From sequence record OZ035739.1: a DNA stretch of 39,836 bases, one strand, 5' to 3'. The position numbers were made by a program, and so were the translations under genes. How positions within the stretch are numbered: position 1 is the first letter of the stretch; each line of letters opens with the position of its first letter. The notes under the pieces were generated by a model. It was not told the origin of the DNA and made no database searches. It was given only the letters and a program-made list of their open reading frames with translations. Below are positions 1 through 39,836 of this stretch, piece after piece. The stretch comes from Kayfunavirus AN24P4.

Positions 1-29
1 TACAAAACGATTAAAGGAGGTGGTAAAAC

Positions 30-293
30 ATGACGCAGATGGACTTAGAGAAGTTCCTCTTAATGCTAGATACTGAACGTGCTCGACTCATGCTGCAAGA
101 CCTGCGGGATGACACTAAGCGTTCACCTCAGCTCTACAACGCCATTGAGAAGCTGCTTGCTCGTCACAACTTTGTGTTAAGCAAGGTGTCCGTGGACGAG
201 AAGACGCTGGCTGATATGGAGGCCCTGAACGCAGAGTACGATAAGGTGCTCTCAGCGACTGAGGATAATGACACCGGGTATGGTGTTCAATAA
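30..293 (+). CDS. small terminase subunit / DNA maturase A (T7 gp18-like)
   Basis: 87-aa ORF with aaaggagg RBS; N-terminal FLxMLDT...RSPQLYNAI region resembles T7 gp18; lies upstream of spanin and large terminase genes as in T7. Confidence 0.8.
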   Translation: MTQMDLEKFLLMLDTERARLMLQDLRDDTKRSPQLYNAIEKLLARHNFVLSKVSVDEKTLADMEALNAEYDKVLSATEDNDTGYGVQ

Positions 294-296
294 GTG

Positions 297-345
297 TTAG
301 ACTCAAGGTCATTACTATGTGTAGTGGCCTTTATGGTTAACACTA
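297..345 (+). promoter_or_regulatory. RNase III-type processing hairpin (R18.5-like), copy 1 of a conserved element
   Basis: ttagactcaaggtcattactatgtgtagtggcctttatggttaac; arms aaggtca / tggcctt pair with one G-U wobble; same element recurs at 9341 and 16527 in intergenic positions matching T7 R1.1 and R4.7. Confidence 0.5.
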
Positions 346-354
346 GGAGGGTAT

Positions 355-759
355 ATGGAAGGACAATATTTAAGCGGTGGTTATTATAAAGTAACTATCA
401 ATGGTAAGGTTCACGGGGTTCATCGGGTTAAATGGGAGACGGCGCATGGGCCAGTTCCGGCTGGCTACGTCATTGACCATATAGACCGGAACACTCTGAA
501 CAATGAGCTATCAAACCTAAGGGCAATACCTAAAGGCGCTAATGGTGCTAATACCTTATCGTCTAGAGAGTTACCAAAAGGAGTCTACTCACGGTTCGCT
601 AAAAGGCTTAACGCTACAGTGTACTATGGAGACATACGCATTGGTGGCATCAAGAGAACCCATGAGCCTACTACCAATCTACAGAAAGTTGAGGACTGGG
701 CTAAAGAGACCCACGCAAATCTTCTTAAGGAGGTGTATGGTGTGGTTAACGTTTATTAA
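355..759 (+). CDS. HNH homing endonuclease (free-standing), possible C-terminal AP2-like DNA-binding region
   Basis: 134-aa ORF with RBS ctaggaggg; HNH-type motif (VIDHIDRNTLNNELSNLR); AT-richer than flanking genes; inserted between gene 18 and the spanin gene. Confidence 0.75.
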   Translation: MEGQYLSGGYYKVTINGKVHGVHRVKWETAHGPVPAGYVIDHIDRNTLNNELSNLRAIPKGANGANTLSSRELPKGVYSRFAKRLNATVYYGDIRIGGIKRTHEPTTNLQKVEDWAKETHANLLKEVYGVVNVY

Positions 760-1177
760 GAGAGTGGTCCCTTGGCTAGTGGCAGGACTCCTGTTCGCCT
801 CTGGTTACTGGGTAGCTGACAATAAGTGGGAGGCTAAAGTAAATGAAGAATACATCACGAAACTTGAGGCACGAGAGAGTCAACGAACTGCTATCCAAGC
901 ACGAGTCGATGAAGTCTCAGCGGAGTGGCAGGACAAGATGTCCTCACTGGAAGGCTCTACTGATAGGATTATTAATGACCTTAACCGCGATAACAAGCGG
1001 TTGCTCGTCAAAGTCAAGACCTCAGGTCTCAGCGAGCCAGATTACAGTCGATGCTTCCCTAATGGTCGAGTCGAACTACACCCAGAGACTTCTAAAAGTC
1101 TTATCCGAATAACGCAAGAAGCTGACCTTAAGGAGAAAGCTCTACAGGAAACCATAAGGAGGTTGCGTGGCGAATAA
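737..1177 (+). CDS. i-spanin / Rz-like lysis protein (T7 gp18.5-like)
   Basis: Internal start of the 542..1177 ORF at ATG 737 preceded by aaggagg; [22 protein letters not shown] segment then [18 protein letters not shown] region resembling T7 gp18.5. Confidence 0.8.
843..1112 (+). CDS. o-spanin / Rz1-like lipoprotein embedded in +1 frame of the Rz gene (T7 gp18.7-like)
   Basis: ORF wholly inside the Rz gene in another frame; lipoprotein-type signal [17 protein letters not shown] with Cys lipobox; C-terminal VDASLMVE region as in T7 gp18.7; exact start uncertain (alternative M at 909). Confidence 0.65.
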   Translation: MKNTSRNLRHERVNELLSKHESMKSQRSGRTRCPHWKALLIGLLMTLTAITSGCSSKSRPQVSASQITVDASLMVESNYTQRLLKVLSE

Positions 1178-2936
1178 GAAAACACCTGCTGAAAGACAGG
1201 CAGAAATGACCAAAAGGATGAGGGATGACTTCGTGTTCTTCATCTTCGTTCTATGGAAAGCTCTGAGCCTTCCTGTTCCAACACGCTGCCAGATAGATAT
1301 GTGTAAGAAGCTGGCGGCTGGAGATAATCGCCGCTTCATCCTTCAAGCATTCCGTGGTATTGGAAAGTCGTTCCTGACCTGTGGTTTCGTGGTCTGGAAG
1401 TTATGGAATAACCCGGACTTGAAGTTCATGATTGTGTCGGCCTCAAAGGAACGAGCCGATGCGAACTCCATCTTCATCAAGCGAATCATCGACCTAATGC
1501 CTCAGCTTCAGGACCTCAAACCTAAGCAGGGACAGCGAGATGCGGTTATCAGCTTCGACGTTGGGCCAGCAAAGCCAGACCACTCACCTTCTGTTAAGTC
1601 CGTTGGTATCACTGGTCAGTTGACTGGTAGTCGTGCTGACATCCTGATTGCAGATGACGTGGAGGTTCCTAATAACTCTGCGACTCAGGCTGCACGAGAC
1701 CGTCTGTCAGAGCTTGTTAAAGAGTTCGACGCTATCCTGAAGCCGGGAGGTACAATCATCTATCTGGGTACTCCTCAGAACGAGATGACCCTGTATCGTG
1801 AGCTTGAAGGTCGTGGGTATACCACTACTATCTGGCCAGCTCGTTATCCACGCGACAGGAAGGACTGGCAGTCTTACGGCGACCGTCTGGCTCCTATGCT
1901 TCAGGCAGAGCTGGAAGAGGACCCTGAGTCCTTCTACTGGCGTCCGACTGATGAAGTACGCTTCGATGATACGGACCTGAAGGAACGTGAGCTGTCCTAC
2001 GGTAAAGCTGGCTTCGCTCTACAGTTCATGCTTAACCCGAACCTGAGTGATGCCGAGAAGTACCCTCTTAAGCTCCGTGACCTTATCGTAGCCGACTTGG
2101 ACCCAGCGTCCAGCCCAATGGTCTACCAATGGTTGCCGAACCCTCAGAACAAGCGTGAGGACGTTCCTAACGTTGGACTCATGGGTGACTCGTACCACAC
2201 GTATCAGACTGTAGGTTCTGCCTTCAGCTCATACACCCAGAAGATTCTGGTCATTGACCCTAGTGGTCGTGGTAAGGATGAAACTGGATATGCGGTACTG
2301 TACCAGCTCAACGGCTACATCTTCGCTATGGAAGTTGGTGGCATGCGTGGTGGTTATGAAGACTCTACGCTGGAAGCCTTGGCTAAGATTGGTCGTAAGT
2401 GGAGGGTCAACGAATACGTCATTGAGGGTAACTTCGGTGATGGTATGTACCTTGAGCTATTCAAGCCTGTAGCGGCCCGTATCCATCCTGCGGCTGTAAC
2501 TGAAGTGAAGAGTAAGGGTCAGAAAGAACTACGCATCTGTGACGTTCTGGAGCCTATCATGGGGTCTCACAGACTTATCGTTAACGCTGCTGCTATCGTC
2601 CAAGACTACCAGACAGCCTCTGACAAGGATGGTGTTCGTAACCCTATCTACTCTCTATTCTATCAGATGACACGTATCTCTCGTGAGCGTGGAGCCTTGG
2701 CACACGATGACCGACTTGATGCGCTGGCTATCGGTGTACAGTTCTTCGTTGAGTCGATGGCTAAGGATGCCAACAAAGGCGAACGTGAAGTCACTGAGGA
2801 ATGGCTGGAGGAACAGATGGAGAACCCACGGAAAGGCTTCGAGTCCATCCACACTGAGTTCTGGGACAATGGGGTCCGGGTAACTCACGATACGGACGAC
2901 GAGCTTGGACTAGGGTCATACGTTACGTTCCACTAG
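1167..2936 (+). CDS. large terminase subunit / DNA maturase B (T7 gp19-like)
   Basis: 589-aa ORF, GTG start after aaggagg; extensive collinear similarity to T7 gp19 ([48 protein letters not shown]). Confidence 0.95.
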
Positions 2937-2943
2937 CTGAATG

Positions 2944-2993
2944 AATAACTATAGGTGAAAGCTGCATGAATAAGCAGCTAGTAACCTATAGTT
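2944..2993 (+). repeat. compound inverted repeat immediately 3' of the terminase gene
   Basis: aactataggt (2947-2956) is the reverse complement of acctatagtt (2984-2993); inner hairpin agctgc-N8-gcagct; no U-run follows. Confidence 0.5.
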
Positions 2994-3030
2994 ACTACCA
3001 GTCTAACATACTGTTTTACAAGGAGTTTGG

Positions 3031-3053
3031 ACTTAACTATCACTATAGGGAAG
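3031..3053 (+). promoter_or_regulatory. phage RNAP promoter (phiOR-like, downstream of gene 19)
   Basis: acttaactatcactataGGGaag; matches the 23-bp promoter repeated 11 times in the window; +1 G about 3048. Confidence 0.75.
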
Positions 3054-3233
3054 ACCCCCGGTTACTTATAGTATTACTGTAGTGAATATACATATGCAGA
3101 CTTTATGCAAGACCTTAGGAGGCAGACTCCGAGTTCTTACCTAAGGCTTGCACCGATGGAAGGAGGGTGATATTAATCATAATCCCTCCAATACAGATAG
3201 TCACCGACCATAGATACAGGAGGTATGTAGCAT

Positions 3234-3392
3234 ATGGCAAAGACCAAAGCTGTACTTAAAGCTCTGGCGACCAATCGAGCTACATACAGGTTTCTTGCTG
3301 CTGTTCTACTTGCTGCTGGCGTTACTGCTGGAAGTCAGTGGGTCGGGTGGGTCGAGACTCTCGTATGTTCTCTGGTCTCTAAGTGTAATTAA
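3234..3392 (+). CDS. small hydrophobic protein at gene 19.5 position
   Basis: 52-aa ORF (below ORF-track cutoff) with ggagg RBS, after the phiOR-like promoter; hydrophobic FLAAVLLAAGVTAG segment; assignment by position only. Confidence 0.45.
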   Translation: MAKTKAVLKALATNRATYRFLAAVLLAAGVTAGSQWVGWVETLVCSLVSKCN

Positions 3393-3628
3393 CGCAATCA
3401 TGATAACAATCAACGAAAGGAGGTAGGGATGGACGAGGAGTCTTATGGGTCGTTCTCTGACGAAGATTATCAGACGGAGTGGGAATACGCGCATTGAAGA
3501 CCTAAGGTCAGTTCATAGCTGACGCTACTCTACTGACCTTAGCTACTGTAGTCAAGGACTTTAGGTAACACCTTAAGAGAAGCTCACTTAGGGTCATCCT
3601 ACTTATTGGTCTATCCTAGTGTCGCCTG

Positions 3629-3675
3629 ACCTACGGTCCTTGACCTACAGTGGCTGTGGCCTACAGTAGTGACGA
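3629..3675 (+). repeat. short direct repeats (ACCTACAG family) flanking the terminal repeat, right-end side
   Basis: gacctacggtccttgacctacagtggctgtggcctacagtag; analogous in position to the short ACCTAAAG-type repeats at T7 genome ends. Confidence 0.5.
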
Positions 3676-3705
3676 TGAGTTTTGGACCAAAAGTTTGAGA
3701 CCACA

Positions 3706-3900
3706 TCTCACAGTTCAAGAACCTCAAGTCTCCCCATAGGCCCTCTTTCAGTCCAGACCAATAGTCCCTACCCAGTCTATCATAAGGTTAGACCGATGGT
3801 CAAGACTTCAGGTCAACGATAGGTTGTGGCTATGGCTTAGGGAAGGACGATAGGTAGGGACTATTGGTCTGTCTTTGAGTCTCTATCTGTATCAGACCTT
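3706..3900 (+). repeat. probable direct terminal repeat / concatemer junction (collapsed single copy); boundaries approximate
   Basis: Begins with tctcacag (as the T7 left end TCTCACAGTG) and ends near gtctttgagtctctatctgtatcag resembling the end of the T7 terminal repeat; non-coding; lies between right-end genes and early promoters. Confidence 0.45.
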
Positions 3901-3902
3901 GA

Positions 3903-3985
3903 GTCACTACCTACAGTCTAACTACCTACAGTCATCGATCATCGGTAATGCCGCTACCTACAGTCAGAGACCTACGGTTAATAGA
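3903..3985 (+). repeat. short direct repeats (CTACCTACAGTC family), left-end side
   Basis: cactacctacagtctaactacctacagtcatcg...gctacctacagtcagagacctacgg; three to four copies of a CTACCTACAG core. Confidence 0.5.
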
Positions 3986-4230
3986 CACAAGGCTATAGAC
4001 TTAAGGTCTAAGACATGTTAGTCAAAGACTACATCCTCTTACACCATGGGGCCGACGATAGCTTAATCAATATTATTTCAAATTACCTATTGACTATAGG
4101 TCCAGATTATGGCCTAATAGCTTCCGTCAACACGACACGGCAACAACCGGATAGTGAAGACGCCTGGTCATCCCGGTTAAGTAGACAGCCTGATAAGTCA
4201 TACGAACAACAGGCAGATGACAGAAAGTAG

Positions 4231-4260
4231 TTGACAAGCAGTAACGATAAGATGTAAGCT
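4231..4260 (+). promoter_or_regulatory. candidate host sigma70 early promoter (T7 A2/A3-like)
   Basis: TTGACA (4231-4236), 18-bp spacer, TAAGCT (4255-4260); flanking sequence resembles the T7 A2/A3 region (gataagtagacagcctgataagtc ... gtaccacat); a second weaker candidate has TTGACT near 4090. Confidence 0.35.
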
Positions 4261-4449
4261 GTACCACATCGAAACAACGGTGACGACCGACACTGAAACG
4301 GTCTACCTGAAGTCCTCTGACTGAAGGGAATGCTCTTTAACAATCTGGATAAACTCTTAATGTGCGCCGATAGCGACTAACTACAGGGTCTTTGAGTCTA
4401 CATCTGAAGGCCCTGACTGATAGTCACTAACAACCTAAGAGGATTCATT

Positions 4450-4728
4450 ATGAGACTGAACAAAGCTACAGCAGAAGCCTTTCGCAAGGAGCTTGAATCA
4501 AGATTATTGTGTGGAGTGGCGGAAGGAGCCGCTCGATATAAAGAGAATGGTCTAACGTTCAAGCGCTTTATGTGGGATTGCTATCACGGAGTGGGCCATA
4601 AAAAGTCGCAGGAAATAATCACCAGCAACAATGCAGAAGTGCAAGTGATAGGAGGATATATGGCTAACGTGAAGGATTCACACATCGAGACCATGCTTAA
4701 GAATGCACTTAAAGATGTAGCCTACTAG
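4450..4728 (+). CDS. hypothetical early protein (92 aa), first gene of the early operon, upstream of ocr
   Basis: ORF with RBS taagagga 7 nt upstream; no match to T7 proteins I can recall; position 0.3 in T7 is occupied by ocr, here shifted one gene downstream. Confidence 0.65.
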   Translation: MRLNKATAEAFRKELESRLLCGVAEGAARYKENGLTFKRFMWDCYHGVGHKKSQEIITSNNAEVQVIGGYMANVKDSHIETMLKNALKDVAY

Positions 4729-4808
4729 TGATTAACTACAGGTCGTTAGACTGATAGCGGCCTGACTGATAGTCACTAAAACATACTTAACTTTGAGAGG
4801 ATATAACT

Positions 4809-5141
4809 ATGGAACGTAACGCTAACGCATACTATGAGCTGCTGGCTGCAACCGTTGAAGCATTTAACGAGCGTATTCAGTACGACGAAATAGCTGAAGG
4901 AGATGACTACCACGATGCGCTGCATGAAGTCGTAGACGGTCAGGTTCCGCACTATTACCACGAGATTTTCACGGTGATGGCTGCTGATGGTATTGACCAT
5001 GAGTTTGAAGACTCTGGGCTGATGCCTGATACCAAGGATGTGACGCGTATACTGCAAGCTCGCATCTATGAGGCGCTTTATAACGACGTGGCTGATATCT
5101 TGGATGTAGTCTGGTTTGAGGCTGAAGAGGGAGACGAGTGA
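4809..5141 (+). CDS. ocr: Ocr DNA-mimic anti-restriction protein (T7 gp0.3-like)
   Basis: 110-aa acidic ORF; collinear with T7 Ocr ([63 protein letters not shown]); acidic C-terminal tail. Confidence 0.9.
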
Positions 5142-5296
5142 TGGTAACTTACGGTCTCTGTCAGCATCACGTCACCAACGCCCGGAGTATGGTCAAGACC
5201 GGGCAATTAAACCACGATGCGACTATGCGTCACCTGAAAGCGGTCTATGAGGGCCGCAAGCGCATACACGACAGTTTGCACGCTGAGGATAAGTAA
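5141..5296 (+). CDS. small early protein (51 aa), gene 0.4 position
   Basis: ATG overlaps ocr stop (TGATG), implying translational coupling; same size as T7 gp0.4 but no sequence similarity seen. Confidence 0.4.
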   Translation: MVTYGLCQHHVTNARSMVKTGQLNHDATMRHLKAVYEGRKRIHDSLHAEDK

Positions 5297-5409
5297 CGTG
5301 TATCATAGCCTGACCATAACGCTGACAGGCGGGTACTGAGTGATAGACGAGAGGTCATCGACTGATAGGTGGCCTCAAAGATTACCACTTGAATTAATAG
5401 GAGTTAACT

Positions 5410-5499
5410 ATGAGTGTGGGATATTGGGTCTGCCTAGCGCCAGTTATCTGGATGATAGGCTATGGGTTATATGACTGTATTAAACGGAAATCACTATGA
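5410..5499 (+). CDS. small hydrophobic peptide (29 aa)
   Basis: RBS aataggag; hydrophobic YWVCLAPVIWMIGYGLY; stop overlaps the next start (ATGA). Confidence 0.35.
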   Translation: MSVGYWVCLAPVIWMIGYGLYDCIKRKSL

Positions 5500-5693
5500 G
5501 TCTTGCACTATTGATAGCCATAGGCTATGGACTTATCGCCTACGTGCTGGTGAGTGACATTAACAAGGCGCGTAAAGTCTACAAATTCAACTATGTACGT
5601 CTGGGCCGCTGGACCGTACGTCAACCTAACGGACGATTCATGCGCAACCTAGCGAACGTATGGGATATAGCAACCTTAGGGAGCAAACTGTAA
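5496..5693 (+). CDS. small membrane protein (65 aa), early region
   Basis: N-terminal TM helix LALLIAIGYGLIAYVLV then basic tail; coupled to the upstream peptide ORF. Confidence 0.5.
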   Translation: MSLALLIAIGYGLIAYVLVSDINKARKVYKFNYVRLGRWTVRQPNGRFMRNLANVWDIATLGSKL

Positions 5694-5743
5694 TGCGCAA
5701 GACTTGTAGCAAGCGCACTCAAATATCTTCAGGAGAATAAGTA

Positions 5744-5962
5744 ATGAATATAATTAAGGCAGCCACGGAGTCTATTAGCGCCATATTCCTACCACGGCAA
5801 GAGGTATGTACCTCCCACAAGTTCGTACTATCTTGCGTTGTCGGCGACGAGTTTGATGGTTTTGATAAGCTCGTTGTATGTGATTATTGTGGTCAAGAAG
5901 CTATACAGCACTCAAACGGTAAATTCGAACTAATTAACGAGGAAGGGGGACGGCGATGGTGA
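5744..5962 (+). CDS. Cys-rich small early protein (72 aa), possible zinc ribbon
   Basis: RBS aggaga; Cys pairs (C-x6-C and CDYC) suggest a metal-binding fold; unknown function. Confidence 0.5.
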   Translation: MNIIKAATESISAIFLPRQEVCTSHKFVLSCVVGDEFDGFDKLVVCDYCGQEAIQHSNGKFELINEEGGRRW

Positions 5963-6249
5963 ATAACAAAAACAACGTATTTGGATACTTGGTGACAGGC
6001 TACCGACACGGAACCTCAAGTCACACCGCACGTCAACAGCAGGAGCGGGACCGGGTACTGCAAGCAAGACTCCGGGCTGAGGGCCATAAGTCCGAACTGT
6101 TGTGTCTGGCGTATGGTGGACGACCAATCACTGATGATGGTAAACTTCTGGTCTCAGGCTGGAAGGCGATAGACCAACGGTCAACCATCAAGCACACGAC
6201 CCATGGTGACTTCAGCCATCTTCACGCTAACCCACTGATATGCAAGTGA
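5956..6249 (+). CDS. hypothetical early protein (97 aa)
   Basis: ORF overlapping the previous gene end; basic, His/Arg-rich; sits where T7 has the gp0.7 kinase but is far smaller and lacks kinase motifs. Confidence 0.5.
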   Translation: MVNNKNNVFGYLVTGYRHGTSSHTARQQQERDRVLQARLRAEGHKSELLCLAYGGRPITDDGKLLVSGWKAIDQRSTIKHTTHGDFSHLHANPLICK

Positions 6250-6254
6250 TTCTG

Positions 6255-6277
6255 ACTTAACTATCACTATAGGACTC
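6255..6277 (+). promoter_or_regulatory. phage RNAP promoter directly upstream of the RNAP gene
   Basis: acttaactatcactataGGActc; +1 about 6272; followed by tandem gactttaagt / aagtgaaagac repeats up to the RNAP ATG. Confidence 0.7.
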
Positions 6278-6346
6278 AAGGTCTAAGACTCCAAGTGAAA
6301 GACCAAAGAGACTTTAAGTGAAAGACTAATAACAAGGACTTTAAGT

Positions 6347-9028
6347 ATGAGCGTCATCTCTATTGACAAACACGACTTCTCTGATGTGTCTAACGCCATT
6401 GAGCCGTTTAACCTGCTGGCTGACCACTACGGGCAAGACCTTGCAGTCAAACAGCTTCAGCTTGAGCACGAGGCATACACTGAAGGCGAGCGACGTTTCA
6501 TCAAAAACCTTGAGCGACAGACTGAGCGCGGGGAACTGGCAGACAATCAGGTAGCCCAGCCTTTGATGCAGACTCTGGTCCCTAAGATTGCGCAAGCCGT
6601 CAGGGAGTGGCATGAAGGTCCAGACGGGAAGCTGTCAACCTCTCGTCCGAGCGTATCGTTCACCATGTTAAGCACTGAAGAGAAGGCCGTCAAGGACCGC
6701 TCTCTTCGCATCTCCTGCGAGTCTGCTGCGGTTATCATACTGAAGGTCATCCTCTCCAAGCTGGTCAAGCCTGAAGGTATACCGATTACACCGATGGCCT
6801 CCGCGATAGGTCGCACACTTGAGGATGAAATCCGATTCGGTCGCATTCGTGACAAGGAGAAGGAGCACTTCAAGAAGGCGATAGCTGATAACCTGAACAA
6901 GAGAGCCGGGGCATCATACAAGAAAGCCTACATGCAAGCGGTCGAGACATCCATGCTGGAGCAAGGCCAACTAGAAGATGCGTGGGGAACTTGGAGTCCG
7001 ACCGAGGCTGTCCACGTTGGAATCAAGATGCTGGAGATTGTCATCCAGTCAACACAACTGGTCGAGCTTAAGCGTTACGGTGCTGGCAATGCAGCGGCTG
7101 ACGTTGAGATGGTCCACCTGTCAGACTTCTGGGTCAAGAAGATGGCACAACGCGGCTTCAGCCTTGCGGGTATCGCTCCAGTCTACCAACCTTGCGTAGT
7201 TCCACCTAAGCCGTGGACTGGTGTCGTAGGCGGGGGGTACTGGGCCAAAGGTCGCAGACCATTACCACTGATTCGCTTAGGGTCTAAGTCTGCGGTGGAA
7301 CGTTACGAAGACGTGTATATGCCTGAAGTCTATGACGCTGTTAACATCATCCAGAATACACCTTGGAAAGTGAACAAGAAGGTTCTGGACGTGGTGAACA
7401 TGGTCGAGAAGTTGAACAACACGCCTATTGATGACATCCCTCAGATGGAGCCACTGAAGCCTGAAGAATATGCGGGTGAGACTGAAGAGGAACTCAAGGC
7501 GTGGAAGAAAGCGGCTGCTGGTATCTATCGCCGCGAGAAGGCCAGACAGTCACGCAGGTTGTCGCTGAGCTTTATCGTTAACCAAGCGAACAAGTTCTCT
7601 CAGTTCAAGGCCATCTGGTTCCCGTATAACATGGACTGGCGCGGTCGCGTCTACGCTGTGCCGATGTTCAACCCTCAGGGTAACGACATGCAAAAGGGTC
7701 TCCTGACTCTGGCAGTCGGTAAGCCTATTGGTGCTGATGGTTTCAAATGGCTGAAGGTCCACGGGGCAAACTGTGCGGGTGTCGATAAAGTCACCTTCGA
7801 GGAGCGCATCAAGTGGGTGGAAGACAACCACGACAACATCATGGCTGCTGCTAAGGCACCGATGGATAGCATTGAGTGGTGGGGCAAGTTAGACTCTCCT
7901 TTCTGCTTCCTTGCGTTCTGCTTCGAGTATGCTGGCGTGATGCACCACGGATTGTCTTACTCCTGCTCGCTGCCGATAGCTTTCGATGGGTCCTGCTCTG
8001 GGATTCAGCACTTCAGCGCTATGCTTCGTGACCACATCGGTGGACATGCAGTAAACCTAACGCCATCCGGTAAGGTCCAAGACATCTACCGCATCGTGTC
8101 TGACCGCATTGAGGAGGAGCTTAAAGTCCTGCTGGTTAACGGCACGGATAACGAGATGGTAACTCACGAGGACAAGAAAACTGGTGAGATTACCGAGCGT
8201 CTCAAGCTGGGGACACGAGAGCTGGCCCGGCAGTGGCTGACTTACGGTATGTCACGCAAGGTTACTAAGCGCTCAGTCATGACTCTGGCCTATGGGTCGA
8301 AAGAGTACGGCTTTGCAGACCAAGTTTACGAGGACATCGTGATGCCAGCGATTGACTCAGGGTCTGGCGCTATGTTCACTGAACCAAGCCAAGCGTCTCG
8401 CTTCATGGCTAAGATGATTTGGGAAGCTGTGAGTGTGACCGTAGTTGCTGCAGTTGACGCGATGAAGTGGCTTCAAGGTGCTGCCAAGCTGCTGGCGGCT
8501 GAAGTGAAGGACAAGAAGACTGGAGAAATCCTGAAGCCTTGCCTTCCGGTACACTGGGTCACACCTGATGGGTTCCCGGTCTGGCAGGAATACCGCAAGA
8601 AGGATACCACTCGTCTGAACCTGATGTTCTTAGGGTCCTTCAACCTTCAGCCTACCGTCAACAAAGGCACGAAGAAGGAGTTGGATAAGCACAAGCAGGA
8701 GTCAGGAATTAGCCCGAACTTCGTCCACTCACAAGATGGTAGCCATCTCCGCAAGACTGTAGTCCACACTCACCGCAAGTATGGCGTGATGTCATTCGCA
8801 GTGATTCACGATAGCTTCGGGACCATCCCGGCTGACGCTGAGTATCTGTTCCGTGGTGTCCGTGAGACGATGGTCGAGACCTACCGCGATAACGATGTGC
8901 TGCTTGACTTCTACGAGCAGTTTGAATACCAACTTCATGAGAGCCAGCGCGACAAGTTGCCTGAGCTTCCGAAGAAAGGTAAACTGAATATTGAGGACAT
9001 TCTATCTTCAGACTTTGCATTCGCTTAA
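6347..9028 (+). CDS. single-subunit DNA-dependent RNA polymerase (T7 gp1-like)
   Basis: 893-aa ORF collinear with T7 RNAP over its whole length (FGRIRD, PWTG..GGGYWA, FPYNMDWRGRVYA, GIQHFSAMLRD, HDSFGT, C-terminal SDFAFA). Confidence 0.97.
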   Translation: MSVISIDKHDFSDVSNAIEPFNLLADHYGQDLAVKQLQLEHEAYTEGERRFIKNLERQTERGELADNQVAQPLMQTLVPKIAQAVREWHEGPDGKLSTSRPSVSFTMLSTEEKAVKDRSLRISCESAAVIILKVILSKLVKPEGIPITPMASAIGRTLEDEIRFGRIRDKEKEHFKKAIADNLNKRAGASYKKAYMQAVETSMLEQGQLEDAWGTWSPTEAVHVGIKMLEIVIQSTQLVELKRYGAGNAAADVEMVHLSDFWVKKMAQRGFSLAGIAPVYQPCVVPPKPWTGVVGGGYWAKGRRPLPLIRLGSKSAVERYEDVYMPEVYDAVNIIQNTPWKVNKKVLDVVNMVEKLNNTPIDDIPQMEPLKPEEYAGETEEELKAWKKAAAGIYRREKARQSRRLSLSFIVNQANKFSQFKAIWFPYNMDWRGRVYAVPMFNPQGNDMQKGLLTLAVGKPIGADGFKWLKVHGANCAGVDKVTFEERIKWVEDNHDNIMAAAKAPMDSIEWWGKLDSPFCFLAFCFEYAGVMHHGLSYSCSLPIAFDGSCSGIQHFSAMLRDHIGGHAVNLTPSGKVQDIYRIVSDRIEEELKVLLVNGTDNEMVTHEDKKTGEITERLKLGTRELARQWLTYGMSRKVTKRSVMTLAYGSKEYGFADQVYEDIVMPAIDSGSGAMFTEPSQASRFMAKMIWEAVSVTVVAAVDAMKWLQGAAKLLAAEVKDKKTGEILKPCLPVHWVTPDGFPVWQEYRKKDTTRLNLMFLGSFNLQPTVNKGTKKELDKHKQESGISPNFVHSQDGSHLRKTVVHTHRKYGVMSFAVIHDSFGTIPADAEYLFRGVRETMVETYRDNDVLLDFYEQFEYQLHESQRDKLPELPKKGKLNIEDILSSDFAFA

Positions 9029-9044
9029 TAACAGGAGAGACAAC

Positions 9045-9245
9045 ATGCAATTCGAACACCGTGTATCAAACGTACCTGGTGGTAACAAGGTCGTAACAGT
9101 AACAATGGCGGCTGGCAAGGGTCTATTCAAAGTTACTATGGTCCCGACTGGAACGGCTAAGGCCAAAGGTATCAGCCAGAAGGAGCTGATTCAGGTAATC
9201 CAGTGGTCGCACGAGAAGGCCCTACGGGAAGAGGCAACCAAATGA
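9045..9245 (+). CDS. hypothetical protein (66 aa) immediately after RNAP
   Basis: Internal ATG at 9045 with RBS caggagag; ORF-track start 8991 overlaps RNAP and is unlikely. Confidence 0.5.
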   Translation: MQFEHRVSNVPGGNKVVTVTMAAGKGLFKVTMVPTGTAKAKGISQKELIQVIQWSHEKALREEATK

Positions 9246-9320
9246 CAGACCTACAGTTACTGGCCTTGTGGCTGGGAGCACTAGCAGTATTCATTTTAGT
9301 CCAACGCAGAAGAGGTTAAC

Positions 9321-9343
9321 CCTAAACTATCACTATAGGATTA
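9321..9343 (+). promoter_or_regulatory. phage RNAP promoter (phi1.1-like)
   Basis: cctaaactatcactataGGAtta; +1 about 9338. Confidence 0.75.
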
Positions 9344-9385
9344 GACTCAAGGTCATGACTCAAAGTCGTGGCCTTCATGATTAAC
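9341..9385 (+). promoter_or_regulatory. RNase III-type processing hairpin (R1.1-like), copy 2
   Basis: ttagactcaaggtcatgactcaaagtcgtggccttcatgattaac; same arms as copies at 297 and 16527. Confidence 0.5.
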
Positions 9386-9416
9386 CCTAAATAAACACTA
9401 CTGGAGATTTAACCGT

Positions 9417-9596
9417 ATGTATCAGAACACTATCAACTTCGAGCGCATCCGTGAACGTCAGCAGACTGAAGGTTACATCCCGAAGGGCCGCAAGCTGAAC
9501 AAGACCAAGCGTGGCGGTGGTATCAAAGGCGCTTTCCGAAACGCTGAAGGTAAAGACTCTCTGGTCAACCAAGAGAAATACTTCGTAGGAGCATAA
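9417..9596 (+). CDS. gp1.1-like small basic protein
   Basis: 59-aa ORF (below ORF-track cutoff); basic RKLNKTKRG motif as in T7 gp1.1; precedes the gp1.2 homolog. Confidence 0.65.
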   Translation: MYQNTINFERIRERQQTEGYIPKGRKLNKTKRGGGIKGAFRNAEGKDSLVNQEKYFVGA

Positions 9597-9600
9597 CTCT

Positions 9601-9858
9601 ATGGGCCGACTTTATAGTGGCAACCTCAACGCTTTCAGAGCAGCGTGTAACAGGCTTTATCAGTTAGACTTCTGCGTGATACAGCAGGACTGGTACGACG
9701 CGCATCTTCGGAAAGAGTGCATGAGACTTCAAGTCGAGGACCGAGCTGGTAACATCTTCGCGCTTAAGACCTTCGCACACCGCGATGAAGACGTACTGTA
9801 CAACACTGCAACAGGCTTCATTAACTGTCTCGCTAACCAACTCGACACATGGAGATAA
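9601..9858 (+). CDS. gp1.2-like dGTPase (Dgt) inhibitor
   Basis: 85-aa ORF strongly similar to T7 gp1.2 (MGRLYSGNL.AF.AA.N.L.QLD..VI..DWYDA...K.C.RL..EDR.GN). Confidence 0.85.
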   Translation: MGRLYSGNLNAFRAACNRLYQLDFCVIQQDWYDAHLRKECMRLQVEDRAGNIFALKTFAHRDEDVLYNTATGFINCLANQLDTWR

Positions 9859-9862
9859 CACA

Positions 9863-10948
9863 ATGACAACTATTAAAACTAACCCGCACCGCTCTGTAGA
9901 TTACTCTGAGTCTGGCGTTAAGAAGGCTTTGGAAGCTGCCGGGTCTCTCGAAGCTGAAGTGAAGTACGATGGTGTCCGGTTGAACCTTCCGGTCTTCCCT
10001 ACTGGTGAGACTCAATGGTTGAGCCGTGAGTCTAAACCTCTTCCAGCCTTGGAGTGGATGAACTCTGAGTTAGGTAATGCGTGGACCCAAGCTGACTGGC
10101 GATGGTTCCTGCGTCAAGCTGGCTACGAAGGCGTGGGCTTGATGATTGATGGCGAGGTAATGGTCAAAGGCGTGGACTTCAATACCTCCTCAGGTCTCAT
10201 CCGAACGAAGTGGCTCAAGCCTAACAACGAGGAGTTCGCTGAATACTATTCGCCGGGCCGTGGAAAGAAGCTCCCGTTCTGGGGAGCCAGGTCACGACTT
10301 CAGGTTGTGGTATATGGCGTTGTCGATATGACAACCATAGCAGACCCGAAAGCAGAAGGTCCTATCCATAGCGTAACCCGCCTGAAGGCTGAAGCTATCG
10401 TCCCTCTCCTCCAGAAATACTTCCCGGAAATCGACTGGGTTCTGTCTGAGTCACACACGGTCTATGACCTTGAGTCGCTCAACTCCCTGTACGAACAGAA
10501 GCGTCTGGAAGGACATGAGGGTCTGGTAGTCAAGGACCCACTGGGTAAGTACAAGCGTGGCAAGAAGTCTGGCATGTGGAAAATGAAGCCTGAGGAGACC
10601 ATCGACGGGACCGTGTGTGGCCTCGTGTGGGGGACTCCTGGTAAGGCTAACGAAGGTAAGGTCATCGGCTTTGAGGTTCTACTGGAGGATGGCATGGTGG
10701 TCAACGCCTGTGGTCTGACTGAAGAACAGAAGGACGAGTTTACGGCTAAGGTCAAGGAGGACACGCTTGCTGCGGTTGGCATCTTTGCGCCGTACGGCAT
10801 TGGTGGTAACGAACCTTGCTTCGATAACCCATACGAAGGCTGGCAGTGTGAAGTCCTCTTCATGGAGAGGTTCCCTGATGGCTCCCTTCGTCACCCCAGC
10901 TTCAAGTGCTGGCGTGGAACCGAAGACAACCCAACGGTGAAGTCATGA
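9863..10948 (+). CDS. ATP-dependent DNA ligase (T7 gp1.3-like)
   Basis: Start at internal ATG 9863 (RBS ggaga); IKTNP, KYDGVR (adenylation Lys motif), EGHEGLVVKDP, WKMKPE, GSLRHPSF collinear with T7 ligase. Confidence 0.92.
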   Translation: MTTIKTNPHRSVDYSESGVKKALEAAGSLEAEVKYDGVRLNLPVFPTGETQWLSRESKPLPALEWMNSELGNAWTQADWRWFLRQAGYEGVGLMIDGEVMVKGVDFNTSSGLIRTKWLKPNNEEFAEYYSPGRGKKLPFWGARSRLQVVVYGVVDMTTIADPKAEGPIHSVTRLKAEAIVPLLQKYFPEIDWVLSESHTVYDLESLNSLYEQKRLEGHEGLVVKDPLGKYKRGKKSGMWKMKPEETIDGTVCGLVWGTPGKANEGKVIGFEVLLEDGMVVNACGLTEEQKDEFTAKVKEDTLAAVGIFAPYGIGGNEPCFDNPYEGWQCEVLFMERFPDGSLRHPSFKCWRGTEDNPTVKS

Positions 10949-11124
10949 GTACACAACTTTATATCAACATAGCAAGTGGTCAACTCTACGCTGTGGTAAA
11001 TGGCGAGCTGTGGTATCGTAAACTCAAGAAGTGGGCCAAGTCCTACTACGATGAAGAGACAATATCAACCATGAGTCATCGCTACCGTAAGGCTGCTAAG
11101 GTGAACAACTTTAAGATGCGTTAA
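10945..11124 (+). CDS. small protein (59 aa), gene 1.4/1.5 position
   Basis: ATG overlaps ligase stop (ATGA); assignment by position only. Confidence 0.45.
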   Translation: MSTQLYINIASGQLYAVVNGELWYRKLKKWAKSYYDEETISTMSHRYRKAAKVNNFKMR

Positions 11125-11128
11125 CGTC

Positions 11129-11167
11129 AACCCAGTGGTCTTAGGACTGCTGGGTTTCTTTGCTTCT
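11129..11167 (+). terminator. putative intrinsic terminator for host RNAP (TE-like)
   Basis: aacccagtggtc-ttag-gactgctgggtt: 12-bp stem with two G-U pairs and a tetraloop, followed by tctttgcttct. Confidence 0.45.
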
Positions 11168-11183
11168 GGGCCACCAGCTAGAC

Positions 11184-11206
11184 CCTAAGCTATCACTATA
11201 GGACAA
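11184..11206 (+). promoter_or_regulatory. phage RNAP promoter (phi1.5/1.6-like)
   Basis: ccctaagctatcactataGGAcaa; +1 about 11201. Confidence 0.7.
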
Positions 11207-11232
11207 CCCTAACCGACCAAAGGAGAAACCTT

Positions 11233-11487
11233 ATGTCTAAAAACTTAATGTTCAACCGATTTACTCGAAGCTTCCACCTGTCGCATAGCCCATTCAGCTT
11301 CCATAAAGCTAATCAACCATTACCCCGCTTTGGTAAGACAGTGGCTCTGTCTCCAGCAGTTCATGCGCTAGTCACCCGCAAGTCTATGCTGAAGGCTATG
11401 GATAAAGAACAAGTTGATGTGCCTGTGGTCATTACAAAATGGCCTCGCATTAAGCTGGCACTTCTGGTAATTAAGGAGGCGCTCTGA
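11233..11487 (+). CDS. gp1.6-like protein
   Basis: 84-aa ORF; resembles T7 gp1.6 as far as I recall (LSPAVHALVTR, C-terminal LLVIKEAL); my recollection of that protein is imperfect. Confidence 0.55.
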   Translation: MSKNLMFNRFTRSFHLSHSPFSFHKANQPLPRFGKTVALSPAVHALVTRKSMLKAMDKEQVDVPVVITKWPRIKLALLVIKEAL

Positions 11488-11819
11488 TGACATACTGTGA
11501 TAGCACCACATACTGTGAAGCGTGTAATGGTGACGACCGCTTCCCGCACGTTGGTAAACTTGTAGGTAACAAACTACAAGAAATTGATGACGTCCGCAAG
11601 CCGTCCCACTATCAGGTCTTTGATAGCGTGGAATCCATTGAGATTATCGCACGGTCAATGACTGTGAGTGAGTTCCGTGGGTTCTGCATGGGTAACGTCC
11701 TGAAGTATCGACTCCGGGCTGGTAAGAAGTCCGAACTGGCTACTATGGAGAAGGACCTGAACAAAGCATCCTTCTATCAGAAGCTGTTCGACTTGCATAA
11801 AGGTAAGTGCTATGCTTAA
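11487..11819 (+). CDS. gp1.7-like nucleotide kinase (C-terminal-type domain)
   Basis: 110 aa; KPSHYQVFDSVESIEIIARSMTVSEFRGFCMGNVLKYRLRAGKKSELA..EKDL.KA.FY..LF..HKGKCYA closely matches the T7 gp1.7 C-terminal half. Confidence 0.7.
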   Translation: MTYCDSTTYCEACNGDDRFPHVGKLVGNKLQEIDDVRKPSHYQVFDSVESIEIIARSMTVSEFRGFCMGNVLKYRLRAGKKSELATMEKDLNKASFYQKLFDLHKGKCYA

Positions 11820-11899
11820 TGATATTGTGTATTACTGTGTAGTATGCGCCGGAGTTGGAGCACTAATCCTTTTAATATATTGGGCCATAGAGGTGTAAT

Positions 11900-11998
11900 A
11901 TGGAAAAGCCGAGTGAGTGGTGCGAGCGTAAATTTGAGGAGACAGGTAACGTCGATTACCTTCAGCTCTACAACTTATGGAAGGAGCGTGGTCTATGA
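11900..11998 (+). CDS. gp1.8-like small protein (32 aa)
   Basis: [11 protein letters not shown]...[12 protein letters not shown] resembles T7 gp1.8; stop overlaps the next gene start. Confidence 0.45.
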
Positions 11999-12153
11999 CT
12001 GACGTAGAGAAGAAGTACATCGTGGAGCTTGAGGGTCGCATTCAGTCCTTCGAGGTTCCGGTGTACGCAAAGTCTCTTGAAGAGGCTACCCTGAAGTCCC
12101 AAGAGTATGAGGACGCTGGGTTTGTGGTCGGACGGATTCGCCCTGAGACCTAA
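11995..12153 (+). CDS. gp2-like host RNA polymerase inhibitor
   Basis: 52 aa; [14 protein letters not shown] and C-terminal GF.V.R.RP resemble T7 gp2. Confidence 0.6.
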
Positions 12154-12171
12154 ACTATCACTGTAGGACAG
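12149..12171 (+). promoter_or_regulatory. phage RNAP promoter variant (phi2.5-like)
   Basis: cctaaactatcactGtaGGAcag; one substitution at about -3 relative to the consensus. Confidence 0.55.
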
Positions 12172-12210
12172 ACGTCCAGTTCGTAACTTTAAATTAGGAG
12201 ATTTACACCG

Positions 12211-12909
12211 ATGGCTAAAGAGCAACTGAAGACTTTCACCACTCCGGTAGCTGGTATCGTTGAGCCTTACGCATGGCTGAACAAAGCAGACACCAAGTTT
12301 AATGAGCGTGGTGAGCATAAGGTTAACCTGACTTTCAGTCTGGATGACCCGAAGGTCCGTAAGATGATTGATGTCTTACAGAAGATTCACGACGATGCGT
12401 ATGCGAAAGCACTCGCAGACCACGAGAAGAACCCACCTCAGGTTCAGCGTGGCAAGAAGCCTATCGAGCCGCGCGAAGGCGATATGCCGTGGATTGAGAA
12501 TGGGGACGGTACTGTTACCATGAAGTTTAAATGCTTTGCGTCTTACCTGAAAGACGGCAAGTCAGAGCCTATCGTATTACGGTTCTACGACACTGATGCT
12601 AAGTTAATCCGTGACGTCCCGAATATTGGCGCTGGCTCCAAACTGAAGGTCAAGTTCAAAGTCCTGCCGTTCAAGTGGAACGCTGCGACTGGTGCAAGCG
12701 TTAAGCTCCAGCTTGAGTCCTGCCTTCTGGTAGAACTGAAGGAGTGGAAAGGTGATGGTGCTGGTGGTGATGGTGGCTGGGGTGACGATGAAGACCTCGG
12801 TACTGGGTACAAAGCGTCAACCGATGGTGACTTCGGGTCTGATGACTTCGGTGACGATGGTTCCGAAGGTGGTGACGACTCCAGCTCTGGTGGCGATTAC
12901 GACTTCTAA
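12211..12909 (+). CDS. single-stranded DNA-binding protein (T7 gp2.5-like)
   Basis: 232 aa; OB-fold region plus Gly/Asp-rich acidic C-terminal tail ending in F (GGDYDF), the gp2.5 hallmark. Confidence 0.92.
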   Translation: MAKEQLKTFTTPVAGIVEPYAWLNKADTKFNERGEHKVNLTFSLDDPKVRKMIDVLQKIHDDAYAKALADHEKNPPQVQRGKKPIEPREGDMPWIENGDGTVTMKFKCFASYLKDGKSEPIVLRFYDTDAKLIRDVPNIGAGSKLKVKFKVLPFKWNAATGASVKLQLESCLLVELKEWKGDGAGGDGGWGDDEDLGTGYKASTDGDFGSDDFGDDGSEGGDDSSSGGDYDF

Positions 12910-13364
12910 TGGCCCAATGGTCTGCAAAACGGGGGCACTCTGTGGGTGCCTACCGCTCTGGACTTGAAGCCAAGAACCAGCAGTGGCTGGAACAGAACGG
13001 CGTCAAAGCGGAGTACGAAAGCCATTATATCAACTATGTGATTCCGGCTTCCGACCACAAGTACACACCAGATTTTATCCTTCCAAACGGTATCATCGTG
13101 GAGACCAAAGGTATCTTCGATAGTGATGACCGTAAGAAGCACCTTCTGGTACGAGAACAGCACCCAGAGTTAGACATCCGGTTCGTGTTCTCAAGTTCAC
13201 GCTCCAAGCTATACAAAGGGTCCCCGACCACGTATGGCGCATGGTGCGAAAAGAACGGCTTTAAGTTTGCCGACAAGTTTATCCCTGTTGAGTGGCTGCG
13301 AGAGGCGACTGTACGTCTGCCTTCAGGTATACTCATTCCCAAGAAGAAAGGAGTTAAGAAATGA
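12909..13364 (+). CDS. endonuclease I, Holliday-junction resolvase (T7 gp3-like)
   Basis: 151 aa; YVIPAS.H.YTPDF.LPNGI.VETKG...SDDRKKHLL.REQHPELDIR.VFSSSR.KLYKGSPT.YG collinear with T7 gp3. Confidence 0.92.
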   Translation: MAQWSAKRGHSVGAYRSGLEAKNQQWLEQNGVKAEYESHYINYVIPASDHKYTPDFILPNGIIVETKGIFDSDDRKKHLLVREQHPELDIRFVFSSSRSKLYKGSPTTYGAWCEKNGFKFADKFIPVEWLREATVRLPSGILIPKKKGVKK

Positions 13365-13852
13365 GCCAGAAGTTTAAACTGTTAGTAGATATATGTGGTT
13401 GGCCTCGTGGGACTATCGTTACCAAGTGTAAGAAGGGCCCAGCTCCGTTGCCTGGCCTTACCCTAGTTGAGTGCCAGACTCCAGGCAAATACAAACATGG
13501 GCCTAACGGCTTCAATACTCAGCCTAAGGGCATGTGGGGAGCATGGATTGCTGACAGATATATTGAGGAAATCAAACCAGAAGAGGAACTCACTGGTGTA
13601 CAGACCACTCAAGTCCTTCCAGCTTCGAGCGTACCTCCTGTGACAGTGAAACGCGAAGTCCTGACAATCGACAAGATTGGGGTGGGCCAGACGTTCATCG
13701 TCCACGGAAAGCCTGACGAAGTTTACGTGAAGATCAGCAACTCACACGTCTTCAACCATAAGCGTCTCCAGATGCATACCACGGACGCACAACGCTTCAC
13801 CCAGCATCTGAATCTAGTGGTCGTAGAATTGGTGGTGTACAATGGTAAGTAA
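13361..13852 (+). CDS. hypothetical protein (163 aa) inserted between endonuclease I and lysozyme genes
   Basis: ORF overlapping gene 3 stop (ATGA) and overlapping gene 3.5 start; no counterpart in canonical T7 gene order; no recognisable motifs. Confidence 0.65.
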   Translation: MSQKFKLLVDICGWPRGTIVTKCKKGPAPLPGLTLVECQTPGKYKHGPNGFNTQPKGMWGAWIADRYIEEIKPEEELTGVQTTQVLPASSVPPVTVKREVLTIDKIGVGQTFIVHGKPDEVYVKISNSHVFNHKRLQMHTTDAQRFTQHLNLVVVELVVYNGK

Positions 13853-14300
13853 GGTACAGTTCAAACCGCGCAGCCGTACAGACGCAATCTTCGTCCACTG
13901 TAGCGCAACCAAGCCAGAGATGGACATCGGGGTAGAGACCATCCGTATGTGGCACAAGCAGCAAGGCTGGCTGGACGTAGGCTACCACTTTATCATCAAG
14001 CGCGACGGTACTGTGGAAGAGGGTCGCCCGGTCAATGTCGTAGGGTCACACGTTAAGGACTGGAACTCACGGTCTGTAGGCGTCTGCCTTGTAGGTGGAA
14101 TTGACGCTAAGGGCAAGTTTGAAGCTAACTTCACTCCGGCCCAGATGAACTCACTGCGCAACAAGCTGGCTGACCTGAAGGTCCTGTATCCTCAGGCAGA
14201 AATCAAAGCACACCATGACGTAGCACCAAAGGCGTGTCCAAGTTTCGACTTGCAACGCTGGCTGTCTACCAATGAACTGGTAACTTCCGACCACGGTTAA
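13842..14300 (+). CDS. lysozyme / N-acetylmuramoyl-L-alanine amidase, RNAP inhibitor (T7 gp3.5-like)
   Basis: 152 aa; DAIFVHCSATKP, WLDVGYHFIIKRDGTVE, SIGVCLVGGID.KGKF.ANFTPAQM, HH.VAPKACPSFDL nearly identical in pattern to T7 gp3.5. Confidence 0.93.
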   Translation: MVSKVQFKPRSRTDAIFVHCSATKPEMDIGVETIRMWHKQQGWLDVGYHFIIKRDGTVEEGRPVNVVGSHVKDWNSRSVGVCLVGGIDAKGKFEANFTPAQMNSLRNKLADLKVLYPQAEIKAHHDVAPKACPSFDLQRWLSTNELVTSDHG

Positions 14301-14323
14301 TAAACTCTAAAGGAGAACACTCA

Positions 14324-14539
14324 ATGATTAAACTTATCGAATTTCTTGGTCGTCTGGTGGTGCGTGGTTATCGTCGTGCTGCGGTTATGGAACGAAAGGT
14401 AGCAGAGAAGACTGCCGATGGTGCGGCGGATGCTGCTGCTCTGGCTGACAAGCTGACCATCGCGTCACTGGAAGCTGGCATGAAGGCGCGTCAGGCTGAC
14501 ACCAAAGCCGACCAGTTGTCTCAGTTCTTCAAAGCCTAA
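14324..14539 (+). CDS. small conserved T7-group protein (71 aa), N-terminal hydrophobic helix and Ala/Lys-rich C-terminus
   Basis: RBS aaaggaga; MIKLIEFLGRLVV then coiled-coil-like AEKTADGAADAAALADKL, ends QLSQFFKA; resembles a small T7 gene-4-region protein but exact ortholog uncertain. Confidence 0.55.
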   Translation: MIKLIEFLGRLVVRGYRRAAVMERKVAEKTADGAADAAALADKLTIASLEAGMKARQADTKADQLSQFFKA

Positions 14540-14557
14540 ACTATCACCTTAGGGATG
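14535..14557 (+). promoter_or_regulatory. degenerate phage promoter-like sequence upstream of gene 4
   Basis: cctaaactatcacCTtaGGGatg; two substitutions at about -4/-3; probably weak. Confidence 0.35.
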
Positions 14558-14604
14558 GGACCGTGAGTCCTGTCCCTCTGTTCGCATTTGTGATTAAGGA
14601 GTGA

Positions 14605-16308
<1,704 letters not shown>

Positions 16309-16323
16309 ATGTCAATGCCCTGA

Positions 16324-16524
16324 GTGCGATTGGAAGTCACCATACGGAGGACACCATTAGTGTTTAAGAAACTTAAAGCTCGATACCATCGGTTCATGTA
16401 CAAATGGTGGAGCGATGAAGCAACCTGCCTGTCGAACATTCTGGGAGACCAGCGGTTCAACTCTGCGGCATGGAAGAAAGCTAACCGGAAGTTCATGTAT
16501 CACTTCTTGCGTACAGACTTCTAG
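16324..16524 (+). CDS. hypothetical small protein (66 aa), gene 4.3-4.7 position
   Basis: ORF between primase-helicase and DNA polymerase; basic; assignment by position only. Confidence 0.45.
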   Translation: MRLEVTIRRTPLVFKKLKARYHRFMYKWWSDEATCLSNILGDQRFNSAAWKKANRKFMYHFLRTDF

Positions 16525-16526
16525 GT

Positions 16527-16570
16527 CTAGACTCAAGGTCATTCACATCGAGTGGCCTTTATGATTAGAC
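16527..16570 (+). promoter_or_regulatory. RNase III-type processing hairpin (R4.7-like), copy 3
   Basis: ctagactcaaggtcattcacatcgagtggcctttatgattagac; same arms as copies at 297 and 9341. Confidence 0.5.
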
Positions 16571-16587
16571 TAAACGGAGGATTAACC

Positions 16588-18603
16588 ATGTTTGACCTTA
16601 AGAGTATCTGGGGTTCTGACATAGAGACCAACGGTCTCCTTGATACAGTCTCCCAGTTTCACTGTGGGGTCCTGATTAACGCCGAGTCGAATGAGACCCT
16701 TAAGTACGGGGTAGCTCCGATGGTCGGTATCGTCGGTGGCTTCAAAGAGTATGTTCATAAAGTGGAAGAGATTGCCGCATCGCCTGATGGTATGCTGGTA
16801 TTCCACAACGGTATCAACTATGACGTCCCGGCTATTGACAAGCTGAAGCGTCTGTACTTTGGGAAACGATTTAACTTCCCGAAACACAAGATGATTGATA
16901 CCTTGGTGCTGGGTCGCTTGATGTATCCAAACATTAAGTTCTCAGACATGGGCGCAGTGAAATCTGGTCGTCTGCCACCTAAGATGATGGGACGCCAGTC
17001 TCTTGAGGCTTGGGGCTATCGTCTCGGTGAGATGAAAGGTGAGTACAAACACGATTACGTTGCCAAGTGCAAGGCTGAAGGTATCGAATATAAGGCTGGG
17101 GACGAATGGTTGTTCCCGTCTCAGGAGATGCTGGACTATAACGTTCAAGACGTTGTGGTCACACTGGCGTTGTTCAAGAAGTTCCTGACTGACAAGTATT
17201 ACTTCCAGTCTGAACAGTTCGCTTTCGACCAGATTTATGCGTTGCGTCTGGAACATGACGCTGCTTGGACCTGTGCGAAGATGGAGCGTAACGGCTATCC
17301 GATGAACACCGAGATGGTTGAAGGCTTATATCGTGAACTCACCGTCAAACGTGCGGAGCTGCTGGACAAGCTGCGTTCGACTTTCGGCAGCTGGTATGCA
17401 CCAAAGGGAGGCAAGGAGTTCTTCAGGCACCCACGGACAGGTAAGGACCTTCCGAAGTATCCGCGAGTCGTGTATCCTAAGGTCGGGTCAGTATTCAAGA
17501 AGCCGAAGAACAAAGCTCAACGCTTAGGTCTGGAGCCTTGCGAGTTCGACTCACGAGACACGATGGAGGGAGCACCGTTCACACCTATCACTTACGTTGA
17601 GTTCAATCCGGGGAGCGGAGACCACTTAGCGAAAGTCTTGATGGAGCGTGGCTGGGAACCTGTGGACTTCACTGACACCGGGAAACCTGTAGTCGATGAC
17701 GAGACGTTAGAACACGTTAAGTTGCCAGACGAAGAGGCTCAGGCTTGCGTAGAGCTGGTCCGTGAGTATTTGGTAGTCCAGAAGCGCATCGGTCAGGCTG
17801 CTGAAGGTAAGAACGCATGGTTGAAACTTGTAGGCCCAGACGGACGTATGCACGGTTCAATCAACCCTTGTGGTGCAGTAACAGGACGTGCGACCCATAG
17901 CTCACCAAACATGGCTCAGGTTCCTGCTAACGGTGCTCCGTATGGTGAGACTTGCCGTGGTGCTTTCGGTGCAGCGTGGAACAAGAAGGACGGTGAGCCA
18001 GACCCTTGGATTCAAGTAGGCGTGGATGCTTCAGGTCTTGAGCTTCGTTGTCTGGGGAACCGAGCGGCTCCGTTTGATGGTGGAGACTATGCGAAGACTG
18101 TGGTCGAAGGGGACATCCACTGGGCCAACGCAGTAAACGCTGGGTTAGCACCTAACGTCCCACGCGATAAGTCGAACCACGACCATGAGGCTTTCCGCAA
18201 CAACGCCAAGACGTTCATCTATGCGTTCCTGTATGGCGCAGGGGCCGCTAAGATTGGACTTATAGTCGGCGGTGGTAAGAAGGAAGGTTCAGCTCTCATG
18301 AAGAAATTCATTGAGGGTACACCAGCCATCAAGGACCTCAGGGAAGCTGTGAGTAATACGTTAATATCAGACTCTAAGTGGGTGGACGGTGAGAACATCG
18401 TCAAGTGGAAACGCCGCTGGCTGAAAGGTCTAGATGGTAGACGTATCCACATCCGGTCGCCACACTCAGCACTTAACGCTCTACTTCAGGGTGATGGTGC
18501 GGTAGTCTGTAAGCACTGGATTGTCGAGACCGAGCGTATGCTGGAAGCCGAAGGATATGTCCACGGCTGGGATGGAGACTTTGCGTACATGGCATGGGTG
18601 CAT
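16588..18603 (+). CDS. DNA polymerase (T7 gp5-like), exon 1
   Basis: Start at ATG 16588 after ggagg; collinear with T7 gp5 (SDIE.N.LL, FHNG..YDVPA, KSGRLP, NP.GAVTGRATH, DASGLELRC, KTFIYAFLYGAG, DGDFAYMAWVH) but the frame ends at TAA directly after ...AWVH, 51 codons short of the T7 C-terminus. Confidence 0.9.
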
Positions 18604-19201
18604 TAACATCATGGTGCACATTAAATCTGGTGAACTCGGTGAACTCCTAATGGGACAATACCGAGCCAAGCCATAGGGAGGATGTATGAGAGGCAAGAAG
18701 TTAATTCTTGAGGCCACTGAGACTGGCTGCATAATCCCTACGTCACATAAATTGAATCAGGATGGATACTTCCGAAAGAGGACTAACGGTGTCCTTGAGA
18801 TGTATCATAGAACTGTATGGATTAAAGCTAATGGTCCAATACCTGAAGGTTTCGAAGTAGACCACAAGTGTCGGAATAGAGCTTGTTGCAACGTCGAACA
18901 TCTACAAGTATTAGACCGGGACTCACACTTAGTAAAGACCAACCAAGAGCGATACGCTGCTAGGAAGCTAGAAGCACGAGACTACTGGGTAGATACTGGG
19001 TGTACTGGAACGAAGTTAGCCGAAATATTCAATGTGTCGTTCTCAGCCGCCTGTGGGTGGATTAGGGAGTGGAAGGCGTAGAGACTATCCGAAAGGAGTA
19101 GGGCCGTGGGTGAGATTCCCACGTAACCCGAAGCGCCAGACAGTCACCTCAAAGACTGATGATATAGTCCGACACTTCCAGTAATGGGAGAATACAGAAA
19201 G
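18604..19201 (+). mobile_element. intervening sequence in the DNA polymerase gene, probably a self-splicing group I intron carrying an HNH endonuclease ORF
   Basis: About 598 nt between in-frame exon 1 end (...GTG CAT) and exon 2 start (GAT GAG...); last exon-1 base is T (U) and last intervening base is G, as at group I splice sites; contains an independent ORF with its own RBS; AT-rich. Confidence 0.7.
18686..19081 (+). CDS. HNH homing endonuclease (intron-encoded)
   Basis: 131-aa ORF with RBS gggagg; HNH-type motif (EVDHKCRNRACCNVEHLQ); lies entirely inside the intervening sequence in a different frame from the polymerase. Confidence 0.8.
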   Translation: MRGKKLILEATETGCIIPTSHKLNQDGYFRKRTNGVLEMYHRTVWIKANGPIPEGFEVDHKCRNRACCNVEHLQVLDRDSHLVKTNQERYAARKLEARDYWVDTGCTGTKLAEIFNVSFSAACGWIREWKA

Positions 19202-19357
19202 GATGAGTTACAGATTGCTTGTCGTACTCAAGAAATAGCAGAACGTACAGTCGAAATTGCTCAGCTTGCTATGCGTAAGGTGGGTGAGTTCTATAACTTT
19301 AAATGTGTCCTTGATACCGAAGGTAAGATTGGACCAACGTGGAAGGAGTGTCACTAA
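19202..19357 (+). CDS. DNA polymerase (T7 gp5-like), exon 2
   Basis: 51 codons DELQIACRTQEIAERTVEIAQLAMRKVGEFYNFKCVLDTEGKIGPTWKECH match the T7 gp5 C-terminus (DEIQVGCRTEEIAQ...LLDTEGKMGPNWAICH), in frame with exon 1 once the intervening sequence is removed. Confidence 0.85.
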   Translation, partial: DELQIACRTQEIAERTVEIAQLAMRKVGEFYNFKCVLDTEGKIGPTWKECH

Positions 19358-19647
19358 TGGCTATGACCAAACGTATGCGAGTTTCGTTCTCGCTGGGTGC
19401 TGTGTTGTCAACTGAAAACGTGGAGAACTTCAAGAAGACTCTCTGCGAGCTTAGCCGTAAGGTCCTCAACGGAGAGAAGACCACTGGTTTTGAGCGTAAG
19501 ATGGTAGAGGTTGGTGTGACTGAAGGTCTGGAAGCTGTAGTAGAATTGATCTTCAAGAAAGGTATCGTCGAGGGGCTGAAAGAAGACCTGAGCAGTTACG
19601 CTGACCAGCCAAGCTTTGGTAACTTCCGGGTGGAGTTCGAACGATGA
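19357..19647 (+). CDS. gp5.5-like protein (H-NS-binding protein family)
   Basis: Start MAMTKRMRVSF at ATG 19357 overlapping polymerase stop (TAATG); resembles T7 gp5.5 (MAMTKKFKVSF...). Confidence 0.8.
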   Translation: MAMTKRMRVSFSLGAVLSTENVENFKKTLCELSRKVLNGEKTTGFERKMVEVGVTEGLEAVVELIFKKGIVEGLKEDLSSYADQPSFGNFRVEFER

Positions 19648-19853
19648 GTGAATACTTACGGGTCCTAGCGGCCCTTAAGTCCTGCCCGAAGACCTTCCAG
19701 TCCAACTATGTGCGCAACAACGCTGCACTTGTGGCTGAGGCTGCGAGTCGTGGACATCTAAGCTGCCTGTCTATGGATGGGCGTAACAACGGTGCGTGGG
19801 AGATTACAGCTGCTGGCACCAAATTCCTGAACCAACACGGAGGATGCCTGTGA
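19644..19853 (+). CDS. gp5.7-like protein
   Basis: 69 aa; MSEYL.VL.A..SCPKTFQSNYVRNNA.LVAEAASRGH.SCL...GRN.GAWEITA.GT.FL...GGC near-identical pattern to T7 gp5.7. Confidence 0.85.
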   Translation: MSEYLRVLAALKSCPKTFQSNYVRNNAALVAEAASRGHLSCLSMDGRNNGAWEITAAGTKFLNQHGGCL

Positions 19854-20716
19854 GCGAAAAGAAAATAGCTCTGGTGCTAGACGGTGACTACTTAGTGTTC
19901 TCTTCTATGGCTGCTGCCGAGGACGAGACAGACTGGGGTGATGGCATATGGACCCTTATCTGCGACCATGAGAAGGCTCGTCGTATCCTTGAGAACACCA
20001 TCGCTGAAATCGTTAAGAAGCGTAAGGCGTGGAAAGACGCTAAGATTGTGATGTGCTTTACTGACGATAACAACTGGCGTAAGGACGTGCTACCTACCTA
20101 TAAGGCCAATCGTAAAGGTTCCCGCAAGCCTGTAGGTTACAAGAAGTTCGTAGCCGAAGTGATGGCTGACCCACGGTTCAACAGCTTCCTGCGTCCTACG
20201 CTTGAGGGCGATGACTGTATGGGTATCATCGGGACCAGACCTCAGATTGTTGGATGTGACCATGCGGTTCTGGTGTCCTGTGATAAGGACTTCAAGACCA
20301 TCCCGAACTGCGAGTTCTTCTGGTTAACCACTGGTGAAATACTAAGTCATACGACTGCTGAGGCAGACTACTGGCACATGGAGCAGACCATCAAGGGTGA
20401 CACTACAGATGGTTATGGCGGGATTCCTGGGATGGGTGAGGACACCACTCGTGCGTTCCTTGACGAGCCGTACTACTTCGTGCAGGAGAGCCGTGAGCTT
20501 AAGACTGGCAAGAACAAAGGCCAGATTAAGACTGAGTGGAAGAAGTACCCTAAGCGTGAAGACATGACGCTGTGGGACTGCATGGTGACTCTGGCTGCTA
20601 AAGCTGGGATGACCGAGGAGGAACTTCTGGTCCAAGCTCAGGTAGCTCGTATTTGCCGAGCCTCTGACTATGACCCTAAGTCAAAGGAGGTCATCCTATG
20701 GACACCATCCATGTAA
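19844..20716 (+). CDS. 5'-3' exonuclease (T7 gp6-like)
   Basis: Start at internal ATG 19844 (RBS cacggagg); DGD.LVF, CDH.KAR.ILE, KANRK...KPVGY, LEGDD.MG.I, SCDKDFKTIPNC, QTIKGD.TDGY.GI.G.G, LWDC...AKAGMTEE collinear with T7 gp6. Confidence 0.92.
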   Translation: MPVSEKKIALVLDGDYLVFSSMAAAEDETDWGDGIWTLICDHEKARRILENTIAEIVKKRKAWKDAKIVMCFTDDNNWRKDVLPTYKANRKGSRKPVGYKKFVAEVMADPRFNSFLRPTLEGDDCMGIIGTRPQIVGCDHAVLVSCDKDFKTIPNCEFFWLTTGEILSHTTAEADYWHMEQTIKGDTTDGYGGIPGMGEDTTRAFLDEPYYFVQESRELKTGKNKGQIKTEWKKYPKREDMTLWDCMVTLAAKAGMTEEELLVQAQVARICRASDYDPKSKEVILWTPSM

Positions 20717-20790
20717 TATACTGGGCCGGACTTCTGGCCCTTTACTGCATGTATAAGTGGTTCGGGTCGAACAACCGTCCTAAACACTGA
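20698..20790 (+). CDS. small hydrophobic protein (30 aa), gene 6.3 position
   Basis: RBS aaggagg 8 nt upstream; hydrophobic core YWAGLLALYCMYKWF; overlaps the end of gene 6. Confidence 0.4.
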   Translation: MDTIHVIYWAGLLALYCMYKWFGSNNRPKH

Positions 20791-20842
20791 GTCTAACAGA
20801 TAGTCATATCCTATCAATCCAATAGTCATCCATAGGTGAAAC

Positions 20843-20865
20843 ACTAAACTATCACTATAGGGACT
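20843..20865 (+). promoter_or_regulatory. phage RNAP promoter (phi6.5-like)
   Basis: cactaaactatcactataGGGact; +1 about 20860. Confidence 0.75.
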
Positions 20866-20926
20866 TTAGGACCTAAGATATGACTATAAGATAGACTTTA
20901 GTCTTAACTTAAAGAGGAGATTCAAG

Positions 20927-21199
20927 ATGGCGATTAATGCTATTGAAAACGTTGTTAAGCAGTTACAGGAAGAAAGACTCGATGTCCCGAACATCTCCCA
21001 GTCTGCCATCCAGTTCATGCACGTATTGTTTAACGCAAGCTACGCTGAGAAGATGGGAGCTATCAGTCTCCTCAAGCAGCAAGGCTACAGCGATGCGTTC
21101 ATTGCCGGATTCATCAAGGGTCTCCAGTATTGTTCTGACACTCTCGACTCTGCGATTGCTATGCGTCGTGAGCTGAAAGATACCGTTCAGTTCGATTAA
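20927..21199 (+). CDS. gp6.5-like protein
   Basis: 90-aa ORF with RBS agaggag downstream of the phi6.5-like promoter; assignment mainly by position. Confidence 0.6.
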   Translation: MAINAIENVVKQLQEERLDVPNISQSAIQFMHVLFNASYAEKMGAISLLKQQGYSDAFIAGFIKGLQYCSDTLDSAIAMRRELKDTVQFD

Positions 21200-21213
21200 C
21201 TGTAGGAGGGACT

Positions 21214-21438
21214 ATGTGTTTCAGTCCAAAGATTAGCACTCCGAAGCCTTCGGTCCAAGCACCTGAACCAGCACCTCTGAGTGAGGAAGTTGCGTCAGTT
21301 GACATCGGGGCTGAATCGGATGTGGACACAAACGAGACCAAAGGTATCAAAGACCTTAAGGTTAAGAAGGAGTCTGCACCTAAAGATAAATCGTCAGTGA
21401 GCCGCGCTATGCGAGCCTCTGGCGTAAACATGGGGTAA
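21214..21438 (+). CDS. gp6.7-like virion protein
   Basis: 74 aa; MCFSPKI.TPK...EPAPL..EV.SV resembles T7 gp6.7. Confidence 0.8.
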   Translation: MCFSPKISTPKPSVQAPEPAPLSEEVASVDIGAESDVDTNETKGIKDLKVKKESAPKDKSSVSRAMRASGVNMG

Positions 21439-21442
21439 GACA

Positions 21443-21847
21443 ATGCTACCATATCTCAACTCACGCGAAGGTCGCCACATGTGCTCCTGTCGCCTCTGGG
21501 AAGACGGGCAGTCTAACTTCAAGTCATTCGAGGACTTCAAGGCTCATACCTACCGTATGGCTGACGAGTTCGAAGGTGAAGAGTACACAATCTACGATGT
21601 CTCAGGTCAACCAGTAGCGTATCTCTACATGCTGGCTACCGCATCTTGGCACCGACCGACTCCCGGTCTTGACCTTTCAATCGTCGCTATTCGTCGTGAC
21701 TCGCAGTCCTCCCGCAAGGTTCTTGAGACTGTCAGGCACATCATAGATGAAGAGTGCAAGCGTTGGGGTCTTGGCTGGTATTCTCGTGTCAAGCATGTTT
21801 CCGGGTCGGTAGACATCGTAACAACTAAGGAGATTAACCGTGGGTAA
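21443..21847 (+). CDS. gp7-position protein (134 aa), function unknown
   Basis: ORF between 6.7 and 7.3 homologs; assignment by position. Confidence 0.6.
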   Translation: MLPYLNSREGRHMCSCRLWEDGQSNFKSFEDFKAHTYRMADEFEGEEYTIYDVSGQPVAYLYMLATASWHRPTPGLDLSIVAIRRDSQSSRKVLETVRHIIDEECKRWGLGWYSRVKHVSGSVDIVTTKEINRG

Positions 21848-22091
21848 ATCAATCAGTAAGGCTTTCAAGAAAGTGGTGAACAGTGCGCTAGGGACCGTTG
21901 GTCTCGGCAAGGACGATGCACCTAAGGTTGTTGAGGCTCCGACCCCAGCAGCAGCACCAGTGGAAGTCCCGAACGACAAAGTGGAGGATGTGGATACTGA
22001 ATCAACCGCATCTGACGAGAAGAAAGTGAAGCGTTCCGGTAAGCGTAGCCTTCAGGTCTCTCGCACCTCTGGTGGCGGTATTTCTATTTAA
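21840..22091 (+). CDS. gp7.3-like tail/virion protein
   Basis: 83 aa; MGK...K..KKV start and C-terminal SGKRSLQVSRTSGGGISI matching the T7 gp7.3 C-terminus (KKSLSVARSSGGGINI). Confidence 0.8.
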   Translation: MGKSISKAFKKVVNSALGTVGLGKDDAPKVVEAPTPAAAPVEVPNDKVEDVDTESTASDEKKVKRSGKRSLQVSRTSGGGISI

Positions 22092-22102
22092 GGAGGTGAC
22101 GA

Positions 22103-23671
22103 ATGGCTGAACGTGAAGGGTTCGCTGCTGAAGGAGCCAAAGCGGTCTATGACCGACTGAAGAACGGTAGACAGCCATATGAGACACGCGCTCAGAACTG
22201 TGCTGCTGTCACTATCCCGTCACTGTTTCCTAAGGAGTCAGACAACTCATCTACTGAGTATACCACTCCGTGGCAATCCGTAGGTGCTCGCTGCTTGAAC
22301 AACTTGGCTGCAAAGCTGATGTTGGCGTTATTCCCTCAGTCACCATGGATGAGACTGACAGTCTCCGAATATGAGGCAAAGACCTTGAGTCAGGACTCAG
22401 AGGCCGCTGCTCGTGTTGACGAAGGGCTGGCTATGGTCGAGCGGGTGTTGATGGCCTACATGGAGACTAACAGTTTCCGTGTCCCATTGTTCGAGGCCTT
22501 GAAGCAGCTTATCGTCTCCGGTAACTGTCTGCTCTACATCCCTCCTCCAGAACAAGGAACCTACAGTCCGATGCGGATGTACCGCTTAGTGTCTTACGTT
22601 GTTCAACGTGATGCGTTCGGTAACATCTTGCAGATTGTGACTCTCGACAAGGTAGCTTTCAGTGCTCTACCGGAAGACGTGAAGTCTCAACTCAATGCAG
22701 ACGACTATGAGCCTGACACCGAGCTGGAAGTGTATACGCACATCTACCGTCAGGACGACGAGTATCTGCGCTACGAGGAAGTGGAAGGAATTGAGGTAGC
22801 AGGGACCGAGGGTTCTTACCCACTGACTGCATGTCCGTACATCCCGGTACGAATGGTTCGACTGGATGGTGAAGACTACGGTCGTTCTTATTGCGAGGAG
22901 TATCTGGGAGACCTGAACTCGCTGGAGACGATTACAGAAGCTATCACCAAAATGGCTAAGGTAGCCTCCAAGGTGGTGGGCCTCGTTAACCCGAACGGTA
23001 TCACGCAACCTCGTCGTCTGAACAAGGCGGCTACAGGTGAGTTCGTGGCTGGTCGCGTTGAGGACATCAACTTCCTGCAACTGACGAAAGGTCAGGACTT
23101 TACGATTGCCAAGTCGGTGGCTGACGCTATCGAGCAACGTTTAGGCTGGGCCTTCCTTCTTAATAGTGCTGTTCAGCGTAATGCCGAGCGAGTCACTGCT
23201 GAAGAGATTCGTTATGTTGCTGGAGAACTGGAGGCGACCTTAGGTGGCGTGTACTCAGTACAGTCACAAGAGCTTCAGTTACCTATCGTCCGTGTTCTGA
23301 TGAACCAGCTTCAGTCTGCTGGAATGATTCCTGACCTTCCGAAAGAAGCGGTAGAGCCTACGGTCTCCACTGGTCTGGAAGCGTTAGGTCGTGGTCAAGA
23401 CTTAGAGAAGCTAACTCAGGCAGTCAACATGATGACCGGGCTACAGCCTCTGCAACAGGACCCAGACATTAACTTGCCGACCCTGAAGCTGCGACTGCTG
23501 AATGCCTTAGGTATTGACACTGCTGGCTTGCTGCTGACCCAGGACGAGAAGTTGCAACGTATGGCTGAACAATCCGCTCAAGGAGCTGTGGTCAACGGTG
23601 CGTCTGCTGCTGGTGCTAACATGGGAGCTACTGTTGGACAAGTAGCTGGTGAGGACGTGGCTCAAGCCTAA
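22103..23671 (+). CDS. portal (head-to-tail connector) protein (T7 gp8-like)
   Basis: 522-aa ORF in the conserved position upstream of scaffold and capsid genes; size and order match T7 gp8. Confidence 0.93.
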   Translation: MAEREGFAAEGAKAVYDRLKNGRQPYETRAQNCAAVTIPSLFPKESDNSSTEYTTPWQSVGARCLNNLAAKLMLALFPQSPWMRLTVSEYEAKTLSQDSEAAARVDEGLAMVERVLMAYMETNSFRVPLFEALKQLIVSGNCLLYIPPPEQGTYSPMRMYRLVSYVVQRDAFGNILQIVTLDKVAFSALPEDVKSQLNADDYEPDTELEVYTHIYRQDDEYLRYEEVEGIEVAGTEGSYPLTACPYIPVRMVRLDGEDYGRSYCEEYLGDLNSLETITEAITKMAKVASKVVGLVNPNGITQPRRLNKAATGEFVAGRVEDINFLQLTKGQDFTIAKSVADAIEQRLGWAFLLNSAVQRNAERVTAEEIRYVAGELEATLGGVYSVQSQELQLPIVRVLMNQLQSAGMIPDLPKEAVEPTVSTGLEALGRGQDLEKLTQAVNMMTGLQPLQQDPDINLPTLKLRLLNALGIDTAGLLLTQDEKLQRMAEQSAQGAVVNGASAAGANMGATVGQVAGEDVAQA

Positions 23672-23689
23672 ACTATCACTATAGGAACA
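23667..23689 (+). promoter_or_regulatory. phage RNAP promoter (phi9-like)
   Basis: cctaaactatcactataGGAaca; +1 about 23684. Confidence 0.75.
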
Positions 23690-23786
23690 CCGAAAGTAAG
23701 AGCGACTAAGCAGACCATATGGTAGCCGTTAGTTCCACACTGCAAGTAGGTGTTTACCTATTAACGACTTAAAGGAGAACGACTCA

Positions 23787-24674
23787 ATGTCTCAATCAGT
23801 TTATGCCGAGTTCGGCGTTAGCTCTAATGCAATCACTGGTTCCGTTGAGGACCTGAACGAACACCAAAAGTCTATGCTTGAACAGGACGTAGCTGTTCGT
23901 GATGGTGACGACGCTATTACCTTCAAGCAACTGGAAGCCGAAAACGAAGAGGCTACCGAAGAAGACGAGAACGTCGAAGAGGCTGAAGGTGAAGAAGAAG
24001 ACCACGAGTCCGATGACGAAGAGTCTGAGACCGATGGTGAGCAGCCTGAGTTCATTGAACTGGGTGATGCACCGAAAGAGCTGACCGAAAGTGTCACCGC
24101 TCTGGATGAAAACGAAGCTGCATTCGACGACATGGTGTCTTCTGCTGTGGAAGCTGGCAAGGTCACTGCTGATGAAATTACCGCTATCAAGGCTGAATAC
24201 GCCAAGGACGGTAAGCTGTCTGACGCATCCTACGCTAAGTTGCAGGAAGCAGGTTACACCAAGCGTTTCGTAGATTCGTTTGTCCGTGGTCAGGAAGCTC
24301 TGGCTGAACAGTATGCTACTGGAGTGGTTCGCTACGCTGGTGGAGCTGAACAGTTTAACCGCATTCTGTCTCACCTTGAGTCAACCGACCCGTCAACTCG
24401 TGAGGCACTGGAAGCTGCTATCGTTCGTAAGGACATTGCGACTACCAAAGCTCTGCTGAATCTGGCTGGCAAGACTCTTGGTAAAGCTGTAGGAGTTAAA
24501 CCTCAGCGTACCATCACCAATCGGGCTAAACCTGTGGTAGCACCTAAGGCTCCTAAGACCGAAGCATTCAGCTCTAAGGCTGACATGATTAAGGCTATGA
24601 GTGACCCGCGATACCTGCGTGACGCTAAGTACACGATGGAAGTGCGCGCTAAGGTAGCTGCATCGAGCCTGTAG
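23787..24674 (+). CDS. capsid assembly scaffolding protein (T7 gp9-like)
   Basis: 295 aa, very acidic (Glu/Asp-rich tracts), located between portal and major capsid genes. Confidence 0.9.
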   Translation: MSQSVYAEFGVSSNAITGSVEDLNEHQKSMLEQDVAVRDGDDAITFKQLEAENEEATEEDENVEEAEGEEEDHESDDEESETDGEQPEFIELGDAPKELTESVTALDENEAAFDDMVSSAVEAGKVTADEITAIKAEYAKDGKLSDASYAKLQEAGYTKRFVDSFVRGQEALAEQYATGVVRYAGGAEQFNRILSHLESTDPSTREALEAAIVRKDIATTKALLNLAGKTLGKAVGVKPQRTITNRAKPVVAPKAPKTEAFSSKADMIKAMSDPRYLRDAKYTMEVRAKVAASSL

Positions 24675-24675
24675 G

Positions 24676-24698
24676 ACTAAACTATCACTATAGGGAGA
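24676..24698 (+). promoter_or_regulatory. phage RNAP promoter (phi10-like), closest to full consensus
   Basis: actaaactatcactataGGGAGAcc; +1 about 24693; drives the major capsid gene. Confidence 0.8.
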
Positions 24699-24800
24699 CC
24701 AAGAGACAGATTCAAGGTTTCCCTATTACTTCAGTCCATACGGATTGGGCGTACAGTAAGTAATAAACTTTATCTTTCAATTTAATAGGAGAATTATCAT

Positions 24801-25850
24801 ATGGCAAACGTTCCGGGTCAGAAAATTGGTACAGACCAAGGTAAAGGCAAATCCAGTTCCGACGCTCTGGCGTTGTTCCTGAAGGTATTTGCTGGTGAAG
24901 TCCTGACCGCATTCACTCGCCGCTCTGTAACTGCTGACAAGCATATTGTCCGTACCATTCAGAACGGTAAGTCTGCTCAGTTCCCGGTCATGGGTCGCAC
25001 ATCTGGTGTGTATCTGGCTCCTGGTGAGCGACTGTCCGATAAGCGTAAAGGTATCAAACATACCGAGAAAGTGATTACCATTGACGGTCTGCTGACTGCC
25101 GATGTGATGATTTTCGACATTGAAGACGCGATGAACCACTATGACGTGGCTGGCGAGTACTCCAACCAGTTGGGTGAGGCTCTGGCTATCGCTGCTGATG
25201 GTGCGGTTCTGGCTGAAATGGCTCTCCTGTGCAACCTCCCGGCTGCATCCAACGAGAACATTGCCGGTCTGGGCACTGCGTCAGTACTTGAAGTTGGTAC
25301 TAAAACCGACCTGAACACTCCGGCTAAGCTGGGCGAAGCAATCATCGGTCAACTGACCATTGCTCGTGCGAAGCTGACCTCCAACTACGTTCCTGCTGGC
25401 GACCGTTACTTCTACACCACGCCGGACAACTACTCTGCAATCCTCGCGGCTCTGATGCCGAACGCTGCTAACTATGCTGCGCTGATTGACCCAGAGACTG
25501 GTAACATCCGTAACGTGATGGGCTTCGTTGTTGTTGAAGTCCCGCATCTGGTACAGGGTGGCGCTGGTGAGACTCGTGGTGACGATGGCATCTCTATCGC
25601 TTCCGGTCAGAAACACGCATTCCCGGCAACTGCTACTGGCGACGTTAAAGTTGCTATGAACAACGTTGTGGGTCTGTTCTCTCACCGTTCTGCTGTGGGT
25701 ACTGTGAAGCTGCGTGACTTGGCGCTGGAACGTGACCGCGACGTCGATGCTCAGGGCGACCTGATTGTTGGTAAGTATGCTATGGGTCACGGTGGTCTGC
25801 GTCCTGAAGCAGCGGGCGCACTGGTTTTCACAGCAGCGTCAGCGGGTTAA
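24801..25850 (+). CDS. major capsid protein 10A (T7 gp10A-like)
   Basis: 349 aa; near-collinear with T7 gp10A (LALFLKVF.GEVLTAF.R.SVT, SAQFPV.GRT, KHTEKVITIDGLLTADV.I.DIEDAMNHYDV, NVMGF.VVEVPHL, GTVKLRDLALER, KYAMGHGGLRPEAAGA). Confidence 0.97.
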   Translation: MANVPGQKIGTDQGKGKSSSDALALFLKVFAGEVLTAFTRRSVTADKHIVRTIQNGKSAQFPVMGRTSGVYLAPGERLSDKRKGIKHTEKVITIDGLLTADVMIFDIEDAMNHYDVAGEYSNQLGEALAIAADGAVLAEMALLCNLPAASNENIAGLGTASVLEVGTKTDLNTPAKLGEAIIGQLTIARAKLTSNYVPAGDRYFYTTPDNYSAILAALMPNAANYAALIDPETGNIRNVMGFVVVEVPHLVQGGAGETRGDDGISIASGQKHAFPATATGDVKVAMNNVVGLFSHRSAVGTVKLRDLALERDRDVDAQGDLIVGKYAMGHGGLRPEAAGALVFTAASAG

Positions 25851-26113
25851 CGACCTTTAAGGCCCTCTCTACCGAGGGTCCTACCTTAGAGACGTATAGT
25901 TCTACGGTGGGGACCAGCCTGAAGGTTGACTTCCCTGAGCTTTCAGATGTGACCGATTGGTCGCTGCTTGAGGTGACTACGCCTGATGGTGTTAGCTACT
26001 CCCGTAGAACCAACAGTCTCTACTTCAAGGCCACCTCTGGCGTGGAAGGTCTGGTGATTGTTGGGTATGACGGTTCGCCTGTGCGTTCCTTCAACGTATC
26101 TTTCACAAACTAA
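25823..26113 (+). CDS. predicted capsid 10B C-terminal extension reached by -1 ribosomal frameshift
   Basis: Slippery heptamer G GTT TTC at 25823-25829 near the end of 10A; the -1 frame is open from 25808 to 26113 and ends 4 nt before the Tphi-like terminator; the ORF track shows its distal part as 25907..26113. Confidence 0.55.
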   Translation, partial: GFHSSVSGLTTFKALSTEGPTLETYSSTVGTSLKVDFPELSDVTDWSLLEVTTPDGVSYSRRTNSLYFKATSGVEGLVIVGYDGSPVRSFNVSFTN

Positions 26114-26116
26114 TTG

Positions 26117-26157
26117 AAACCCCTTGGGTGCCTTCGGGTGCTTGAGGGGTTTTTTGC
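26117..26157 (+). terminator. Tphi-like transcription terminator after the capsid gene
   Basis: aaaccccttgggtgccttcgggtgcttgaggggttttttg closely resembles T7 Tphi (aaccccttgggg...cttgaggggttttttg): GC-rich hairpin plus T6 run. Confidence 0.75.
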
Positions 26158-26271
26158 TTAAGGAGGGACTATGGTCCTTATTTACACAGGGTTAGCACTA
26201 TTCGTCTTATTCTGGGCGTACCTGCTGTCCAGCTCACCGTCTAGCGCCTATGACCGTTAAGGAGTAAACCT

Positions 26272-26838
26272 ATGGCTCAATACATTCCACTGAATGCTAA
26301 CGATGACTTAGACGCCATCAACGATATGTTAGCTGCTATCGGTGAACCAGCAGTCCTACAGCTTGACGAGGGGAACGCTGACGTATCGAACGCTCAACGT
26401 ATCCTGCATCGTGTCAATCGTCAGGTCCAAGCTAAAGGATGGAACTTTAACATTAATGAAGCTGCTGTCCTGACACCTGATGTCCAAGACAACAGGATTC
26501 GATTCTTGCCGTCATACCTTCGTGTAATGACCGCTGGGGCCACCAGCTACTACAGCAACATGGGTGGATACCTGTACGACCTGTCCACTCAGTCCACCAC
26601 TTTCACCGACCCTATCATGGTAGAGCTTGTGGAGATGAAGCCATTCTCCGAGATGCCTGTGGTCTTCAGGGACTACATCGTCACTAAAGCTAGCCGTGAG
26701 TTCAACGCTAAGTTCTTCGGTAGCCCAGAGTCTGAACTGTACCTTCGTGAGCAGGAAGCAGAACTCTATCAGCAGGTCATGGAATACGAGATGGACACTG
26801 GTCGCTACAACATGATGTCCGACATCGGGAGGGACTAA
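26272..26838 (+). CDS. tail tubular protein A (T7 gp11-like)
   Basis: 188 aa; IN.MLAAIGEP.V..L.EGNADV.NA.RIL..VNRQ.QAKGWNFNI.E, GGY.YD...QS, YEMD.G.YNM resemble T7 gp11. Confidence 0.93.
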   Translation: MAQYIPLNANDDLDAINDMLAAIGEPAVLQLDEGNADVSNAQRILHRVNRQVQAKGWNFNINEAAVLTPDVQDNRIRFLPSYLRVMTAGATSYYSNMGGYLYDLSTQSTTFTDPIMVELVEMKPFSEMPVVFRDYIVTKASREFNAKFFGSPESELYLREQEAELYQQVMEYEMDTGRYNMMSDIGRD

Positions 26839-27065
26839 TGGCTAGTCACAACCTGAAGATTCACCGCCAGCACTTTGGTCCGGTACAACTAGGTCTAAAG
26901 ACAGCAGAGCTGAGACTTAACGACCGGGACTTTAAGGTTGGCGACTGGCTTATCCTGAATGAGTGGGACAACGGGTATACTGGACAACAGGTAGCACGTA
27001 AGGTTGTCCACATTGCTGACGTTGGTGACATCGCTGAGGGATACGTCCTAATGAGTATGATTTAA
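26838..27065 (+). CDS. small DUF3850/ASCH-like (PUA-fold) protein inserted between tail tubular genes
   Basis: 75 aa, start overlaps gp11 stop (TAATG), RBS gggaggg; HxLKIxxxxFxPVxxGxKTxELRxNDRDFxVGDxLxLxEW...YTG pattern typical of the small ASCH-like family; no equivalent gene in canonical T7. Confidence 0.6.
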   Translation: MASHNLKIHRQHFGPVQLGLKTAELRLNDRDFKVGDWLILNEWDNGYTGQQVARKVVHIADVGDIAEGYVLMSMI

Positions 27066-27074
27066 GGAGGGCAT

Positions 27075-29432
27075 ATGCCACTAATTACTCAATCAATCAA
27101 GAACCTTAAAGGTGGCATTAGCCAACAGCCTGACATCCTGAGGTTCTCGGACCAAGGCGAGGAACAGGTAAACTGCTGGTCATCAGAGAGTGATGGCCTA
27201 CAGAAGCGTCCACCTACAGTCTTCAAGCGACGTCTTAACATCGACGTTGGGAGCAACCCTAAGTTCCACCTGATTAACCGTGATGAGCAGGAGCAGTATT
27301 ACATCGTGTTCAACGGGTCCAACATTCAGGTAGTTGACTTGAGCGGTAATCAATACTCAGTTTCCGGTGAGGTAGACTACGTTAAGTCGTCCAACCCGCG
27401 AGATGACATCCGTGTCGTTACTGTTGCAGACTATACGTTCGTCGTTAACCGTAAGGTTGTCGTTAAAGGTGGAAGCGATAAGTCACACTCTGGTTATAAT
27501 CGTAAAGCACGCGCTTTAATTAACCTGCGCGGGGGACAGTATGGTCGCACCCTTAAGGTAGGAATCAACGGTGGAGTTAAGGTCTCGCATAAGCTGCCAG
27601 CAGGTAATGATGCCGAGAATGACCCACCTAAGGTGGACGCTCAAGCCATTGGTGCAGCTCTGAGAGACCTTCTTGTTGCTGCCTATCCTACCTTCACGTT
27701 CGACCTTGGGTCTGGCTTCCTGCTAATCACAGCTCCTTCAGGGACCGACATTAACTCAGTGGAGACTGAGGATGGATACGCTAACCAGCTAATCAGCCCA
27801 GTCCTCGACACGGTGCAAACAATCTCTAAGTTGCCTCTTGCGGCTCCAAATGGGTACATCATTAAGATTCAAGGTGAGACCAACAGTAGCGCCGATGAAT
27901 ATTACGTGATGTACGACTCCAACACTAAGACGTGGAAGGAGACAGTAGAGCCGGGAGTGGTCACTGGGTTCGATAACACCACAATGCCACATGCTCTGGT
28001 GAGACAATCTGACGGCTCCTTTGAGTTCAAGACTCTGGACTGGTCCAAGCGTGGTGCTGGTAATGATGACACAAACCCTATGCCTAGCTTCGTGGCATCC
28101 ACGATTAACGATGTGTTCTTCTACAGGAACAGGCTGGGGTTCTTGTCAGGTGAGAACGTAATCATGAGCCGTTCAGCCAGCTACTTTGCGTTCTTCCCTA
28201 AGAGTGTGGCGACACTGAGTGATGATGACCCTATTGATGTAGCTGTAAGTCACCCTCGAATCTCAATCCTTAAGTATGCCGTTCCGTTTAGCGAGCAGCT
28301 ACTACTTTGGTCTGATGAGGTTCAGTTCGTGATGACAAGCTCTGGGGTGCTTACCTCGAAGTCTATCCAGCTTGATGTAGGCTCAGAGTTTGCCTTAGGA
28401 GATAATGCCAGACCGTTCGCTGTAGGACGCTCAGTCTTCTTCTCAGCGCCTCGTGGGTCATTCACCAGCATTAAGCGATACTTCGCTGTAGCAGATGTGT
28501 CTGACGTGAAGGATGCCGATGATACCACTGGTCACGTACTGTCCTATATCCCTAACGGGGTGTTTGACATTCAAGGTACAGGGACTGAGAACTACATCTG
28601 CGTCAACTCTACAGGTGCATACAACCGAATCTACATCTATAAGTTCTTGTTTAAGGACGGCGTACAGCTTCAAGCCTCTTGGTCGCACTGGGAGTTCCCT
28701 AAAGCTGATAAGATTCTGGCGTCTGCTTCGATTGGCTCTACCATGTTCATTGTTCGTCAGCACCAAGGCGGCGTGGACCTTGAGCACCTTAAGTTTATCA
28801 AGGAGGCAACCGACTTTCCGTTAGAGCCATATAGACTCCACGTTGACTCCAAGGTGTCTATGGTAATACCAATTGGCTCATACAACGTTGACACCTATAA
28901 GACTACGGTTGACATTGGTTCTGCTTATGGTGGAAACGCTCCGTCTCCCGGTCGGTACTATCTTATTGACAGTCAGGGTGCCTACGTGGACCTTGGTGAA
29001 TTGACAGACATCTCAACTGTGGCTATACTAAATGGCGATTGGTCAGGACGTACAGTGTTCATAGGACGGTCTTATCTGATGTCCTACAAGTTCTCACGGT
29101 TCCTGATTAAGATTGAAGACGATAGCGGCACTCAGTCTGAAGACACTGGTCGTCTACAACTTCGTCGGGCTTGGGTCAACTACAAGGACACTGGCGCTCT
29201 TAGACTCATTGTCAGAAACGGTGAGCGGGAGTTCGTGAATACCTTTAATGGGTACACCCTTGGTCAGCAGACCATTGGGACTACCAACATTGGTGACGGT
29301 CAGTATCGCTTCGCTATGAATGGTAACGCATTAACCACGAGTCTAACCTTAGAGTCAGATTATCCTACCCCAGTGTCCATCGTTGGCTGTGGCTGGGAGG
29401 CGTCATACGCTAAGAAAGCTCGTTCCGTCTAA
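27075..29432 (+). CDS. tail tubular protein B (T7 gp12-like)
   Basis: 785 aa; N-terminus M.LI.QSIKNLKGGISQQPDILR..DQG...VN.WSSE..GLQKRPP as in T7 gp12. Confidence 0.95.
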   Translation: MPLITQSIKNLKGGISQQPDILRFSDQGEEQVNCWSSESDGLQKRPPTVFKRRLNIDVGSNPKFHLINRDEQEQYYIVFNGSNIQVVDLSGNQYSVSGEVDYVKSSNPRDDIRVVTVADYTFVVNRKVVVKGGSDKSHSGYNRKARALINLRGGQYGRTLKVGINGGVKVSHKLPAGNDAENDPPKVDAQAIGAALRDLLVAAYPTFTFDLGSGFLLITAPSGTDINSVETEDGYANQLISPVLDTVQTISKLPLAAPNGYIIKIQGETNSSADEYYVMYDSNTKTWKETVEPGVVTGFDNTTMPHALVRQSDGSFEFKTLDWSKRGAGNDDTNPMPSFVASTINDVFFYRNRLGFLSGENVIMSRSASYFAFFPKSVATLSDDDPIDVAVSHPRISILKYAVPFSEQLLLWSDEVQFVMTSSGVLTSKSIQLDVGSEFALGDNARPFAVGRSVFFSAPRGSFTSIKRYFAVADVSDVKDADDTTGHVLSYIPNGVFDIQGTGTENYICVNSTGAYNRIYIYKFLFKDGVQLQASWSHWEFPKADKILASASIGSTMFIVRQHQGGVDLEHLKFIKEATDFPLEPYRLHVDSKVSMVIPIGSYNVDTYKTTVDIGSAYGGNAPSPGRYYLIDSQGAYVDLGELTDISTVAILNGDWSGRTVFIGRSYLMSYKFSRFLIKIEDDSGTQSEDTGRLQLRRAWVNYKDTGALRLIVRNGEREFVNTFNGYTLGQQTIGTTNIGDGQYRFAMNGNALTTSLTLESDYPTPVSIVGCGWEASYAKKARSV

Positions 29433-29438
29433 CTTATT

Positions 29439-29491
29439 GAAGGGCCTATAGATTTACCTTAACTATCACTATAGGGACTATAGGCCCTTAA
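29439..29491 (+). promoter_or_regulatory. inverted repeat enclosing the phi13-like promoter (possible RNase III site R13 or read-through attenuator)
   Basis: agggcctatag (29441-29451) and ctataggccct (29478-29488) are exact reverse complements with the promoter in the 26-nt loop. Confidence 0.5.
29457..29479 (+). promoter_or_regulatory. phage RNAP promoter (phi13-like)
   Basis: ccttaactatcactataGGGact; +1 about 29474. Confidence 0.75.
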
Positions 29492-29508
29492 GGTTATAAG
29501 GAGACTTT

Positions 29509-29979
29509 ATGTATATTCGCAAGGCTACGGAACCAGATGTCCACTACTTTCTGTGGCATCTTTCAGCAGATGATGTTAATGAATGCAAAGCAAACTACGG
29601 GTCAACCGTGGGTCTCTCAGAGAGACTGCTTAAGCACCTATCTCCATCATCTGTGGTTTTAACGAACGGTGTAGGTGAAGTGTTTGCCTATGGTGGAAAC
29701 CAAGGGGATAACGTATGGTTCTTGACTTCTGGTCTGGTCTACAAGCTGGGGCCTAAAGAGAAGCGAGAGTTCATAAAGTGTATCTCTGAGTACAGGGACT
29801 TAATGTTAGACCAATACGGGACCATCTGGAACTACGTGTGGTCAGGCAATAAGTCTCACATTAAATTCTTGAAGTTGCTTGGCGCTAAATTCCATGATGA
29901 TTGGACTGTAAGCCCGGTAACTGGTGAGCGTTTTCAACTATTCACTATCTCTAAGGAGGACGTATGTGCGAGCCAGTAA
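29509..29979 (+). CDS. internal virion protein A position (gp13-like)
   Basis: 156-aa ORF with RBS taaggaga directly downstream of the phi13-like promoter and upstream of gp14; assignment by position. Confidence 0.6.
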   Translation: MYIRKATEPDVHYFLWHLSADDVNECKANYGSTVGLSERLLKHLSPSSVVLTNGVGEVFAYGGNQGDNVWFLTSGLVYKLGPKEKREFIKCISEYRDLMLDQYGTIWNYVWSGNKSHIKFLKLLGAKFHDDWTVSPVTGERFQLFTISKEDVCASQ

Positions 29980-30551
29980 GTATCGGCATGGGTATTATGG
30001 CTGTAGCTGGTGCCGCTATGTCCGCTTCTAGTCAGGCCAAAGCTGAGGGTGCTGCTATCGACGCTCAGAACCGTCAGGCTCAGGAGATGGTTAAGCAGAT
30101 GAACTACTCTGACGCCAACCTGAAGATGCAGGAGCGAGACCTGAAGGAGCAGCAGATGGCTGAACTGACAGAGACCACGTTAAACGGTATCCGCAATCAG
30201 GGTATGGTCCGAGCTGCGGTAGCTGAGTCCGGTCTGGAAGGTAACTCTATGGACAGGATTGAACGTCAAGTCGCGGGAGACACAGTCAAGGAGAGAGCCG
30301 GGATTACCGAAAGCTACAACCGTGACTATGCGGCTATCTTCGGGAACCGTATCGCCAACATTGAGAACACCAAGTCTGCTATCCGTGGTCAAGGTAAAAT
30401 CATCAAGACCAGCCCACTAGCTCATGCACTTAATGTTGCTAACGCCGGGATGCAAGGGTACGCTGCTGGCAAGTCAATATCTGGGGCATCAAGCTCCGGT
30501 GGTGCCGCACCGATTAGTGCTGCTAAAGGCACACCTACAGGTCATAGCTAA
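29964..30551 (+). CDS. internal virion protein B (T7 gp14-like)
   Basis: 195 aa; N-terminal MC...hydrophobic AGAAMSA segment, Gln/Ala-rich coiled-coil region and C-terminal A.KGT.TG resemble T7 gp14. Confidence 0.85.
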   Translation: MCEPVSIGMGIMAVAGAAMSASSQAKAEGAAIDAQNRQAQEMVKQMNYSDANLKMQERDLKEQQMAELTETTLNGIRNQGMVRAAVAESGLEGNSMDRIERQVAGDTVKERAGITESYNRDYAAIFGNRIANIENTKSAIRGQGKIIKTSPLAHALNVANAGMQGYAAGKSISGASSSGGAAPISAAKGTPTGHS

Positions 30552-30562
30552 GAGGAGGACTA

Positions 30563-32845
30563 ATGGCTAGTAATATTGAATCAGCTCTGGCTAATCGGAC
30601 TATGGGTCGTGGCAGGGCTCCGGGTAAAACTATCGCCGTCAACTATCAAGCAGCCAGCGTTCAGGCTCCAACTGGTGACTCAGGTCTGGCTCGGGCGTTA
30701 ACCAACTTCGTTGAGTCTGGTACTGGATTATACAAGCAGTTCAAAGACGAGGAGAAGACACGGGCCGACGAGCGGTCTAACGAGATTATCCGTAAGCTGA
30801 CACCTCAGCAAAGACGTGAGGCTATCCAGAACGGTACATTGCTGTATCAGGATGACCCTTACGCTATGGAAGCACTTCGAGTCAAGACGGGCCGTAACGC
30901 TGCCTTTGCGGTTGATGACGAGATTAACGTTAAGATTCAGAACGGTGAGTTCCGTACACGTCAGGACATGGAAGAGTATCGCCACCAGAGACTTCAGGAC
31001 GCCGCTAAGTCCTATGCTGAAGAGGCGGGTATTAACCCTACCGACGAGTTCTTCCAGCGCGGGTTCAACGATAACATCACAGACCGAAACATCGCTATCT
31101 ATGGGTCTTTCAATAAGTATTTCAGCAAGCAGTCTGAAGAGACAGCAATGTTGAACACTCGTATTGAGATGAACTCGTTCCTTAACGATGGGGACCTGAT
31201 GCGTTCGCCTGAGTCTGGAAAGACCTTCATGGCCTACCTTCGGGATGGACTGACGACTGCTGCTATCCCTTCGGACCAGCGAGCACGAGAGGTAATCACC
31301 CAGACGGTCCGTGACGCAATCCAGAAGTCAGGAGGCTCAAACTTCCTACAGCAAGTCCGTGGCGAGCGTATCACCCTTAACGGTATTGATGCTACCATCG
31401 AAGAGATTGTAGGCCCTGACGTCTTCAATGCTGCTGTGGTTGAGGCTCAAGGTACCGAGTACAAGTTGGTGGCTAAGTATCAGGAAGACTTATCGTTAGG
31501 CGTTCAGTCTGCGATTCTTCAGGACGACCCAACCATCGGTCTGGCCCAGATTCAGAAACTCAAGGAGCAGAACAACCTGCTTCAGCCGGGGGAAGAACTC
31601 ACGCCTCAGCGTCAGATGCTTATTAATGCCGAAGCCAGCTTACTGGAAGCGGTCAAGCGTAAGTCTGCTGAACAGGCGAAGGAGAACACTAAGTTAATCC
31701 AGACTCAGAACAAGCAACTGGTCATCGACCAAGTGTATCAGCGACGTCTGGCTGGGGACAACGTGTCCACCAACTATGAGGACCTTCCGGTCTCTGAAGC
31801 TACAGGAGAGTTCAAGCGTTCAGACATGAACAACTATGCGTCTGCAAAGCTACAGCAGATTGACCAGATGGACATCCCTGAGGCTGCTAAGGACGCTCAG
31901 AAGGTGGCATTGTTAAGAGCTGACACTAACAACGGTCCGTTCCGTAATGCATTCCAGACGCTTACTCAGGACGCTGCTGGTGAGTGGCAAGCTGCGGTCA
32001 TCCGTGGACAGTACGACCCAGACAAGATGCAACGCTTCGAGCCTCTTCGTCGTGCCTACACTCAGGACCCTTCAAGTTTTGCTGCTCTGTATCCTGACCA
32101 AGCTCAGTTGTTCTCTACGTTCGACCAGATGGACAAGATGGGTCTGGACCCTCAGACGATGATTGAAGCTGATAAGCAAGCTGCAAGTCAAAGCCGTGAG
32201 ATGCGCATGGAGTCAGACAAGGCGTGGCAGGAGCTGAAGAACGACTCCAAGAACACCCAGTTGTCTCGCCTCCCAACGTCTCTGGACTCAAGTGCTCGTA
32301 AGGTATGGGACTCATGGTACTACCGTACAGGTAACGCTGATGCTGCAACTCAGCAGACTCAACGATGGCTGAATGAAAATACCGTAACGTTCCAGTCTGA
32401 AGGTTCTGACGGTAAGTCCATCGGCATGGTGTCAAAGCACCAGCTTATGGTCGGGGATAACCCAGAGTCGTGGCAGGTTGGTCGAGACATTATCGACACC
32501 GCTCGTAAGCAGCTCATTAAGGCCAACCCTTGGGTAGTGAACTCTCAGTTGTCCGTTGTTGAACAGAACGGCTCTATCTTCCTCCAAGACGCTACAGGGA
32601 CTATTCGTATTCGCTACGATAAAGAACTTGTAGGTAAACTCTACCGCGAACAACAGCAGAAGGCACAAGATGCCGCATACGCTCAGGCAGAACGTGACGC
32701 TAACAAGCGAGCGCGTATCGTCGGGACTAAAGCTGCTGGTGACAAACGTCGAGCTGACCGAGAGGCCAACATCGAGAAGCGCGGAGGGATGTACAATGAC
32801 GTCTCATTGGAGGGTATCGCAAACGTACTAATCGGTAAGGAGTAA
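30563..32845 (+). CDS. internal virion (core) protein C (T7 gp15-like)
   Basis: 760-aa ORF between gp14 and gp16 homologs; size close to T7 gp15. Confidence 0.88.
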   Translation: MASNIESALANRTMGRGRAPGKTIAVNYQAASVQAPTGDSGLARALTNFVESGTGLYKQFKDEEKTRADERSNEIIRKLTPQQRREAIQNGTLLYQDDPYAMEALRVKTGRNAAFAVDDEINVKIQNGEFRTRQDMEEYRHQRLQDAAKSYAEEAGINPTDEFFQRGFNDNITDRNIAIYGSFNKYFSKQSEETAMLNTRIEMNSFLNDGDLMRSPESGKTFMAYLRDGLTTAAIPSDQRAREVITQTVRDAIQKSGGSNFLQQVRGERITLNGIDATIEEIVGPDVFNAAVVEAQGTEYKLVAKYQEDLSLGVQSAILQDDPTIGLAQIQKLKEQNNLLQPGEELTPQRQMLINAEASLLEAVKRKSAEQAKENTKLIQTQNKQLVIDQVYQRRLAGDNVSTNYEDLPVSEATGEFKRSDMNNYASAKLQQIDQMDIPEAAKDAQKVALLRADTNNGPFRNAFQTLTQDAAGEWQAAVIRGQYDPDKMQRFEPLRRAYTQDPSSFAALYPDQAQLFSTFDQMDKMGLDPQTMIEADKQAASQSREMRMESDKAWQELKNDSKNTQLSRLPTSLDSSARKVWDSWYYRTGNADAATQQTQRWLNENTVTFQSEGSDGKSIGMVSKHQLMVGDNPESWQVGRDIIDTARKQLIKANPWVVNSQLSVVEQNGSIFLQDATGTIRIRYDKELVGKLYREQQQKAQDAAYAQAERDANKRARIVGTKAAGDKRRADREANIEKRGGMYNDVSLEGIANVLIGKE

Positions 32846-32849
32846 CATA

Positions 32850-35800
32850 ATGGCGACTCGTGGTATTCGCAATAACAATCCGGGTAACATCCGGGTAAGT
32901 AAGGACCAATGGGAAGGAATGACTGGAGATGATGGCGCATTCGTCACCTTCGATAGTCCAGAGTCTGGCGTCCGAGCTTTAGGTAAAAACCTGCTGTCCT
33001 ACGGTCGCCAAGGTTATGATTCCATCGAGAAGATTATCAACAGATGGGCACCTCCTAACGAGAACGACACTAAGGCTTATATTGACTCAGTGGTGGCTGC
33101 AACTGGTATTCCAGCTACACAGAGTCTCGACCTATCGGACCCTGACACCCTGTCTTCTCTGGCACAAGCTATCAGCTTCCATGAGACAGGCTCACGGTAC
33201 GACCCTGAAGTCTATCAGAAGGGAGTCGCACGGGCACTCAACGGCATTAGCCCAAAGACTCCACCAGTAAGCGCTAACGTATTTGACGCACTCACGGAAG
33301 GACTCAAGGCTAAACCTAAAGTAGCTCTGGGTGAGAACCTTCCGACCGCTGCTGGTCTGAACATTGAGGGTCAAGCACCTGAAGCTCCCAACGAATCGTT
33401 CGGTGAGATGTTCTATAAGGCTACTGGAGAGACCATGCAGGAGCAAGAGGACCGCTCTACGTGGTTCGGTTTCGGTGCGGCTACAGAAGCTGAAGTGAAG
33501 AACTCTATGGTCGGCGTGGCTATACGAGCTGGTCAGACTGAGGACTCACTGGATGTCATTGGCGATGTGTTCAACCCAACCAGATGGAACAACCATAAGT
33601 GGTCTCGTGAGGAGCTAGACCAGATTCGTAACGCTGGGGTTTTGCCTCAGTATTACGGAGTCATTACTGGTGGCTCTCCTCAGAACCTGACCGAGCTTAT
33701 TAACTTGGCGCTTGAGAACCAGAAGTTGGACCAAGAGAAGGCCAAGGCTGGGACTGGTGCTCAACTGGCGGCTGGTGTGATTGGTGCTGGCGTGGACCCT
33801 CTGACCTACGTTCCTATTGCTGGGCAGGTAGGTAAAGGGGGTAAGCTAGTCAACAAGATGTTCACTGTGGCTGCTCAGTCTGGTGCTCTGGCTGGGGCAT
33901 CCGAGATTGCTCGAACCTCAGTTGCTGGTGGGGACGCTCATGTTGCTGAAGCTATCCTTGGTGGTGCTCTCTTCGGTGGTGGCATGACTGCTATCGCTGA
34001 TGGACTAGGCAGAGCCTTAGGTCGCAACACTAATGAGTTTGCTGGTCCAGCTACACGTTTGGAAGCTCGTGAGACCGCTCGTAACGTTGATGGTCAGGAC
34101 CTGTCCCGTCTCCCTATTCAGGAAGGTGAGCAGACCTTTAGTCATCAAGGCGTTAAGTTCGCTGACGTTCCGAATGAGCCGGGAAGTGTACGATTAGAAG
34201 ACGGTTCAATCCTGATTGGTGAGAACCCTCTGAACCCTAAGACACGTCAAGTCTTTGATGAAGTGATTGAGCCGGAACGTGCCGCTGCTGGTGTGAACCT
34301 TGGTGGACTTACCGAGATTGGCCTGAAGCTGCTTCGGTCTGAGAACCCTGAGATTCGTGGAGTAGCTGCTGACTTAGTGCGTTCACCTACTGGTATGCAG
34401 TCTGGGGCCTCAGGTAAAATCGGGACAACTGCGTCAGACGTGTTCGAGAGACTTCGTTCTGTGGACCATCGGTTCTACAACGACATCGACGATGCGGTTA
34501 CTGAGGCACTAAAGGACCCGTACTTCCAGACTGCATTCTGGCGAGACTCTGGCGCATTCCGTCAGGACATCTACCAGCGTGTGTCTATGGCTATCGAAGA
34601 TGGTAGCGGAAACCTGAAGGCTGAACTTACTCCGGGAGAACTGAAAGTCTATGACCTACTGAAGAACCAGTTTGACGCCAAGCGTGAGATGATGGAGAAC
34701 CCGTCTATGTTTGGGCGTCAAGACGCTCAGTCTATCTTTCCGGGTAGCCGCTTCAAGGGAACCTACGTCCCTCATGTGTATAGCAAACAGATGAAGGAGC
34801 TGTACACCAAGGAGCTTGGGAGTCCAGAGGCGTTGCAGGAGGTCATCAAGAAGTCATGGTTGACCAGCTATGCGTCTCGACCTGAGGTCAAGAAACGTGT
34901 GGACGAGGCACTCTTAGAGGCTGACCCTACGTTGACTCCAGAAGGACTTGCGGCTGCGGTCGATAAGTACGCCAACGATAAGGCTTATGGTATCTCTCAC
35001 ACCGAGCAGTTCGAGCGTTCATCCGTAATGGAGGAGAACATCAACGGGCTGGTGGGTCTGGAGAACAACAGCTTCCTTGAGGCTCGTAACCTGTTCGATA
35101 GCGATATGTCAATCGTTCTTCCTAACGGTCAGACCTTCAGTGTCAACAACCTGCGTGAGTGGGACATGGACAAGATTGTCCCGGCCTACAACCGTCGAGT
35201 TAATGGTGATATTGCTATCATGGCTGGTACGGGCAAGACCACGAAGGAAATGAAGGACTTAGTTGAGACCATGATGAACAAGGCTGGCGATGACGGAAAG
35301 TTGAAAGGTGAAGTATCTACCTTACGTGACACCCTGAAGATTCTCACTGGTCGTGCTCGACGTGATGGTGCTGATGATGCGGCCTTCGCTACCGTGATGC
35401 GCACGATGACAGACCTATCGTTCTTCGCTAAGAATGCCTACATGGGTGTTCAGAACTTAACGGAGATTGGTGGTATGCTGGCTCGTGGTAACGTTCGTGC
35501 ACTGCTACACGGAGTACCGATGTTCCGTGACCTAGCCTTCCGTAACAAGAAGGTCGGGGCCTCGGAGATTAAGGACCTGCATAATGTTATCTTCGGTAAA
35601 GAATTGGACGACTCAATCCGTCCGTCTAAACAGGATGTTATCGACCGTCTGCGATCTTACAGTGACCTTAGTCGTGGTACAGCTACAGCTCTGGGGACTG
35701 CTAAGTATTACACTGGTGAACTTGCAGTACGCTCTCCGTTCACTAAAGTCCTCAACGGTACGACCAACTACCTGTTAGATGCTGGACGTCAAGGCTTCCT

Positions 35801-36737
35801 GTCTGACATCGTGGAGCATAGCCTGACTGGTAGTAAGCGTAAGTTCGATGACCGCTGGCTGAAGACCGCTGGTATATCTGACGAGCAGTGGAGTGGAATT
35901 AAGTCCCTAATCCGTGAGTCAGTGACTCGTGGGCCAGACGGGAAGTACACCATCAAGGATAAGAAGGCGTTCAGTCAGGACCCAAGGGCTATGGACCTGT
36001 GGCGTATGGGTGACACCATCGCTGACGAGACGTTACTCCGGCCTCATAAGCTGTCAAACATGGACGCCAAGGCTTATGGTCCTCTCGCTAAGACTGTCCT
36101 TCAGTTTAAGAACTTCGTCATCAAGTCTATCAATGGGAGAACCATGCGAACCTTCTATAACGCCACGAAGAACAACAGAGCGATTGACGCTGCACTGTCG
36201 ACCGTGATGTCTATGGGTCTGGCTGGTATCTACTACATGGCTCAGGCGCATGTCAAGGCTTATGCTATGCAGGATGGTCGAGACCGTGACTACCTTAAGC
36301 AAGCTCTGGACCCAACGATGATTGGCTATGCGGCCCTGTCCCGTAGTTCACATCTTGGTGGCCCACTTGGGGTAGCTAACATTCTGGGAGGTATCGCTGG
36401 ATATGAGGACACTAAGATGCTCCGTTCGTCTATCCTACCTCGTTCTCCTACAGAGAAGCCTGAGCGTGCCATCGCGTATGGTGCAGCTACAAGTGACCCT
36501 GTGATGAATGTTGTTGGTAACTTCTTGGAGCAGGTTCCAGCTTTCGGATATGCTGCTAACGTTGGCGCTTCGGCTTACAACTTGGCTGGCTACCTCAAGG
36601 CTGATACTCGTGTCAACGAGCGTGACTACATGACCGGGATGTATAATACGTTCCGTGAACTGGTTCCGAACGACCCCATTACCCAGAAGCTGCTGCTTGG
36701 AACGTTTGAGGAGCAAGGCATCCACATCAAGGACTAA
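32850..36737 (+). CDS. internal virion (core) protein D (T7 gp16-like) with divergent N-terminal domain
   Basis: 1295 aa; from about residue 200 collinear with T7 gp16 (TWFGF..A.EAE..NS.VG.A.RAG, GAGVDPL.YVP, RLEARETARN, LVRSPTGMQSGASGK, FPGSRFKGTYVPHVY, NYLLDA.RQG, YGAA...P..N..G); first ~130 aa lack the T7 transglycosylase signature. Confidence 0.93.
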   Translation: MATRGIRNNNPGNIRVSKDQWEGMTGDDGAFVTFDSPESGVRALGKNLLSYGRQGYDSIEKIINRWAPPNENDTKAYIDSVVAATGIPATQSLDLSDPDTLSSLAQAISFHETGSRYDPEVYQKGVARALNGISPKTPPVSANVFDALTEGLKAKPKVALGENLPTAAGLNIEGQAPEAPNESFGEMFYKATGETMQEQEDRSTWFGFGAATEAEVKNSMVGVAIRAGQTEDSLDVIGDVFNPTRWNNHKWSREELDQIRNAGVLPQYYGVITGGSPQNLTELINLALENQKLDQEKAKAGTGAQLAAGVIGAGVDPLTYVPIAGQVGKGGKLVNKMFTVAAQSGALAGASEIARTSVAGGDAHVAEAILGGALFGGGMTAIADGLGRALGRNTNEFAGPATRLEARETARNVDGQDLSRLPIQEGEQTFSHQGVKFADVPNEPGSVRLEDGSILIGENPLNPKTRQVFDEVIEPERAAAGVNLGGLTEIGLKLLRSENPEIRGVAADLVRSPTGMQSGASGKIGTTASDVFERLRSVDHRFYNDIDDAVTEALKDPYFQTAFWRDSGAFRQDIYQRVSMAIEDGSGNLKAELTPGELKVYDLLKNQFDAKREMMENPSMFGRQDAQSIFPGSRFKGTYVPHVYSKQMKELYTKELGSPEALQEVIKKSWLTSYASRPEVKKRVDEALLEADPTLTPEGLAAAVDKYANDKAYGISHTEQFERSSVMEENINGLVGLENNSFLEARNLFDSDMSIVLPNGQTFSVNNLREWDMDKIVPAYNRRVNGDIAIMAGTGKTTKEMKDLVETMMNKAGDDGKLKGEVSTLRDTLKILTGRARRDGADDAAFATVMRTMTDLSFFAKNAYMGVQNLTEIGGMLARGNVRALLHGVPMFRDLAFRNKKVGASEIKDLHNVIFGKELDDSIRPSKQDVIDRLRSYSDLSRGTATALGTAKYYTGELAVRSPFTKVLNGTTNYLLDAGRQGFLSDIVEHSLTGSKRKFDDRWLKTAGISDEQWSGIKSLIRESVTRGPDGKYTIKDKKAFSQDPRAMDLWRMGDTIADETLLRPHKLSNMDAKAYGPLAKTVLQFKNFVIKSINGRTMRTFYNATKNNRAIDAALSTVMSMGLAGIYYMAQAHVKAYAMQDGRDRDYLKQALDPTMIGYAALSRSSHLGGPLGVANILGGIAGYEDTKMLRSSILPRSPTEKPERAIAYGAATSDPVMNVVGNFLEQVPAFGYAANVGASAYNLAGYLKADTRVNERDYMTGMYNTFRELVPNDPITQKLLLGTFEEQGIHIKD

Positions 36738-36755
36738 ACTATCACTATAGGAAAC
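36733..36755 (+). promoter_or_regulatory. phage RNAP promoter (phi17-like)
   Basis: ggactaaactatcactataGGAaac; +1 about 36750. Confidence 0.75.
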
Positions 36756-36801
36756 TGGAGGCGCTACCATAGGTCTCCATTTAAATCACAAAGGAGGCAT
36801 A

Positions 36802-39333
36802 ATGTCCACGATTACACAATTCCCTTCAGGAAACACTCAGTACAGGATTGAGTTCGACTACCTAGCCAGAACGTTTGTTGTTGTTACGCTGGTGAATAGC
36901 TCTAACCCTACCCTGAACCGTGTACTGGAAGTTGGTCGAGATTACCGATTCCTTAATCCAACGATGATTGAGATGTTGGTTGACCAATCAGGTTTCGACA
37001 TAGTTCGTATTCACCGTCAGACTGGAACTGACTTAGTGGTAGATTTCAGGAATGGCTCAGTGTTGACAGCTAGTGACCTGACCAATTCAGAGCTTCAGGC
37101 TATCCATATTGCAGAAGAAGGTCGAGACCAAACGGTTGACTTAGCGAAGGAATATGCCGATGCTGCTGGTAGCTCTGCTGGCAACGCTAAGGATAGCGAG
37201 GACGAAGCACGCCGAATCGCTGCGAGTATCAGGGAAGCTGGTCTAATTGGCTATATTACCCGTCGCTCCTTCGAGAAAGGCTACAACGTTACAACATGGA
37301 GCGAGGTCCTGCTATGGGAAGAGGATGGTGATTATTACCGCTGGGATGGTATGCTTCCAAAGAACGTTCCTGCTGGTTCAACTCCTGAAACTTCCGGTGG
37401 GATTGGATTAGGTGCGTGGGTTAGTGTTGGTGATGCTGCTTTAAGAAGTCAGATTTCAAACCCTGAAGGGGCAATACTCTACCCGGAATTGCAGATGGCA
37501 AGATGGCGTGATGAGGGTGATGTTCGAGGCTGGGGTGCTAAAGGGGATGGTGTAACAGATAGTACGGAGAATATAGCTGCTTCACTAAATTCTCAAAAAG
37601 CTGTCGTAGCATCAGAAGGTGTATTCTCTAGTTCTGGTATTAATAGTAATTACTGTAACTTAGACGGTAGAGGTAGTGGGGTGCTAAGTCACCGTTCCAG
37701 TACAGGTAACTACTTAGTATTTAACAATCCACGTACAGGTCGCTTAAGTAATATTACGGTAGAAAGTAATAAGGCGACTGATACAACTAAGGGACAGCAG
37801 GTATCTCTTGCGGGTGGAAGTGATGTTACTGTAAGTGACGTTAACTTCTCAAACGTTAAAGGTACTGGTTTCAGTTTAATCGCATACCCTAATGATGCGA
37901 CACCTGATGGACTTATGATTAAAGGCATTCGAGGTAGCTATTCCGGCTATGCTACTAATAAGGCAGCCGGATGCGTACTTGCTGACTCCTCAGTTAACTC
38001 CCTCATAGATAACGTCATTGCTAAGAACTACCCCCAGTTCGGAGCAGTAGAGTTGAAAGGTACAGCCCGTTACAACATAGTCAGTAATGTTATAGGGGCA
38101 GATTGCCAGCATGTAACTTACAACGGCACTGAAGGGCCAATAGCTCCTTCTAATAACCTTATAAAGGGGGTGATGGCTAATAACCCTAAGTATGCAGCGG
38201 TTGTTGCAGGCAAAGGAAATACGAACTTAATCTCAGACGTGCTCGTAGATTACTCAACTTCTGATGCTAGGCAGGCTCATGGTGTTACCGTAGAAGGGTC
38301 TGATAACGTCATAAATAATGTGCTTATGTCAGGATGTGATGGTACTAACTCTTTAGGACAAGGGCAGACTGCTACAATTGCACGCTTTATAGGTACAGCT
38401 AATAACAACTATGCGTCTGTATTTCCTAGCTACAGTGCTACAGGTGTTATTACTTTCGAATCCGGCTCTACCCGTAACTTCGTAGAGGTAAAGCACCCTG
38501 GCAGGAGAAACGACCTTCTCAGTTCTGCTAGTACTATTGACGGTGCAGCTACTATTGACGGCACTAGTAATAGTAACGTAGTGCACGCACCTGCCTTAGG
38601 GCAGTACATAGGTAGTATGTCAGGTAGGTTCGAATGGCGGATTAAGTCCATGTCACTCCCTTCAGGCGTTCTTACTTCTGCTGATAAGTACAGAATGCTG
38701 GGGGATGGTGCTGTGTCATTAGCTGTAGGTGGTGGTGCATCTTCTCAAGTTCGACTATTTACTTCTGATGGTATTTATCGGACAGTATCCCTCACCAACG
38801 GCAACGTGCGTCTTCCTACCAGTAGCACAGGTTATTTGCAGTTAGGTTCTGATGCAATGACCCCAGATAGTACTAATACATACGCATTAGGTTCCGCAAG
38901 TAGAGCATGGTCTGGCGGTTTTACTCAATCAGCATTCACTGTTGTCTCAGATGCTAGGGATAAAACAGAGCCTCTTAATATCTCAGATGCTTTACTGGAT
39001 GCTTGGTCTGAAGTTGACTTTGTGCAGTTTCAGTACTTGGACCGAATTGAGGAGAAGGGTGCAGACTCAGCTAGATGGCACTTCGGCATCATCGCTCAGC
39101 GAGCTAAGGAGGCCTTCGAACGTCACGGTATAGATGCACATCGCTATGGCTTCCTGTGCTTCGACAGTTGGGATGATGTATACGAGGAAGATGCCAATGG
39201 CTCTCGTAAACTGATTACACCAGCAGGTTCCCGCTACGGTATTCGTTACGAGGAAGTACTGATATTAGAGGCTGCGTTGATGCGGCGTACTATTAAGCGT
39301 ATGCAGGAAGCATTAGCTGTTATGTCTAAGTGA
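36802..39333 (+). CDS. tail fiber / tailspike (gp17 position): T7-type N-terminal adaptor, beta-helix depolymerase-like central domain, C-terminal autoproteolytic chaperone domain
   Basis: 843 aa; first ~150 aa resemble T7 gp17 N-terminus (FDYLAR.FVVVTL, DYRF, D.VVDF.NGSVL.ASDL...Q..H.AEE.RD); central region has repetitive NxxIxxN/V beta-helix-like pattern and AT-rich codon usage; C-terminus has SDARDK motif plus conserved region typical of endosialidase-type intramolecular chaperone domains. Confidence 0.93.
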   Translation: MSTITQFPSGNTQYRIEFDYLARTFVVVTLVNSSNPTLNRVLEVGRDYRFLNPTMIEMLVDQSGFDIVRIHRQTGTDLVVDFRNGSVLTASDLTNSELQAIHIAEEGRDQTVDLAKEYADAAGSSAGNAKDSEDEARRIAASIREAGLIGYITRRSFEKGYNVTTWSEVLLWEEDGDYYRWDGMLPKNVPAGSTPETSGGIGLGAWVSVGDAALRSQISNPEGAILYPELQMARWRDEGDVRGWGAKGDGVTDSTENIAASLNSQKAVVASEGVFSSSGINSNYCNLDGRGSGVLSHRSSTGNYLVFNNPRTGRLSNITVESNKATDTTKGQQVSLAGGSDVTVSDVNFSNVKGTGFSLIAYPNDATPDGLMIKGIRGSYSGYATNKAAGCVLADSSVNSLIDNVIAKNYPQFGAVELKGTARYNIVSNVIGADCQHVTYNGTEGPIAPSNNLIKGVMANNPKYAAVVAGKGNTNLISDVLVDYSTSDARQAHGVTVEGSDNVINNVLMSGCDGTNSLGQGQTATIARFIGTANNNYASVFPSYSATGVITFESGSTRNFVEVKHPGRRNDLLSSASTIDGAATIDGTSNSNVVHAPALGQYIGSMSGRFEWRIKSMSLPSGVLTSADKYRMLGDGAVSLAVGGGASSQVRLFTSDGIYRTVSLTNGNVRLPTSSTGYLQLGSDAMTPDSTNTYALGSASRAWSGGFTQSAFTVVSDARDKTEPLNISDALLDAWSEVDFVQFQYLDRIEEKGADSARWHFGIIAQRAKEAFERHGIDAHRYGFLCFDSWDDVYEEDANGSRKLITPAGSRYGIRYEEVLILEAALMRRTIKRMQEALAVMSK
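38947..39333 (+). other. C-terminal intramolecular chaperone / self-cleaving domain of the tailspike (peptidase S74-like)
   Basis: Begins at Ser of VVS-DARDK (predicted cleavage between S and D); about 128 aa; cleavage motif matches the S-D-x-x-x-K site of endosialidase-type tailspikes as I recall it. Confidence 0.6.
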
Positions 39334-39557
39334 GTAATACTGGTACGGTATTTTCGCACAATGAAATCGTTGAACACACTGACGAGGAGGGTAATGTCAC
39401 TACTACGGAAGGACCTGTATACACCGAGGTGGTTATTCACGAAGAGGGTGAGGAGTGGGGTGTTCGGCCTGACGGAATTTTCTTTGCTGAAGCCGCTTAT
39501 CAGAGAAGAAAACTGGAAAGAATCGAAGCCAGACTTTCTGCTCTTGAACAGAAGTAA
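39330..39557 (+). CDS. hypothetical acidic small protein (75 aa) between tailspike and holin genes
   Basis: GTG start overlapping tailspike stop (GTGA); acidic N-terminal half (EHTDEEGNVTTTEGPVYTEVVIHEEGEEWG) and C-terminal coiled-coil-like RRKLERIEARLSALEQK; no T7 counterpart at this position. Confidence 0.5.
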   Translation: MSNTGTVFSHNEIVEHTDEEGNVTTTEGPVYTEVVIHEEGEEWGVRPDGIFFAEAAYQRRKLERIEARLSALEQK

Positions 39558-39587
39558 TAAACAAAACCATTTTGCCATTAAGTTGGT

Positions 39588-39598
39588 GGGGGGGGGGG
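39588..39598 (+). repeat. homopolymeric G11 tract in the intergenic region upstream of the holin gene
   Basis: ttggtgggggggggggtagag: 11 consecutive G read directly from the sequence; only long homopolymer in the window. Confidence 0.9.
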
Positions 39599-39674
39599 TA
39601 GAGACTAACTACACGCTAACCAACGTATGTAACAACTTTGGGTCACGGACGACCCGCTTTAAACTGGAGGTTTT

Positions 39675-39836
39675 ATGATTGAGTTAGACTTCAAGAATGA
39701 GGTCCTTAAAGCCTCTCCTATCGTCGGGACCGCTGCGGCTGATGGTGCCAGTCGGTTCTTCTTCGGACTTACACTGAACGAATGGTTCTACGTTGCAGCT
39801 ATCGCGTACACCGTTGTCCAGATTGGTGTTCTAGTC
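39675..39836 (+). CDS. holin (T7 gp17.5-like), 3'-truncated by window end
   Basis: ATG 39675 after ggagg; MIELDFKNEVLKASPIVGTAAADGASRFFFGLTLNEWFYVAAIAYTVVQIG closely matches T7 gp17.5 (M.SLDFNNELIKAAPIVGTG.AD.SARLFFGLSLNEWFYVAAIAYTVVQIG). Confidence 0.8.
   Translation, partial: MIELDFKNEVLKASPIVGTAAADGASRFFFGLTLNEWFYVAAIAYTVVQIGVLV

Follow-up and report, generated by a model that had tools for sequence, protein, structure and literature searches.

A free-standing HNH gene at the gene 18/18.5 junction of Kayfunavirus AN24P4, a likely homing endonuclease gene

Genes and signals at the junction

The first 3 kb of the Kayfunavirus AN24P4 sequence (OZ035739.1; 39,836 nt, here called the window) contain genes for a small terminase, an HNH endonuclease, an Rz-like spanin and a large terminase, in that order. 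Megablast assigned the window to Kayfunavirus, a genus of K1F-like phages related to T7. As the alignment with phage pO2 crosses the ends of the pO2 record at window positions ~4096–4098, the window is a rotated whole genome that starts at gene 18, and its physical ends are probably near 4.1 kb.

Gene 18 (30–293, + strand) encodes a T7-type, gp18-like small terminase (PF11123, 3.1e-12; phrog_1351, 1.2e-34). It is followed by a stable RNase III-type hairpin (293–344, + strand; −23.4 kcal/mol, z=−3.8), and none of 200 shuffled sequences (0/200) folded as stably. The hairpin is found in alleles with and without the HNH gene, and is conserved in T7, pO2 and all of the HNH-bearing loci that we aligned. 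Its counterpart in T7 is in the intergenic region of genes 18 and 18.5, where the R18.5 RNase III site lies; the T7 record itself carries no such annotation. By analogy with T7, RNase III would process the message at 293–344.

The HNH endonuclease ORF (355–759, + strand) runs from an ATG at 355 to a stop codon at 757–759 and encodes 134 aa. A Shine–Dalgarno sequence, GGAGGG (346–351, + strand), can be read 3 nt upstream of the ATG, and BUCT788 and IME321 have the same GGAGG-N4-ATG spacing. Downstream lie the Rz-like i-spanin gene (gene 18.5; 737–1177, + strand; phrog_1327, 2.3e-53) and the gene for a T7-type large terminase (1167–2936; PF22530). The initial annotation, which had been made from the sequence of the window, placed the ORF between the small terminase and spanin genes, just 3' of an R18.5-like hairpin, with its 3' end overlapping the Rz start codon, and each of these points was confirmed.

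The HNH and Rz genes overlap by 23 nt, from the Rz ATG at 737 to the end of the HNH stop codon. The translation initiation region of Rz reads AAGGAGG-TGT-ATG (727–739, + strand) and lies within the HNH codons for ...KEVYG, with its Shine–Dalgarno sequence, AAGGAGG at 727–733, entirely inside HNH coding sequence. The codon pair for YG that holds the Rz ATG (TAT GGN) is conserved in seven aligned HNH-bearing loci, six intact and one, in fPS-53, frameshifted. In the conserved C-terminal ...(K/E)E(V/T)YG... codons, a GGAG-type Shine–Dalgarno sequence is followed a few nucleotides later by ATG-G in the Rz frame. As the last HNH codons encode both the Shine–Dalgarno sequence and the ATG of Rz, the Rz frame and an initiation signal are kept while the N-terminal tail is new.

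When positions 1–1300 were scanned with consensus sequences for a promoter or terminator belonging to the HNH gene, sites were no more frequent than in shuffled sequence, and a search of the whole window with Rfam at gathering thresholds returned no match. The ORF had also been described as AT-richer. Its GC content is indeed below that of the genome (0.447 versus 0.499), but the difference is mild, at the 5.7th percentile among 405-nt segments.

The HNH protein and a second HNH gene

The product of ORF 355–759 matches Pfam HNH_3 (PF13392) over residues 21–64, with E=1.9e-16 and 59.9 bits against a cut-off of 24.8, and PHROG HNH families with a best value of 2.9e-21, which bears out the HNH-type motif reported initially. 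All 17 of the 17 homologues collected also match the HNH_3 profile. The catalytic core (415–546, + strand) includes D41–H42, N54 and N63, and in a phmmer alignment these residues pair with D74, H75, N87 and N96 of I-HmuI (1u3e). All four are invariant across the alignment of the 17-homologue family. In I-HmuI, D74, H75 and N96 reportedly act as general base and metal ligands. T7 gp5.3 and the HNH protein have no detectable similarity.

An AlphaFold2 model built on the 17 homologues has a mean pLDDT of 88.5. In it, the HNH core adopts a beta-beta-alpha fold like that of solved HNH homing enzymes, and residues ~74–128 (574–738, + strand) form a predicted AP2/ERF-like DNA-binding domain. This C-terminal half has the AP2 topology, with strands at 77–82, 87–96 and 99–106 and a helix at 109–128, and the resulting three-stranded antiparallel sheet on one helix can be superposed on solved AP2 domains. 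The AP2 Z score is modest and dsRBD folds score nearly as high. The Pfam AP2 profile (PF00847) had no match at E<=1 in the HNH protein or in 16 homologues. As none of these proteins matches this profile, 'AP2-like' is here a statement about the modelled fold, and the AP2-like C-terminus that had been suggested as a possibility stands in that sense and not as a profile assignment.

A second HNH_3 ORF (18686–19081; 131 aa; 7.1e-16) is 27% identical to the first at the protein level. It is carried by a 599-nt insert (18594–19191) that interrupts the DNA polymerase gene after ...AYMAWVH and that pO2 does not have. This second element had been called intron-encoded. Its HNH ORF and its position in an insert that pO2 lacks were confirmed, and the match of the insert to the group I intron model RF00028 (35.6 bits; E=2.6e-7) falls under the Rfam threshold of 50.

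Filled and empty alleles and their distribution

Comparison with close relatives that lack the gene, which had been proposed as a check, defined the empty site. The cassette was mapped by aligning filled alleles (T147P5, YZ1, BUCT788, EclP26, IME321, Sekstaphage-1 and pO111) with empty ones (pO2, IME177, Milel and T7), and its boundaries are uncertain by a few nucleotides. It consists of the Shine–Dalgarno sequence and the HNH ORF (346–757, + strand) and takes the place of ~52 nt of the empty allele (~658–709 in the pO2 locus, L001). The left boundary is just 3' of the hairpin, either at 345/346 or after a GGAGG that YZ1 and pO2 both have, and the right boundary (757/758) is at the HNH stop codon. 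In pO2 and IME177, which lack the ORF, window positions 1–345 are 98.5% identical and those from 821 onward 97–100% identical. Overall, the flanks share 96–100% identity with pO2 and IME177, apart from a patch at 758–820, and 91–100% with Milel. Gene 18 lies outside the mobile unit, and its product is 100% identical in the HNH-less pO2 and IME177.

The ~52 nt missing from the filled allele, CGACTCTACGTGAAATCTGATAAACCGGGAGGGCAACTATGCTCGAATTTTT, hold the native Rz Shine–Dalgarno sequence and the first five codons of Rz, MLEFL. In their place the cassette supplies ~7 codons (ATG 737 to 757), such that Rz begins MVWLTFIKR... in the window and MLEFLKR... in empty alleles. Rz starts with MV, MG or ME in every filled allele, and with ML in empty ones, because the cassette swaps in its own Rz initiation region. 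As the boundaries sit just past the hairpin and at the HNH stop codon, the mobile unit, as judged from these alignments, is essentially the HNH ORF itself. The junction named in the initial annotation was thus right, but the event is a replacement in which ~52 nt were swapped out, not the simple insertion that it had described. In a MAFFT alignment, 24 nt of the pO2 intergenic region were paired with an internal HNH segment, as a deletion remnant of the gene might be; we judged this alignment spurious, because these nucleotides are conserved in T7 and Milel, where they belong to the ordinary intergenic region of the empty allele.

The variable patch that abuts the cassette (758–820, + strand) covers the transmembrane segment of Rz. 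Here the window is 65% identical to pO2, 95% (to 96%) identical to the HNH-less Milel and 90.5% identical to the HNH-bearing EclP26, while neighbouring segments are pO2-like at 97–100%. Thus two alleles that are ~65% identical to each other occur within flanks that are 97–100% identical, and both are found in HNH-less phages. The patch, which is mosaic and has sharp boundaries, is a possible co-conversion tract and is compatible with co-conversion from an EclP26-type donor. It does not prove co-conversion with the HNH gene, because the same allele is common in HNH-less phages such as Milel.

The record nearest to the window is Kayfunavirus T147P5 (98.4% over 1–1300). Approximately 7 of the 221 phage records that match window positions 1–1300 carry the HNH gene, namely T147P5, BUCT788, TM1, PDP351P3, YZ1 (two records) and vB_EclP_26. 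At least 297 records, spread over many genera, contain the 67-mer of the empty site. Universal presence of the gene in relatives had been named beforehand as a result that would argue against mobility; the gene is instead sporadic, and the closest gene-less relatives have flanks that are 97–100% identical.

When the HNH protein was used in a tblastn search, ~169 records with at least 60% identity were returned. Among the 60 listed, the match abuts Rz in 57 (identity >=67%) wherever genes are annotated there, and the three weakest matches (33–36%) do not abut Rz. Among the matches listed, same-junction orthologues occur in Kayfunavirus, Przondovirus (many Klebsiella phages), Teetrevirus, Teseptimavirus and Helsettvirus. 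They include Escherichia phage YZ1 gp38 (YP_009798560.1), BUCT788 XTB81138.1, Klebsiella phage IME321 gp45 (YP_009806253.1), Sekstaphage-1 p41 and Enterobacter phage vB_EclP_26_048, all 133–134 aa, at the gene 18/Rz locus and with a 3' overlap with the Rz start, and GenBank/RefSeq records already label them 'HNH endonuclease' or 'homing endonuclease'. The only listed matches close to the HNH allele of the window were T147P5 (98.5%) and one Logan metagenome cluster (98%; 15 member sequences), which makes this allele a rare lineage. Many Przondovirus genomes (e.g. Klebsiella phages p9676, P19 and 150004) gave two to four separate tblastn matches, and in those genomes the HNH family probably occupies several loci.

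Orthologues from the five genera share 68–74% identity with the HNH protein of the window, while their gp18 and Rz proteins share 45–100% and 43–60%, respectively, and outside Kayfunavirus the flanking proteins are only 43–53% identical. The HNH gene of Kayfunavirus BUCT788 is nearer to that of a T3-like phage (dN 0.16) than to that of the window (0.20), and the HNH gene of the T7-like pO111 is closest to that of Klebsiella phage IME321 (dN 0.145). These comparisons indicate that the history of the HNH gene is decoupled from that of the flanking genes and incongruent with phage taxonomy. pN is ~0.18 with synonymous sites saturated, and dN/dS, where computable, is 0.065–0.081, values of a protein that is under purifying selection and has long stayed functional. 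In Yersinia phage fPS-53 (601–995 in its locus, L009), a 1-nt deletion has frameshifted the gene and left a truncated ORF, so that this is a decaying copy. In Escherichia phage pO111 (592–996 in L011), an intact 134-aa orthologue is present and is unannotated in the GenBank record.

Homing, its alternatives and known systems

A gene that is sporadic, locus-specific, horizontally spread and occasionally decaying bears the classic signatures of a homing endonuclease gene. We consider it likely that ORF 355–759 is a functional, free-standing homing endonuclease gene of an HNH_3 plus AP2-like class, with cleavage and homing as its expected activities. The selfish HNH element that had been proposed at the gene 18/18.5 junction is thereby supported by its patchy presence, by its occurrence at the same junction in five genera, by its conserved catalytic residues and by purifying selection. 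Our search of the literature found no experimental study of this gene, or of an orthologue, at the 18/18.5 junction.

The gene would be transcribed late, as part of the read-through class III transcript. RNase III would cleave this transcript at the R18.5-like hairpin just 5' of the gene, and the ORF would be translated from its own GGAGG. On co-infection with an HNH-less relative, the enzyme, acting as a monomer, would bind through its AP2-like domain and nick or cut in or near the ~52-nt empty-site segment (CTACGTGAAATCTGA...GGGAGG...ATGCTNGAATTTTT). HNH-bearing genomes, in which this segment is missing, would be immune. The break would be repaired by phage recombination from the HNH-bearing genome, with the gene copied and sometimes the adjacent flank too. 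Such repair would both spread the HNH gene and exclude neighbouring markers of the competitor.

The replaced ~52 nt are the best-conserved stretch between T7 and pO2 across genes 18–18.5, at 74% identity versus 50–60% in the coding flanks, and their core, CTACGTGAAATCTGA, is identical at 15/15 positions in the two phages. The segment is hence a candidate target, the loss of which would make carriers immune. Its conservation could equally stem from a role in the initiation of Rz translation. Free-standing homing enzymes often cut some distance away from their gene.

A broader reading joins these observations. The conserved ~52-nt empty site would be the recognition site for jumps between genera, the two sharply diverged alleles of the 63-nt patch would be footprints of repeated invasion, co-conversion and loss or else target-immunity variants, the junction would be a site of prolonged conflict and a driver of local mosaicism in T7-like phages, and the dual-coding 3' end would have evolved specifically to re-initiate Rz. 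Taken as a whole, we regard this as a speculative proposal that is rather unlikely to be correct.

The best placed of the other explanations, although still improbable in our view, is that a once-mobile HNH gene no longer homes, and persists because it provides the Rz start or as a neutral passenger spread by ordinary homologous recombination. With the Rz Shine–Dalgarno sequence and ATG inside the ORF, any loss that was not precise would be harmful; the fPS-53 copy is frameshifted; and general recombination has evidently occurred at the mosaic joint where the gene lies. However, Rz expression requires no more than the final ~30 nt, whereas purifying selection (dN/dS ~0.08) acts on all 134 aa of the protein and its active site is invariant. 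Flank homology on its own could also hardly account for spread across genera, with HNH proteins 70% identical where flanking proteins are 45% identical.

That purifying selection has been so strong while synonymous sites became saturated could alternatively reflect a benefit to the phage other than homing. The protein might be a domesticated nuclease or DNA-binding protein of direct use to the phage, cutting competitors or satellites or acting as an AP2-like regulator, with homing secondary. Besides the long-term selection, its presumed late expression with the lysis and packaging genes would fit such a role, and AP2 and other DNA-binding domains of homing endonucleases have been co-opted for regulation and in phage–satellite conflict (PMC10448857). 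The rarity of the gene in close relatives speaks against a strong general benefit, and the cutting of a competitor at the allelic site is mechanistically equal to homing. We rate domestication as slightly less probable than loss of homing.

It is very improbable that the protein is a terminase-associated packaging cofactor like HK97 gp74, required to form DNA ends or for the nuclease activity of the terminase. Its position between the small- and large-terminase genes might speak for such a role, as might the HNH proteins encoded beside terminase genes that are packaging factors in HK97-like phages (in a passage of PMC8861465 that cites Kala et al. 2014). Against it, the gene is missing from ~97% of related records, among them phages whose terminase genes are near-identical; T7 packages without such a protein and has an empty 18/18.5 junction; and the HNH belongs to the HNH_3/I-HmuI homing type, in which DNA is bound here by a separate domain. 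Conservation of the gp74 kind across relatives with the same packaging machinery was not found, as the gene is absent from most Kayfunavirus records and from T7. Cofactors of the HK97 gp74 type are associated with Terminase_1 (PMC8861465), whereas the large terminase here, gp19, is T7-type: it matches PF22530 (the T7 terminase RNase H-like domain), reaches Terminase_6N marginally, just under the cut-off, and has no Terminase_1 match at E<=0.001. The expectation that T7-type terminases would not use an HNH cofactor is in keeping with these results.

A likely homing endonuclease gene at this position has counterparts elsewhere in the same part of Kayfunavirus genomes. Hafnia phage Ca and Citrobacter phage CR44b have a free-standing HNH homing endonuclease gene in the lysis/packaging block that overlaps both of its neighbours, and in phage Ca genomes with and without the HNH gene coexist in one stock (PMC8861465). 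That gene comes one place later, after Rz and before the large terminase gene, and encodes a different protein of 143 aa. Some Kayfunaviruses, BUCT788 among them (1484 onward in L003), have an additional small gene in this interval. The holin-to-terminase block seems to be a hotspot for such insertions. In T7-like therapeutic and model phages, the HNH gene marks a point in the lysis/packaging block where genetic exchange is concentrated, and it explains a length polymorphism between near-identical isolates. The phage of the window and pO2 or Milel form a clean natural pair for the study of HNH-AP2 homing in a T7-type system, with flanks 91–100% identical (in pO2, apart from 758–820). Because the cassette brings along the ribosome-binding site and the start codon for the lysis gene that follows, it also illustrates a way for a selfish gene to keep its burden on the host phage low. 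In practical terms the value of all this is modest.

T7 itself encodes a small HNH_3-like protein of the Studiervirinae, gp7.7 (annotated as an HNH endonuclease), which is 45% identical to the HNH protein over 40 N-terminal residues. It is encoded at another locus, between genes 7.3 and 8, and the similarity does not extend past the N-terminal part. I-HmuI of Bacillus phage SPO1, a nicking HNH homing endonuclease (PDB 1u3e), is intron-encoded, 174 aa long and has a helix-turn-helix C-terminal domain, whereas the HNH of the window is free-standing, 134 aa long, with a shortened N-terminal region and an AP2-like C-terminus, and would presumably nick as well.

The closest parallel in architecture is the HNH-AP2 family, including the 'IPA-HNH' genes of phage ICP1 (Barth et al. 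2023, PMC10448857), which combine an N-terminal HNH with a C-terminal AP2-type domain, an arrangement that is a recognised homing endonuclease architecture according to the passage of that paper that cites Magnani et al. 2004. Like the gene described here, the ICP1 genes are free-standing in a phage genome and lie at boundaries of genetic exchange. Unlike the ICP1 proteins, the HNH of the window matches the canonical Pfam HNH_3 profile, and its AP2-like domain is assigned by predicted fold only. The element is an ordinary member of the known HNH-AP2 class that will not surprise a specialist, with one neat feature, a dual-coding 3' end that re-initiates Rz.

Follow-up and report, generated by a model that had tools for sequence, protein, structure and literature searches.

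Gene order and signals around the junction

The stretch of DNA analysed (39,836 nucleotides, Kayfunavirus AN24P4, record OZ035739.1; referred to as the window) is a complete genome of a Kayfunavirus, a K1F-like phage of the T7 type, opened about 30 nucleotides upstream of gene 18. The two ends of the window adjoin in K1F, where its last 700 and first 700 bases form a single uninterrupted BLAST alignment with 95.8% identity. Because the ends are contiguous in K1F, the window is a closed and permuted genome. The terminal repeat occurs in it as a single copy and the K1F alignment runs across the join, in agreement with an earlier note on this DNA that described the window as permuted, with the terminal repeat collapsed to one copy. 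The features discussed below are, in order of position:

30..293, plus strand: gene 18, small terminase (DNA packaging protein)
1167..2936, plus strand: gene 19, large terminase
3031..3053, plus strand: promoter for the phage RNA polymerase, equivalent to phiOR
3234..3392, plus strand: gene 19.5, the last gene before the junction
3627..3667, plus strand: left short-repeat array, three TGRCCTACRGT units
3672..3735, plus strand: near-invariant block over the left cut site
3706..3884, plus strand: direct terminal repeat of 179 bp, one collapsed copy, predicted concatemer junction
3754..3772, plus strand: left arm of the inverted repeat (altered, putative recipient)
3791..3801, plus strand: small central palindrome
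3853..3871, plus strand: right arm of the inverted repeat (unchanged, putative donor)
3885..3891, plus strand: ATCTGTA pause-like motif
3895..3978, plus strand: right short-repeat array
4091..4127, plus strand: first early promoter for the host RNA polymerase (by homology)
4231..4269, plus strand: second early promoter for the host RNA polymerase (by homology)

The Pfam matches show that the window encodes a T7-type terminase pair, gp18 and gp19. Gene 18 matches PF11123 (DNA_Packaging_2, E = 3e-12) and aligns with gene 18 of K1F, and gene 19 matches PF22530 (Terminase-T7_RNaseH-like, E = 1e-37). By analogy with T7, cutting of the junction would be the task of the large terminase encoded by gene 19. 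The phiOR-equivalent promoter carries TCACTATAGGGA at 3040-3051, and EcoDS1 has its phiOR at the same relative position. This is one of six such sites in the window, all six on the plus strand, and by homology the transcripts starting there are expected to run rightward through gene 19.5 and into the terminal repeat. Gene 19.5 was taken from the list of open reading frames and encodes 52 amino acids; the homologous coding sequences in EcoDS1 and SAKp10309 are annotated as gp19.5.

From 3393 to about 4090 the list of open reading frames holds no convincing gene. Two reading frames cross the repeat (3682-3822 and 3875-4021) and neither has a Pfam match. They are unlikely to be coding because the relatives differ by single-base insertions and deletions, and where related records have coding sequences that span the repeat, these are probably not genuine. 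The two sites annotated as 'host RNAP promoter' in EcoDS1 (469-505 and 609-647) served to locate the early promoters by homology. A scan of 2900-4600 for consensus sigma-70 promoters and terminators was uninformative in this respect, with four promoter-like sites compared to 2.6 expected and no terminators, and a search of 3000-4600 against Rfam at a permissive threshold gave no family match. The junction has gene 19.5, which follows gene 19 and phiOR, on one side and the early promoters for the host polymerase on the other.

The terminal repeat and its boundaries

The T7 left-end motif TCTCACAG, which the earlier note had located at about 3706, begins exactly at 3706. In alignment, this position corresponds to base 1 of K1F, EcoDS1, Vec13, Peacock and SH3. 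On the right, EcoDS1 and Vec13 end in ...GAGTCTCT, at 3884 in the window, while the K1F record ends in ...GAGTCTC at 3883, one base short of these two, and SH3 ends in ...GAGTCTCTATCT, 4 nt beyond 3884. The annotations are of the same extent: EcoDS1 has a terminal repeat at 1-178 and a 'concatemeric junction' at 177-184, Vec13 has a long terminal repeat at 1-179, and the repeat of Peacock (1-179) is a PhageTerm prediction. For Citrobacter phage SH3, the ends come from run-off sequencing on virion DNA, and the repeat of K1F is cited as 179 bp in the same study (PMC4925675). Homology to these relatives with mapped or annotated ends predicts a left physical end at 3706 and a right physical end at 3884, or at 3888 if the phage is SH3-like, which leaves a margin of 4 nt on the right side, depending on whether the boundary is of the K1F or the SH3 type. 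The T7-like terminal-repeat sequence that had been noticed earlier is thus present, although it ends at 3884 or possibly 3888 and not at about 3900 as proposed. The virion genome is predicted to exceed the deposited record by about 179 bp, with its ends at 3706 and 3884-3888, and would measure 39,836 + 179 bp, or about 40,015 bp.

The junction region matches 393 phage records, the best of which is Kayfunavirus AN17P1 with 96% identity over 1.15 kb. A core of 221 nt matches 229 phage records, mostly Kayfunavirus (K1F-like, Studiervirinae) of Escherichia, Salmonella and Enterobacter. The Kayfunavirus repeats (K1F 179 bp, EcoDS1 178 bp, Vec13 179 bp, Peacock 179 bp and SH3 183 bp) are homologous to that of the window over the entire repeat, and the Escherichia members of the genus are 84-99% identical to it. 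They share the first base of TCTCACAG..., a right boundary with ...GAGTCTCT on its left side and ATCTGTAT on its right side, and a location after gene 19.5 and before the early promoters. The window differs from the other members in the number of flanking short-repeat units and in its left arm, which is rewritten from AAAGGCCCTACCCC to AATAGTCCCTACCC and gives a perfect inverted repeat of 19 bp. Judged from these alignments, the region is almost certainly the concatemer junction, with the terminal repeat, of a K1F-like phage of the T7 type. The earlier identification of a genome terminus is well founded in that the start and the boundaries match the mapped or annotated ends of relatives. The junction is a standard and already described feature of Kayfunavirus, to which this genome adds a member.

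A conservation profile of 27 distinct junctions has its maxima at both boundaries, 3672-3735 on the left and 3876-3892 on the right, the latter covering the right cut and the pause motif, while the interior of the repeat is far more variable. The left block extends over 34 nt to the left and 30 nt to the right of 3706, contains the palindrome TTTTGGACCAAAA at 3680-3692, and is presumed to be the region where the terminase recognises and cleaves the DNA. At the right boundary, the last T of the repeat is followed by ATCTGTA (T-ATCTGTA at 3884-3891), which agrees in six of seven bases with the class II motif ATCTGTT of T7 and lies directly right of the repeat, as in T7. None of the 31 aligned relatives departs from CTATCTGTAT. 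The class II pause and termination signal of T7 RNA polymerase has ATCTGTT as its conserved core, and the T7 concatemer junction is a natural example of this signal; the motif follows A, C or T and its seven bases are described as 'strictly conserved' (bioRxiv 10.64898/2026.02.12.705533). HATCTGTW is not enriched in the window (11 found compared to 8 expected), and the relevance of the pause motif is drawn solely from its position and invariance. No paper on both packaging and the pausing of T7 polymerase at the junction came up in a literature search.

Arrays of short repeats had also been proposed on both sides of the repeat, and they are there. The unit CCTACRGT is found 16 times in the window compared to 2.8 expected, a number reached in none of 100 shuffles. 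Seven of the 16 sites, all on the plus strand, flank the terminal repeat at 3630-3667 and 3910-3978. The left array has a counterpart in the CCTAAAG array to the left of the T7 repeat. The right array consists of ACCTTGAGTC, three ACCTACAGTC units and ACCTACGGT, and T7 has a CCTAAAG array on this side as well. The copy number in the right array differs between relatives; AN17P1, for example, has two extra units of 15 nt at 3905.

The repeat of T7, as given in the T7 record, is 160 bp long and common to both ends. It starts with TCTCACAGT, has CCCCCATAGG near its start and a palindrome at its centre, and ends with ...CCCT followed by ATCTGTT; CCTAAAG arrays flank it. As in T7, the repeat of the window carries TCTCACAGT at its left end, CCCCATAGG lies close to the start, the centre holds a small palindrome, and the final CT is followed by ATCTGT; the repeat is flanked by arrays and preceded by phiOR and gene 19.5. 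The central palindrome, read from the sequence, is GACC-GAT-GGTC in the window, AGACC-TTC-GGTCT in the SFPH2 clade and GTCAACC-TTC-GGTTGAC in T7. Of the 179 aligned positions, nevertheless, just 88 are the same in the two repeats. The short-repeat arrays have CCTACAG as their unit in the window and CCTAAAG in T7, and the right end reads ...CTCT followed by ATCTGTA in the window and ...CCCT followed by ATCTGTT in T7. The T7 repeat aligns poorly at the arms of the inverted repeat, and no matching pair of arms was seen when the alignment was read by eye. A hairpin in T7, said to have been described by Chung, Nardone and Hinkle in 1990, reportedly sits to the left of the repeat and not within it.

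By analogy with T7, replication would produce head-to-tail concatemers with one repeat at each junction. The gp18/gp19 terminase would cut at the near-invariant sequences of both repeat boundaries, and phage RNA polymerase starting from phiOR would be expected to pause at the ATCTGTA right of the repeat and thereby aid the cutting. DNA synthesis would then duplicate the repeat, leaving a copy at each end of the virion DNA. The single copy of the 179-bp repeat in the record would reflect a circularised assembly that was subsequently cut open upstream of gene 18.

The inverted repeat and its distribution

Within the repeat, the left arm CAGACCAATAGTCCCTACC (3754..3772) and the right arm GGTAGGGACTATTGGTCTG (3853..3871) are 19 nt long, 100% complementary and separated by 80 nt, as the earlier note had reported. 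The 19-mer is found in the window only at these two arms, even when three mismatches are allowed, with 0.02 chance matches expected.

An alignment of 31 distinct repeats was made from the window, 21 phages in GenBank and nine metagenome contigs. The window is the only one with CAGACCAATAGTCCCTACC as its left arm. Among the 30 others, 21 have exactly CAGACCAAAGGCCCTACC and the rest have minor variants of it; the common form is also given as AAAGGCCC. AN17P1 and three IMG/VR contigs have the same right arm as the window. In the alignment the right arm varies, starting with GGTAGGG..., GGTGGGG..., GGTGGTG..., GGTTGGG... or GGTCGGG... and continuing with ATTGG, ATGGG or ATATG, without compensation in the left arm. 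The CAGACCAAAGGCCCTACC arm of the relatives pairs imperfectly with the right arm, so that a quasipalindrome was already present in the genus. The longest perfect inverted repeat within the terminal repeat is 19 nt in the window compared to 6-12 nt in the 30 others.

Searches of larger collections gave the same picture. The left arm of the window had no match in phage records, including 162 records that match a 50-nt probe, and a 25-mer specific for this arm was absent from IMG/VR and from a collection of bacterial and archaeal genomes. The IMG/VR contigs that match the bare 19-mer (three contigs) hold one copy each, as the right arm. A 25-mer from a conserved part of the repeat was found in IMG/VR in three stretches on two contigs, and a metagenome scan rendered nine further loci; all of these have the common left arm. 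In the sequences compared, the perfect palindrome is thus an allele private to this genome.

It was observed that complementary units within the repeats look like the short repeats, in opposite orientation. A layout of the whole repeat as nested palindromes was considered and rejected; the complementary units, read by eye from the sequences, come in crossing order.

Origin and significance of the palindrome

The window differs from its nearest relative, AN17P1, within the terminal repeat only at 3762-3770. In AN17P1 the left arm is CAGACCAA-AGGCCCTACC, which has one bulged base and one mismatch when set against the complement of the right arm (CAGACCAATAGTCCCTACC), and the arms pair as 8 + 2 + 7 bases. 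Two changes in the left arm of the window, an inserted T at 3762 and a G to T substitution at 3765, fix the bulge and the mismatch; the right arm has stayed the same. Every combination of a substitution with a single-base insertion was enumerated for the AN17P1 repeat, and of these 386,640 double mutants only two gave a perfect inverted repeat of at least 19 nt, and that of the window is one of them. A third difference, CCCC to CCC just after the left arm, is a polymorphism in run length that is also seen in ST31, mg014, CHX131, ESh23 and an IMG/VR contig (L038). This loss of one C could come from a polymorphic ancestor or from a misaligned return to the template.

The comparison with AN17P1, although a single one, suggests that the palindrome probably arose as a quasipalindrome template-switch mutation. 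The quasipalindrome of the genus would in this isolate have had its left arm rewritten to match the right arm, apparently through a single switch of template in the course of DNA synthesis. A spacer of 80 nt is long, and the arms are believed to be much further apart than in model or reporter quasipalindromes. Template switching that turns quasipalindromes into perfect repeats is an established class of mutation, studied for example with an E. coli lacZ reporter carrying an 18-bp quasipalindrome (PMC7202029). The window resembles the known cases (Ripley 1982; lacZ reporters, PMC7202029) in that a cluster of changes has made an imperfect repeat perfect by copying one arm into the other. It differs from the lacZ reporters in that the event is read from a natural comparison and that it sits in the terminal repeat of a phage.

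The inserted T and the G to T change might instead be an artefact of sequencing, assembly or polishing in a collapsed repeat with double coverage, in which case the real phage would have the common left arm. The allele has been seen in this sequence alone, terminal repeats are collapsed and often troublesome in assemblies, and the change from CCCC to CCC is one of homopolymer length, a typical type of error. However, a random error would not be expected to copy the exact complement of the other arm, given how few double mutants in the enumeration do so, and the remainder of the repeat is identical to AN17P1. The arms of the common allele share reverse-complement words of just 8 and 7 nt, which are judged too short for the k-mers that assemblers usually work with. 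An artefact is therefore considered quite unlikely. Import of the left arm by recombination from an unsampled relative that already had the allele is another way for it to have appeared in this genome, and it would be in line with the mosaic genomes of Kayfunaviruses and with flanking arrays that differ between close relatives. It is nonetheless very improbable: the allele was found neither in the aligned relatives nor in the 162 records with a match to the 50-nt probe, the altered tract is just about 9 nt with flanks identical to AN17P1, and a donor allele would itself require a templated origin.

A different question is whether the perfect inverted repeat has been selected in this strain as a hairpin or cruciform that aids concatemer processing or duplication of the repeat, a role similar to that given to it in the earlier note. 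In the T7 model the repeat is expected to be single-stranded during the formation and processing of concatemers, which would allow a hairpin to form. When the repeat of the window is folded as single-stranded DNA, the 19-bp stem dominates the predicted structure (-27.2 kcal/mol, z = -2.9), and in AN17P1 the predicted minimum-energy fold contains the imperfect stem homologous to it. In most repeats the long-range complementarity is modestly above chance (z from 0.5 to 6), and over the 31 sequences the arms pair in 82% of cells compared to 26-46% when the partners are slid. The high degree of pairing is, however, explained by the fact that both arms are conserved sequences. Paired positions do not covary (0.052 compared to 0.048 in shuffles, with 136 of 500 shuffles as high), and cells changed on both sides number 2 compared to 1.4 expected. 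The variable positions instead break pairs without compensation: of the 31 sequences, 22 lack pairing at 56/215, 13 lack it at 64/206 and none is paired at 60/210. The predicted fold of the AN17P1 repeat (-22.1 kcal/mol, z = -0.8) is like that of shuffles, and the perfect form is found in one of 31 distinct repeats and in none of the searched collections. Extrusion of a cruciform from duplex DNA is unlikely across a spacer of 80 bp. A selected structure is for these reasons improbable, and the role in concatemer processing is not borne out by the comparison with relatives. The best explanation of the sequences is that the 19-bp inverted repeat would not be part of the conserved packaging machinery. 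As for the imperfect repeat that is widespread in the genus, it is possible that it has some function.

An ordinary junction combined with an origin of the palindrome by template switching is, taken as one statement, likely, and the template-switch allele is probably neutral. In the T7 model, the terminal repeat is synthesised one additional time when the DNA is packaged. A link between the template switch and this extra synthesis of the repeat in T7-type packaging is plausible but speculative. The rewritten arm might even be a natural record of a fold-back of the single-stranded repeat in vivo, in which the T7-type DNA polymerase switched templates across the 80-nt loop during duplication of the repeat or formation of concatemers, but this is rather unlikely. 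If it were true, templated mutation would have hotspots in the terminal repeats of T7-like phages, and the perfect 19-bp repeat might measurably alter the processing of the ends, for instance through a hairpin in the displaced strand or through cleavage by endonuclease I or SbcCD.

A striking perfect palindrome can be a one-off allele, which calls for caution before such a structure is read as a functional packaging signal. If the allele is confirmed in reads, it would be a clean natural case of long-range quasipalindrome correction in the terminal repeat of a phage, and it could be used to probe how the repeat is copied during packaging of the T7 type.

Variation in the short-repeat arrays and the terminal repeat

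The short-repeat arrays on either side of the terminal repeat (CCTACRGT-type units) change rapidly in copy number and in unit sequence among close relatives. At window position 3905, in the right array, the nearest relative AN17P1 carries two additional 15-nt ACTACCTACAGTCTA units, and the two sequences are also unlike in the left array at 3652-3672. The terminal repeat itself varies in length. Pipis and LM33P1 have terminal repeats of about 202 bp owing to a 24-nt insertion, CGTTACTGCTCCTTGCAGTCACAG, directly after the left arm of the internal inverted repeat (repeat positions about 69-92), and the terminal repeat of IMGVR_UViG_3300045988_000139 contains a tandem of about 24 nt in three copies, GGTGGGACTATTGGTCAACGATAGGT, derived from the right-arm region.

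Annotations and records matching the terminal repeat

Several GenBank records of relatives annotate coding sequences for a 'hypothetical protein' over the terminal repeat, for example:

MZ234011, 361-564 and 574-732, two coding sequences
PQ464628, 565-762, one coding sequence

Single-base indels occur between relatives in this region, and a Pfam search with the window equivalents of these coding sequences gave no match, which together suggest that they are non-genes. Two records that bear Enterococcus phage names, Enterococcus phage EFA-1 (MT350292) and Enterococcus phage IME_EF3 (PQ520054), are about 92-93% identical to this coliphage terminal repeat and are probably wrongly labelled or contaminated.

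The right end and the pause-like motif

The experimentally mapped right end of Citrobacter phage SH3 lies 4 nt past that of EcoDS1 and Vec13 (...CTCTATCT compared with ...CTCT) and falls within the ATCTGTA motif, which follows the terminal repeat directly in the window (3885-3891). The reports disagree on the right cut, either in the position itself or in its mapping. In the whole window the degenerate form of this class II pause-like motif, HATCTGTW, is found three times on the transcribed plus strand (at 3884, 8843 and 14809) and eight times on the minus strand. The motif may be avoided on the sense strand, but the counts are too small for judgement.

Small palindromes and inverted repeats

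Three further symmetrical elements are found in and to the left of the terminal repeat:

3502-3512 and 3532-3542, 11-nt perfect inverted repeat, CTAAGGTCAGT / ACTGACCTTAG, with a loop of 19 nt
3680-3692, palindrome with the sequence TTTTGGACCAAAA, located 14-26 nt to the left of where the left cut is predicted
3791-3801, central palindrome of the terminal repeat, GACC-GAT-GGTC

The palindrome beside the left cut is invariant in all four aligned junctions, and each of its positions is at least 90% conserved in a profile of 27 distinct junctions. It is a candidate element of the site that the terminase recognises, or else of a hairpin intermediate resembling that of T7.

The 11-nt inverted repeat lies about 165-205 nt left of the terminal repeat, in a block that is kept in all relatives. 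EcoDS1 has the same arms but a changed loop, and the arms may be short-repeat-like units in opposite orientation.

At the position of the central palindrome, the SFPH2 clade has AGACC-TTC-GGTCT and T7 has GTCAACC-TTC-GGTTGAC. The structure that is really retained among T7-like repeats may be this small central hairpin.

What the first reader, a model, noticed from the sequence alone, without database searches (positions are those of the whole stretch)
4450..4728. Unknown 92-aa first early gene placed upstream of ocr
The first ORF after the genome-end promoters is a 92-aa protein with a good RBS, not Ocr. Ocr (4809..5141) comes second. The first gene to enter the cell and be expressed by a T7-like phage is typically an anti-restriction or anti-defence factor, so an extra gene ahead of ocr is a strong candidate for an additional early counter-defence function. 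I cannot assign it to any family from sequence alone.
Basis: inference. Interest (0 to 1): 0.6.

Follow-up and report, generated by a model that had tools for sequence, protein, structure and literature searches.

The report
Swappable unknown early gene before ocr
The 92-codon gene is real and is the first gene this T7-like phage expresses, but it is an optional, swappable cassette of unknown function found in about one in ten close relatives, so it is a reasonable but untested candidate for a host-directed or counter-defence factor.

Summary
Observation confirmed. The window is a circularly permuted Kayfunavirus (K1F-like) genome. ORF 4450..4728 (+), with SD AAGAGGA at 4437-4443, is the first gene after the host-RNAP promoters, 745 nt from the left genome end. 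Ocr (4809..5141, Pfam E=3e-32) comes second.

The gene is accessory: about 17 of roughly 175-200 Kayfunavirus-like genomes carry it. Relatives have zero, one or two cassettes ahead of ocr, and in both orders. Every cassette is bounded by an RNase III-type hairpin homologous to those at the T7 R0.3 and R0.5 positions. In five Studiervirinae genera the homolog lies next to ocr or the SAMase-like gene. It is absent from bacterial chromosomes and plasmids. Distant relatives occur in jumbo, Gordonia and metagenomic phages.

Function is not established. My best inference is a small host-directed binding protein, most likely counter-defence (about 0.4), with host takeover as the main rival. It is a good experimental candidate, not a surprise.

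The parts
3706..3884 (+). Left genome end and about 179-bp terminal repeat. The window is a circular permutation of a linear genome.
   Evidence: blastn places position 1 of Vec13, Peacock and EcoDS1 at window 3706. Terminal repeats of 178-179 bp are annotated in those records. The right boundary is inferred from that length.
4085..4125 (+). Host-RNAP early promoter (A1-like), -35 TTGACT at 4090-4095
   Evidence: Aligns to the EcoDS1 'host RNAP promoter' at 469-505. Not found by the consensus scan.
4216..4256 (+). Host-RNAP early promoter, -35 TTGACA at 4221-4226. The middle promoter segment of EcoDS1 and Vec13 is absent here.
   Evidence: Aligns to the EcoDS1 promoter at 764-800. The segment holding the EcoDS1 609-647 promoter is a gap in the window and in Peacock.
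4370..4432 (+). RNase III-type processing hairpin (lower stem, internal loop, upper stem). It forms the 5' boundary of the cassette.
   Evidence: Covariance model R1 gives 68.9 bits, E=7e-16. MFE -22.9 kcal/mol, z -3.3. Aligns to the T7 region containing R0.3. 7 of 19 pairs show compensatory changes.
4437..4443 (+). Shine-Dalgarno AAGAGGA, 6 nt before the ATG
   Evidence: Sequence. Conserved in Vec13 and Peacock upstream of the same gene.
4450..4728 (+). 92-aa accessory early gene (PHROG 9817). Predicted five-helix protein with a short beta-hairpin, pI 8.95.
4725..4781 (+). Second RNase III-type hairpin. It begins inside the stop codon, forms the 3' boundary of the cassette and serves as the leader of ocr.
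   Evidence: R1 gives 78.5 bits, E=2e-18. MFE -24.5 kcal/mol, z -6.5. The exact 19-nt core CCTGACTGATAGTCACTAA is shared with 4412-4430. The same stop-codon/hairpin overlap is seen in phiCFP-1, AP10, 2050H2 and EG1.
4809..5141 (+). ocr (gene 0.3), short 110-aa form
   Evidence: PF08684 E=3.2e-32; phrog_2568; net charge -24
5141..5296 (+). Gene 0.35-like small ORF. Its start overlaps the ocr stop (TGATG).
   Evidence: phrog_5058 E=1.6e-28. Annotated as gp0.35 in EcoDS1.
5337..5393 (+). Third RNase III-type hairpin, closing the ocr-0.35 mRNA unit
   Evidence: R1 gives 38.4 bits, E=1e-7

Best explanation
The ORF is a genuine, optional class I (host-RNAP-transcribed) early gene of a Kayfunavirus. 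It is carried as a self-contained cassette of RBS, ORF and an RNase III-type hairpin. The cassette sits between the hairpin that normally precedes ocr and ocr itself. After the left genome end enters the cell, host RNA polymerase starts at the promoters near 4090 and 4221. The transcript is predicted to be cut in the hairpins at about 4370-4432 and 4725-4781, releasing a roughly 350-nt monocistronic mRNA with a 3' stem. The protein would therefore be made in the first minutes, before or together with Ocr. Cassettes of this type are gained, lost and reordered by homologous recombination within the near-identical hairpin cores. This explains why relatives carry none, this gene, an alternative 84-aa gene, or both in either order. 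The product is a small, soluble, mildly basic, all-alpha protein with no recognisable catalytic motif and no known fold relative. Its conserved residues look like fold determinants, while its surface varies. The most likely mode of action is therefore stoichiometric binding of a host component. Given its patchy distribution and its place beside ocr or SAMase-like genes in several genera, the most likely target is a host defence function not covered by Ocr. Shown here: gene reality, position, cassette anatomy, accessory status and family membership. Inferred: RNase III cleavage, translation and timing, binding mode, and counter-defence role.
For: Gene and position.
Purifying selection: dN/dS 0.06-0.26.
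Family: PHROG 9817, E=7.5e-27 over the full length. All 35 diverse members of alignment A3 hit the same PHROG. There are 721 clusters, none with a Pfam domain or an informative name.
Cassette anatomy: alignment A2 and the motif survey show EcoDS1 with hairpin-ocr. The window, TM1 and yong1 have hairpin-g92-hairpin-ocr. HC12 has g84 only. Vec13 has g92 then g84. Peacock, T147P5 and PM129 have g84 then g92. The 3 nt after the core CACTAAC travel with the downstream gene.
Hairpins: they fold well, align to the T7 R0.3 and R0.5 regions and show covariation in 7 of 19 pairs. Model R1 finds them on both sides of the homolog in phiCFP-1, AP10, 2050H2 and EG1, and finds both T7 sites.
Accessory status: 17 records carry the gene at >=90% identity, against about 175-203 Kayfunavirus-like genomes.
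Neighbourhood: always in the early region, next to ocr or a SAMase-like gene in Kayfuna-, Apdecima-, Teetre-, Teseptima- and Przondovirus, and also in Ermolevavirus PGT2.
Phage-only: no match in 5,426 E. coli genomes or 72,556 plasmids, and one tiny MAG contig among 185,579 species genomes.
Protein: pLDDT 93.8, pTM 0.82; pI 8.95. R39 and D43 (i, i+4) are lost together in the same four sequences. D76-S-H-I-E80 reads as a helix N-cap or capping box, and H78 is replaced by N in three members. This favours structural over catalytic conservation (alignment).
Against: There is no functional evidence of any kind. No family member has been tested; none is in the Silas et al. 200-gene screen and no paper was found.
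Adjacency to ocr is weak evidence, because the whole T7-group early region is only about 2 kb and also encodes non-defence takeover factors.
Distant relatives occur in phages of Xanthomonas and Erwinia (jumbo), Alishewanella and Gordonia and in varied metagenomic phages. This argues for a broadly conserved target rather than a strain-specific defence protein.
There is no structural similarity to any solved anti-defence protein.
RNase III cleavage and translation are inferred, not measured.
In KL01 and PGT2 the gene is not flanked by detectable hairpins, so the cassette rule holds only within Studiervirinae.
Confidence: 0.4

Rival explanations
1. Host-takeover factor. The protein binds and inhibits or redirects a conserved housekeeping machine (transcription, division, cytoskeleton, nucleoid or translation). 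It would act like the T7 early proteins gp0.4, gp0.6, gp2 or gp5.5, and improve yield only in some hosts or conditions.
For: It shares genomic class and size with known T7 takeover proteins (T7 early region; roles from established T7 literature, my own knowledge). The family spans phages of Enterobacteria, Xanthomonas, Alishewanella and Gordonia, which fits a universally conserved target. A mildly basic protein is compatible with binding nucleic-acid-associated machinery. Distant members sit in long arrays of small early-type ORFs without known anti-defence neighbours.
Against: It is present in only about 8-10% of close relatives, which is unusual for a generally useful takeover function. It has no similarity to any known takeover protein. 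No toxicity data exist.
Confidence: 0.3
2. Nucleic-acid-binding regulator. The protein is a small winged-helix-like or RNA-binding protein that modulates early phage or host gene expression or mRNA stability.
For: The order of secondary-structure elements (alpha1-4, beta-hairpin, alpha5) matches ArsR/SmtB-type winged-helix proteins. There are very weak sequence hits to ArsR/CzrA repressors over residues 67-88 (E 0.66-0.87). Net charge is positive.
Confidence: 0.1
3. Sponge or small enzyme acting on a small molecule, for example an immune signalling nucleotide. Its conserved polar residues (Y30, R39, W42, D43, D76, H78, E80, T81) would form a ligand site.
For: A set of polar and aromatic residues is conserved over very distant phages. 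Its size and helical nature resemble some known sponges (my own knowledge, not tested).
Against: R39 and D43 behave as a co-varying intrahelical pair. H78 tolerates Asn and Ala, and the D-S-H-I-E stretch fits a helix cap. There is no structural match to any solved sponge or enzyme. Model coordinates could not be inspected for a pocket.
Confidence: 0.08
4. Selfish or near-neutral passenger. The cassette persists because recombination at the repeated hairpins spreads it, and it gives the phage little benefit. A related possibility is that it acts against competing phages (superinfection exclusion).
For: Cassette mobility and presence/absence polymorphism. GC is lower than the genome (0.444 vs 0.499).
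Against: There is clear purifying selection and full-length conservation across genera at 48-61% identity. It has a strong RBS and occupies the first-expressed slot of a 40-kb genome under tight size constraint.
Confidence: 0.07

Closest known systems
T7-group class I early mRNA units (genes 0.3-0.7 separated by RNase III sites R0.3, R0.5 and others)
   Same: It lies downstream of the host-RNAP promoters at the left end. It is bounded by hairpins with a lower stem, internal loop and upper stem. These hairpins align to, and share covariation with, the T7 regions at record 852-904 and 1427-1481. Those regions contain the R0.3 and R0.5 cleavage positions as I recall them from Dunn & Studier. The product is small and is made in the first minutes.
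   Different: T7 itself has no gene ahead of 0.3 and no homolog of this protein (T7 is not among the 61 records). Here the unit is an optional insertion, and its order relative to another cassette varies.
Ocr (gp0.3) and T3-type SAMase, the known first-expressed counter-defence genes of T7-like phages
   Same: Same operon and neighbouring position. It is adjacent to ocr in Kayfuna-, Apdecima-, Teetre- and Teseptimavirus, and to a SAMase-like gene in Przondovirus, Teetrevirus 2050H2 and Ermolevavirus.
   Different: No sequence or structural similarity. Ocr is a highly acidic DNA mimic (net -24), whereas this protein is basic (+2.8). Its function is untested.
PHROG 9817 (phage protein family of unknown function)
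   Same: Full-length match, E=7.5e-27. All sampled relatives match the same profile.
   Different: Nothing. It is a member, but the family carries no functional information.
PeSL 'mobile regulatory cassettes' of T4-type phages (promoter-early stem-loop motifs flanking shuffled small ORFs; Arbiol et al. 2010, recalled from memory and not checked here)
   Same: Small early ORFs of unknown function are flanked by a repeated regulatory stem-loop. The stem-loop appears to act as the recombination substrate, giving presence/absence and order polymorphism among close relatives.
   Different: Here the repeat is an RNase III-type processing hairpin without its own promoter. The array is only 0-2 cassettes long and sits at the very first expressed position.
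Phage accessory regions and anti-defence islands (Silas et al. 2023 bioRxiv 10.1101/2023.04.06.535777; plasmid leading regions, PMC11541004)
   Same: A variable slot between conserved flanks, next to a known counter-defence gene and filled with 50-100-aa genes.
   Different: This family was not among the genes tested there.

Membership tests
PHROG 9817 | Significant full-length match to the family profile | tested here: met
   E=7.5e-27, residues 1-92 vs profile 1-93 of 94. 35 of 35 diverse relatives match.
T7-type class I early gene unit | Located between the left-end host-RNAP promoters and the phage RNAP gene, on the same strand | tested here: met
   Promoters at about 4090 and 4221 by homology to EcoDS1. 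RNAP gene at 6347..9028.
T7-type class I early gene unit | Bounded by RNase III-type hairpins homologous to T7 R sites | tested here: met
   R1 hits at 4370-4432 and 4725-4781 (E<=7e-16). The same model finds the T7 R0.3 and R0.5 regions. Covariation is seen in 7 of 19 pairs.
T7-type class I early gene unit | Actual cleavage by host RNase III and early expression | not testable with these tools
   Needs RNA end mapping in wild-type and rnc hosts, plus time-resolved RNA-seq or proteomics.
Ocr / DNA-mimic anti-restriction proteins (PF08684) | Profile match and a strongly acidic, DNA-like surface | tested here: not met
   No Pfam hit. pI 8.95, net charge +2.8, versus -24 for the window's Ocr.
Structurally characterised anti-defence proteins (any with a PDB entry up to April 2026) | Fold similarity to a solved anti-defence protein | tested here: not met
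Functional anti-defence protein (any) | Rescues a phage from, or inhibits, a defined defence system | not testable with these tools
ArsR/SmtB-type winged-helix DNA-binding proteins | wHTH three-dimensional fold, not only the order of elements | tested here: not met
   The element order matches, but no wHTH hit has meaningful scores. Sequence hits have E 0.66-0.87.
2H phosphoesterase / CNPase C-terminal domain (note in the Hafnia phage yong1 record) | Profile match and two H-x-T/S-x motifs | tested here: not met
No Pfam hit at E<=1. The only conserved His lies in D-S-H-I-E-T, which is H-x-x-T, and it is replaced by Asn in some members.
Stem-loop-bounded mobile early-gene cassettes (PeSL-like) | Repeated regulatory stem-loop on both sides, with presence/absence and order polymorphism among close relatives | tested here: met
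Stem-loop-bounded mobile early-gene cassettes (PeSL-like) | Each cassette carries its own early promoter | tested here: not met
   No promoter-like site lies between 4260 and 4450 or in the 4729-4808 spacer. The cassettes rely on the upstream promoters.

The most novel reading that the evidence does not exclude
The protein founds a new counter-defence (or immune-evasion) family with a previously unseen small helical fold. The family is spread from T7-like coliphages to jumbo Xanthomonas phages and Gordonia phages. In Studiervirinae it is carried by an RNase III-hairpin-bounded cassette system that lets these phages swap which gene is expressed first on entry. That would be a miniature 'first-strike' gene-exchange site analogous to T4 PeSL cassettes or integron arrays.
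Probability: 0.25. Interest if true: 0.7.

Novelty: new member of a known kind. Interest (0 to 1): 0.4.

Why it matters
The first proteins a T7-like phage makes help decide whether infection survives host immunity, and Ocr alone does not cover most defence systems. This family is under selection, confidently folded and structurally orphan. It occupies the slot ahead of Ocr in a minority of otherwise near-identical phages. Natural isogenic-like pairs with and without the gene already exist (for example EcoDS1 or HC12 versus the window phage, TM1 or yong1), so the question is directly testable. The hairpin-bounded cassette anatomy also gives a simple rule for finding other swappable first-expressed genes in Studiervirinae, and a natural site for engineering payloads into therapeutic K1F-like phages. 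If the gene turns out to be a routine takeover factor or dispensable, the finding is ordinary: unknown small ORFs in phage early regions are very common.

Tried and rejected
1. Sequence profiles. Pfam gave only sub-threshold noise (DUF5680 E 0.08, PspC E 0.24) and nothing for 35 relatives. NCBIfam and PADLOC gave nothing. PDB sequence profiles gave E>=0.17.

3. Winged-helix idea. Rejected on fold scores.

4. CNPase / 2H phosphoesterase note in a GenBank record. Not reproducible.

5. Fusion or 'Rosetta stone' clues. P0080 (220 aa) has no Pfam domain and looks like an extended start. P0088 carries only a weak C-terminal zinc-ribbon-like tail. Neither is informative.

6. Gene-neighbourhood clues from distant members. 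They show only arrays of unknown small ORFs.

7. Literature. Silas et al. supplements contain no family member by motif search. Accession and PHROG id searches returned no papers. General searches returned nothing on this family.

8. Searches for copies in bacteria, E. coli genomes (including possible spacers) and plasmids. Essentially none.

9. The search for related loci. With the close alignment it returned only 7 viral loci, so annotated phage records were used instead.

Full report
**What the window is**

The 1.5 kb around the finding is 99.4% identical to Kayfunavirus AN17P1 and 92-95% identical to Vec13, Peacock, LS2 and other K1F-like phages. The window is a whole Kayfunavirus genome written as a circular permutation. 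Position 1 of three relatives' linear genomes maps to window 3706. The small terminase subunit, an HNH endonuclease gene and the large terminase lie before that point. The RNA polymerase gene is at 6347..9028.

**Checking the observation**

- ORF 4450..4728 (+) encodes 92 aa from an ATG. AAGAGGA precedes it at 4437-4443.
- The next gene, 4809..5141, is Ocr (PF08684 E=3e-32).
- The promoters annotated in EcoDS1 align to window positions about 4090 (TTGACT) and 4221 (TTGACA). The simple consensus scan missed them because their -10 boxes are weak.
- The ORF is therefore the first gene behind the early promoters, 745 nt from the left end. In T7 this is roughly the part that enters before transcription pulls in the rest (my own knowledge of T7 entry).
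- The gene is under purifying selection. dN/dS is 0.06-0.26 against six close relatives and about 0.12-0.26 where dS is not saturated in other genera.

**Anatomy: a hairpin-bounded cassette**

The ORF is flanked by two copies of a roughly 55-60-nt element that share an exact 19-nt core, CCTGACTGATAGTCACTAA (4412-4430 and 4761-4779).

- Both copies fold into a lower stem, an asymmetric internal loop and an upper stem (-22.9 and -24.5 kcal/mol; z -3.3 and -6.5).
- They align with the T7 sequences at record 852-904 and 1427-1481, and these fold the same way. As I recall from Dunn & Studier, those intervals contain the RNase III cleavage sites R0.3 (nt 890) and R0.5 (nt 1468). That T7 early RNAs are cut by RNase III is the classical result cited in PMC5371410.
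- RNAalifold on eight copies gives 19 pairs, 7 of them with compensatory changes.
- A covariance model built from these copies scores the two window copies at 69-79 bits. It also finds further + strand sites at 291-348, 5337-5393, 9335-9392 and 16521-16575, as expected for a T7-like set of processing sites.

Comparison of relatives gives the following arrangements ahead of ocr:

| Phage | Arrangement |
|---|---|
| EcoDS1 | hairpin - ocr |
| window, TM1, yong1 | hairpin - g92 - hairpin - ocr |
| HC12 | hairpin - g84 - hairpin - ocr |
| Vec13 | hairpin - g92 - hairpin - g84 - hairpin - ocr |
| Peacock, T147P5, PM129 | hairpin - g84 - hairpin - g92 - hairpin - ocr |

The few bases after the core travel with the downstream gene, and each cassette ends in the same type of hairpin, which starts inside the stop codon. 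The same stop-codon/hairpin overlap and two-sided flanking hold for the homologs in phiCFP-1, AP10, 2050H2 and EG1, at only 52-60% protein identity.

The unit is therefore RBS + ORF + 3' hairpin. The near-identical hairpin cores are the obvious substrate for the homologous recombination that adds, removes and reorders cassettes. The recombination mechanism itself is inferred.

**Distribution**

- tblastn finds the protein in 61 of 50,697 phage records, all T7-like. Seventeen carry it at >=90% identity (Kayfunavirus).
- About 175 records have a >=90% identical RNAP gene and 203 have the leader. About 8-10% of close relatives therefore carry the gene.
- In other genera the homolog is always in the early region. 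It lies after ocr-0.4 in Apdecimavirus AP10, Teetrevirus phiCFP-1 and Teseptimavirus EG1, and after a SAMase-like gene in Teetrevirus 2050H2. It lies just before a SAMase-like gene in Przondovirus Oda and Ermolevavirus PGT2. In the unclassified KL01 it sits among unknown small genes.
- It is absent from 5,426 complete E. coli genomes and from 72,556 plasmids. It is practically absent from one genome each of 185,579 bacterial species, where the single hit is a 2.7-kb MAG contig.
- Profile searches extend the family to 31 representatives at 50% clustering and 721 clusters at 90%. None has a Pfam domain or an informative name.
- Members occur in roughly 40-60-kb and larger metagenomic phage contigs, inside arrays of small unknown ORFs. 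They also occur in jumbo Xanthomonas/Erwinia phages, Alishewanella myophages and Gordonia phages. BFVD suggests an Enterococcus siphophage member.

**The protein**

- It matches PHROG 9817, 'unknown function', as do all 35 diverse relatives.
- It has no Pfam, NCBIfam, PADLOC or PDB-sequence match.
- With a shallow alignment AlphaFold was unconvincing (pLDDT 60). With 35 diverse homologs it gave pLDDT 93.8 and pTM 0.82. The model has helices at 5-18, 23-32, 37-48, 50-60 and 76-86, and a short hairpin at about 64-73.
- It is mildly basic (pI 8.95, net +2.8), as are most relatives, whereas the window's Ocr has net charge -24. It is not a DNA mimic.
- The conserved positions are Y30, G-L-S/T-x-x-R-F-x-W-D (34-43), G-G-Y (68-70) and N/K-D-S-H-I-E-T-M-L (75-83).
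- These look structural. T36/S and D76/S77 sit at helix N-termini, with E80 completing a capping box. R39 and D43 are i, i+4 partners that are lost together in the same four sequences. H78 is replaced by Asn in three members.
- I see no evidence for an active site, but I could not inspect coordinates.

**How it most likely works**

*Expression (inferred from homology with T7).* Host RNAP starts at the early promoters. RNase III cuts in the two hairpins and releases a monocistronic message with a stabilising 3' stem. The protein appears in the first minutes, ahead of or together with Ocr.

*Function (inference only).* It is a small single-domain protein without catalytic signatures. It has a conserved core and a variable surface, is restricted to phages and is optional among near-identical genomes. 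It also sits next to the known counter-defence gene in several genera. This profile is what is seen for stoichiometric inhibitors of host proteins.

- I rate counter-defence as the single most likely role, at about 0.4.
- The main rival is host takeover of a conserved machine, at about 0.3. It is favoured by the very wide host range of the extended family.
- Nucleic-acid binding shares the order of secondary-structure elements with ArsR-type winged helices, but the fold comparison does not support it.
- The remaining minor rivals are a small-molecule sponge or enzyme and a near-neutral passenger.

**Comparison with what is known**

- It is a bona fide member of PHROG 9817 and of the class of T7-type early mRNA units.
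- It is not a member of the Ocr family, the winged-helix family, the CNPase family (a note in the Hafnia phage yong1 record is not reproducible) or any structurally characterised anti-defence family.
- The cassette behaviour resembles the PeSL 'mobile regulatory cassettes' of T4-type phages (recalled, not checked). The difference is that it uses an RNase III-type hairpin without its own promoter.
- It fits the 'accessory region next to a known counter-defence gene' pattern that Silas et al. exploited. No family member was in their tested set, and I found no paper on the family.

**Verdict**

The counter-defence interpretation is plausible but unproven.

The gene is not peculiar to this phage. 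It is a known, annotated 'hypothetical protein' family occupying a known-variable slot. What this analysis adds is the following:

- evidence of selection;
- a confident orphan-fold model;
- the accessory frequency;
- the hairpin-bounded cassette anatomy, with order polymorphism;
- the recurrent adjacency to ocr or SAMase-like genes.

Interest is moderate (0.4). It is a well-defined experimental candidate with natural with/without phage pairs, but a specialist would not find it surprising.

Noticed in passing
Relatives: L001 (Vec13) 1268-1522; L002 (Peacock) 767-1021; L028 (HC12) 797-1051. Absent from the window.: A second, unrelated 84-aa cassette gene (MDTMKHLSTITNHNEVF..., phrog_10124, unknown function, pI 9.45) alternates or combines with the 92-aa gene ahead of ocr, in either order. 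It is bounded by the same hairpins.
   Followed up: partly
window 4216-4256 versus L003 (EcoDS1) 609-647 and the matching Vec13 segment: The window and Peacock lack the roughly 170-nt segment that carries the middle of the three host promoters annotated in EcoDS1. This phage therefore appears to have two rather than three early host promoters.
   Followed up: partly
window 355..759 (+), with an RNase III-type hairpin hit at 291-348: An HNH endonuclease gene (PF13392 E=2e-16) sits between the small terminase subunit gene (30..293, PF11123) and the lysis/terminase region. It is probably a homing endonuclease insertion. The processing-hairpin model scores 45.9 bits just upstream of it.
   Followed up: partly
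window 4015..4230 (+): A 71-aa ORF (MLVKDYILLHHGADD...) is annotated as a CDS in Peacock and HC12-like records. It spans the conserved host promoters and is truncated in Vec13 and EcoDS1. It is probably a spurious call, conserved only because the promoter DNA is conserved.
   Followed up: partly
window 3754-3772 and 3853-3871: A perfect 19-nt inverted repeat (CAGACCAATAGTCCCTACC / GGTAGGGACTATTGGTCTG), 80 nt apart, lies inside the presumed terminal repeat (3706-3884) near the left genome end. Its function is unknown.
   Followed up: no
window 4809..5141 versus L024, L025, L027 and L028: Ocr comes in a short form (110-114 aa: window, Vec13, Peacock, EcoDS1, TM1) and a long form (167-169 aa: T147P5, PM129, yong1, HC12) among close relatives. 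The 92-aa gene occurs with both.
   Followed up: no
window 5337-5393, 9335-9392 and 16521-16575 (+): Further matches to the RNase III-type hairpin model (35-39 bits), all on the coding strand. They probably correspond to other T7-like processing sites, after gene 0.35, after the RNAP gene and within the middle genes.
   Followed up: no
Phage records MT350293.1 (H79) and MK610268.1 (L027): 'Enterococcus phage EFA-2' is a 39,964-bp record carrying a homolog that is 54.7% identical to the query (tblastn), among hits that are otherwise all T7-like enterobacterial phages, so the host label looks doubtful. The Hafnia phage yong1 record annotates the 92-aa protein with 'CNP C-terminal domain', which no profile search here reproduces.
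   Followed up: partly
L031 8279-9040 (metagenomic 62.5-kb phage contig): A pentapeptide-repeat protein, a class that includes DNA mimics, lies in the same small-gene array as a distant family member.
   Followed up: no

Follow-up and report, generated by a model that had tools for sequence, protein, structure and literature searches.

The small genes lying between ocr and gene 1 of Kayfunavirus AN24P4 are the normal early region of the Kayfunavirus genus, equipped with homologs of T7 gp0.4 and T3 gp0.6 and without a kinase. The window, by which we mean the whole stretch of 39,836 nucleotides analysed (OZ035739.1), is a complete genome of this K1F-like, T7-family coliphage genus. It is about 99% (99.2%) identical to AN17P1 over this stretch, and a sequence search returned 269 related records that match it. 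The original prediction had described five small ORFs between ocr and the RNA polymerase gene, and all five are present in the ORF list with the positions and sizes given below. It had also presented them as standing in place of T7 genes 0.4–0.7, which goes too far: a gp0.4 homolog, the 0.5/0.6 layout and a T3 gp0.6 homolog are kept, and just 0.7 is missing. The main value of the analysis lies in correcting this record; the region is a standard Kayfunavirus early region, and absence of the kinase is common in the genus. Taken as a whole, the genes quite probably form a class I early accessory cassette, in which small coupled genes are carried on an RNase III-cut RNA and modules are exchanged at hairpin repeats. 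The features of the region are as follows.

4376–4430, + strand: RNase III-type processing hairpin before the 92-aa ORF (matches the T3 R0.3/R0.5 and T7 R0.5 consensus)
4450–4728, + strand: 92-aa accessory early ORF (phrog_9817, PHROG E 7.5e-27)
4729–4782, + strand: RNase III-type hairpin upstream of ocr, R0.3 equivalent (fold; aligned to T3/T7 sites)
4809–5141, + strand: ocr (gene 0.3), DNA-mimic anti-restriction protein (Pfam ocr E 3.2e-32; 54% identity to T7 gp0.3)
5141–5296, + strand: orf51 (51 aa), diverged homolog of T7 gp0.4, FtsZ inhibitor family (blastp, PHROG, hhalign, position)
5340–5392, + strand: RNase III-type hairpin, R0.5 equivalent, between the ocr/0.4 and downstream cassette mRNAs (aligns with T3 R0.5 and T7 R0.5)
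5410–5499, + strand: orf29 (29 aa), single-pass hydrophobic peptide, positional analog of T7 gp0.5 (frame-specific selection)
5496–5693, + strand: orf65 (65 aa), homolog of T3 gp0.6 (blastp; phrog_2385)
5744–5962, + strand: orf72 (72 aa), orphan acidic CxxH…CxxC protein, putative zinc knuckle/ribbon, mobile accessory module
5956–6249, + strand: orf97 (97 aa), basic, His-rich genus-core early protein (phrog_7066)
6258–6274, + strand: phage-RNAP promoter 5' of gene 1, TAACTATCACTATAGGA
6275–6335, + strand: R1-like structured leader before gene 1 (aligns with T3 R1)
6347–9028, + strand: gene 1, T7-type RNA polymerase (893 aa), cassette boundary (RNAP annotation in all relatives)

The overlaps from which translational coupling had been proposed are confirmed in the sequence: TGATG (1 nt) between ocr and orf51, and ATGA (4 nt) between orf29 and orf65. 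The overlap between orf72 and orf97 is ATGGTGA (7 nt). The 92-aa ORF, with pairwise dN/dS values of 0.13–0.24 against relatives, lies upstream of ocr and outside the cassette as first described, yet belongs to the early unit.

What, then, is the gene that directly follows ocr? On sequence and profile comparison, orf51 is a diverged member of the T7 gp0.4 family of FtsZ inhibitors, and the homology is remote. In blastp it is 39% identical to T7 gp0.4 over 41 aa (E 5e-5). In a reciprocal PHROG search, orf51 matches phrog_5058, phrog_7202 (at 8.8e-6) and phrog_25044, and T7 gp0.4 matches phrog_5058 at 9e-5. Independently, an hhalign comparison with the gp0.4 family, in which both alignments are shallow, gives E 4e-5, a probability of 70% and 38% identity over 40 columns. 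The ocr and orf51 genes (4809–5141 and 5141–5296) parallel T7 925–1278 and 1278–1433, with equal gene length at the 0.4 position and a 1-nt stop/start overlap in both phages. A homolog of orf51 is already annotated as an FtsZ inhibitor in one Kayfunavirus and one Pectobacterium phage. T7 Gp0.4 (PF26807, phrog_7202) thus has in common with orf51 its 51 aa, its place directly after ocr, and sequence and profile homology; the two differ in that identity is about 38%, Trp28 of T7 corresponds to a His (H25) in orf51, and the T7 protein is acidic (pI 4.75) whereas orf51 is basic (pI 9.4). PF26807, the Pfam gp0.4 model, is listed by the protein database for close relatives of T7 gp0.4.

Does orf51 still act upon FtsZ? 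In T7 Gp0.4, alanine substitution of V15, V22, W28, M32, L35 and Y39 abolishes toxicity and FtsZ inhibition, and W28L as well as W28A abolishes both FtsZ binding and toxicity (PMC13423816). Five of these six contact residues (V15, V22, M32, L35, Y39) are kept in orf51 and are near-invariant in the family, a retention with a hypergeometric P of 0.02; W28 is replaced by an invariant His. On the other hand, of the six residues required solely for activation of CapRel(Ebc), five differ in orf51. We consider it most likely that orf51 binds FtsZ and blocks cell division. The filamentation phenotype originally suggested for these ORFs, as with FtsZ inhibitors, appears on target for one of them, the gp0.4 homolog identified by blastp, PHROG and hhalign.

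This bears upon an observation made in another member of the genus. K1F infection mislocalises FtsZ and produces multi-ring filaments; the study that described this saw no gp0.4 similarity by BLAST, called gene 0.4 absent and proposed a novel FtsZ inhibitor (PMC9372555). Both the mislocalisation and the filamentation would be explained if an orf51-type protein blocks division. It is possible, though we doubt it, that orf51 is of gp0.4 ancestry and no longer targets FtsZ, the K1F phenotype arising instead from another early protein, for example orf97 or the membrane pair formed by orf29 and orf65. The loss of Trp28, essential in T7 Gp0.4, the reversal of net charge, and the failure of BLAST in the K1F study all speak for such a loss. 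The near-invariance of the other five interface residues while the CapRel-only residues diverged, the strong purifying selection on orf51 (dN/dS 0.04–0.35) and the retention of its coupled position speak against it. We therefore prefer retention of FtsZ as the target. The gene directly after ocr (150 bp; 1623–1772 in K1F), a diverged gp0.4 with five of six FtsZ-contact residues intact, makes the question of the inhibitor raised in that study (PMC9372555) directly testable. Because five of six CapRel-activation residues have diverged, orf51 may not trigger the CapRel(Ebc) defence; its diverged CapRel-sensing surface predicts escape from that system.

The two genes that follow the R0.5-equivalent hairpin would encode a coupled pair of single-pass inner-membrane proteins of predicted N-out/C-in topology. 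For orf29, which is preceded by TAGGAG 6 nt 5' of its ATG, neither blastp nor a PHROG search found a match to T7 gp0.5 (phrog_16572); what the two have in common is limited to their position, their hydrophobicity and a 4-nt overlap with the following gene. A hydrophobic ORF of 27–55 aa abuts the 0.6 start in every relative. As to orf65, we regard it as a homolog of T3 gp0.6 on the strength of 38% identity over 63 aa (E 2.8e-8). It belongs to phrog_2385 (E 1.1e-31), is found in 214 phage records, and consists of an N-terminal hydrophobic membrane anchor (Kyte–Doolittle hydrophobicity 2.5 over residues 3–19) followed by a basic C-terminal domain (pI of the protein 10.7), with hydrophobicity and pI comparable to those of T3 gp0.6. 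T3 gp0.6 (65 aa) and the ‘gp0.6’ of K1F and EcoDS1 (phrog_2385) are like orf65 in length, in anchor and basic tail, and in their place after R0.5; identity is 38% to the former and 95–97% to the latter, and T3 lacks the coupled 29-aa peptide that precedes orf65 in the window. T7 gp0.6, an MreB inhibitor, is a different protein. A relationship of orf65 to it (phrog_8393) was rejected, there being no blastp or tblastn match below E 0.4 and the PHROG families being different.

What can be said of the 72-aa protein that was first called Cys-rich? The description needs correcting: only 4 of its 72 residues are Cys, three of which (C22, C46 and C49) form, together with H25, an invariant CxxH…CxxC. 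These four positions are invariant in seven sequences of the orf72 family and would make two metal-ligand pairs. Single members of the family give isolated weak matches to the TRASH, ADK-lid and RIM2a zinc motifs. A PDB sequence/profile search with the family yielded nothing meaningful, and an exhaustive HMMER search of 1.84 billion representatives with the orf72 profile recovered its own cluster only. The AF2 model is poor, with a mean pLDDT of 57.5, and a Foldseek search of the PDB with this low-confidence model gave a best E of 0.69, the zinc-ribbon protein LysW appearing at E 2.3. With a pLDDT of 50.6 for orf97, both models are unfit for fold inference.

The distribution of orf72 is unusual in that it crosses phage types. 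Its 56 phage records are split between Kayfunavirus and Kagunavirus and are almost restricted to Escherichia phages. Kagunavirus (Guernseyvirinae; e.g. Golestan E1_47) is a siphovirus of about 44–45 kb, unlike the window in phage type and in gene neighbourhood; there the homolog, an early gene with 72–79% amino-acid identity to orf72 and the same invariant Cys and His residues, is the first gene downstream of a divergent Cro/DicA-like repressor. Owing to the overlap with orf97, the acidic tail …GDGDGE of the Kagunavirus protein has become …GGRRW in the window. Within the cassette the position of orf72 differs among phages. It has no flanking hairpin repeats in the window, and its insertion therefore needs another mechanism. 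We infer that orf72 is a small acidic accessory protein, probably zinc-binding, that moves between phages, and it is a candidate mobile host-interaction gene.

A more specific role has some appeal. T7 kinase (T7K) is described as broadly active against host defences (PMC13645617), and orf72, possibly with orf97, might be an anti-defence protein that partly stands in for this role in the kinase-less Kayfunaviruses. We think this rather unlikely. It would fit an acidic protein encoded early in two unrelated phage lineages, mobile within the cassette and nearly confined to phages of Escherichia. There is no homology, on the other hand, to known anti-defence proteins, and orf97 co-occurs with the kinase in VIPECLMC06.

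The last gene of the cassette, orf97, is a basic genus-core protein. It belongs to phrog_7066 (E 2e-45), is found in 223 phage records, and its 157 protein clusters all come from phage contigs of about 39–40 kb. The family has a conserved core of 84 aa and lineage-specific N-termini, with total lengths of 83–139 aa. Sequence and profile searches revealed no relationship to PDB entries, to Pfam or to the gp0.7 C-terminal domain. We also considered whether orf97 might be the shut-off domain of gp0.7 as a separate gene, and rejected this: hhalign against the C-terminal domain of T7 and T3 gp0.7 gave a probability of 0.2%.

Is the kinase truly missing? The claim that there is no gp0.7 kinase holds across the window, by six-frame tblastn and by a PHROGs scan. 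T7 gp0.7 gives a best tblastn E of 2.9 against six frames of the whole window, and the 244-aa Kayfunavirus kinase a best E of 0.089, to a 34-aa minus-strand fragment. Neither the five cassette ORFs nor the 92-aa ORF, Ocr or five further unassigned ORFs match a kinase PHROG; in the same scan T7 gp0.7, as a control, matches the kinase families phrog_2828 and phrog_15752 at 1.6e-169. No kinase remnant was found in the spacer at 5297–5409, nor, by tblastn of the window with full-length gp0.7, any homolog of its C-terminal, DNA-binding shut-off domain. In VIPECLMC06 and about 46 other records the same cassette includes a kinase-only gene of 244 aa, so that loss or gain of the kinase is a known polymorphism. 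These 47 or so records compare with 214–223 that hold the core cassette genes. To be kinase-less is thus the majority state of the Kayfunavirus genus and not peculiar to AN24P4.

From the absence of the kinase it had been argued that the host shut-off strategy differs from that of T7. The window retains homologs of gp2 (11992–12144), gp5.7 (19644–19850), gp5.5 and gp1.2. In T7, gp2 and gp5.7 are the main factors that shut off host RNA polymerase. Under standard conditions T7 can do without gp0.7 (PMC13645617). Since gp2 and gp5.7 are kept and gp0.7 can be spared, the argument is weak. That novel small ORFs replaced T7 genes 0.4–0.7 and became the basis of a different shut-off strategy is accordingly improbable. 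Such a replacement would account for the missing gp0.7 homolog and for the position of orf72 and orf97, which have no T7 or T3 counterpart and occupy the 0.7 place of T7, between the 0.6 homolog and gene 1. It is contradicted by the retention of homologs of 0.4 and T3 0.6 along with the 0.5/0.6 layout, by the retention of gp2 and gp5.7, and by the lack of relationship between orf97 and the gp0.7 shut-off domain. Moreover VIPECLMC06, the one kinase-positive locus examined, keeps both orf65 and orf97; because they are still present beside a kinase, they are not substitutes for it.

The cassette ORFs are real genes, because they are under purifying selection. Pairwise dN/dS, against 4–11 relatives, is 0.04–0.39 for every one of them. 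Codon changes in orf29 are 29 synonymous and 20 nonsynonymous when read in its own frame, the other two frames giving 12/39 and 4/43; in orf72 the synonymous sites are saturated, yet amino-acid identity stays at 72–79%. The dN/dS values and the frame test thus bear out the view that these are translated genes rather than untranslated leader. GGAG-like Shine–Dalgarno sequences lie 5–7 nt upstream of orf51, orf29, orf72 and orf97; that of orf65 is weak, its start relying on the overlap. Although orf29 and orf72 are very small, no family match was obtained for orf29 (Pfam, PHROGs) and the EcoDS1 annotation uses another frame at its position, the frame-specific selection, the good Shine–Dalgarno sequences, the persistence of orf72 despite synonymous saturation and the conservation in dozens to hundreds of phages make it extremely improbable that the two arose by chance as reading frames within an untranslated leader. 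None of the five cassette proteins has a match in Pfam or NCBIfam. The Pfam scan returns no family for T7 gp0.7 or T7 gp0.4 themselves, and is therefore useless as a detector of either.

How is the early RNA divided? We compared the hairpins of the region with the annotated T3 R0.3, R0.5 and R1 and T7 R0.5 sites. The hairpins match these RNase III sites, and from that similarity cleavage in vivo would be expected. The first (4376–4430) aligns with the consensus AGGTC…GGCC…GAT…CACT of T3 R0.3/R0.5 and T7 R0.5, and shares a perfect 19-nt direct repeat (4412–4430 = 4761–4779) with the second. This second hairpin, upstream of ocr, folds at −18.8 kcal/mol (z −3.5 for 4729–4808; 0 of 200 shuffles as stable). 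In the R0.5 equivalent, a stem-loop at 5351–5376 is present in both MFE and centroid structures (z −2.2 for 5297–5409); this hairpin is kept in all relatives, and in VIPECLMC06 a copy of it lies on each side of the kinase gene. The R1-like leader contains a 21-nt tandem repeat (6286–6306/6309–6329); compared with shuffles, the fold of this leader is not significant (z −0.8). Of the four hairpins, two are no more stable than shuffled sequence. Rfam finds no family in 3000–6500, and has no model for the RNase III sites of the T7 group. Ten promoter matches occur in the window where 0.09 are expected, TAACTATCACTATAGGA among them, and the EcoDS1 annotation has a phi promoter at the equivalent place before gene 1. 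No terminator-like site occurs inside the early unit.

The repeats also appear to have a second role, that of recombination joints between the modules which the RNase III sites separate. In 22664UKE3-2, repeats of 55 nt and 64 nt, 98% identical, place near-identical hairpin copies on either side of accessory ORFs. EcoDS1 and K1F lack the 92-aa ORF, and there its two flanking hairpins collapse into one.

We propose that host RNA polymerase transcribes the cassette within one polycistronic early RNA. RNase III would cut this RNA at the hairpins to release one mRNA carrying ocr and the 0.4-like gene and another carrying orf29, orf65, orf72 and orf97, the small genes being translationally coupled inside each. 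Recombination at the RNase III-site repeats would bring modules in or remove them, among them the short kinase of some relatives. A bolder extension is that the kinase-less Kayfunaviruses handle defences by means of small early modules swapped at these repeats: orf51 may be the K1F FtsZ inhibitor, its FtsZ interface kept and its CapRel-sensed surface remodelled, and orf72, a zinc-type orphan exchanged among unrelated Escherichia phages, may neutralise a defence or host factor specific to E. coli. This is speculative, and we think it unlikely to hold in full. Given the current view of the T7 kinase as a factor acting broadly against host defences, and with cassettes that are otherwise near-identical, the natural kinase-plus and kinase-minus Kayfunaviruses form a ready comparison set. 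For phages that encode a kinase, early proteins are reported to be depleted in Ser, Thr and Tyr.

How does the region compare with those of its relatives? With other Kayfunaviruses (K1F, EcoDS1, Peacock, Vec13, 22664UKE3-2, VIPECLMC06, Bas105) it has a core set in common, at 78–100% protein identity: ocr, the 0.4-like gene, a small hydrophobic ORF, 0.6, the phrog_7066 protein and gene 1. In those phages the slot between 0.4 and 0.6 varies, holding a 42-aa ORF, a 55-aa hydrophobic ORF, a 75-aa orf72-like gene or the 244-aa kinase. The window differs in that orf72 comes after 0.6 and replaces the N-terminus of the phrog_7066 protein, an arrangement otherwise found only in AN17P1 and, approximately, in vB_Eco_1RS/01KA. 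The class I early region of T7 (genes 0.3, 0.4, 0.5, 0.6A/B, 0.7 and 1; sites R0.3, R0.5 and R1) resembles the window in several respects: 0.4 comes directly behind ocr and overlaps it by 1 nt, an RNase III-type hairpin follows, a hydrophobic mini-ORF runs into its neighbour through a shared ATGA, gene 1 stands last, and the genes all lie on the same strand, uninterrupted by a terminator. Unlike T7, the window has no 0.7 kinase/shut-off gene, its gene in the 0.6 place is a T3-type one, unrelated to T7 gp0.6, and orf72 and orf97 have no T7 counterpart, while a phage promoter lies directly upstream of gene 1 and an additional 92-aa ORF lies 5' of ocr.

What occupies the interval between ocr and the RNA polymerase gene of AN24P4? 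The window spans the complete genome, in circularly permuted form, of a K1F-like phage of the genus Kayfunavirus (Studiervirinae). Its first 25 kb are 98% identical to Kayfunavirus AN17P1; a database search with positions 4400–6400 (99.2% identity to AN17P1) matched 269 phage records. The window starts among the lysis/terminase genes, where there is an Rz-like spanin ORF, and continues with the early region, after which the genes run in the order usual for T7. The phage promoter consensus TAACTATCACTATAGGA occurs 10 times (0.09 expected), and the ten copies of the degenerate consensus (A/T)AACTATCACTATAGG(A/G) delimit the class II/III transcription units. The copy at 3034 is probably phiOL, which lies close to the genome's true left end, and it shows the window to be a rotated assembly. 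The early features are as follows; orf numbers give lengths in residues.

Features of the early region
3034–3050: phage promoter copy, one of ten
~4376–4430: intergenic hairpin, aligns with RNase III sites of T3/T7
4450–4728: 92-aa early ORF (phrog_9817), upstream of ocr
~4729–4782: intergenic hairpin, aligns with RNase III sites of T3/T7
4809–5141: ocr (Pfam ocr, E 3e-32)
5141–5296: orf51, 51 aa
~5340–5392: intergenic hairpin, aligns with RNase III sites of T3/T7
5410–5499: orf29, 29 aa
5496–5693: orf65, 65 aa
5744–5962: orf72, 72 aa
5956–6249: orf97, 97 aa
6258–6274: phage promoter copy, just before gene 1
6275–6335: structured leader, aligns with RNase III sites of T3/T7
6347–9028: RNA polymerase gene (gene 1), 3' boundary of the cassette

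Elsewhere in the window, two HNH_3 homing-endonuclease-like ORFs were noted, one near the lysis/terminase region (355–759) and one after the DNA polymerase gene (18686–19081; Pfam E 2e-16 and 7e-16). The endonuclease and amidase genes are separated by a 163-aa ORF (13361–13852; phrog_16385, E 6.5e-91), a position at which T7 has no gene. Four Kayfunavirus-type genomes (PV615262, OR786095, MT350292, PQ520054) carry Acinetobacter, Staphylococcus or Enterococcus phage labels, hosts that look implausible for this genus.

ORF calling placed all five small ORFs where the original prediction had them, and the stop/start overlaps TGATG, ATGA and ATGGTGA are directly legible. Might they be untranslated leader? 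Compared pairwise with up to eleven relatives, each has a dN/dS of 0.04–0.39; orf72 keeps 72–79% amino-acid identity while its synonymous sites are saturated. In a three-frame comparison, the orf29 frame has 29 synonymous versus 20 nonsynonymous codon changes, the frame annotated by EcoDS1 at this position has 12 versus 39, and the third has many stops. These patterns argue against a leader: all five are genes.

Do they replace T7 genes 0.4–0.7, as had been proposed? The first does not. Sequence comparison makes orf51 a diverged T7 gp0.4 homolog: blastp gives 39% identity over 41 residues (E 5e-5), orf51 matches phrog_7202, the PHROG of T7 gp0.4, at 8.8e-6, and T7 gp0.4 matches phrog_5058, that of orf51, at 9e-5. 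Alignment of independently built family alignments (hhalign) gave E 4e-5, probability 70% and 38% identity over 40 columns. Like T7 gp0.4, orf51 has 51 residues and begins on the final base of the ocr stop codon. However, net charge is reversed (pI 9.4 versus 4.75) and Trp28 is lost, both caveats on the assignment.

In T7 Gp0.4, alanine at V15, V22, W28, M32, L35 or Y39 abolishes toxicity, which the authors take as a loss of FtsZ inhibition, while A12, T14, L16, S19, R23 and K36 are needed only for activating the CapRel(Ebc) defence (PMC13423816). Mapped through the hhalign alignment, orf51 keeps five of the six FtsZ-interface residues, each nearly invariant across its Kayfunavirus family (hypergeometric P 0.02 for at least five of six); the sole exception, W28, is an invariant His. 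Of the CapRel-only residues, one in six is identical. Infection by K1F produces multi-ring filaments; the authors saw no resemblance to gp0.4 in BLAST searches and suggested a new kind of inhibitor (PMC9372555). The K1F ORF at 1623–1772 shares 78% identity with orf51, which makes it the obvious candidate for the FtsZ inhibitor of K1F, and the assignment and its residue-level pattern are worth passing on for that question. The link is not entirely new: homologs in a Kayfunavirus and in Pectobacterium phage PP81 already carry the annotation FtsZ inhibitor.

The next two ORFs keep the T7 0.5/0.6 arrangement. In every relative examined, a hydrophobic ORF of 27–55 aa ends at the start of 0.6, with a 4- or 1-nt overlap or a 2–3-nt gap. 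We call orf29, which has no detectable relatives outside Kayfunavirus, a positional analog of gp0.5 and not a homolog. The predicted membrane protein orf65 (214 phage records), whose N-terminal segment is hydrophobic and whose tail is very basic, is homologous to T3 gp0.6 (38% over 63 aa, E 3e-8) and is 95–97% identical to genes named 0.6 in K1F and EcoDS1. Identity with T7 gp0.6, the MreB inhibitor, was rejected, no relationship being found in sequence and PHROG comparisons. Between orf65 and orf72 is a 15-codon mini-ORF (5693–5740, MRKTCSKRTQISSGE) whose start overlaps the stop codon of orf65 (TAATG) and whose end leaves a 3-nt gap to orf72. Most of it falls inside a 293-nt segment found only in this phage and AN17P1, and its sole role may be to deliver ribosomes to orf72.

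That segment (5702–5994) carries orf72 and replaces the first ~23 codons of the usual 108-aa phrog_7066 protein, so that orf97 has an N-terminus of its own and overlaps orf72 by ATGGTGA. The orf97 family, phrog_7066, comprises 157 protein clusters, every one of them on a phage contig of ~39–40 kb (223 phage records), with an 84-residue conserved core and variable N-termini (total 83–139 aa). It has no relatives in PDB, Pfam or NCBIfam; its AF2 model is unreliable (pLDDT 50.6). The gp0.7 shut-off domain was considered for orf97 and rejected as unrelated.

In orf72, C22, H25, C46 and C49 are invariant, which fits a putative small zinc site; single family members weakly match TRASH, ADK-lid and RIM2a zinc motifs. 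The predicted model is poor, and a fold search with it found no match. When 1.84 billion representatives were scanned exhaustively with HMMER, no relatives beyond its own cluster emerged, and orf72 is classed here as an orphan. Its 56 phage records, nearly all Escherichia phages, form two unrelated groups, Kayfunaviruses and siphoviruses of ~42–45 kb, among which the assignment of Golestan to Kagunavirus was confirmed. There, and in a related contig of 44.5 kb (3001–3228 in both), a Cro/DicA-like repressor is transcribed divergently and the homolog comes first downstream of it, which makes it an early gene common to unrelated lytic E. coli phage families. Such a shared orphan merits wider notice. 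The gene follows 0.6 in the window, AN17P1 and vB_Eco_1RS; in 22664UKE3-2 it lies between 0.4 and the hydrophobic ORF.

How might such modules be expressed and exchanged? The hairpins align with annotated T3 R0.3, R0.5 and R1 and T7 R0.5, and 3000–6500 contains no terminator-like sites. Host RNA polymerase likely makes an early transcript, processed as in T7 into an ocr + 0.4 mRNA and an orf29–orf65–orf72–orf97 mRNA, with translational coupling likely within each. The hairpin sequences double as direct repeats flanking accessory ORFs. A perfect 19-nt repeat (4412–4430 = 4761–4779) inside two hairpins brackets the 92-aa ORF; EcoDS1 and K1F lack this ORF and have only one hairpin left, the two having collapsed into one in EcoDS1. 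In 22664UKE3-2, accessory ORFs are surrounded or preceded by 55-nt and 64-nt repeats that are 98% identical. The flanking repeats and the EcoDS1 collapse support the inference that modules are gained and lost by recombination at hairpin repeats. The leader of the polymerase gene also holds a 21-nt tandem repeat at 23-nt spacing (6286–6329; AGACTCCAAGTGAAAGACCAA / AGACTTTAAGTGAAAGACTAA), conserved in 22664UKE3-2.

Is a kinase encoded elsewhere? T7 gp0.7 found no match in the whole window by tblastn (best E 2.9), nor did a much closer probe, the 244-aa kinase of Kayfunavirus vB_VIPECLMC06 (best E 0.09). No scanned window ORF matched the PHROG kinase families, which detect T7 gp0.7 at 1.6e-169; Pfam is blind to T7 gp0.7 and thus uninformative. 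The predicted absence of a gp0.7 homolog therefore holds genome-wide. The VIPECLMC06 gene (PQ411323, an Enterobacter phage; 2129–2863) encodes a kinase-only gp0.7 homolog (31% identity to the T7 kinase, E 5e-34) that lacks the C-terminal shut-off domain. It sits in the same cassette, between the 0.4-like and 0.6 genes, flanked by two R0.5-like hairpin copies. Some 47 phage records encode this kinase type (at least 60% identity), versus 214–223 with the core cassette genes; K1F, EcoDS1 and the window belong to the kinase-less majority. This natural kinase-plus/kinase-minus series of near-identical cassettes is a further point to pass on. Separately, erroneous 'protein kinase' labels in public records, on Ocr in Vec13 (MH400309, 931–1263) and on the gp0.4-like ORF in LM33_P1 (LT594300, 1624–1770) could mislead surveys of kinase distribution.

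The cassette is thus ordinary for a large genus in which it has already been sequenced and annotated. The five ORFs, their overlaps and the missing kinase were correctly seen; the interpretation is borne out only in part, given the retained gp0.4 and T3 0.6 homologs and the shut-off factors, and its inference of a different shut-off strategy is weak. Homologs of gp2 (44% identity), gp5.7 (77%), gp5.5 and gp1.2 are present, so the main T7-type mechanisms for silencing host RNA polymerase are intact. What is missing from the T7-type takeover is the kinase arm. T7 can do without its kinase under standard conditions, and the enzyme is now regarded as a broad anti-defence device (PMC13645617).

Follow-up and report, generated by a model that had tools for sequence, protein, structure and literature searches.

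Gene 1 and the phage promoter ahead of it

The window, that is, the whole 39.8-kb stretch of DNA analysed here, comprises the complete genome, circularly permuted, of a K1F/EcoDS1-type coliphage (Kayfunavirus, Studiervirinae) in which all genes lie on one strand. The region 5000-9100 shows 98.7% identity to Kayfunavirus AN17P1 and 94% to EcoDS1, and, since positions 1-218 of EcoDS1 align to 3706-3926 of the window, the true left end is placed near 3706. The elements that frame gene 1, the RNA polymerase gene, are the following:

3031-3053, + strand: left neighbouring phage promoter, phiOR counterpart (genome consensus match)
4090-4126, + strand: counterpart of the first host RNA polymerase promoter annotated in EcoDS1 (33 of 37 positions match EcoDS1 469-505, annotated 'host RNAP promoter')
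5956-6249, + strand: upstream early gene, gp0.38-like (phrog_7066; EcoDS1 counterpart gp0.38)
6255-6277, + strand: predicted phage RNA polymerase promoter, -17 to +6, ACTTAACTATCACTATAGGACTC, with the +1 G at 6272
6347-9028, + strand: gene 1, single-subunit T7-type RNA polymerase, 893 aa (Pfam RNA_pol 1.5e-106, RPOL_N 3.6e-15)
9321-9343, + strand: next phage promoter, phi1.1-like, 3' of gene 1 (genome consensus match)

Gene 1 shares 94-99% nucleotide identity with the RNA polymerase genes of Kayfunavirus. The promoter at 3031-3053 was assigned as the phiOR counterpart because it is located after gene 19, whose position is occupied by a 589-aa open reading frame at 1167-2936, and no phage promoter was found between it and 6255. 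Host promoters were placed by homology to the EcoDS1 annotation; a sigma-70 scan of 3800-6500 returned a number of sites no higher than in shuffled sequence. The earliest gene 1 transcripts, made by the host, probably start at the counterpart site at 4090-4126, and no terminator-like sites were detected in 3800-6500, the stretch that spans the host promoters to gene 1. On the other side of gene 1, the promoter at 9321-9343 is followed by a canonical RNase III-type hairpin at 9338-9387 (z = -3.87).

The earlier note had placed a full phage promoter about 75 nt ahead of the polymerase start codon, and this placement proved exact: the 20-mer ACTTAACTATCACTATAGGA occupies 6255-6274, the initiating G of TATAGG is 6272, and the gene 1 ATG stands at 6347, giving a leader of 75 nt from +1. 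At three or fewer mismatches the 20-mer has 10 matches in the window, all on the + strand, against 0.00 expected, and the gene 1 promoter differs at 0-1 positions from the genome consensus ACTAAACTATCACTATAGGA, the variant being common to two other promoters. The site is intergenic, lying 5 nt after the stop codon of the upstream early gene (5956-6249), with no terminator-like site before gene 1.

The conservation of this promoter was examined across relatives, in all of which (33 of 33) it is in place, and in 13 of 13 aligned GenBank Kayfunavirus genomes it lies 75-81 nt ahead of the gene 1 ATG. About 220 phage records match the region, whose sequence identity is 95-99% over more than 140 records. 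Among 120 IMG/VR loci carrying the 16-mer ribosome site, an RNAP-like N-terminus comes next in 20, and the promoter motif is found at all 20 of these RNAP-preceding loci versus 0 of the 100 other ribosome-site loci. These observations are further strengthened by Cronobacter phage CtuP_B1, in which 10 of 10 promoters, the gene 1 promoter included, carry ACCCTCACT where the window uses ACTATCACT; no cross-matches of the two cores were found between the two genomes, and the specificity region (-7 to -12) thus co-varies with the promoter set. Orthogonal activity of K1F-type promoters in vivo has been obtained with the K1F specificity loop (PMC3458549). Because it is conserved in place and has co-switched with the CtuP_B1 promoter set, the gene 1 promoter is very probably functional. 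No Kayfunavirus transcript data were found in the literature searched.

The gene 1 promoter as such is already known and is annotated in the GenBank records of relatives. EcoDS1 (EU734172) carries a 'promoter phi' at 2244-2266 and Citrobacter phage CR44b (HG818823) a 'predicted promoter' at 1814-1836, both at the orthologous site, 5-6 nt after gp0.38/0.42 and 70 nt ahead of gene 1, with a promoter identical to that of the window and a leader identical or nearly so; in these records the promoter alone is annotated, and the leader repeats and hairpin carry no annotation. The label 'host RNAP promoter' that the PE3-1 record gives this site is apparently an annotation slip, and a 2026 genome note has the repeat listed in the gene that precedes the polymerase gene, at its 3' end (PMC13298934). 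In Pseudomonas phage LUZ100, the promoter phi1 was mapped by ONT-cappable-seq directly 5' of the RNA polymerase gene, and a positive feedback loop begun by host read-through into the polymerase gene was proposed (PMC10134795). LUZ100 resembles the window in having a phage-specific promoter adjoining the polymerase gene; it differs in that it has a MarR-like repressor and an integrase (PMC10134795) and a mapped start site, whereas the window phage is a strictly lytic-type member of the Studiervirinae with no recognisable repressor and a predicted start site. The sole undescribed part is the repeat-built leader behind the promoter, and what our sequence comparison adds is the co-evolution of the promoter, its predicted placement as the 5' arm of a hairpin at the R1 position, and a six-unit organisation of the leader.

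It had also been stated in the earlier note that T7 expresses gene 1 from host promoters only. This is a textbook simplification, since the T7 record places a T7 promoter, phiOL, at 405, 5' of gene 1; T7 has no gene-1-proximal phage promoter. phiOL is also found in K11, BA14, Yepe2 and phiYeO3-12, all of them without a gene-1-adjacent promoter, and is absent from EcoDS1 and the window, where the gene 1 promoter is the first phage promoter encountered from the left end. Both T7-type phiOL and the gene 1 promoter are phage promoters 5' of gene 1 whose transcripts can include it; phiOL, however, lies near the left end, ahead of the host promoters and at a distance of 2-3 kb from gene 1, whereas in Kayfunavirus phiOL is missing and the promoter abuts gene 1. 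The distinguishing feature of Kayfunavirus is the position of its leftmost phage promoter.

A leader built from degenerate units

Two direct repeats had been reported in the leader, at 6293 and 6316 and at 6310 and 6337. These positions are exact, and the repeats belong to a larger degenerate array, which is laid out here with the repeats below it:

6272-6346, + strand: 5' leader of the predicted phage-promoter transcript, 75 nt (37% GC, 64% purine, 43% A)
6274-6287, + strand: leader unit 1, ACTCAAGGTCTAAG, after GG
6288-6301, + strand: leader unit 2, ACTCCAAGTGAAAG
6302-6310, + strand: leader unit 3, ACCAAAGAG
6311-6324, + strand: leader unit 4, ACTTTAAGTGAAAG
6325-6337, + strand: leader unit 5, ACTAATAACAAGG
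6338-6346, + strand: leader unit 6, ACTTTAAGT
6293-6303, + strand: direct repeat 1 copy a, AAGTGAAAGAC; forms the AGT at the apex and the larger part of the AGACC arm in the predicted hairpin
6316-6326, + strand: direct repeat 1 copy b, AAGTGAAAGAC; its AGTGA (6317-6321) is predicted to pair with TCACT (6264-6268) of the promoter core
6310-6319, + strand: direct repeat 2 copy a, GACTTTAAGT; contributes to the 3' arm of the predicted hairpin
6337-6346, + strand: direct repeat 2 copy b, GACTTTAAGT; the spacer from the Shine-Dalgarno AAGGA (6334-6338) to the ATG

The six units were obtained by splitting the leader between RG and ACY; they are degenerate, about 14 nt long, and begin with ACY. A repeat search returned three to four degenerate copies of about 17 nt, at 6271, 6285, 6308 and 6335. 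Both AAGTGAAAGAC and GACTTTAAGT have just two occurrences in the window and none on the opposite strand. When the 75-nt leader was shuffled 20,000 times with its dinucleotides preserved, a repeat of at least 11 nt arose in 0.3% of the shuffles and one of at least 10 nt in 1.2%. The two direct repeats are the best-preserved overlaps of units 2, 4 and 6, and no separate elements.

The units share a GAC anchor, of which the window leader holds six, at +2, +16, +30, +39, +53 and +66 (shuffle mean 2.05, P = 0.0012). Four leader types were compared, namely A (the K1F clade, window included), B (Dev2, IME278, Ro45lw and EP1), C (Kc166A) and D (the IMG/VR locus L118), and each has exactly six GAC, at approximately +2, +16, +30, +40, +55 and +70 with a spacing of 9-16 nt, while the sequence between the anchors differs widely among the types. 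Against about two in shuffles, the count of six gives P = 0.0002-0.002 per leader type, values that are not independent, the leader types being homologous. The leader is no genome-wide outlier in GAC density, since 80-nt windows that reach six GAC number 8 on the + strand and 6 on the - strand, coding parts included; what deserves notice is limited to how regularly the GAC are spaced, their placement in non-coding sequence and their conservation.

Within this architecture, individual repeat copies vary. Repeat 1 copy a is not strictly conserved, as it is replaced by CAGTTTAAAGAC or CAGTTAAAGAC in the IMG/VR loci L021 and L102, and repeat 2 copy a is changed to GACTCTAAGT in L125, L052 and L102. 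Of the four leader types, all but D retain AGTGA. The ribosome site, in the window AAGGA followed by 8 nt and ATG, is the invariant part, with AAGGACTT(T/A)AAGTATG showing no variation across all relatives. The T7 gene 1.1 ribosome site has the same sequence, GGACTTTAAGTATG, at T7 5996-6009, and the T7 leader from phi1.1B to gene 1.1 further resembles that of the window in its recurring CTT(T)AAG motifs, its A+T richness and its class II-type promoter; it differs in having two GAC only, without a 14-nt periodicity, and in preceding gene 1.1.

A predicted hairpin at the R1 position

Folded from +1 alone, the leader is no better structured than its shuffles (z = +0.78). When the promoter is included, an irregular hairpin is predicted in which the promoter core supplies the 5' arm:

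6261-6324, + strand: predicted irregular RNA hairpin, 64 nt (-17.4 kcal/mol, z = -2.86; equalled by 1 of 200 shuffles)
6261-62 with 6323-24: predicted pairing CT/AG
6264-68 with 6317-21: predicted pairing TCACT/AGTGA
6271-73 with 6312-14: predicted pairing AGG/CTT
6275-77 with 6308-10: predicted pairing CTC/GAG
6280-84 with 6300-04: predicted pairing GGTCT/AGACC
6288-90 with 6294-96: predicted pairing ACT/AGT
6275-6283, + strand: RNase III-type 5'-arm motif CTCAAGGTC, a T7-group hairpin motif

By this model the promoter-leader hairpin would form only in RNA initiated upstream, that is, in host-made early RNA. The lower stem was compared among leader types:

Type A (window): TCACT/AGTGA, 5 bp, with a CT/AG extension across an A·A mismatch (z = -2.86)
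Type B (Dev2): UAUCACUAAAG/CUUUAGUGAUA, 11 bp, perfect (z = -2.29)
Type C (Kc166A): UAUCACU/AGUGAUA, 7 bp (z = -2.48)

The perfect stem of Dev2 is due to an A at -2 that is found in no other promoter of that genome. Between leader types the lower stem is kept and the extension differs; in NS1 one hairpin pair is broken, and in type D the AGTGA partner is missing. Across 11 distinct type-A sequences, 16 of the 21 hairpin pairs never vary and there are 0 double changes, a comparison that is uninformative, not negative. The hairpin leaves the six GAC at a spacing of about 14 nt in all four leader types unaccounted for.

The position of the hairpin is that of the RNase III site R1, which in T7, T3 and phiYeO3-12 also lies just before gene 1; in phiYeO3-12, a stem_loop annotated 'putative RNase III site R1' spans 3245-3293 and gene 1 starts at 3313, 20 nt on, and further stem-loops annotated in that record match motif sites. 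The likeness extends to the 5' motif CTCAAGGTC (TACAGGTC in Kc166A, as in the R1 sequences of T7 and phiYeO3-12), to the irregular intergenic hairpin and to a lower stem of the UAUCACU/AGUGAUA type. The 5'-arm motif is present in its (A)GA-CTCAAGGTC form, as GGACTCAAGGTC at 6272-6283, and CTCAAGGTC heads hairpins with the full signature at 302, 9346 and 16532 of the window and at 1438, 5858, 13864 and 18512 of T7, the latter four of which we take to be the RNase III sites R0.5, R1.1, R4.7 and R6.5 (Dunn and Studier 1983). The canonical RNase III-type sites of the window have z values from -2.1 to -3.9.

In T7, RNase III cleavage falls in the 3' half GGCCTT(T/C)ATGATT, in place of which the gene 1 hairpin has AGACCAAAGAGACTTTAAGTGA, and the canonical 3' motif GGCCTTTATGATT is absent from it. 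An Rfam search of 5800-6700 at E <= 10 gave a single match, a spurious snoRNA. The proposal that the repeats are processing signals thus gains from the R1-position hairpin and the RNase III 5' motif and loses from the missing 3' motif and the lack of covariation, and we regard RNase III processing at this hairpin as a possibility with the odds somewhat against it. The association of a promoter with such a site is in itself shared with the T7 sites R1.1, R3.8, R6.5 and R13: at T7 18512 the two motif halves flank the phi6.5 promoter, and the phi3.8 and phi13 cores fall in predicted hairpin arms, placings which indicate that a promoter within a processing hairpin is a familiar T7 design. Where a promoter lies inside or against a hairpin, the RNA initiated from it lacks part of that hairpin.

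Probable self-transcription of gene 1 and the rival readings

The reading that best explains the locus, to which, taken whole, we assign a probability of about 0.8, is that of a working promoter for the phage's own polymerase, generating positive feedback, together with an R1-position hairpin and a six-unit leader. Early in infection, host RNA polymerase would start at the sigma-70 promoters near the left end (about 4090-4260) and read across the early genes and the site at 6255 into gene 1. The first polymerase made would then also start at G6272 and transcribe its own gene, and in this way the polymerase probably boosts its own synthesis. In T7-type phages the early and middle promoters undergo a general late shut-down by the phage, by which the feedback would presumably be bounded. 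The A-rich, weakly structured leader would deliver a strong, invariant ribosome site, while in the longer host-made RNA the promoter core would pair with the leader, in a hairpin that would most likely mark where the early polycistronic RNA undergoes processing or stabilisation; some units would serve as hairpin arms and the last as the ribosome site. That positive feedback is the natural reading, as had been proposed from the sequence alone, follows from the conservation of the promoter and its co-evolution with polymerase specificity, along with its orientation towards gene 1 and the lack of a terminator between the two. Since T7 thrives without a gene-1-proximal promoter, the benefit of such feedback is assumed.

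The farthest departure from this reading would make the element an RNA processing hairpin alone, with a 5' arm that resembles a promoter by chance and has no promoter activity. The promoter core does lie within the predicted hairpin, but active T7 promoters also lie within such hairpins, all 20 positions fit the promoter consensus, the unpaired ones too, and in CtuP_B1 the unpaired positions -9 to -11 have changed along with the other nine promoters. As these positions track the promoter set while being unpaired, constraint on a hairpin arm cannot account for the promoter sequence, and this possibility appears exceedingly slight. A less remote alternative, which we nevertheless consider unlikely, concerns the repeats only and holds that they are functionless, being slippage duplications or a recombined cassette of promoter plus RNase III 5' arm that is kept where it overlaps the hairpin or the ribosome site. 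Indeed, the leader opens with a cassette, GGA-CTCAAGGTC, that recurs behind other promoters, such as GGATTAGACTCAAGGTC at 9321 of the window, and the promoters of Dev2 and Kc166A are followed by GGATAGACTCAAGGTC or GGATTAGACTCAAGGTC; moreover, each leader type has private exact repeats, and parts of the repeats are dispensable in relatives. Against this, the GAC count and spacing are the same in four leader types despite largely diverged intervening sequence, and 95-99% identity across more than 140 records is high for a neutral spacer.

The leader units might instead bind a phage or host factor, as a DNA operator or an RNA translational operator, and so check self-amplification, a role the earlier note had offered for the repeats. 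The unit architecture is kept, with six GAC in four leader types, while the sequence between anchors diverges; interrupted palindromes ACT-N3-AGT occur in the units at 6288, 6311 and 6338 (downstream of +1); Kc166A has GACTTAAAGT twice where the K1F clade has GACTTTAAGT twice; and MarR sites flanking the promoter of the RNAP gene have been proposed in temperate T7-like phages (PMC10134795). The leader types are, however, homologous, six-GAC windows of 80 nt are not rare in the genome, repeat 1 copy a is replaced (L021, L102) and repeat 2 copy a variable, and type D lacks an internal copy of the ribosome-site spacer. Among the eight early open reading frames, one Ocr and seven of unknown function, no helix-turn-helix, MarR or other DNA- or RNA-binding regulator was recognised. 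Also rejected was ribosome-site masking by the internal GACTTTAAGT in phage-promoter transcripts only: with true flanks, the difference in ribosome-site opening energy between the isoforms ranged from -3.0 to +0.8 kcal/mol over 13 variants, without a consistent sign, and the opening energy was low in both isoforms (2-7.6 kcal/mol). A first pass with a common coding tail had hinted at isoform-specific masking. With the masking test failed and no recognisable regulator among the early open reading frames, the operator role is left without positive support, and we hold it to be improbable. Only slightly better odds, still long ones, are given to the related idea that the leader is a cis-regulatory platform of six units of about 14 nt that share the anchor (A/U)A(A/G)GAC(U/C), with the real ribosome site as the sixth; polymerase translation from the self-amplifying transcript would be set by a trans factor, or by the 30S subunit, reading these units. 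If true, this platform would act on an RNA polymerase autogene as a natural brake or gain control, one undescribed for T7-like phages.

It is similarly improbable, in our estimate, that the gene 1 promoter simply replaces phiOL as a replication origin or genome-entry promoter, with the transcription of gene 1 incidental. Origins in T7 consist of a phage promoter and an A+T-rich stretch and are transcription-primed, and several observations fit such a role: EcoDS1 and the window lack phiOL while T7, K11, BA14, Yepe2 and phiYeO3-12 have it and lack a gene-1-proximal promoter, the leader is 63% A+T, its CTTTAAG-type motifs and ribosome site are common to the T7 leader from phi1.1B to gene 1.1, which lies in the T7 primary origin, and a rep_origin of phiYeO3-12 is annotated as starting inside a phage promoter. 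On the other hand, the displaced + strand has no canonical primase site (GGGTC, TGGTC or GTGTC), AGGTC at 6279-6283 being the only approach to one. The - strand of the leader carries six GTC, TGGTC is found on that strand only, and the canonical site is missing from leader type B. The phi1.1-like promoter at 9321, in the usual context, could itself be an origin, and any transcript from 6272 must contain gene 1.

Self-transcription from the gene 1 promoter gives this arrangement its wider meaning, in that a polymerase transcribing its own gene is a simple positive-feedback switch whose artificial T7 version has been hard to tame. The synthetic T7 autogene of Dubendorff and Studier, with a T7 promoter driving T7 RNA polymerase, reportedly dates from 1991 and is said to have needed both lac repression and lysozyme in order to be tolerated. 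Like the window, the autogene places a polymerase gene behind its own promoter, which leads to positive feedback; the autogene is engineered, whereas the arrangement in the window is natural and confined to the lytic cycle. K1F-type polymerase and promoter pairs are already in use as orthogonal expression parts. The remaining interest lies in the conserved repeat-built leader and in a promoter that, in host-made transcripts only, would be folded into a processing-type hairpin. The wiring for self-transcription appears to be natural to an entire genus of lytic coliphages, K1F, EcoDS1 and many therapy candidates among them, and Kayfunavirus could reveal how polymerase feedback stays useful and not harmful.

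Phage promoter and leader of gene 1 in relatives and in the window

The promoter of the RNA polymerase gene has counterparts in relatives, where its annotation and sequence vary. In PE3-1 (KJ748011), the orthologous phage promoter at 454-476 carries the GenBank label "host RNAP promoter," which is probably an annotation slip. The gene-1 promoter of Dev2 (2379-2398) is the sole promoter of that genome with CACTAAAGG; with this A in place, its stem with the leader reaches the full 11 bp. The remaining Dev2 promoters read TATAGG, TTTAGG or TGTAGG. For Kc166A, TGTAGG was found in the five leftmost promoters (3279-14760), the gene-1 promoter among them, and TATAGG in most of those further right; the site at 12157 reads CACCATAGG.

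Within the 75-nt leader of the window, the direct repeats give rise to two tiny reading frames:

6295-6321, + strand: GTG-initiated frame, GTG AAA GAC CAA AGA GAC TTT AAG TGA
6318-6329, + strand: GTG-initiated frame, GTG AAA GAC TAA

Both are probably meaningless, since no convincing Shine-Dalgarno element was found upstream of either.

Hairpins elsewhere in the window

Folding against shuffled sequences revealed a very stable hairpin that directly follows the stop codon of gene 19 and precedes the phiOR-like promoter at 3031 by about 40 nt, and three further hairpins are predicted to be of RNase III type:

2946-2994, + strand: two-tier hairpin
about 293-344, + strand: predicted RNase III-type hairpin, z = −3.3
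9338-9387, + strand: predicted RNase III-type hairpin, z = −3.9
16524-16572, + strand: predicted RNase III-type hairpin, z = −2.1

The hairpin after gene 19 is formed by the arms TAACTATAGGT/ACCTATAGTTA and an inner tier AGCTGC/GCAGCT, with an energy of −23.9 kcal/mol (z = −6.2) equalled by none of 200 shuffles, and no T-run was found 3' of it. The promoter core (AACTATAGG) is similar to its arms. The three predicted RNase III-type hairpins carry the full T7-type signature, CTCAAGGTC...GGCCTT(T/C)ATG(A/G)TT, and the +1 of the phage promoter at 9321 is the first position of the hairpin at 9338-9387.

Early region and genome end

Comparison with EcoDS1 (EU734172) revealed unlike early regions (window 4243-4761 versus EcoDS1 621-943), with two of the three annotated EcoDS1 host promoters lacking a counterpart in the window. 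Relative to EcoDS1, the window holds additional small ORFs at 4015-4230 and 4450-4728, which correspond to phrog_30192 and phrog_9817 (no assigned function), and its early region contains no kinase ORF of gene 0.7 size.

A motif count identified a cluster around the place where the genome end and its terminal repeat are inferred to lie:

3630-3978, + strand: seven copies of CCTACRGT, all on one strand

The whole window contains 16 copies against 2.8 expected. T7-type terminal repeats and concatemer junctions are bordered by short repeat arrays, to which these copies probably correspond.

Follow-up and report, generated by a model that had tools for sequence, protein, structure and literature searches.

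The small class II proteins gp2, gp5.5, gp5.7, gp5.9, gp4.5 and gp1.2 of phage T7 are host-interference proteins. In T7, endonuclease I and lysozyme are encoded side by side (gene 3, 10257–10706, abuts gene 3.5, 10706–11161), the canonical order against which the original prediction correctly set the present locus. Nearly all K1F-like phages, which serve as therapeutic and engineering platforms, carry a further gene at this position. Its product goes by the name gp3.2 in the annotations of K1F and EcoDS1 and is catalogued in PHROG 16385 with its function given as unknown; no published function was found in the literature searched. Here, we analyse gene 3.2 in the window, a complete Kayfunavirus genome of 39,836 nucleotides that matches AN17P1 at 99.4% identity in a comparison of 1.4 kb, and show that it is a known, catalogued ‘conserved hypothetical’ of K1F-like phages and not a novel insertion. 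Structure prediction indicates two SH3-like β-barrels and a linker that is in part proline-rich, a modelled architecture that is newly described here. Comparison across the family shows that the C-terminal barrel is a constant, strongly constrained core able to stand alone. Collectively, we discuss a tentative reading of gp3.2 as a binding protein at the phage–host interface together with the alternatives to it.

Gene 3.2 occupies positions 13361–13852 of the plus strand, starts with ATG and encodes a soluble, basic 163-residue protein (18.2 kDa, pI 9.3) in which no transmembrane segment was found. The product matches PHROG 16385 over its full length (residues 1–163; E = 6.5e-91) and phrog_15211 over residues 94–163 (E = 2.4e-40). 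As first proposed, the frame lies between endonuclease I, its constant upstream neighbour (gene 3, 12909–13364, plus strand; phrog_945, E = 2.5e-62), and the amidase/lysozyme (gene 3.5, 13842–14300, plus strand; phrog_822, E = 1.8e-80), and both of the overlaps described at the outset are present. The ATG (13361–13363) overlaps the TGA stop of gene 3 (13362–13364) in the sequence ATGA, 7 nt after an AGGAG ribosome-binding site read from the sequence (13349–13353, plus strand). At the 3′ end, the TAA stop (13850–13852) falls within the amidase gene, which begins with the ATG at 13842, giving an overlap of 11 nt (13842–13852), and the amidase ribosome-binding site, GGTGGTG (13831–13837), is contained in gene 3.2. 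Because its frame overlaps both neighbouring genes, gene 3.2 is probably translationally coupled to the two of them.

The phage RNA polymerase promoter core AACTATCACTGTAGG (12153–12167, plus strand), corresponding to phi2.5 of EcoDS1, stands at the head of an operon comprising genes 2.5, 3, 3.2, 3.5 and 3.7. The next core, phi4 (14539–14553, plus strand), a consensus match equivalent to the promoter that precedes gene 4 in EcoDS1, marks the operon end. The promoter consensus gave 11 matches including phi2.5 versus 0.05 expected by chance, and the search found none between phi2.5 (12153) and phi4 (14539). This arrangement indicates that gene 3.2 is a class II gene, transcribed from phi2.5 with the genes for SSB, endonuclease I and the amidase, and agrees with its earlier placement in the middle-class region.

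The EcoDS1 and K1F proteins are products of the same gene (87% protein identity for EcoDS1; 75% for K1F, over an alignment covering 87% of the length), encoded at the same position between genes 3 and 3.5 with the same two overlaps, and their differences from the window protein are allelic only, mostly in loops of the N-domain. The window protein has G26 and I68 where more than 96% of relatives have D and L. The C-terminal domain is present in about 220 of the 224 records of related phages. The original prediction had regarded the gene as unassigned and as inserted; the first description is superseded by the existing gp3.2 annotation and the second is true only relative to T7, the distribution across phage genomes identifying the gene as a constant element at this place in its genus. 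At every locus examined (the window, EcoDS1, K1F, CR8, SH3, STP-SP3, PSTCR2 and 23 IMG/VR loci), gp3.2 is encoded directly downstream of endonuclease I, including the most distant locus, that of Providencia phage PSTCR2. Adjacency to the amidase is not constant, with two other genes intervening in PSTCR2 and one in STP-SP3, the latter encoding an HNH homing endonuclease that is uninformative on gp3.2 function.

The family is narrowly distributed. Matches to gene 3.2 in tblastn searches were confined to Kayfunavirus-like records, a metagenome scan for DNA sequences of the N-terminal type carried by the window protein (type A, described below) yielded only 6 further loci, and when 1.84 billion representative proteins were searched exhaustively with HMMER, only 16 clusters were returned. 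All cluster members inspected were short gp3.2-type proteins or fragments, and no other recognisable domain was fused to them. No known T7-group housekeeping homologue was found, T7 having gene 3.5 straight after gene 3, and neither the gp3.2 motif nor the phage names were found in the available part of the supplementary-file text of a large phage accessory-gene screen.

The family-defining part of the protein is the C-terminal domain (residues 94–163; 13640–13849, plus strand), modelled as an SH3-like barrel, which occurs alone as a 74-residue protein in about half of the relatives (C-only proteins of 74–76 residues at 14 of the 26 loci inspected). Among these, the 74–75-residue ‘gp3.2’ (phrog_15211) of Cronobacter phage Dev2, Citrobacter phages SH1–SH3 and their relatives is homologous to residues 94–163, is encoded at the same locus after endonuclease I and has the invariant motif in common with the window protein, but lacks the N-terminal module and the proline-rich linker and belongs to a separate C-domain clade (IPVGYAF versus IGVGQTF). 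The polar motif S126-N-S-H-V-F-N ... Q137-M-H-T-T ... R145-F146 (13736–13798, plus strand) is invariant in all branches, even in the Providencia-phage branch at 25–35% identity, and forms part of the family motif G..F...Y...SNSHxFN....QMHTT...RF....L, which the window protein has at residues 109–150 and which is unchanged throughout alignments A2 and A4.

On a 21-sequence tree, the C-domain has a dN/dS of 0.10, a constraint about that of the essential neighbouring genes. Its pN/pS is 0.19–0.23 and its synonymous divergence (pS of 0.47–0.49) is the same as that of genes 3 and 3.5. A constraint at the DNA or RNA level (a promoter, an RNA element or an overlapping gene) was considered for the conservation of the C-terminal half and rejected because pS equals that of the neighbours, the consensus search found no phage promoter within gene 3.2 and no Rfam match was found for it; a sigma-70-like match at 13640–13668 is at chance level (3 found versus 2.9 expected). 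The chance of a 163-codon open frame is about 4e-4 per start and 254 homologues of the protein were found. These results show that gene 3.2 is genuine and that purifying selection acts on its protein. The gene had also been proposed as a candidate accessory gene, a description that appears not to suit its near-universal, strongly constrained C-terminal domain, which behaves more like a core gene than a dispensable one.

The N-terminal ‘type A’ module (residues 1–72; 13361–13576, plus strand), also modelled as an SH3-like barrel, combines a conserved scaffold of GWPxGTIVTxC, LVE, KHG and QPxGMWGAW with fast-evolving loops, whose rate of change is close to neutral or higher. The most variable of these (residues 28–33; 13442–13459, plus strand) reaches a column entropy of 3.5 bits, and further variable patches lie at residues 8–12 (13382–13396), 43 and 64–67 (13550–13561) on the same strand; variable codons of the module have undergone 10–25 nonsynonymous changes each on the 21-sequence tree. 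The linker that follows (residues 73–93; 13577–13639, plus strand; dN/dS of 0.21) consists of an acidic, variable first part, in which the extra modules of relatives are inserted, and a conserved proline-rich second part, QVLPASSVPPV.

Type A is present in only 54 records versus the 220 with the C-domain, and other N-modules are present in 21, 27 and 4 records; three-module versions of gp3.2 also exist. In sequence comparison, type A is one of at least seven unrelated, interchangeable N-modules that occur only at the gp3.2 locus. In tblastn searches, the alternative types B, C and D each matched a single site per record, immediately downstream of endonuclease I, and none of the N-modules gave a Pfam match or has a dedicated PHROG family. 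For the types other than A, a barrel fold is suggested by the sequence pattern only.

The two halves of the protein differ markedly in their evolution, with a dN/dS on the 21-sequence tree of 0.48 for the N-domain versus 0.10 for the C-domain. Across seven independent close pairs, the N-domain accumulated 64 nonsynonymous and 18 synonymous changes (ω = 0.99) versus 22 and 74, respectively, in the linker and C-domain (ω = 0.10; Fisher p = 1e-13). Relative to the nearest genome, five of the six differences in gene 3.2 are nonsynonymous, all within the N-domain, and two of the ten changes in the flanking 3.5 kb are nonsynonymous. The N-terminal half resembles a host-conflict gene in its apparent mode of evolution. 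Positive selection on the N-domain was not detected, with a pooled ω of about 1 and p = 0.6 in a binomial test versus neutrality. Site-wise positive selection in the module was considered and is not claimed: several codons have a dN of 2–3 times the gene-wide dS, and the excess is gone with local dS. The pooled ratio is 0.81 when local dS is used and 1.38 with the gene-wide dS, values that involve a circular choice of sites and a model that leaves out recombination and saturation. An N-domain ω near 1 could equally reflect relaxed constraint on a dispensable appendage. In P0122 and P0123, the N-domain is frameshifted or deleted and the C-domain is intact.

AlphaFold models of the barrels are five-stranded and superpose on solved SH3 or SH3-like domains, with the closest solved folds being small β-barrels of this kind (spectrin/Src-type SH3, FeoA and the C-terminal SH3-like domain of DtxR/IdeR). 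No Pfam or NCBIfam family was reported for gp3.2 even at E values of up to 10, and the protein thus matched none of the curated SH3, SH3b, FeoA, KOW or Tudor families in these databases. PADLOC gave no match, profile searches gave no reproducible PDB sequence match, and a structural search of the viral models in BFVD recovered only the family itself and weak matches to unannotated small phage proteins. The original prediction had found no recognisable motif, and this stands for sequence searches, in which no catalytic motif was found either, but not for structure prediction, in which the two barrels emerge. The residues W14, P15, W59 and W62 are conserved, as is the PASSVPP stretch of the linker; canonical SH3 domains bind proline-rich peptides in a conserved aromatic groove (ALYDY, WW and P..Y positions). 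An origin of the N-domain by internal duplication of the C-domain was also considered and rejected, as hhalign detected no relationship for the type A module; for types C and G it returned a weak match of 14–16 residues to the first hairpin of the C-domain (probability of 28–34%), which we take as a hint only.

Because the models contain two small SH3-like barrels, gp3.2 resembles a binding protein more than an enzyme. We tentatively favour, at somewhat less than even likelihood, a binding or adaptor protein that has no enzymatic activity, works at the phage–host interface and has an accessory role in host interference. Such a protein would act by binding and not by catalysis. Its core activity would reside in the C-terminal barrel, through a conserved interaction with a phage or host component that is itself conserved, and the exchangeable N-module would lend it specificity towards a host factor that changes rapidly, for example a defence protein or another protein that varies between strains. 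Against this proposal, the SH3-like fold is too generic for the assignment of function, and the near-universal, constrained C-domain is no less consistent with a core role in replication, maturation or lysis than with an anti-host one; a role against the host or its defences is one that we infer. A bolder version, which we consider rather unlikely, is that gp3.2 represents an undescribed design for host interference, in which a constant SH3-like anchor, engaging a conserved phage or host machine through the invariant SNSH/QMHTT/RF patch, would carry swappable recognition barrels with hypervariable loops, sometimes stacked two deep, that would retarget the protein to strain-specific host factors, defence proteins among them. 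The T7 class II proteins named above are, like gp3.2, small, non-enzymatic and encoded among DNA-metabolism genes; gp3.2 has no homology to them and is absent from T7, and we know of none among them with a design of constant core and swappable module.

The main rival is a nucleic-acid-binding accessory factor, a small basic barrel like those of Sso7d, KOW domains, ribosomal protein L2 or Tudor-type domains, that would help in replication, recombination or concatemer processing with SSB and endonuclease I. This reading, also on the unlikely side, draws on the basic character of both domains (pI of about 9.5 each; 8.4–10.2 for the C-domain across branches), on the position of the gene directly after endonuclease I in the operon encoding SSB and endonuclease I, retained even where it is split from the amidase, and on a near-universal presence and ω of 0.10 that would be expected of a core function. 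However, R145 is the sole invariant basic residue, in a patch dominated by Ser, Asn, His, Gln and Thr, and T7, T3 and other Studiervirinae manage the same DNA transactions without the gene. The swapping of unrelated, fast-evolving N-modules is hard to explain with DNA as an invariant partner, and distance correlations, which are uninformative in that their values simply track physical linkage (C-domain with amidase greater than C-domain with gene 3), reveal no special co-evolution with gene 3.

The overlap with the amidase start, and the location of the amidase ribosome-binding site inside gene 3.2, raise the alternative of a factor associated with lysis or lysozyme, either a separate subunit that binds the cell wall, as endolysin SH3b domains do, or a modulator of gp3.5, the amidase and RNA polymerase inhibitor. 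SH3-type domains are common wall-binding modules in bacteria, which speaks for this reading. We nevertheless consider it improbable: the link to the amidase is broken in STP-SP3 and PSTCR2, there is no match to a Pfam SH3b family, and T7 lysozyme works without a gp3.2-like partner. Enterobacterial hosts have a single peptidoglycan type, and swapping of the N-module is therefore left unexplained by a role in lysis.

Slightly less probable again is an action on an immune signalling molecule, as a sponge or a small enzyme, in which the invariant His/Ser/Thr/Asn/Arg patch on the C-terminal barrel would bind or cleave a nucleotide-derived second messenger by analogy with Tad2-type sponges. The ten invariant polar residues lie within about 20 positions on two adjacent strands and the stand-alone 74-residue form is typical of sponge size. 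Yet the structural match to Tad2, an anti-Thoeris sponge, ranks 51st, behind generic barrels, and sequence similarity to Tad2 is absent; no Pfam family, DUF2829 included, was matched at E values of up to 10. Invariant acidic or metal-binding residues are also absent, and the variable N-modules would be left without a role.

A degenerate relative of the PLAAT/LRAT–NlpC/P60 thiol hydrolases is very improbable. It was suggested by a single-sequence phmmer match to HRAS-like suppressor 2 (4dpz_X, E = 0.0018; residues 58–131 versus 23–93), which is gone with family profiles and extends from the N-module through the variable linker into the C-domain, of which it covers half; these parts are not co-inherited across the family. 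In the alignment, M58 and E70 stand opposite the catalytic His residues, and the C-domain contains no cysteine, so that a Cys-His-His triad is not available; on these alignments the reading appears already effectively refuted. Least probable of all, to a nearly negligible degree, is a spurious or decaying ORF without function, for which the absent functional annotation, the N-domain ω of about 1 among close relatives and occasional N-domain frameshifts might be cited, but which the strong ribosome-binding site, the overlaps at both ends, a frame intact in nearly all of the 254 homologues and about 35 invariant residues in the N-domain scaffold contradict, and which is already refuted for the C-domain by its ω of 0.10 at normal synonymous divergence.

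In gp3.2, labour appears to be divided with unusual clarity, one barrel being constrained and the other swapped and changing at a neutral-like rate. Under the binding or adaptor proposal, the protein is a testable candidate for an interface of phage–host conflict in a small, genetically tractable genome, and its constant domain may point to a conserved target that T7 either leaves alone or deals with in another way.

Gene 3.2 occupies 13361–13852 on the forward strand as an ATG-initiated ORF encoding 163 aa, preceded by the ribosome-binding site AGGAG (13349–13353). Its start codon (13361–13363) interlocks with the TGA stop of gene 3 (13362–13364) in the sequence ATGA; at the other end, the ATG of the next gene at 13842 lies 11 nt ahead of the gene 3.2 TAA stop (13850–13852), with the ribosome-binding site of that gene, GGTGGTG, falling within the gene 3.2 ORF. 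PHROG matches identify the upstream neighbour as endonuclease I (12909–13364; phrog_945, E 2.5e-62) and the downstream neighbour as a T7-type amidase/lysozyme (13842–14300; phrog_822, E 1.8e-80). Together with the ORF list and the sequence, they confirm the ORF, coordinates, overlaps and neighbours of the original prediction. The T7 order that it assumed is borne out by T7 coordinates, in which gene 3 (10257–10706) is followed directly by gene 3.5 (10706–11161); the locus therefore carries one extra gene relative to T7.

PHROG scans of the other large ORFs define the window as a complete T7-group (Kayfunavirus) genome, circularly permuted relative to the T7 map. It opens in lysis and packaging genes (Rz-like spanin, 542–1177; terminase large subunit, 1167–2936), after which come the early region (ocr-like gene, 4809–5141; RNA polymerase, 6347–9028), ligase (9785–10948), a nucleotide kinase (11487–11819), gp2 (11977–12153) and SSB (12211–12909) and, beyond the amidase, primase/helicase (14608–16308) and DNA polymerase (16552–18606). 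Phage-promoter cores occur at 12153 (phi2.5) and 14539 (phi4) and none lies between them, placing gene 3.2 in the class II operon 2.5-3-3.2-3.5-3.7. A strong ribosome-binding site and reading-frame overlap on either side mark it as a real gene of this operon. The same operon includes a gene 3.7-like ORF of 71 aa after the amidase (14324–14539), the product of which matches phrog_1950 (unknown function; E 8e-26) and, weakly and under the Pfam cut-off, DUF5471.

The 1.4 kb around gene 3.2 (12900–14300) is 99.4% identical to Kayfunavirus AN17P1 and 89–96% identical to many K1F-like coliphages, and tblastn detects gp3.2 in 220 phage records versus 224 that have the surrounding DNA in common. Gene 3.2 is a fixed element of the genus gene order, not an insertion peculiar to AN24P4, such that the description 'inserted' holds relative to T7 but not within the genus. 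Nor is the gene unassigned, as had been supposed: K1F (AM084414) and EcoDS1 list it as gp3.2 and other records as 'hypothetical protein', and PHROG 16385 ('unknown function') matches it over its full length (E 6.5e-91). All three listed defining features of the family were tested and hold for gp3.2. Given family membership and prior annotation, gene 3.2 was already known as a sequence feature. The K1F records disagree, with NC_007456.1 (9708–10112) matching only query aa 1–141 and AM084414.1 (9706–10179) encoding an intact gp3.2 of 157 aa, a discrepancy that is likely to reflect a frameshift or sequencing error in one of them. A record flagged UNVERIFIED_ORG, 'Enterococcus phage EFA-1' (MT350292.1; locus L066), is a typical Kayfunavirus in which genes 3, 3.2 and 3.5 follow in that order; the Gram-positive host given for it is questionable.

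When 1.84 billion representative proteins were searched exhaustively with an HMMER profile, only 16 clusters emerged, the inspected members of which are all short, have gp3.2 architecture or are fragments of gp3.2, and carry no other recognisable domain. The family therefore appears to be confined to Kayfunavirus and close Studiervirinae relatives (for example, Caroctavirus CR8 and the Providencia phages), and gp3.2 is without cellular homologues. No T7 gene of established function is homologous to it. A full-text literature search that included motif strings found no functional study of gp3.2, its sole return being a genome-annotation table. The BASEL paper, which includes a Kayfunavirus, does not mention gene 3.2, and the gp3.2 motifs and phage names are absent from the available part of the supplementary-file text of a large phage accessory-gene screen.

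The family is defined by its C-terminal domain, corresponding to aa 94–163, which has its own PHROG (15211) and the invariant signature G109..F112...Y122...S126-N-S-H-x-F-N132....Q137-M-H-T-T141...R145-F146....L150, kept even in the Providencia-phage branch with an overall identity of only 25–35%. Dev2- and SH3-type phages have this domain alone, as a protein of 74–76 aa, and so do 14 of the 26 inspected loci. The proline-rich segment QVLPASSVPPV before it is also constant in many members; in the window it lies at 13610–13639 (aa 84–93), it is conserved like the C-domain in two-domain proteins with N-module types A, B, C and E, and the C-only forms lack it. One of the SH3-like barrels could dock on this segment, or the segment could be a recombination joint. 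Gene 3 is the constant genomic neighbour of the family. A distance-correlation test for co-evolution of gp3.2 with gene 3 picked up physical linkage only. The homologue in Providencia phage PSTCR2 shares 4 nt with endonuclease I and is separated from the endolysin by two other genes, and genes 3.2 and 3.5 of Salmonella phage STP-SP3 are parted by an HNH homing endonuclease. The HNH gene of STP-SP3-type phages (1787–2236 of locus L002) matches PF13392 (E 1e-14), and an HNH gene is annotated immediately ahead of gene 3 in phage JSS1 (1–168 of locus L067); homing endonucleases appear to use the surroundings of genes 3 and 3.5 as a landing zone.

The segment ahead of the C-domain varies among phages. 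Across the 220 phage records with the C-domain, 54 carry type A (GWPxGTIVTKC...GMWGAW), the window's own type, as in K1F and EcoDS1; 27 carry type C (several coliphages), 21 type B (for example, Salmonella Typhi/Paratyphi phages) and 4 type D (Citrobacter phage CR8), the remainder being C-only forms or other modules. At least three further types exist, represented by P0124, P0129 and the P0135 group. Types B, C and D each match at a single place per record, directly after endonuclease I, and none of the types matches Pfam or forms its own PHROG family. In three metagenomic relatives of 220–227 aa (P0090, P0107, P0110), a type C or B module is placed in the linker between type A and the C-domain. 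The N-domain is frameshifted in P0122 and largely deleted in P0123 with the C-domain intact in both, which suggests that the N-module is dispensable under some conditions; across P0122, P0123, P0131, P0132 and P0134, it is frameshifted, deleted or truncated. Types C and G show weak profile–profile similarity to the C-domain (probability 28–34%, P ~5e-4), limited to a common LxVGxxYxV first hairpin; an ancient duplication of the C-terminal barrel, followed by divergence, may have given rise to some N-modules.

The two halves evolve at different rates. Across 26 loci (the window, 22 of 23 IMG/VR loci and three GenBank loci), the last 70 codons of gene 3.2 have a pS of 0.49 and a pN/pS of 0.23 (0.19 in the core 46 codons), compared with 0.37 and 0.17 for gene 3 and 0.44 and 0.17 for the amidase gene. 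Synonymous divergence is like that of the neighbours and the protein is held constant, so conservation acts on the protein rather than on DNA or RNA. The region has no Rfam match, and one sigma-70-like match inside the gene occurs at chance frequency. Twenty-one distinct type A coding sequences were placed in a neighbour-joining tree; with codons reconstructed by parsimony and changes counted, dN/dS was 0.48 for the N-domain, 0.21 for the linker and 0.10 for the C-domain. In seven phylogenetically independent pairs of close relatives, in which saturation is largely avoided, the N-domain accumulated 64 nonsynonymous and 18 synonymous changes (omega 0.99), whereas the linker and C-domain accumulated 22 and 74 (omega 0.10; Fisher p = 1e-13). 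Variability concentrates at aa 8–12, 28–33, 43, 48–51 and 64–67, which the models place mostly in inter-strand loops, and about 35 scaffold residues of the N-domain are invariant among 120 cluster representatives. At several N-domain codons, dN reaches two to three times the dS of the gene as a whole, but these sites were picked for variability, local dS is raised too and recombination lies outside the model. A pooled comparison with neutral expectation gave no significant departure, and we do not claim positive selection. Between the window and AN17P1, five of the six nucleotide differences in gene 3.2 are nonsynonymous, all in the N-domain (C12Y, G26D, G32T, I68L), versus 2 of 10 in the flanking 3.5 kb. 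The window's protein also differs from most relatives at G26 (codon 13436–13438; D in 118 of 120) and I68 (13562–13564; L in 117 of 121).

Pfam, NCBIfam and PADLOC searches with gp3.2 returned no matches, in line with the earlier statement that it lacks a recognisable catalytic or structural motif; the structural half of that statement does not stand, as structure prediction gives a barrel fold. Re-predicted from an alignment enriched in divergent branches, aa 84–163 (pLDDT 79, ~90 in the core) have a beta-beta-beta-beta-short helix-beta topology, and the model resembles the C-terminal SH3-like domain of DtxR/IdeR-type repressors, ribosomal protein L2 and EF-P domain I. Foldseek against viral models returned only the family itself and weak matches to unannotated small phage proteins. 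By predicted fold gp3.2 falls among the SH3-like small barrels; by sequence it belongs to none of the curated SH3, FeoA, KOW or Tudor families. It is soluble (maximum 19-residue hydropathy 0.80), and each barrel is basic (pI ~9.5), with the first part of the linker acidic.

Collectively, gp3.2 combines a constant core with exchangeable, fast-evolving modules in what is predicted to be a soluble basic protein of two barrels, with no enzyme signature in Pfam, NCBIfam or PADLOC. A binding-module fold, invariant surface-type core residues and unrelated hypervariable N-modules lead us to favour, tentatively, a non-enzymatic binding or adaptor protein at the phage–host interface, with core activity in the C-terminal barrel and the N-module tuning specificity. 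SH3-like barrels being binding modules, those of gp3.2 would act in binding; the invariant Ser, Asn, His, Gln, Thr and Arg residues would point to one conserved ligand or partner, and the unrelated N-modules with hypervariable loops to a changing target. That these modules act as cassettes retargeting an SH3-like adaptor against variable host factors is a further proposal that we regard as rather unlikely.

The main rival, a nucleic-acid-binding accessory factor of DNA metabolism, we hold to be doubtful. It is favoured by the basic charge of the protein, the SSB and endonuclease I operon in which the gene lies and its near-universal presence; against it, just one basic residue is invariant, T7 copes without the gene and module swapping is hard to square with a ligand as unchanging as DNA. 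A role in lysis or in association with lysozyme is improbable because in two lineages the gene is no longer linked to the amidase, and a signal sponge or mini-enzyme is a little more so, the resemblance to Tad2 being generic. A degenerate PLAAT/NlpC-P60 protein is very improbable: a single-sequence phmmer match to HRAS-like suppressor 2 (E 0.0018), which we treat as chance, runs over module boundaries, has no counterpart of the catalytic His and Cys and vanishes with family profiles. A non-functional ORF can hardly be entertained, with a chance probability of ~4e-4 per start for an open frame of 163 codons and any remaining doubt removed by the comparative pN/pS and pS evidence.

The proposal of an accessory or anti-host protein survives in part, in that gp3.2, which we favour as a binding or adaptor protein, is plausibly host-directed, but the behaviour of its core domain is that of a core gene. 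What is new here is the two-barrel fold predicted for it, the constant core with swappable modules and the tenfold contrast in evolutionary rate; the gene itself is an ordinary conserved hypothetical whose architecture is tidy and lends itself to testing.

Follow-up and report, generated by a model that had tools for sequence, protein, structure and literature searches.

A predicted mobile group IA2 intron with an HNH endonuclease gene in motif C of the DNA polymerase gene of Kayfunavirus AN24P4

The DNA polymerase gene of Kayfunavirus AN24P4 (OZ035739.1; all 39,836 nucleotides were analysed and are called the window here) is interrupted within motif C by a segment that is almost certainly a mobile group I intron of subgroup IA2, from which splicing is predicted to restore the polymerase reading frame (Table 1). 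The element is already known and the window is another isolate carrying it, which makes it one more case of an essential phage gene with a mobile intron in its catalytic centre and adds no new principle. The main consequence lies in annotation: the polymerase gene model that we read from the sequence is join(16588..18603,19202..19357), with the start placed by colinearity with the K1F CDS; translation probably does not begin at the listed GTG of 16552.

Table 1. Positions in the window of the polymerase exons, the predicted intron, its endonuclease gene and the helices of the proposed ribozyme.
Feature	Position	Strand	Sequence or detail	Basis
DNA polymerase (gp5) exon 1	16588..18603	+		ORF list, Pfam DNA_pol_A, colinearity with T7 gp5
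Group I (IA2) intron, predicted	18604..19201	+	598 nt	RF00028, covariation, MFE fold, absent from T7/Peacock alleles
DNA polymerase exon 2	19202..19357	+	51 codons + stop	alignment with T7 gp5 654-704 and Peacock
HNH homing endonuclease gene	18686..19081	+	131 aa, in P6a loop	Pfam HNH_3
P1	18598-603 / 18614-619	+	GUGCAU / internal guide GUGCAC	sequence reading
P10	18609..18612 / 19203-19206	+	guide UCAU / exon 2 AUGA	sequence reading
P3	18626..18632 / 19134-19140	+	UCUGGUG / CGCCAGA	covariation
P4	18635-40 / 18660-65	+		alignment + MFE fold
P5	18645-48 / 18652-55	+	A-rich J4/5 and J5/4	alignment + MFE fold
P6	18666-67 / 19075-76	+		alignment
P6a	18671-74 / 19069-72	+		alignment
P7	19081-88 / 19164-19170	+	G19081, bulged A19082, GACUAU 19083-88	covariation
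P7.1	19089-96	+	CC-GAAA-GG	alignment + MFE fold
GUA linker	19098-100	+	GUA	alignment + MFE fold
P7.2	19101-29	+		alignment + MFE fold
P8 hairpin	19141..19158	+	CAGUC/GACUG	alignment
P9 hairpin	19175..19190	+	CUUCC/GGGAG	covariation
Terminal G (ωG)	19201	+	G	sequence reading

Interruption of the polymerase gene

In the list of open reading frames, the gp5-like frame ends in ...DFAYMAWVH and is followed at once by TAA (18604-18606), and 598 nt further on the polymerase C-terminus resumes as 51 codons and a stop (DELQIACRT...KECH; in full, exon 2 reads DELQIACRTQEIAERTVEIAQLAMRKVGEFYNFKCVLDTEGKIGPTWKECH and then stops). Exon 1 matches Pfam DNA_pol_A, and the protein obtained when 18603 is joined to 19202 is colinear with residues 4-704 of T7 gp5 at 55% identity. 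The junction falls between the His and the Asp of the VHDE motif, that is between H653 and D654 of T7 in polymerase motif C (which we take to correspond to H881/D882 of Pol I), and exon 2 opens with the catalytic Asp-Glu of this motif. Both T7 and Kayfunavirus Peacock are intron-less and run uninterrupted across the insertion site, GT.CA(T/C) being followed directly by GATGA.

An earlier sequence-only reading of this DNA had the gp5-like frame stopping after AWVH and resuming in frame at 19202, and its coordinates were all verified. The alignment that it proposed with intron-less T7-like polymerases was run with T7 and Peacock and defines the insertion site as the H653-D654 boundary of T7. The junction that it expected, GTGCAT joined to GATGAG, is the sole join that restores the conserved VHDE motif; the predicted ligated junction is ...GGGTGCAT joined to GATGAGTTA.... 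The bases that it had cited as fitting the splice-site rules of group I introns are present, with U as the last base of exon 1 and G as the last base of the insert. Its description of the segment as AT-rich holds marginally and is an overstatement (46.7% GC in 18604..19201 vs 49.9% in the window); exon 2 is lower still, at 42.3%.

The inserted segment contains an independent ORF of 131 aa with its own ribosome-binding site, as had been claimed: GGGAGG lies at 18676-81, four bases before the ATG, and the product matches Pfam HNH_3 (58 bits, E 7e-16) with the HNH at residues 40-81 (VDHKCRNRACCNVEHL). The protein is 98.5% identical to the ‘homing endonuclease’ of K1F. A sequence search of the PDB with the HNH protein returned chance-level matches alone (E > 0.5) and no solved close relative.

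An intein, a programmed frameshift or readthrough joining the coding segments would account for the interruption of the gene and has nothing else to recommend it. All three are rejected on the in-frame TAA at the start of the insert, the stops in the polymerase frame and the independent ORF with its own ribosome-binding site; a Pfam search found no intein domains, and the earlier exclusion of an intein stands.

A group I core and its covariation

The Rfam model RF00028 matches the region at full length in a permissive scan over 18594..19191 (model positions 1-253) with 35.6 bits, giving an E value of 2.6e-7 on 801 nt and of 1.3e-5 when searched on the whole window, where it is the sole group I match. 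A default Rfam scan of the window at the gathering score reported nothing, the match lying below the gathering score of 50. We attribute the low score to the ORF, an insertion of about 450 nt that appears in the RF00028 alignment after P6, because ORF-less relatives that align with the window core pass the threshold (58.9-83.6 bits). The structure was drawn by hand from the window sequence and every pair was verified as a standard pair. With the ORF deleted, the minimum-free-energy (MFE) fold of the core contains P1, P3, P4, P5, P6, P6a, P7.1, P7.2, P8 and P9 and reproduces every nested helix (z = -3.0).

Subgroup IA2 is recognised by two helices, P7.1 and P7.2, that are joined by G-U-A and lie between P7 and the 3′ strand of P3 (PMC3428280). 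The window intron has P7.1, GUA and P7.2. The window allele is missing P2, which is present in the Klebsiella and Edwardsiella homologues.

Based on a blastn search with the ORF-deleted ribozyme, which found 52 phage records (40 at 80% or more coverage), homologues were fetched from the same polymerase site (CHRF_10037, Bas102, 13a, Aeromonas PT2, Klebsiella RCIP0053 and Edwardsiella DT115P1), from a different site of a polymerase gene (the ORF-less homologue of Salmonella phage Arash) and from other genes (Klebsiella Henu2_3 terminase, a Rhizobium phage ribonucleotide reductase and Klebsiella RCIP0099). In the alignment of 11 sequences, the 60 pairs in 13 helices are paired in 95.3% of cells, compared with 37-49% in slid controls with the 3′ partners moved by 1-3 columns, a comparison that is biased in favour of the proposed structure by its having been drawn from the window sequence. 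The count of compensatory pairs is free of that bias: 32 of the 60 pairs changed on both sides. None of 500 shuffles (0/500) matched any observed measure. P3, P4, P6, P7, P7.1, the inner helix of P7.2 and P9 are paired in 100% of cells.

At the 5′ splice site, the last 6 nt of exon 1 (GUGCAU) make up the 5′ strand of P1, which ends in the wobble pair U18603·G18614. A U·G pair is kept at this position in 10/10 scorable homologues, those in other host genes included; compensatory changes occur in 5/6 pairs of P1, and the rest of the helix covaries with the host exon. P3 and P7, of 7 bp each, form a pseudoknot and have compensatory changes in five and three pairs, respectively. By analogy with P7 of Tetrahymena, we presume that G19083-C19169 is the guanosine-binding pair. 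Compensatory change affects 3/4 pairs of P6a, in which CCAU/GUGG becomes ACUG/CAGU in the Klebsiella and Edwardsiella phages, and 5/5 pairs of P9. At P8, the Aeromonas, Klebsiella and Salmonella homologues have helices that differ entirely from that of the window. P10 is just 4 bp long in the window allele; in Bas102 and 13a it is 7 bp long and covaries with a synonymous GAA/GAG change in exon 2 (AUUUCAU/AUGAAAU vs AUCUCAU/AUGAGAU). The intron as drawn opens with the in-frame UAA and closes with a terminal G (ωG).

The HNH ORF sits between the two strands of P6a, in a peripheral loop as had been anticipated. With its final codons, W-K-A-stop, the ORF also supplies the 3′ strands of P6a and P6, J6/7 and the first pair of P7, and we explain the C-terminal WIREWK, which is invariant in all homologues, by this double use of the end codons as ribozyme strands. 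A secondary-structure search for a group I core, which the sequence-only reading had named as a check, found a full one (RF00028, MFE fold and covariation), and its interpretation of the segment as a group I intron with an HNH endonuclease gains support from the complete ribozyme fold and the covariation.

Known relatives, splicing and homing

Over 18300..19500 the window is 96.5% identical to K1F (DQ111067 / AM084414, genes 5 / 5.3), and it represents a K1F-like Kayfunavirus. The K1F element is like that of the window in gene, site and intron length (598 nt), and its ribozyme core is 100% identical, as are those of 11 other records. The intron is 98-100% identical between the two, whereas the last 300 nt of exon 1 are only about 90% identical; the window is therefore a different Kayfunavirus isolate with the same intron. 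In DQ111067 the polymerase is annotated as a two-piece joined CDS with a ‘homing endonuclease’ inside, the records of 13a and Bas102 likewise have a joined polymerase CDS, and a ‘putative group I intron’ of K1F is mentioned in PMC4925675. Together with PMC3428280, these records bear out the earlier statement that introns with HNH endonucleases in polymerase genes of T7-like phages are a known class.

The T7-like phages ΦI and W31 (J Bacteriol 186:8153; I-TslI) have experimental splicing data, whereas splicing of the window intron is predicted from its sequence. Splicing of their polymerase introns is reported both in vivo and in vitro (Bonocora & Shub 2004, cited in PMC3428280), and they are described there as IA2 introns at Pol I site 881 with an HNH ORF in P6a. 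With these introns (AY769989 / AY769990) the window intron shares subgroup IA2 with P7.1/P7.2, the HNH ORF in P6a and site 881, a likeness of site and architecture.

If the insertion did not splice, the gene would yield either two associating polypeptides, a 672-aa N-piece and a C-piece started at ATG 19184, or the truncated enzyme alone. This ATG is in frame with exon 2 and opens a 57-aa ORF, and the C-piece is annotated as a separate gene in some records (‘gp5.4’ in K1F AM084414). However, such a split would part the His from the catalytic Asp-Glu of motif C, the ATG is located inside the P9 hairpin and lacks a Shine-Dalgarno sequence, and a group I core kept through many compensatory substitutions would be unexplained if it were not a ribozyme. 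Moreover, splicing has been shown for introns that share this site and architecture (PMC3428280). We consider a non-splicing insertion very unlikely.

A former intron that has decayed, splicing inefficiently in a phage that relies on a helper or on residual activity, is still harder to credit, and we judge it extremely improbable. A seemingly decayed copy exists elsewhere, in Citrobacter phage NS1, with mutations in P6, P7 and P7.1. In the window, by contrast, all core pairs are intact, the core is the one shared without change by K1F and the 11 other records, and gene 5, which encodes the polymerase, is essential in T7-like phages. We infer splicing of the window intron from the published splicing of the ΦI and W31 introns, from the essentiality of gene 5 and from the complete identity of the ribozyme to that of K1F, a viable phage.

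For an intron that splices, we propose the following course. In the pre-mRNA, the exon end GUGCAU would pair with the guide GUGCAC to form P1, with the U·G wobble at the splice site, and an exogenous guanosine bound at G19083-C19169 of P7 would attack after U18603. P10 (UCAU/AUGA) would align exon 2, ωG would then occupy the guanosine site, and the exons would be ligated to ...GUGCAU-GAUGAG..., restoring a full-length gp5-like polymerase and hence motif C. Ribosomes would be stopped at the splice site, and so kept out of the ribozyme, by the UAA that forms the first intron codon in frame, and the HNH ORF would be translated from its own ribosome-binding site. When relatives co-infect, the HNH enzyme would presumably cut or nick their intron-less polymerase alleles, with repair copying the intron in (homing); the patchy occurrence of the intron and its higher identity than that of the exons, described below, lend this activity indirect support.

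Group IA2 introns with HNH endonucleases also occur in the family-A DNA polymerase genes of SPO1/SP82 (I-HmuI/II), Bastille (I-BasI) and Pf-WMP3 (I-PfoP3I), the ORF of Pf-WMP3 lying in P6a as in the window; these introns differ in their site (Pol I 674/676 vs 881), their hosts and their distinct HNH subfamilies (PMC3428280). In further T7-like phages, the polymerase introns owe their mobility to an HNH endonuclease directed at the site of insertion, as proposed for the window. Those introns contain no ORF and the endonuclease gene is free-standing beside the polymerase gene, whereas that of the window is internal to the intron. No feature departing from the described class was found in the window intron.

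Distribution among phages and annotation of related records

The polymerase region (18300..19500) is matched by 236 records and the ribozyme core, at 80% or more coverage, by 40; the distribution of the intron among relatives is patchy. At the same site, the intron is found in Teseptimavirus 13a, Bas102-104, JeanTinguely and others, with a ribozyme that is 85-94% and an HNH protein that is 76-78% identical to those of the window. The Teseptimavirus intron differs in its longer P1 loop and 7-bp P10, and the host polymerase exons are just 63-67% identical, which suggests that the intron was transferred between genera. Compared with 13a, identity is 63-67% in the exons, 85-93% in the ribozyme and 72% in the HNH gene. 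We also compared 18304..19357 with three relatives (L001, L006 and L007) and find the intron better conserved than the exons, both within Kayfunavirus and against Teseptimavirus, a pattern that fits horizontal spread between genera.

A further reading is that the intron is moving between T7-like genera now, that the HNH enzyme serves as a weapon in competition and that the overlap at the ORF end couples translation to folding; we regard this combination as doubtful. Present movement is suggested by the higher identity of the ribozyme (85-94%) than of the exons between Kayfunavirus and Teseptimavirus, and coupling by the overlap of the ORF C-terminus with P6a, P6, J6/7 and P7. If the enzyme were such a weapon, it would act on the polymerase of co-infecting phages that have no intron, excluding their markers at its catalytic centre, and would not be a neutral parasite.

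As the ORF lowers the Rfam score and the default scan misses the intron, many related records show the polymerase as truncated or as two genes. Two small ORFs of K1F-type records appear to be artefacts of the unrecognised intron. The 50-aa ‘unknown’ ORF of K1F DQ111067 (19032..19184 in the window) overlaps P6 to P9, has no Pfam match and is probably not a gene. The 57-aa ‘gp5.4’ of AM084414 (19184..19357) is the second exon of the polymerase, and its start, which lies within P9, is spurious.

Among the homologues, Salmonella phage Arash (OQ632216) has an ORF-less IA2 intron at 1338-1608 (Rfam 58.9 bits) within a family-A polymerase, whose two parts appear in the record as separate genes, ‘DNA polymerase nu’ and ‘theta’. 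If the intron were excised between ...ACCUU and the aligned ωG, motif B would be restored by joining ...KSVTF to GLLYG, at a site that differs from that of the window. The P6a loop of this intron retains a Shine-Dalgarno sequence and an AUG, followed by only a short ORF, possibly the remnant of an endonuclease gene. In Klebsiella phage Henu2_3 (PQ394119), the region of the large terminase subunit contains two group I introns (1140-1385 and 2094-2312; 64.4 and 59.6 bits). The record divides this region into separate ‘terminase’ CDSs, and a GIY-YIG gene lies a short way downstream. In the first Henu2_3 intron, the P1 guide matches the terminase exon (GACGAU/GUCGUC), yet the P1 loop, UAACAUCAUG, is identical to that of the window intron. 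Related IA2 introns were also found in Rhizobium phage RHph_N3_13 (1126-1375, 83.6 bits) and Klebsiella phage RCIP0099 (1149-1357, 70.6 bits); the interrupted gene is that of a ribonucleotide reductase in one case and is unannotated in the other, and neither insertion is marked as an intron.

The NS1 record (MN715150.2) contains at 801-1408 a K1F-type copy of the intron with an intact HNH ORF and an altered core, in which P6 has a 10-nt insertion, AUAGUC of P7 is changed to AUACUC, and P7.1 and P7.2 also carry changes. The sequence after ωG is not polymerase exon 2. As the copy is found close to where the record begins, either decay of the intron or a fault in the assembly could account for it. 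In Salmonella phage CHRF_10037, the match to 18300..19500 spans 1455 bases vs 1201 and is in two pieces, so this phage has about 250 extra bases close to where gene 5 ends or gene 5.5 begins.

The window itself looks like a complete K1F-like genome in permuted order. It has an ORF of 589 aa at 1167..2936 and an RNA-polymerase-sized ORF of 893 aa at 6347..9028, the latter lying roughly 3 kb further in than gene 1 of T7.
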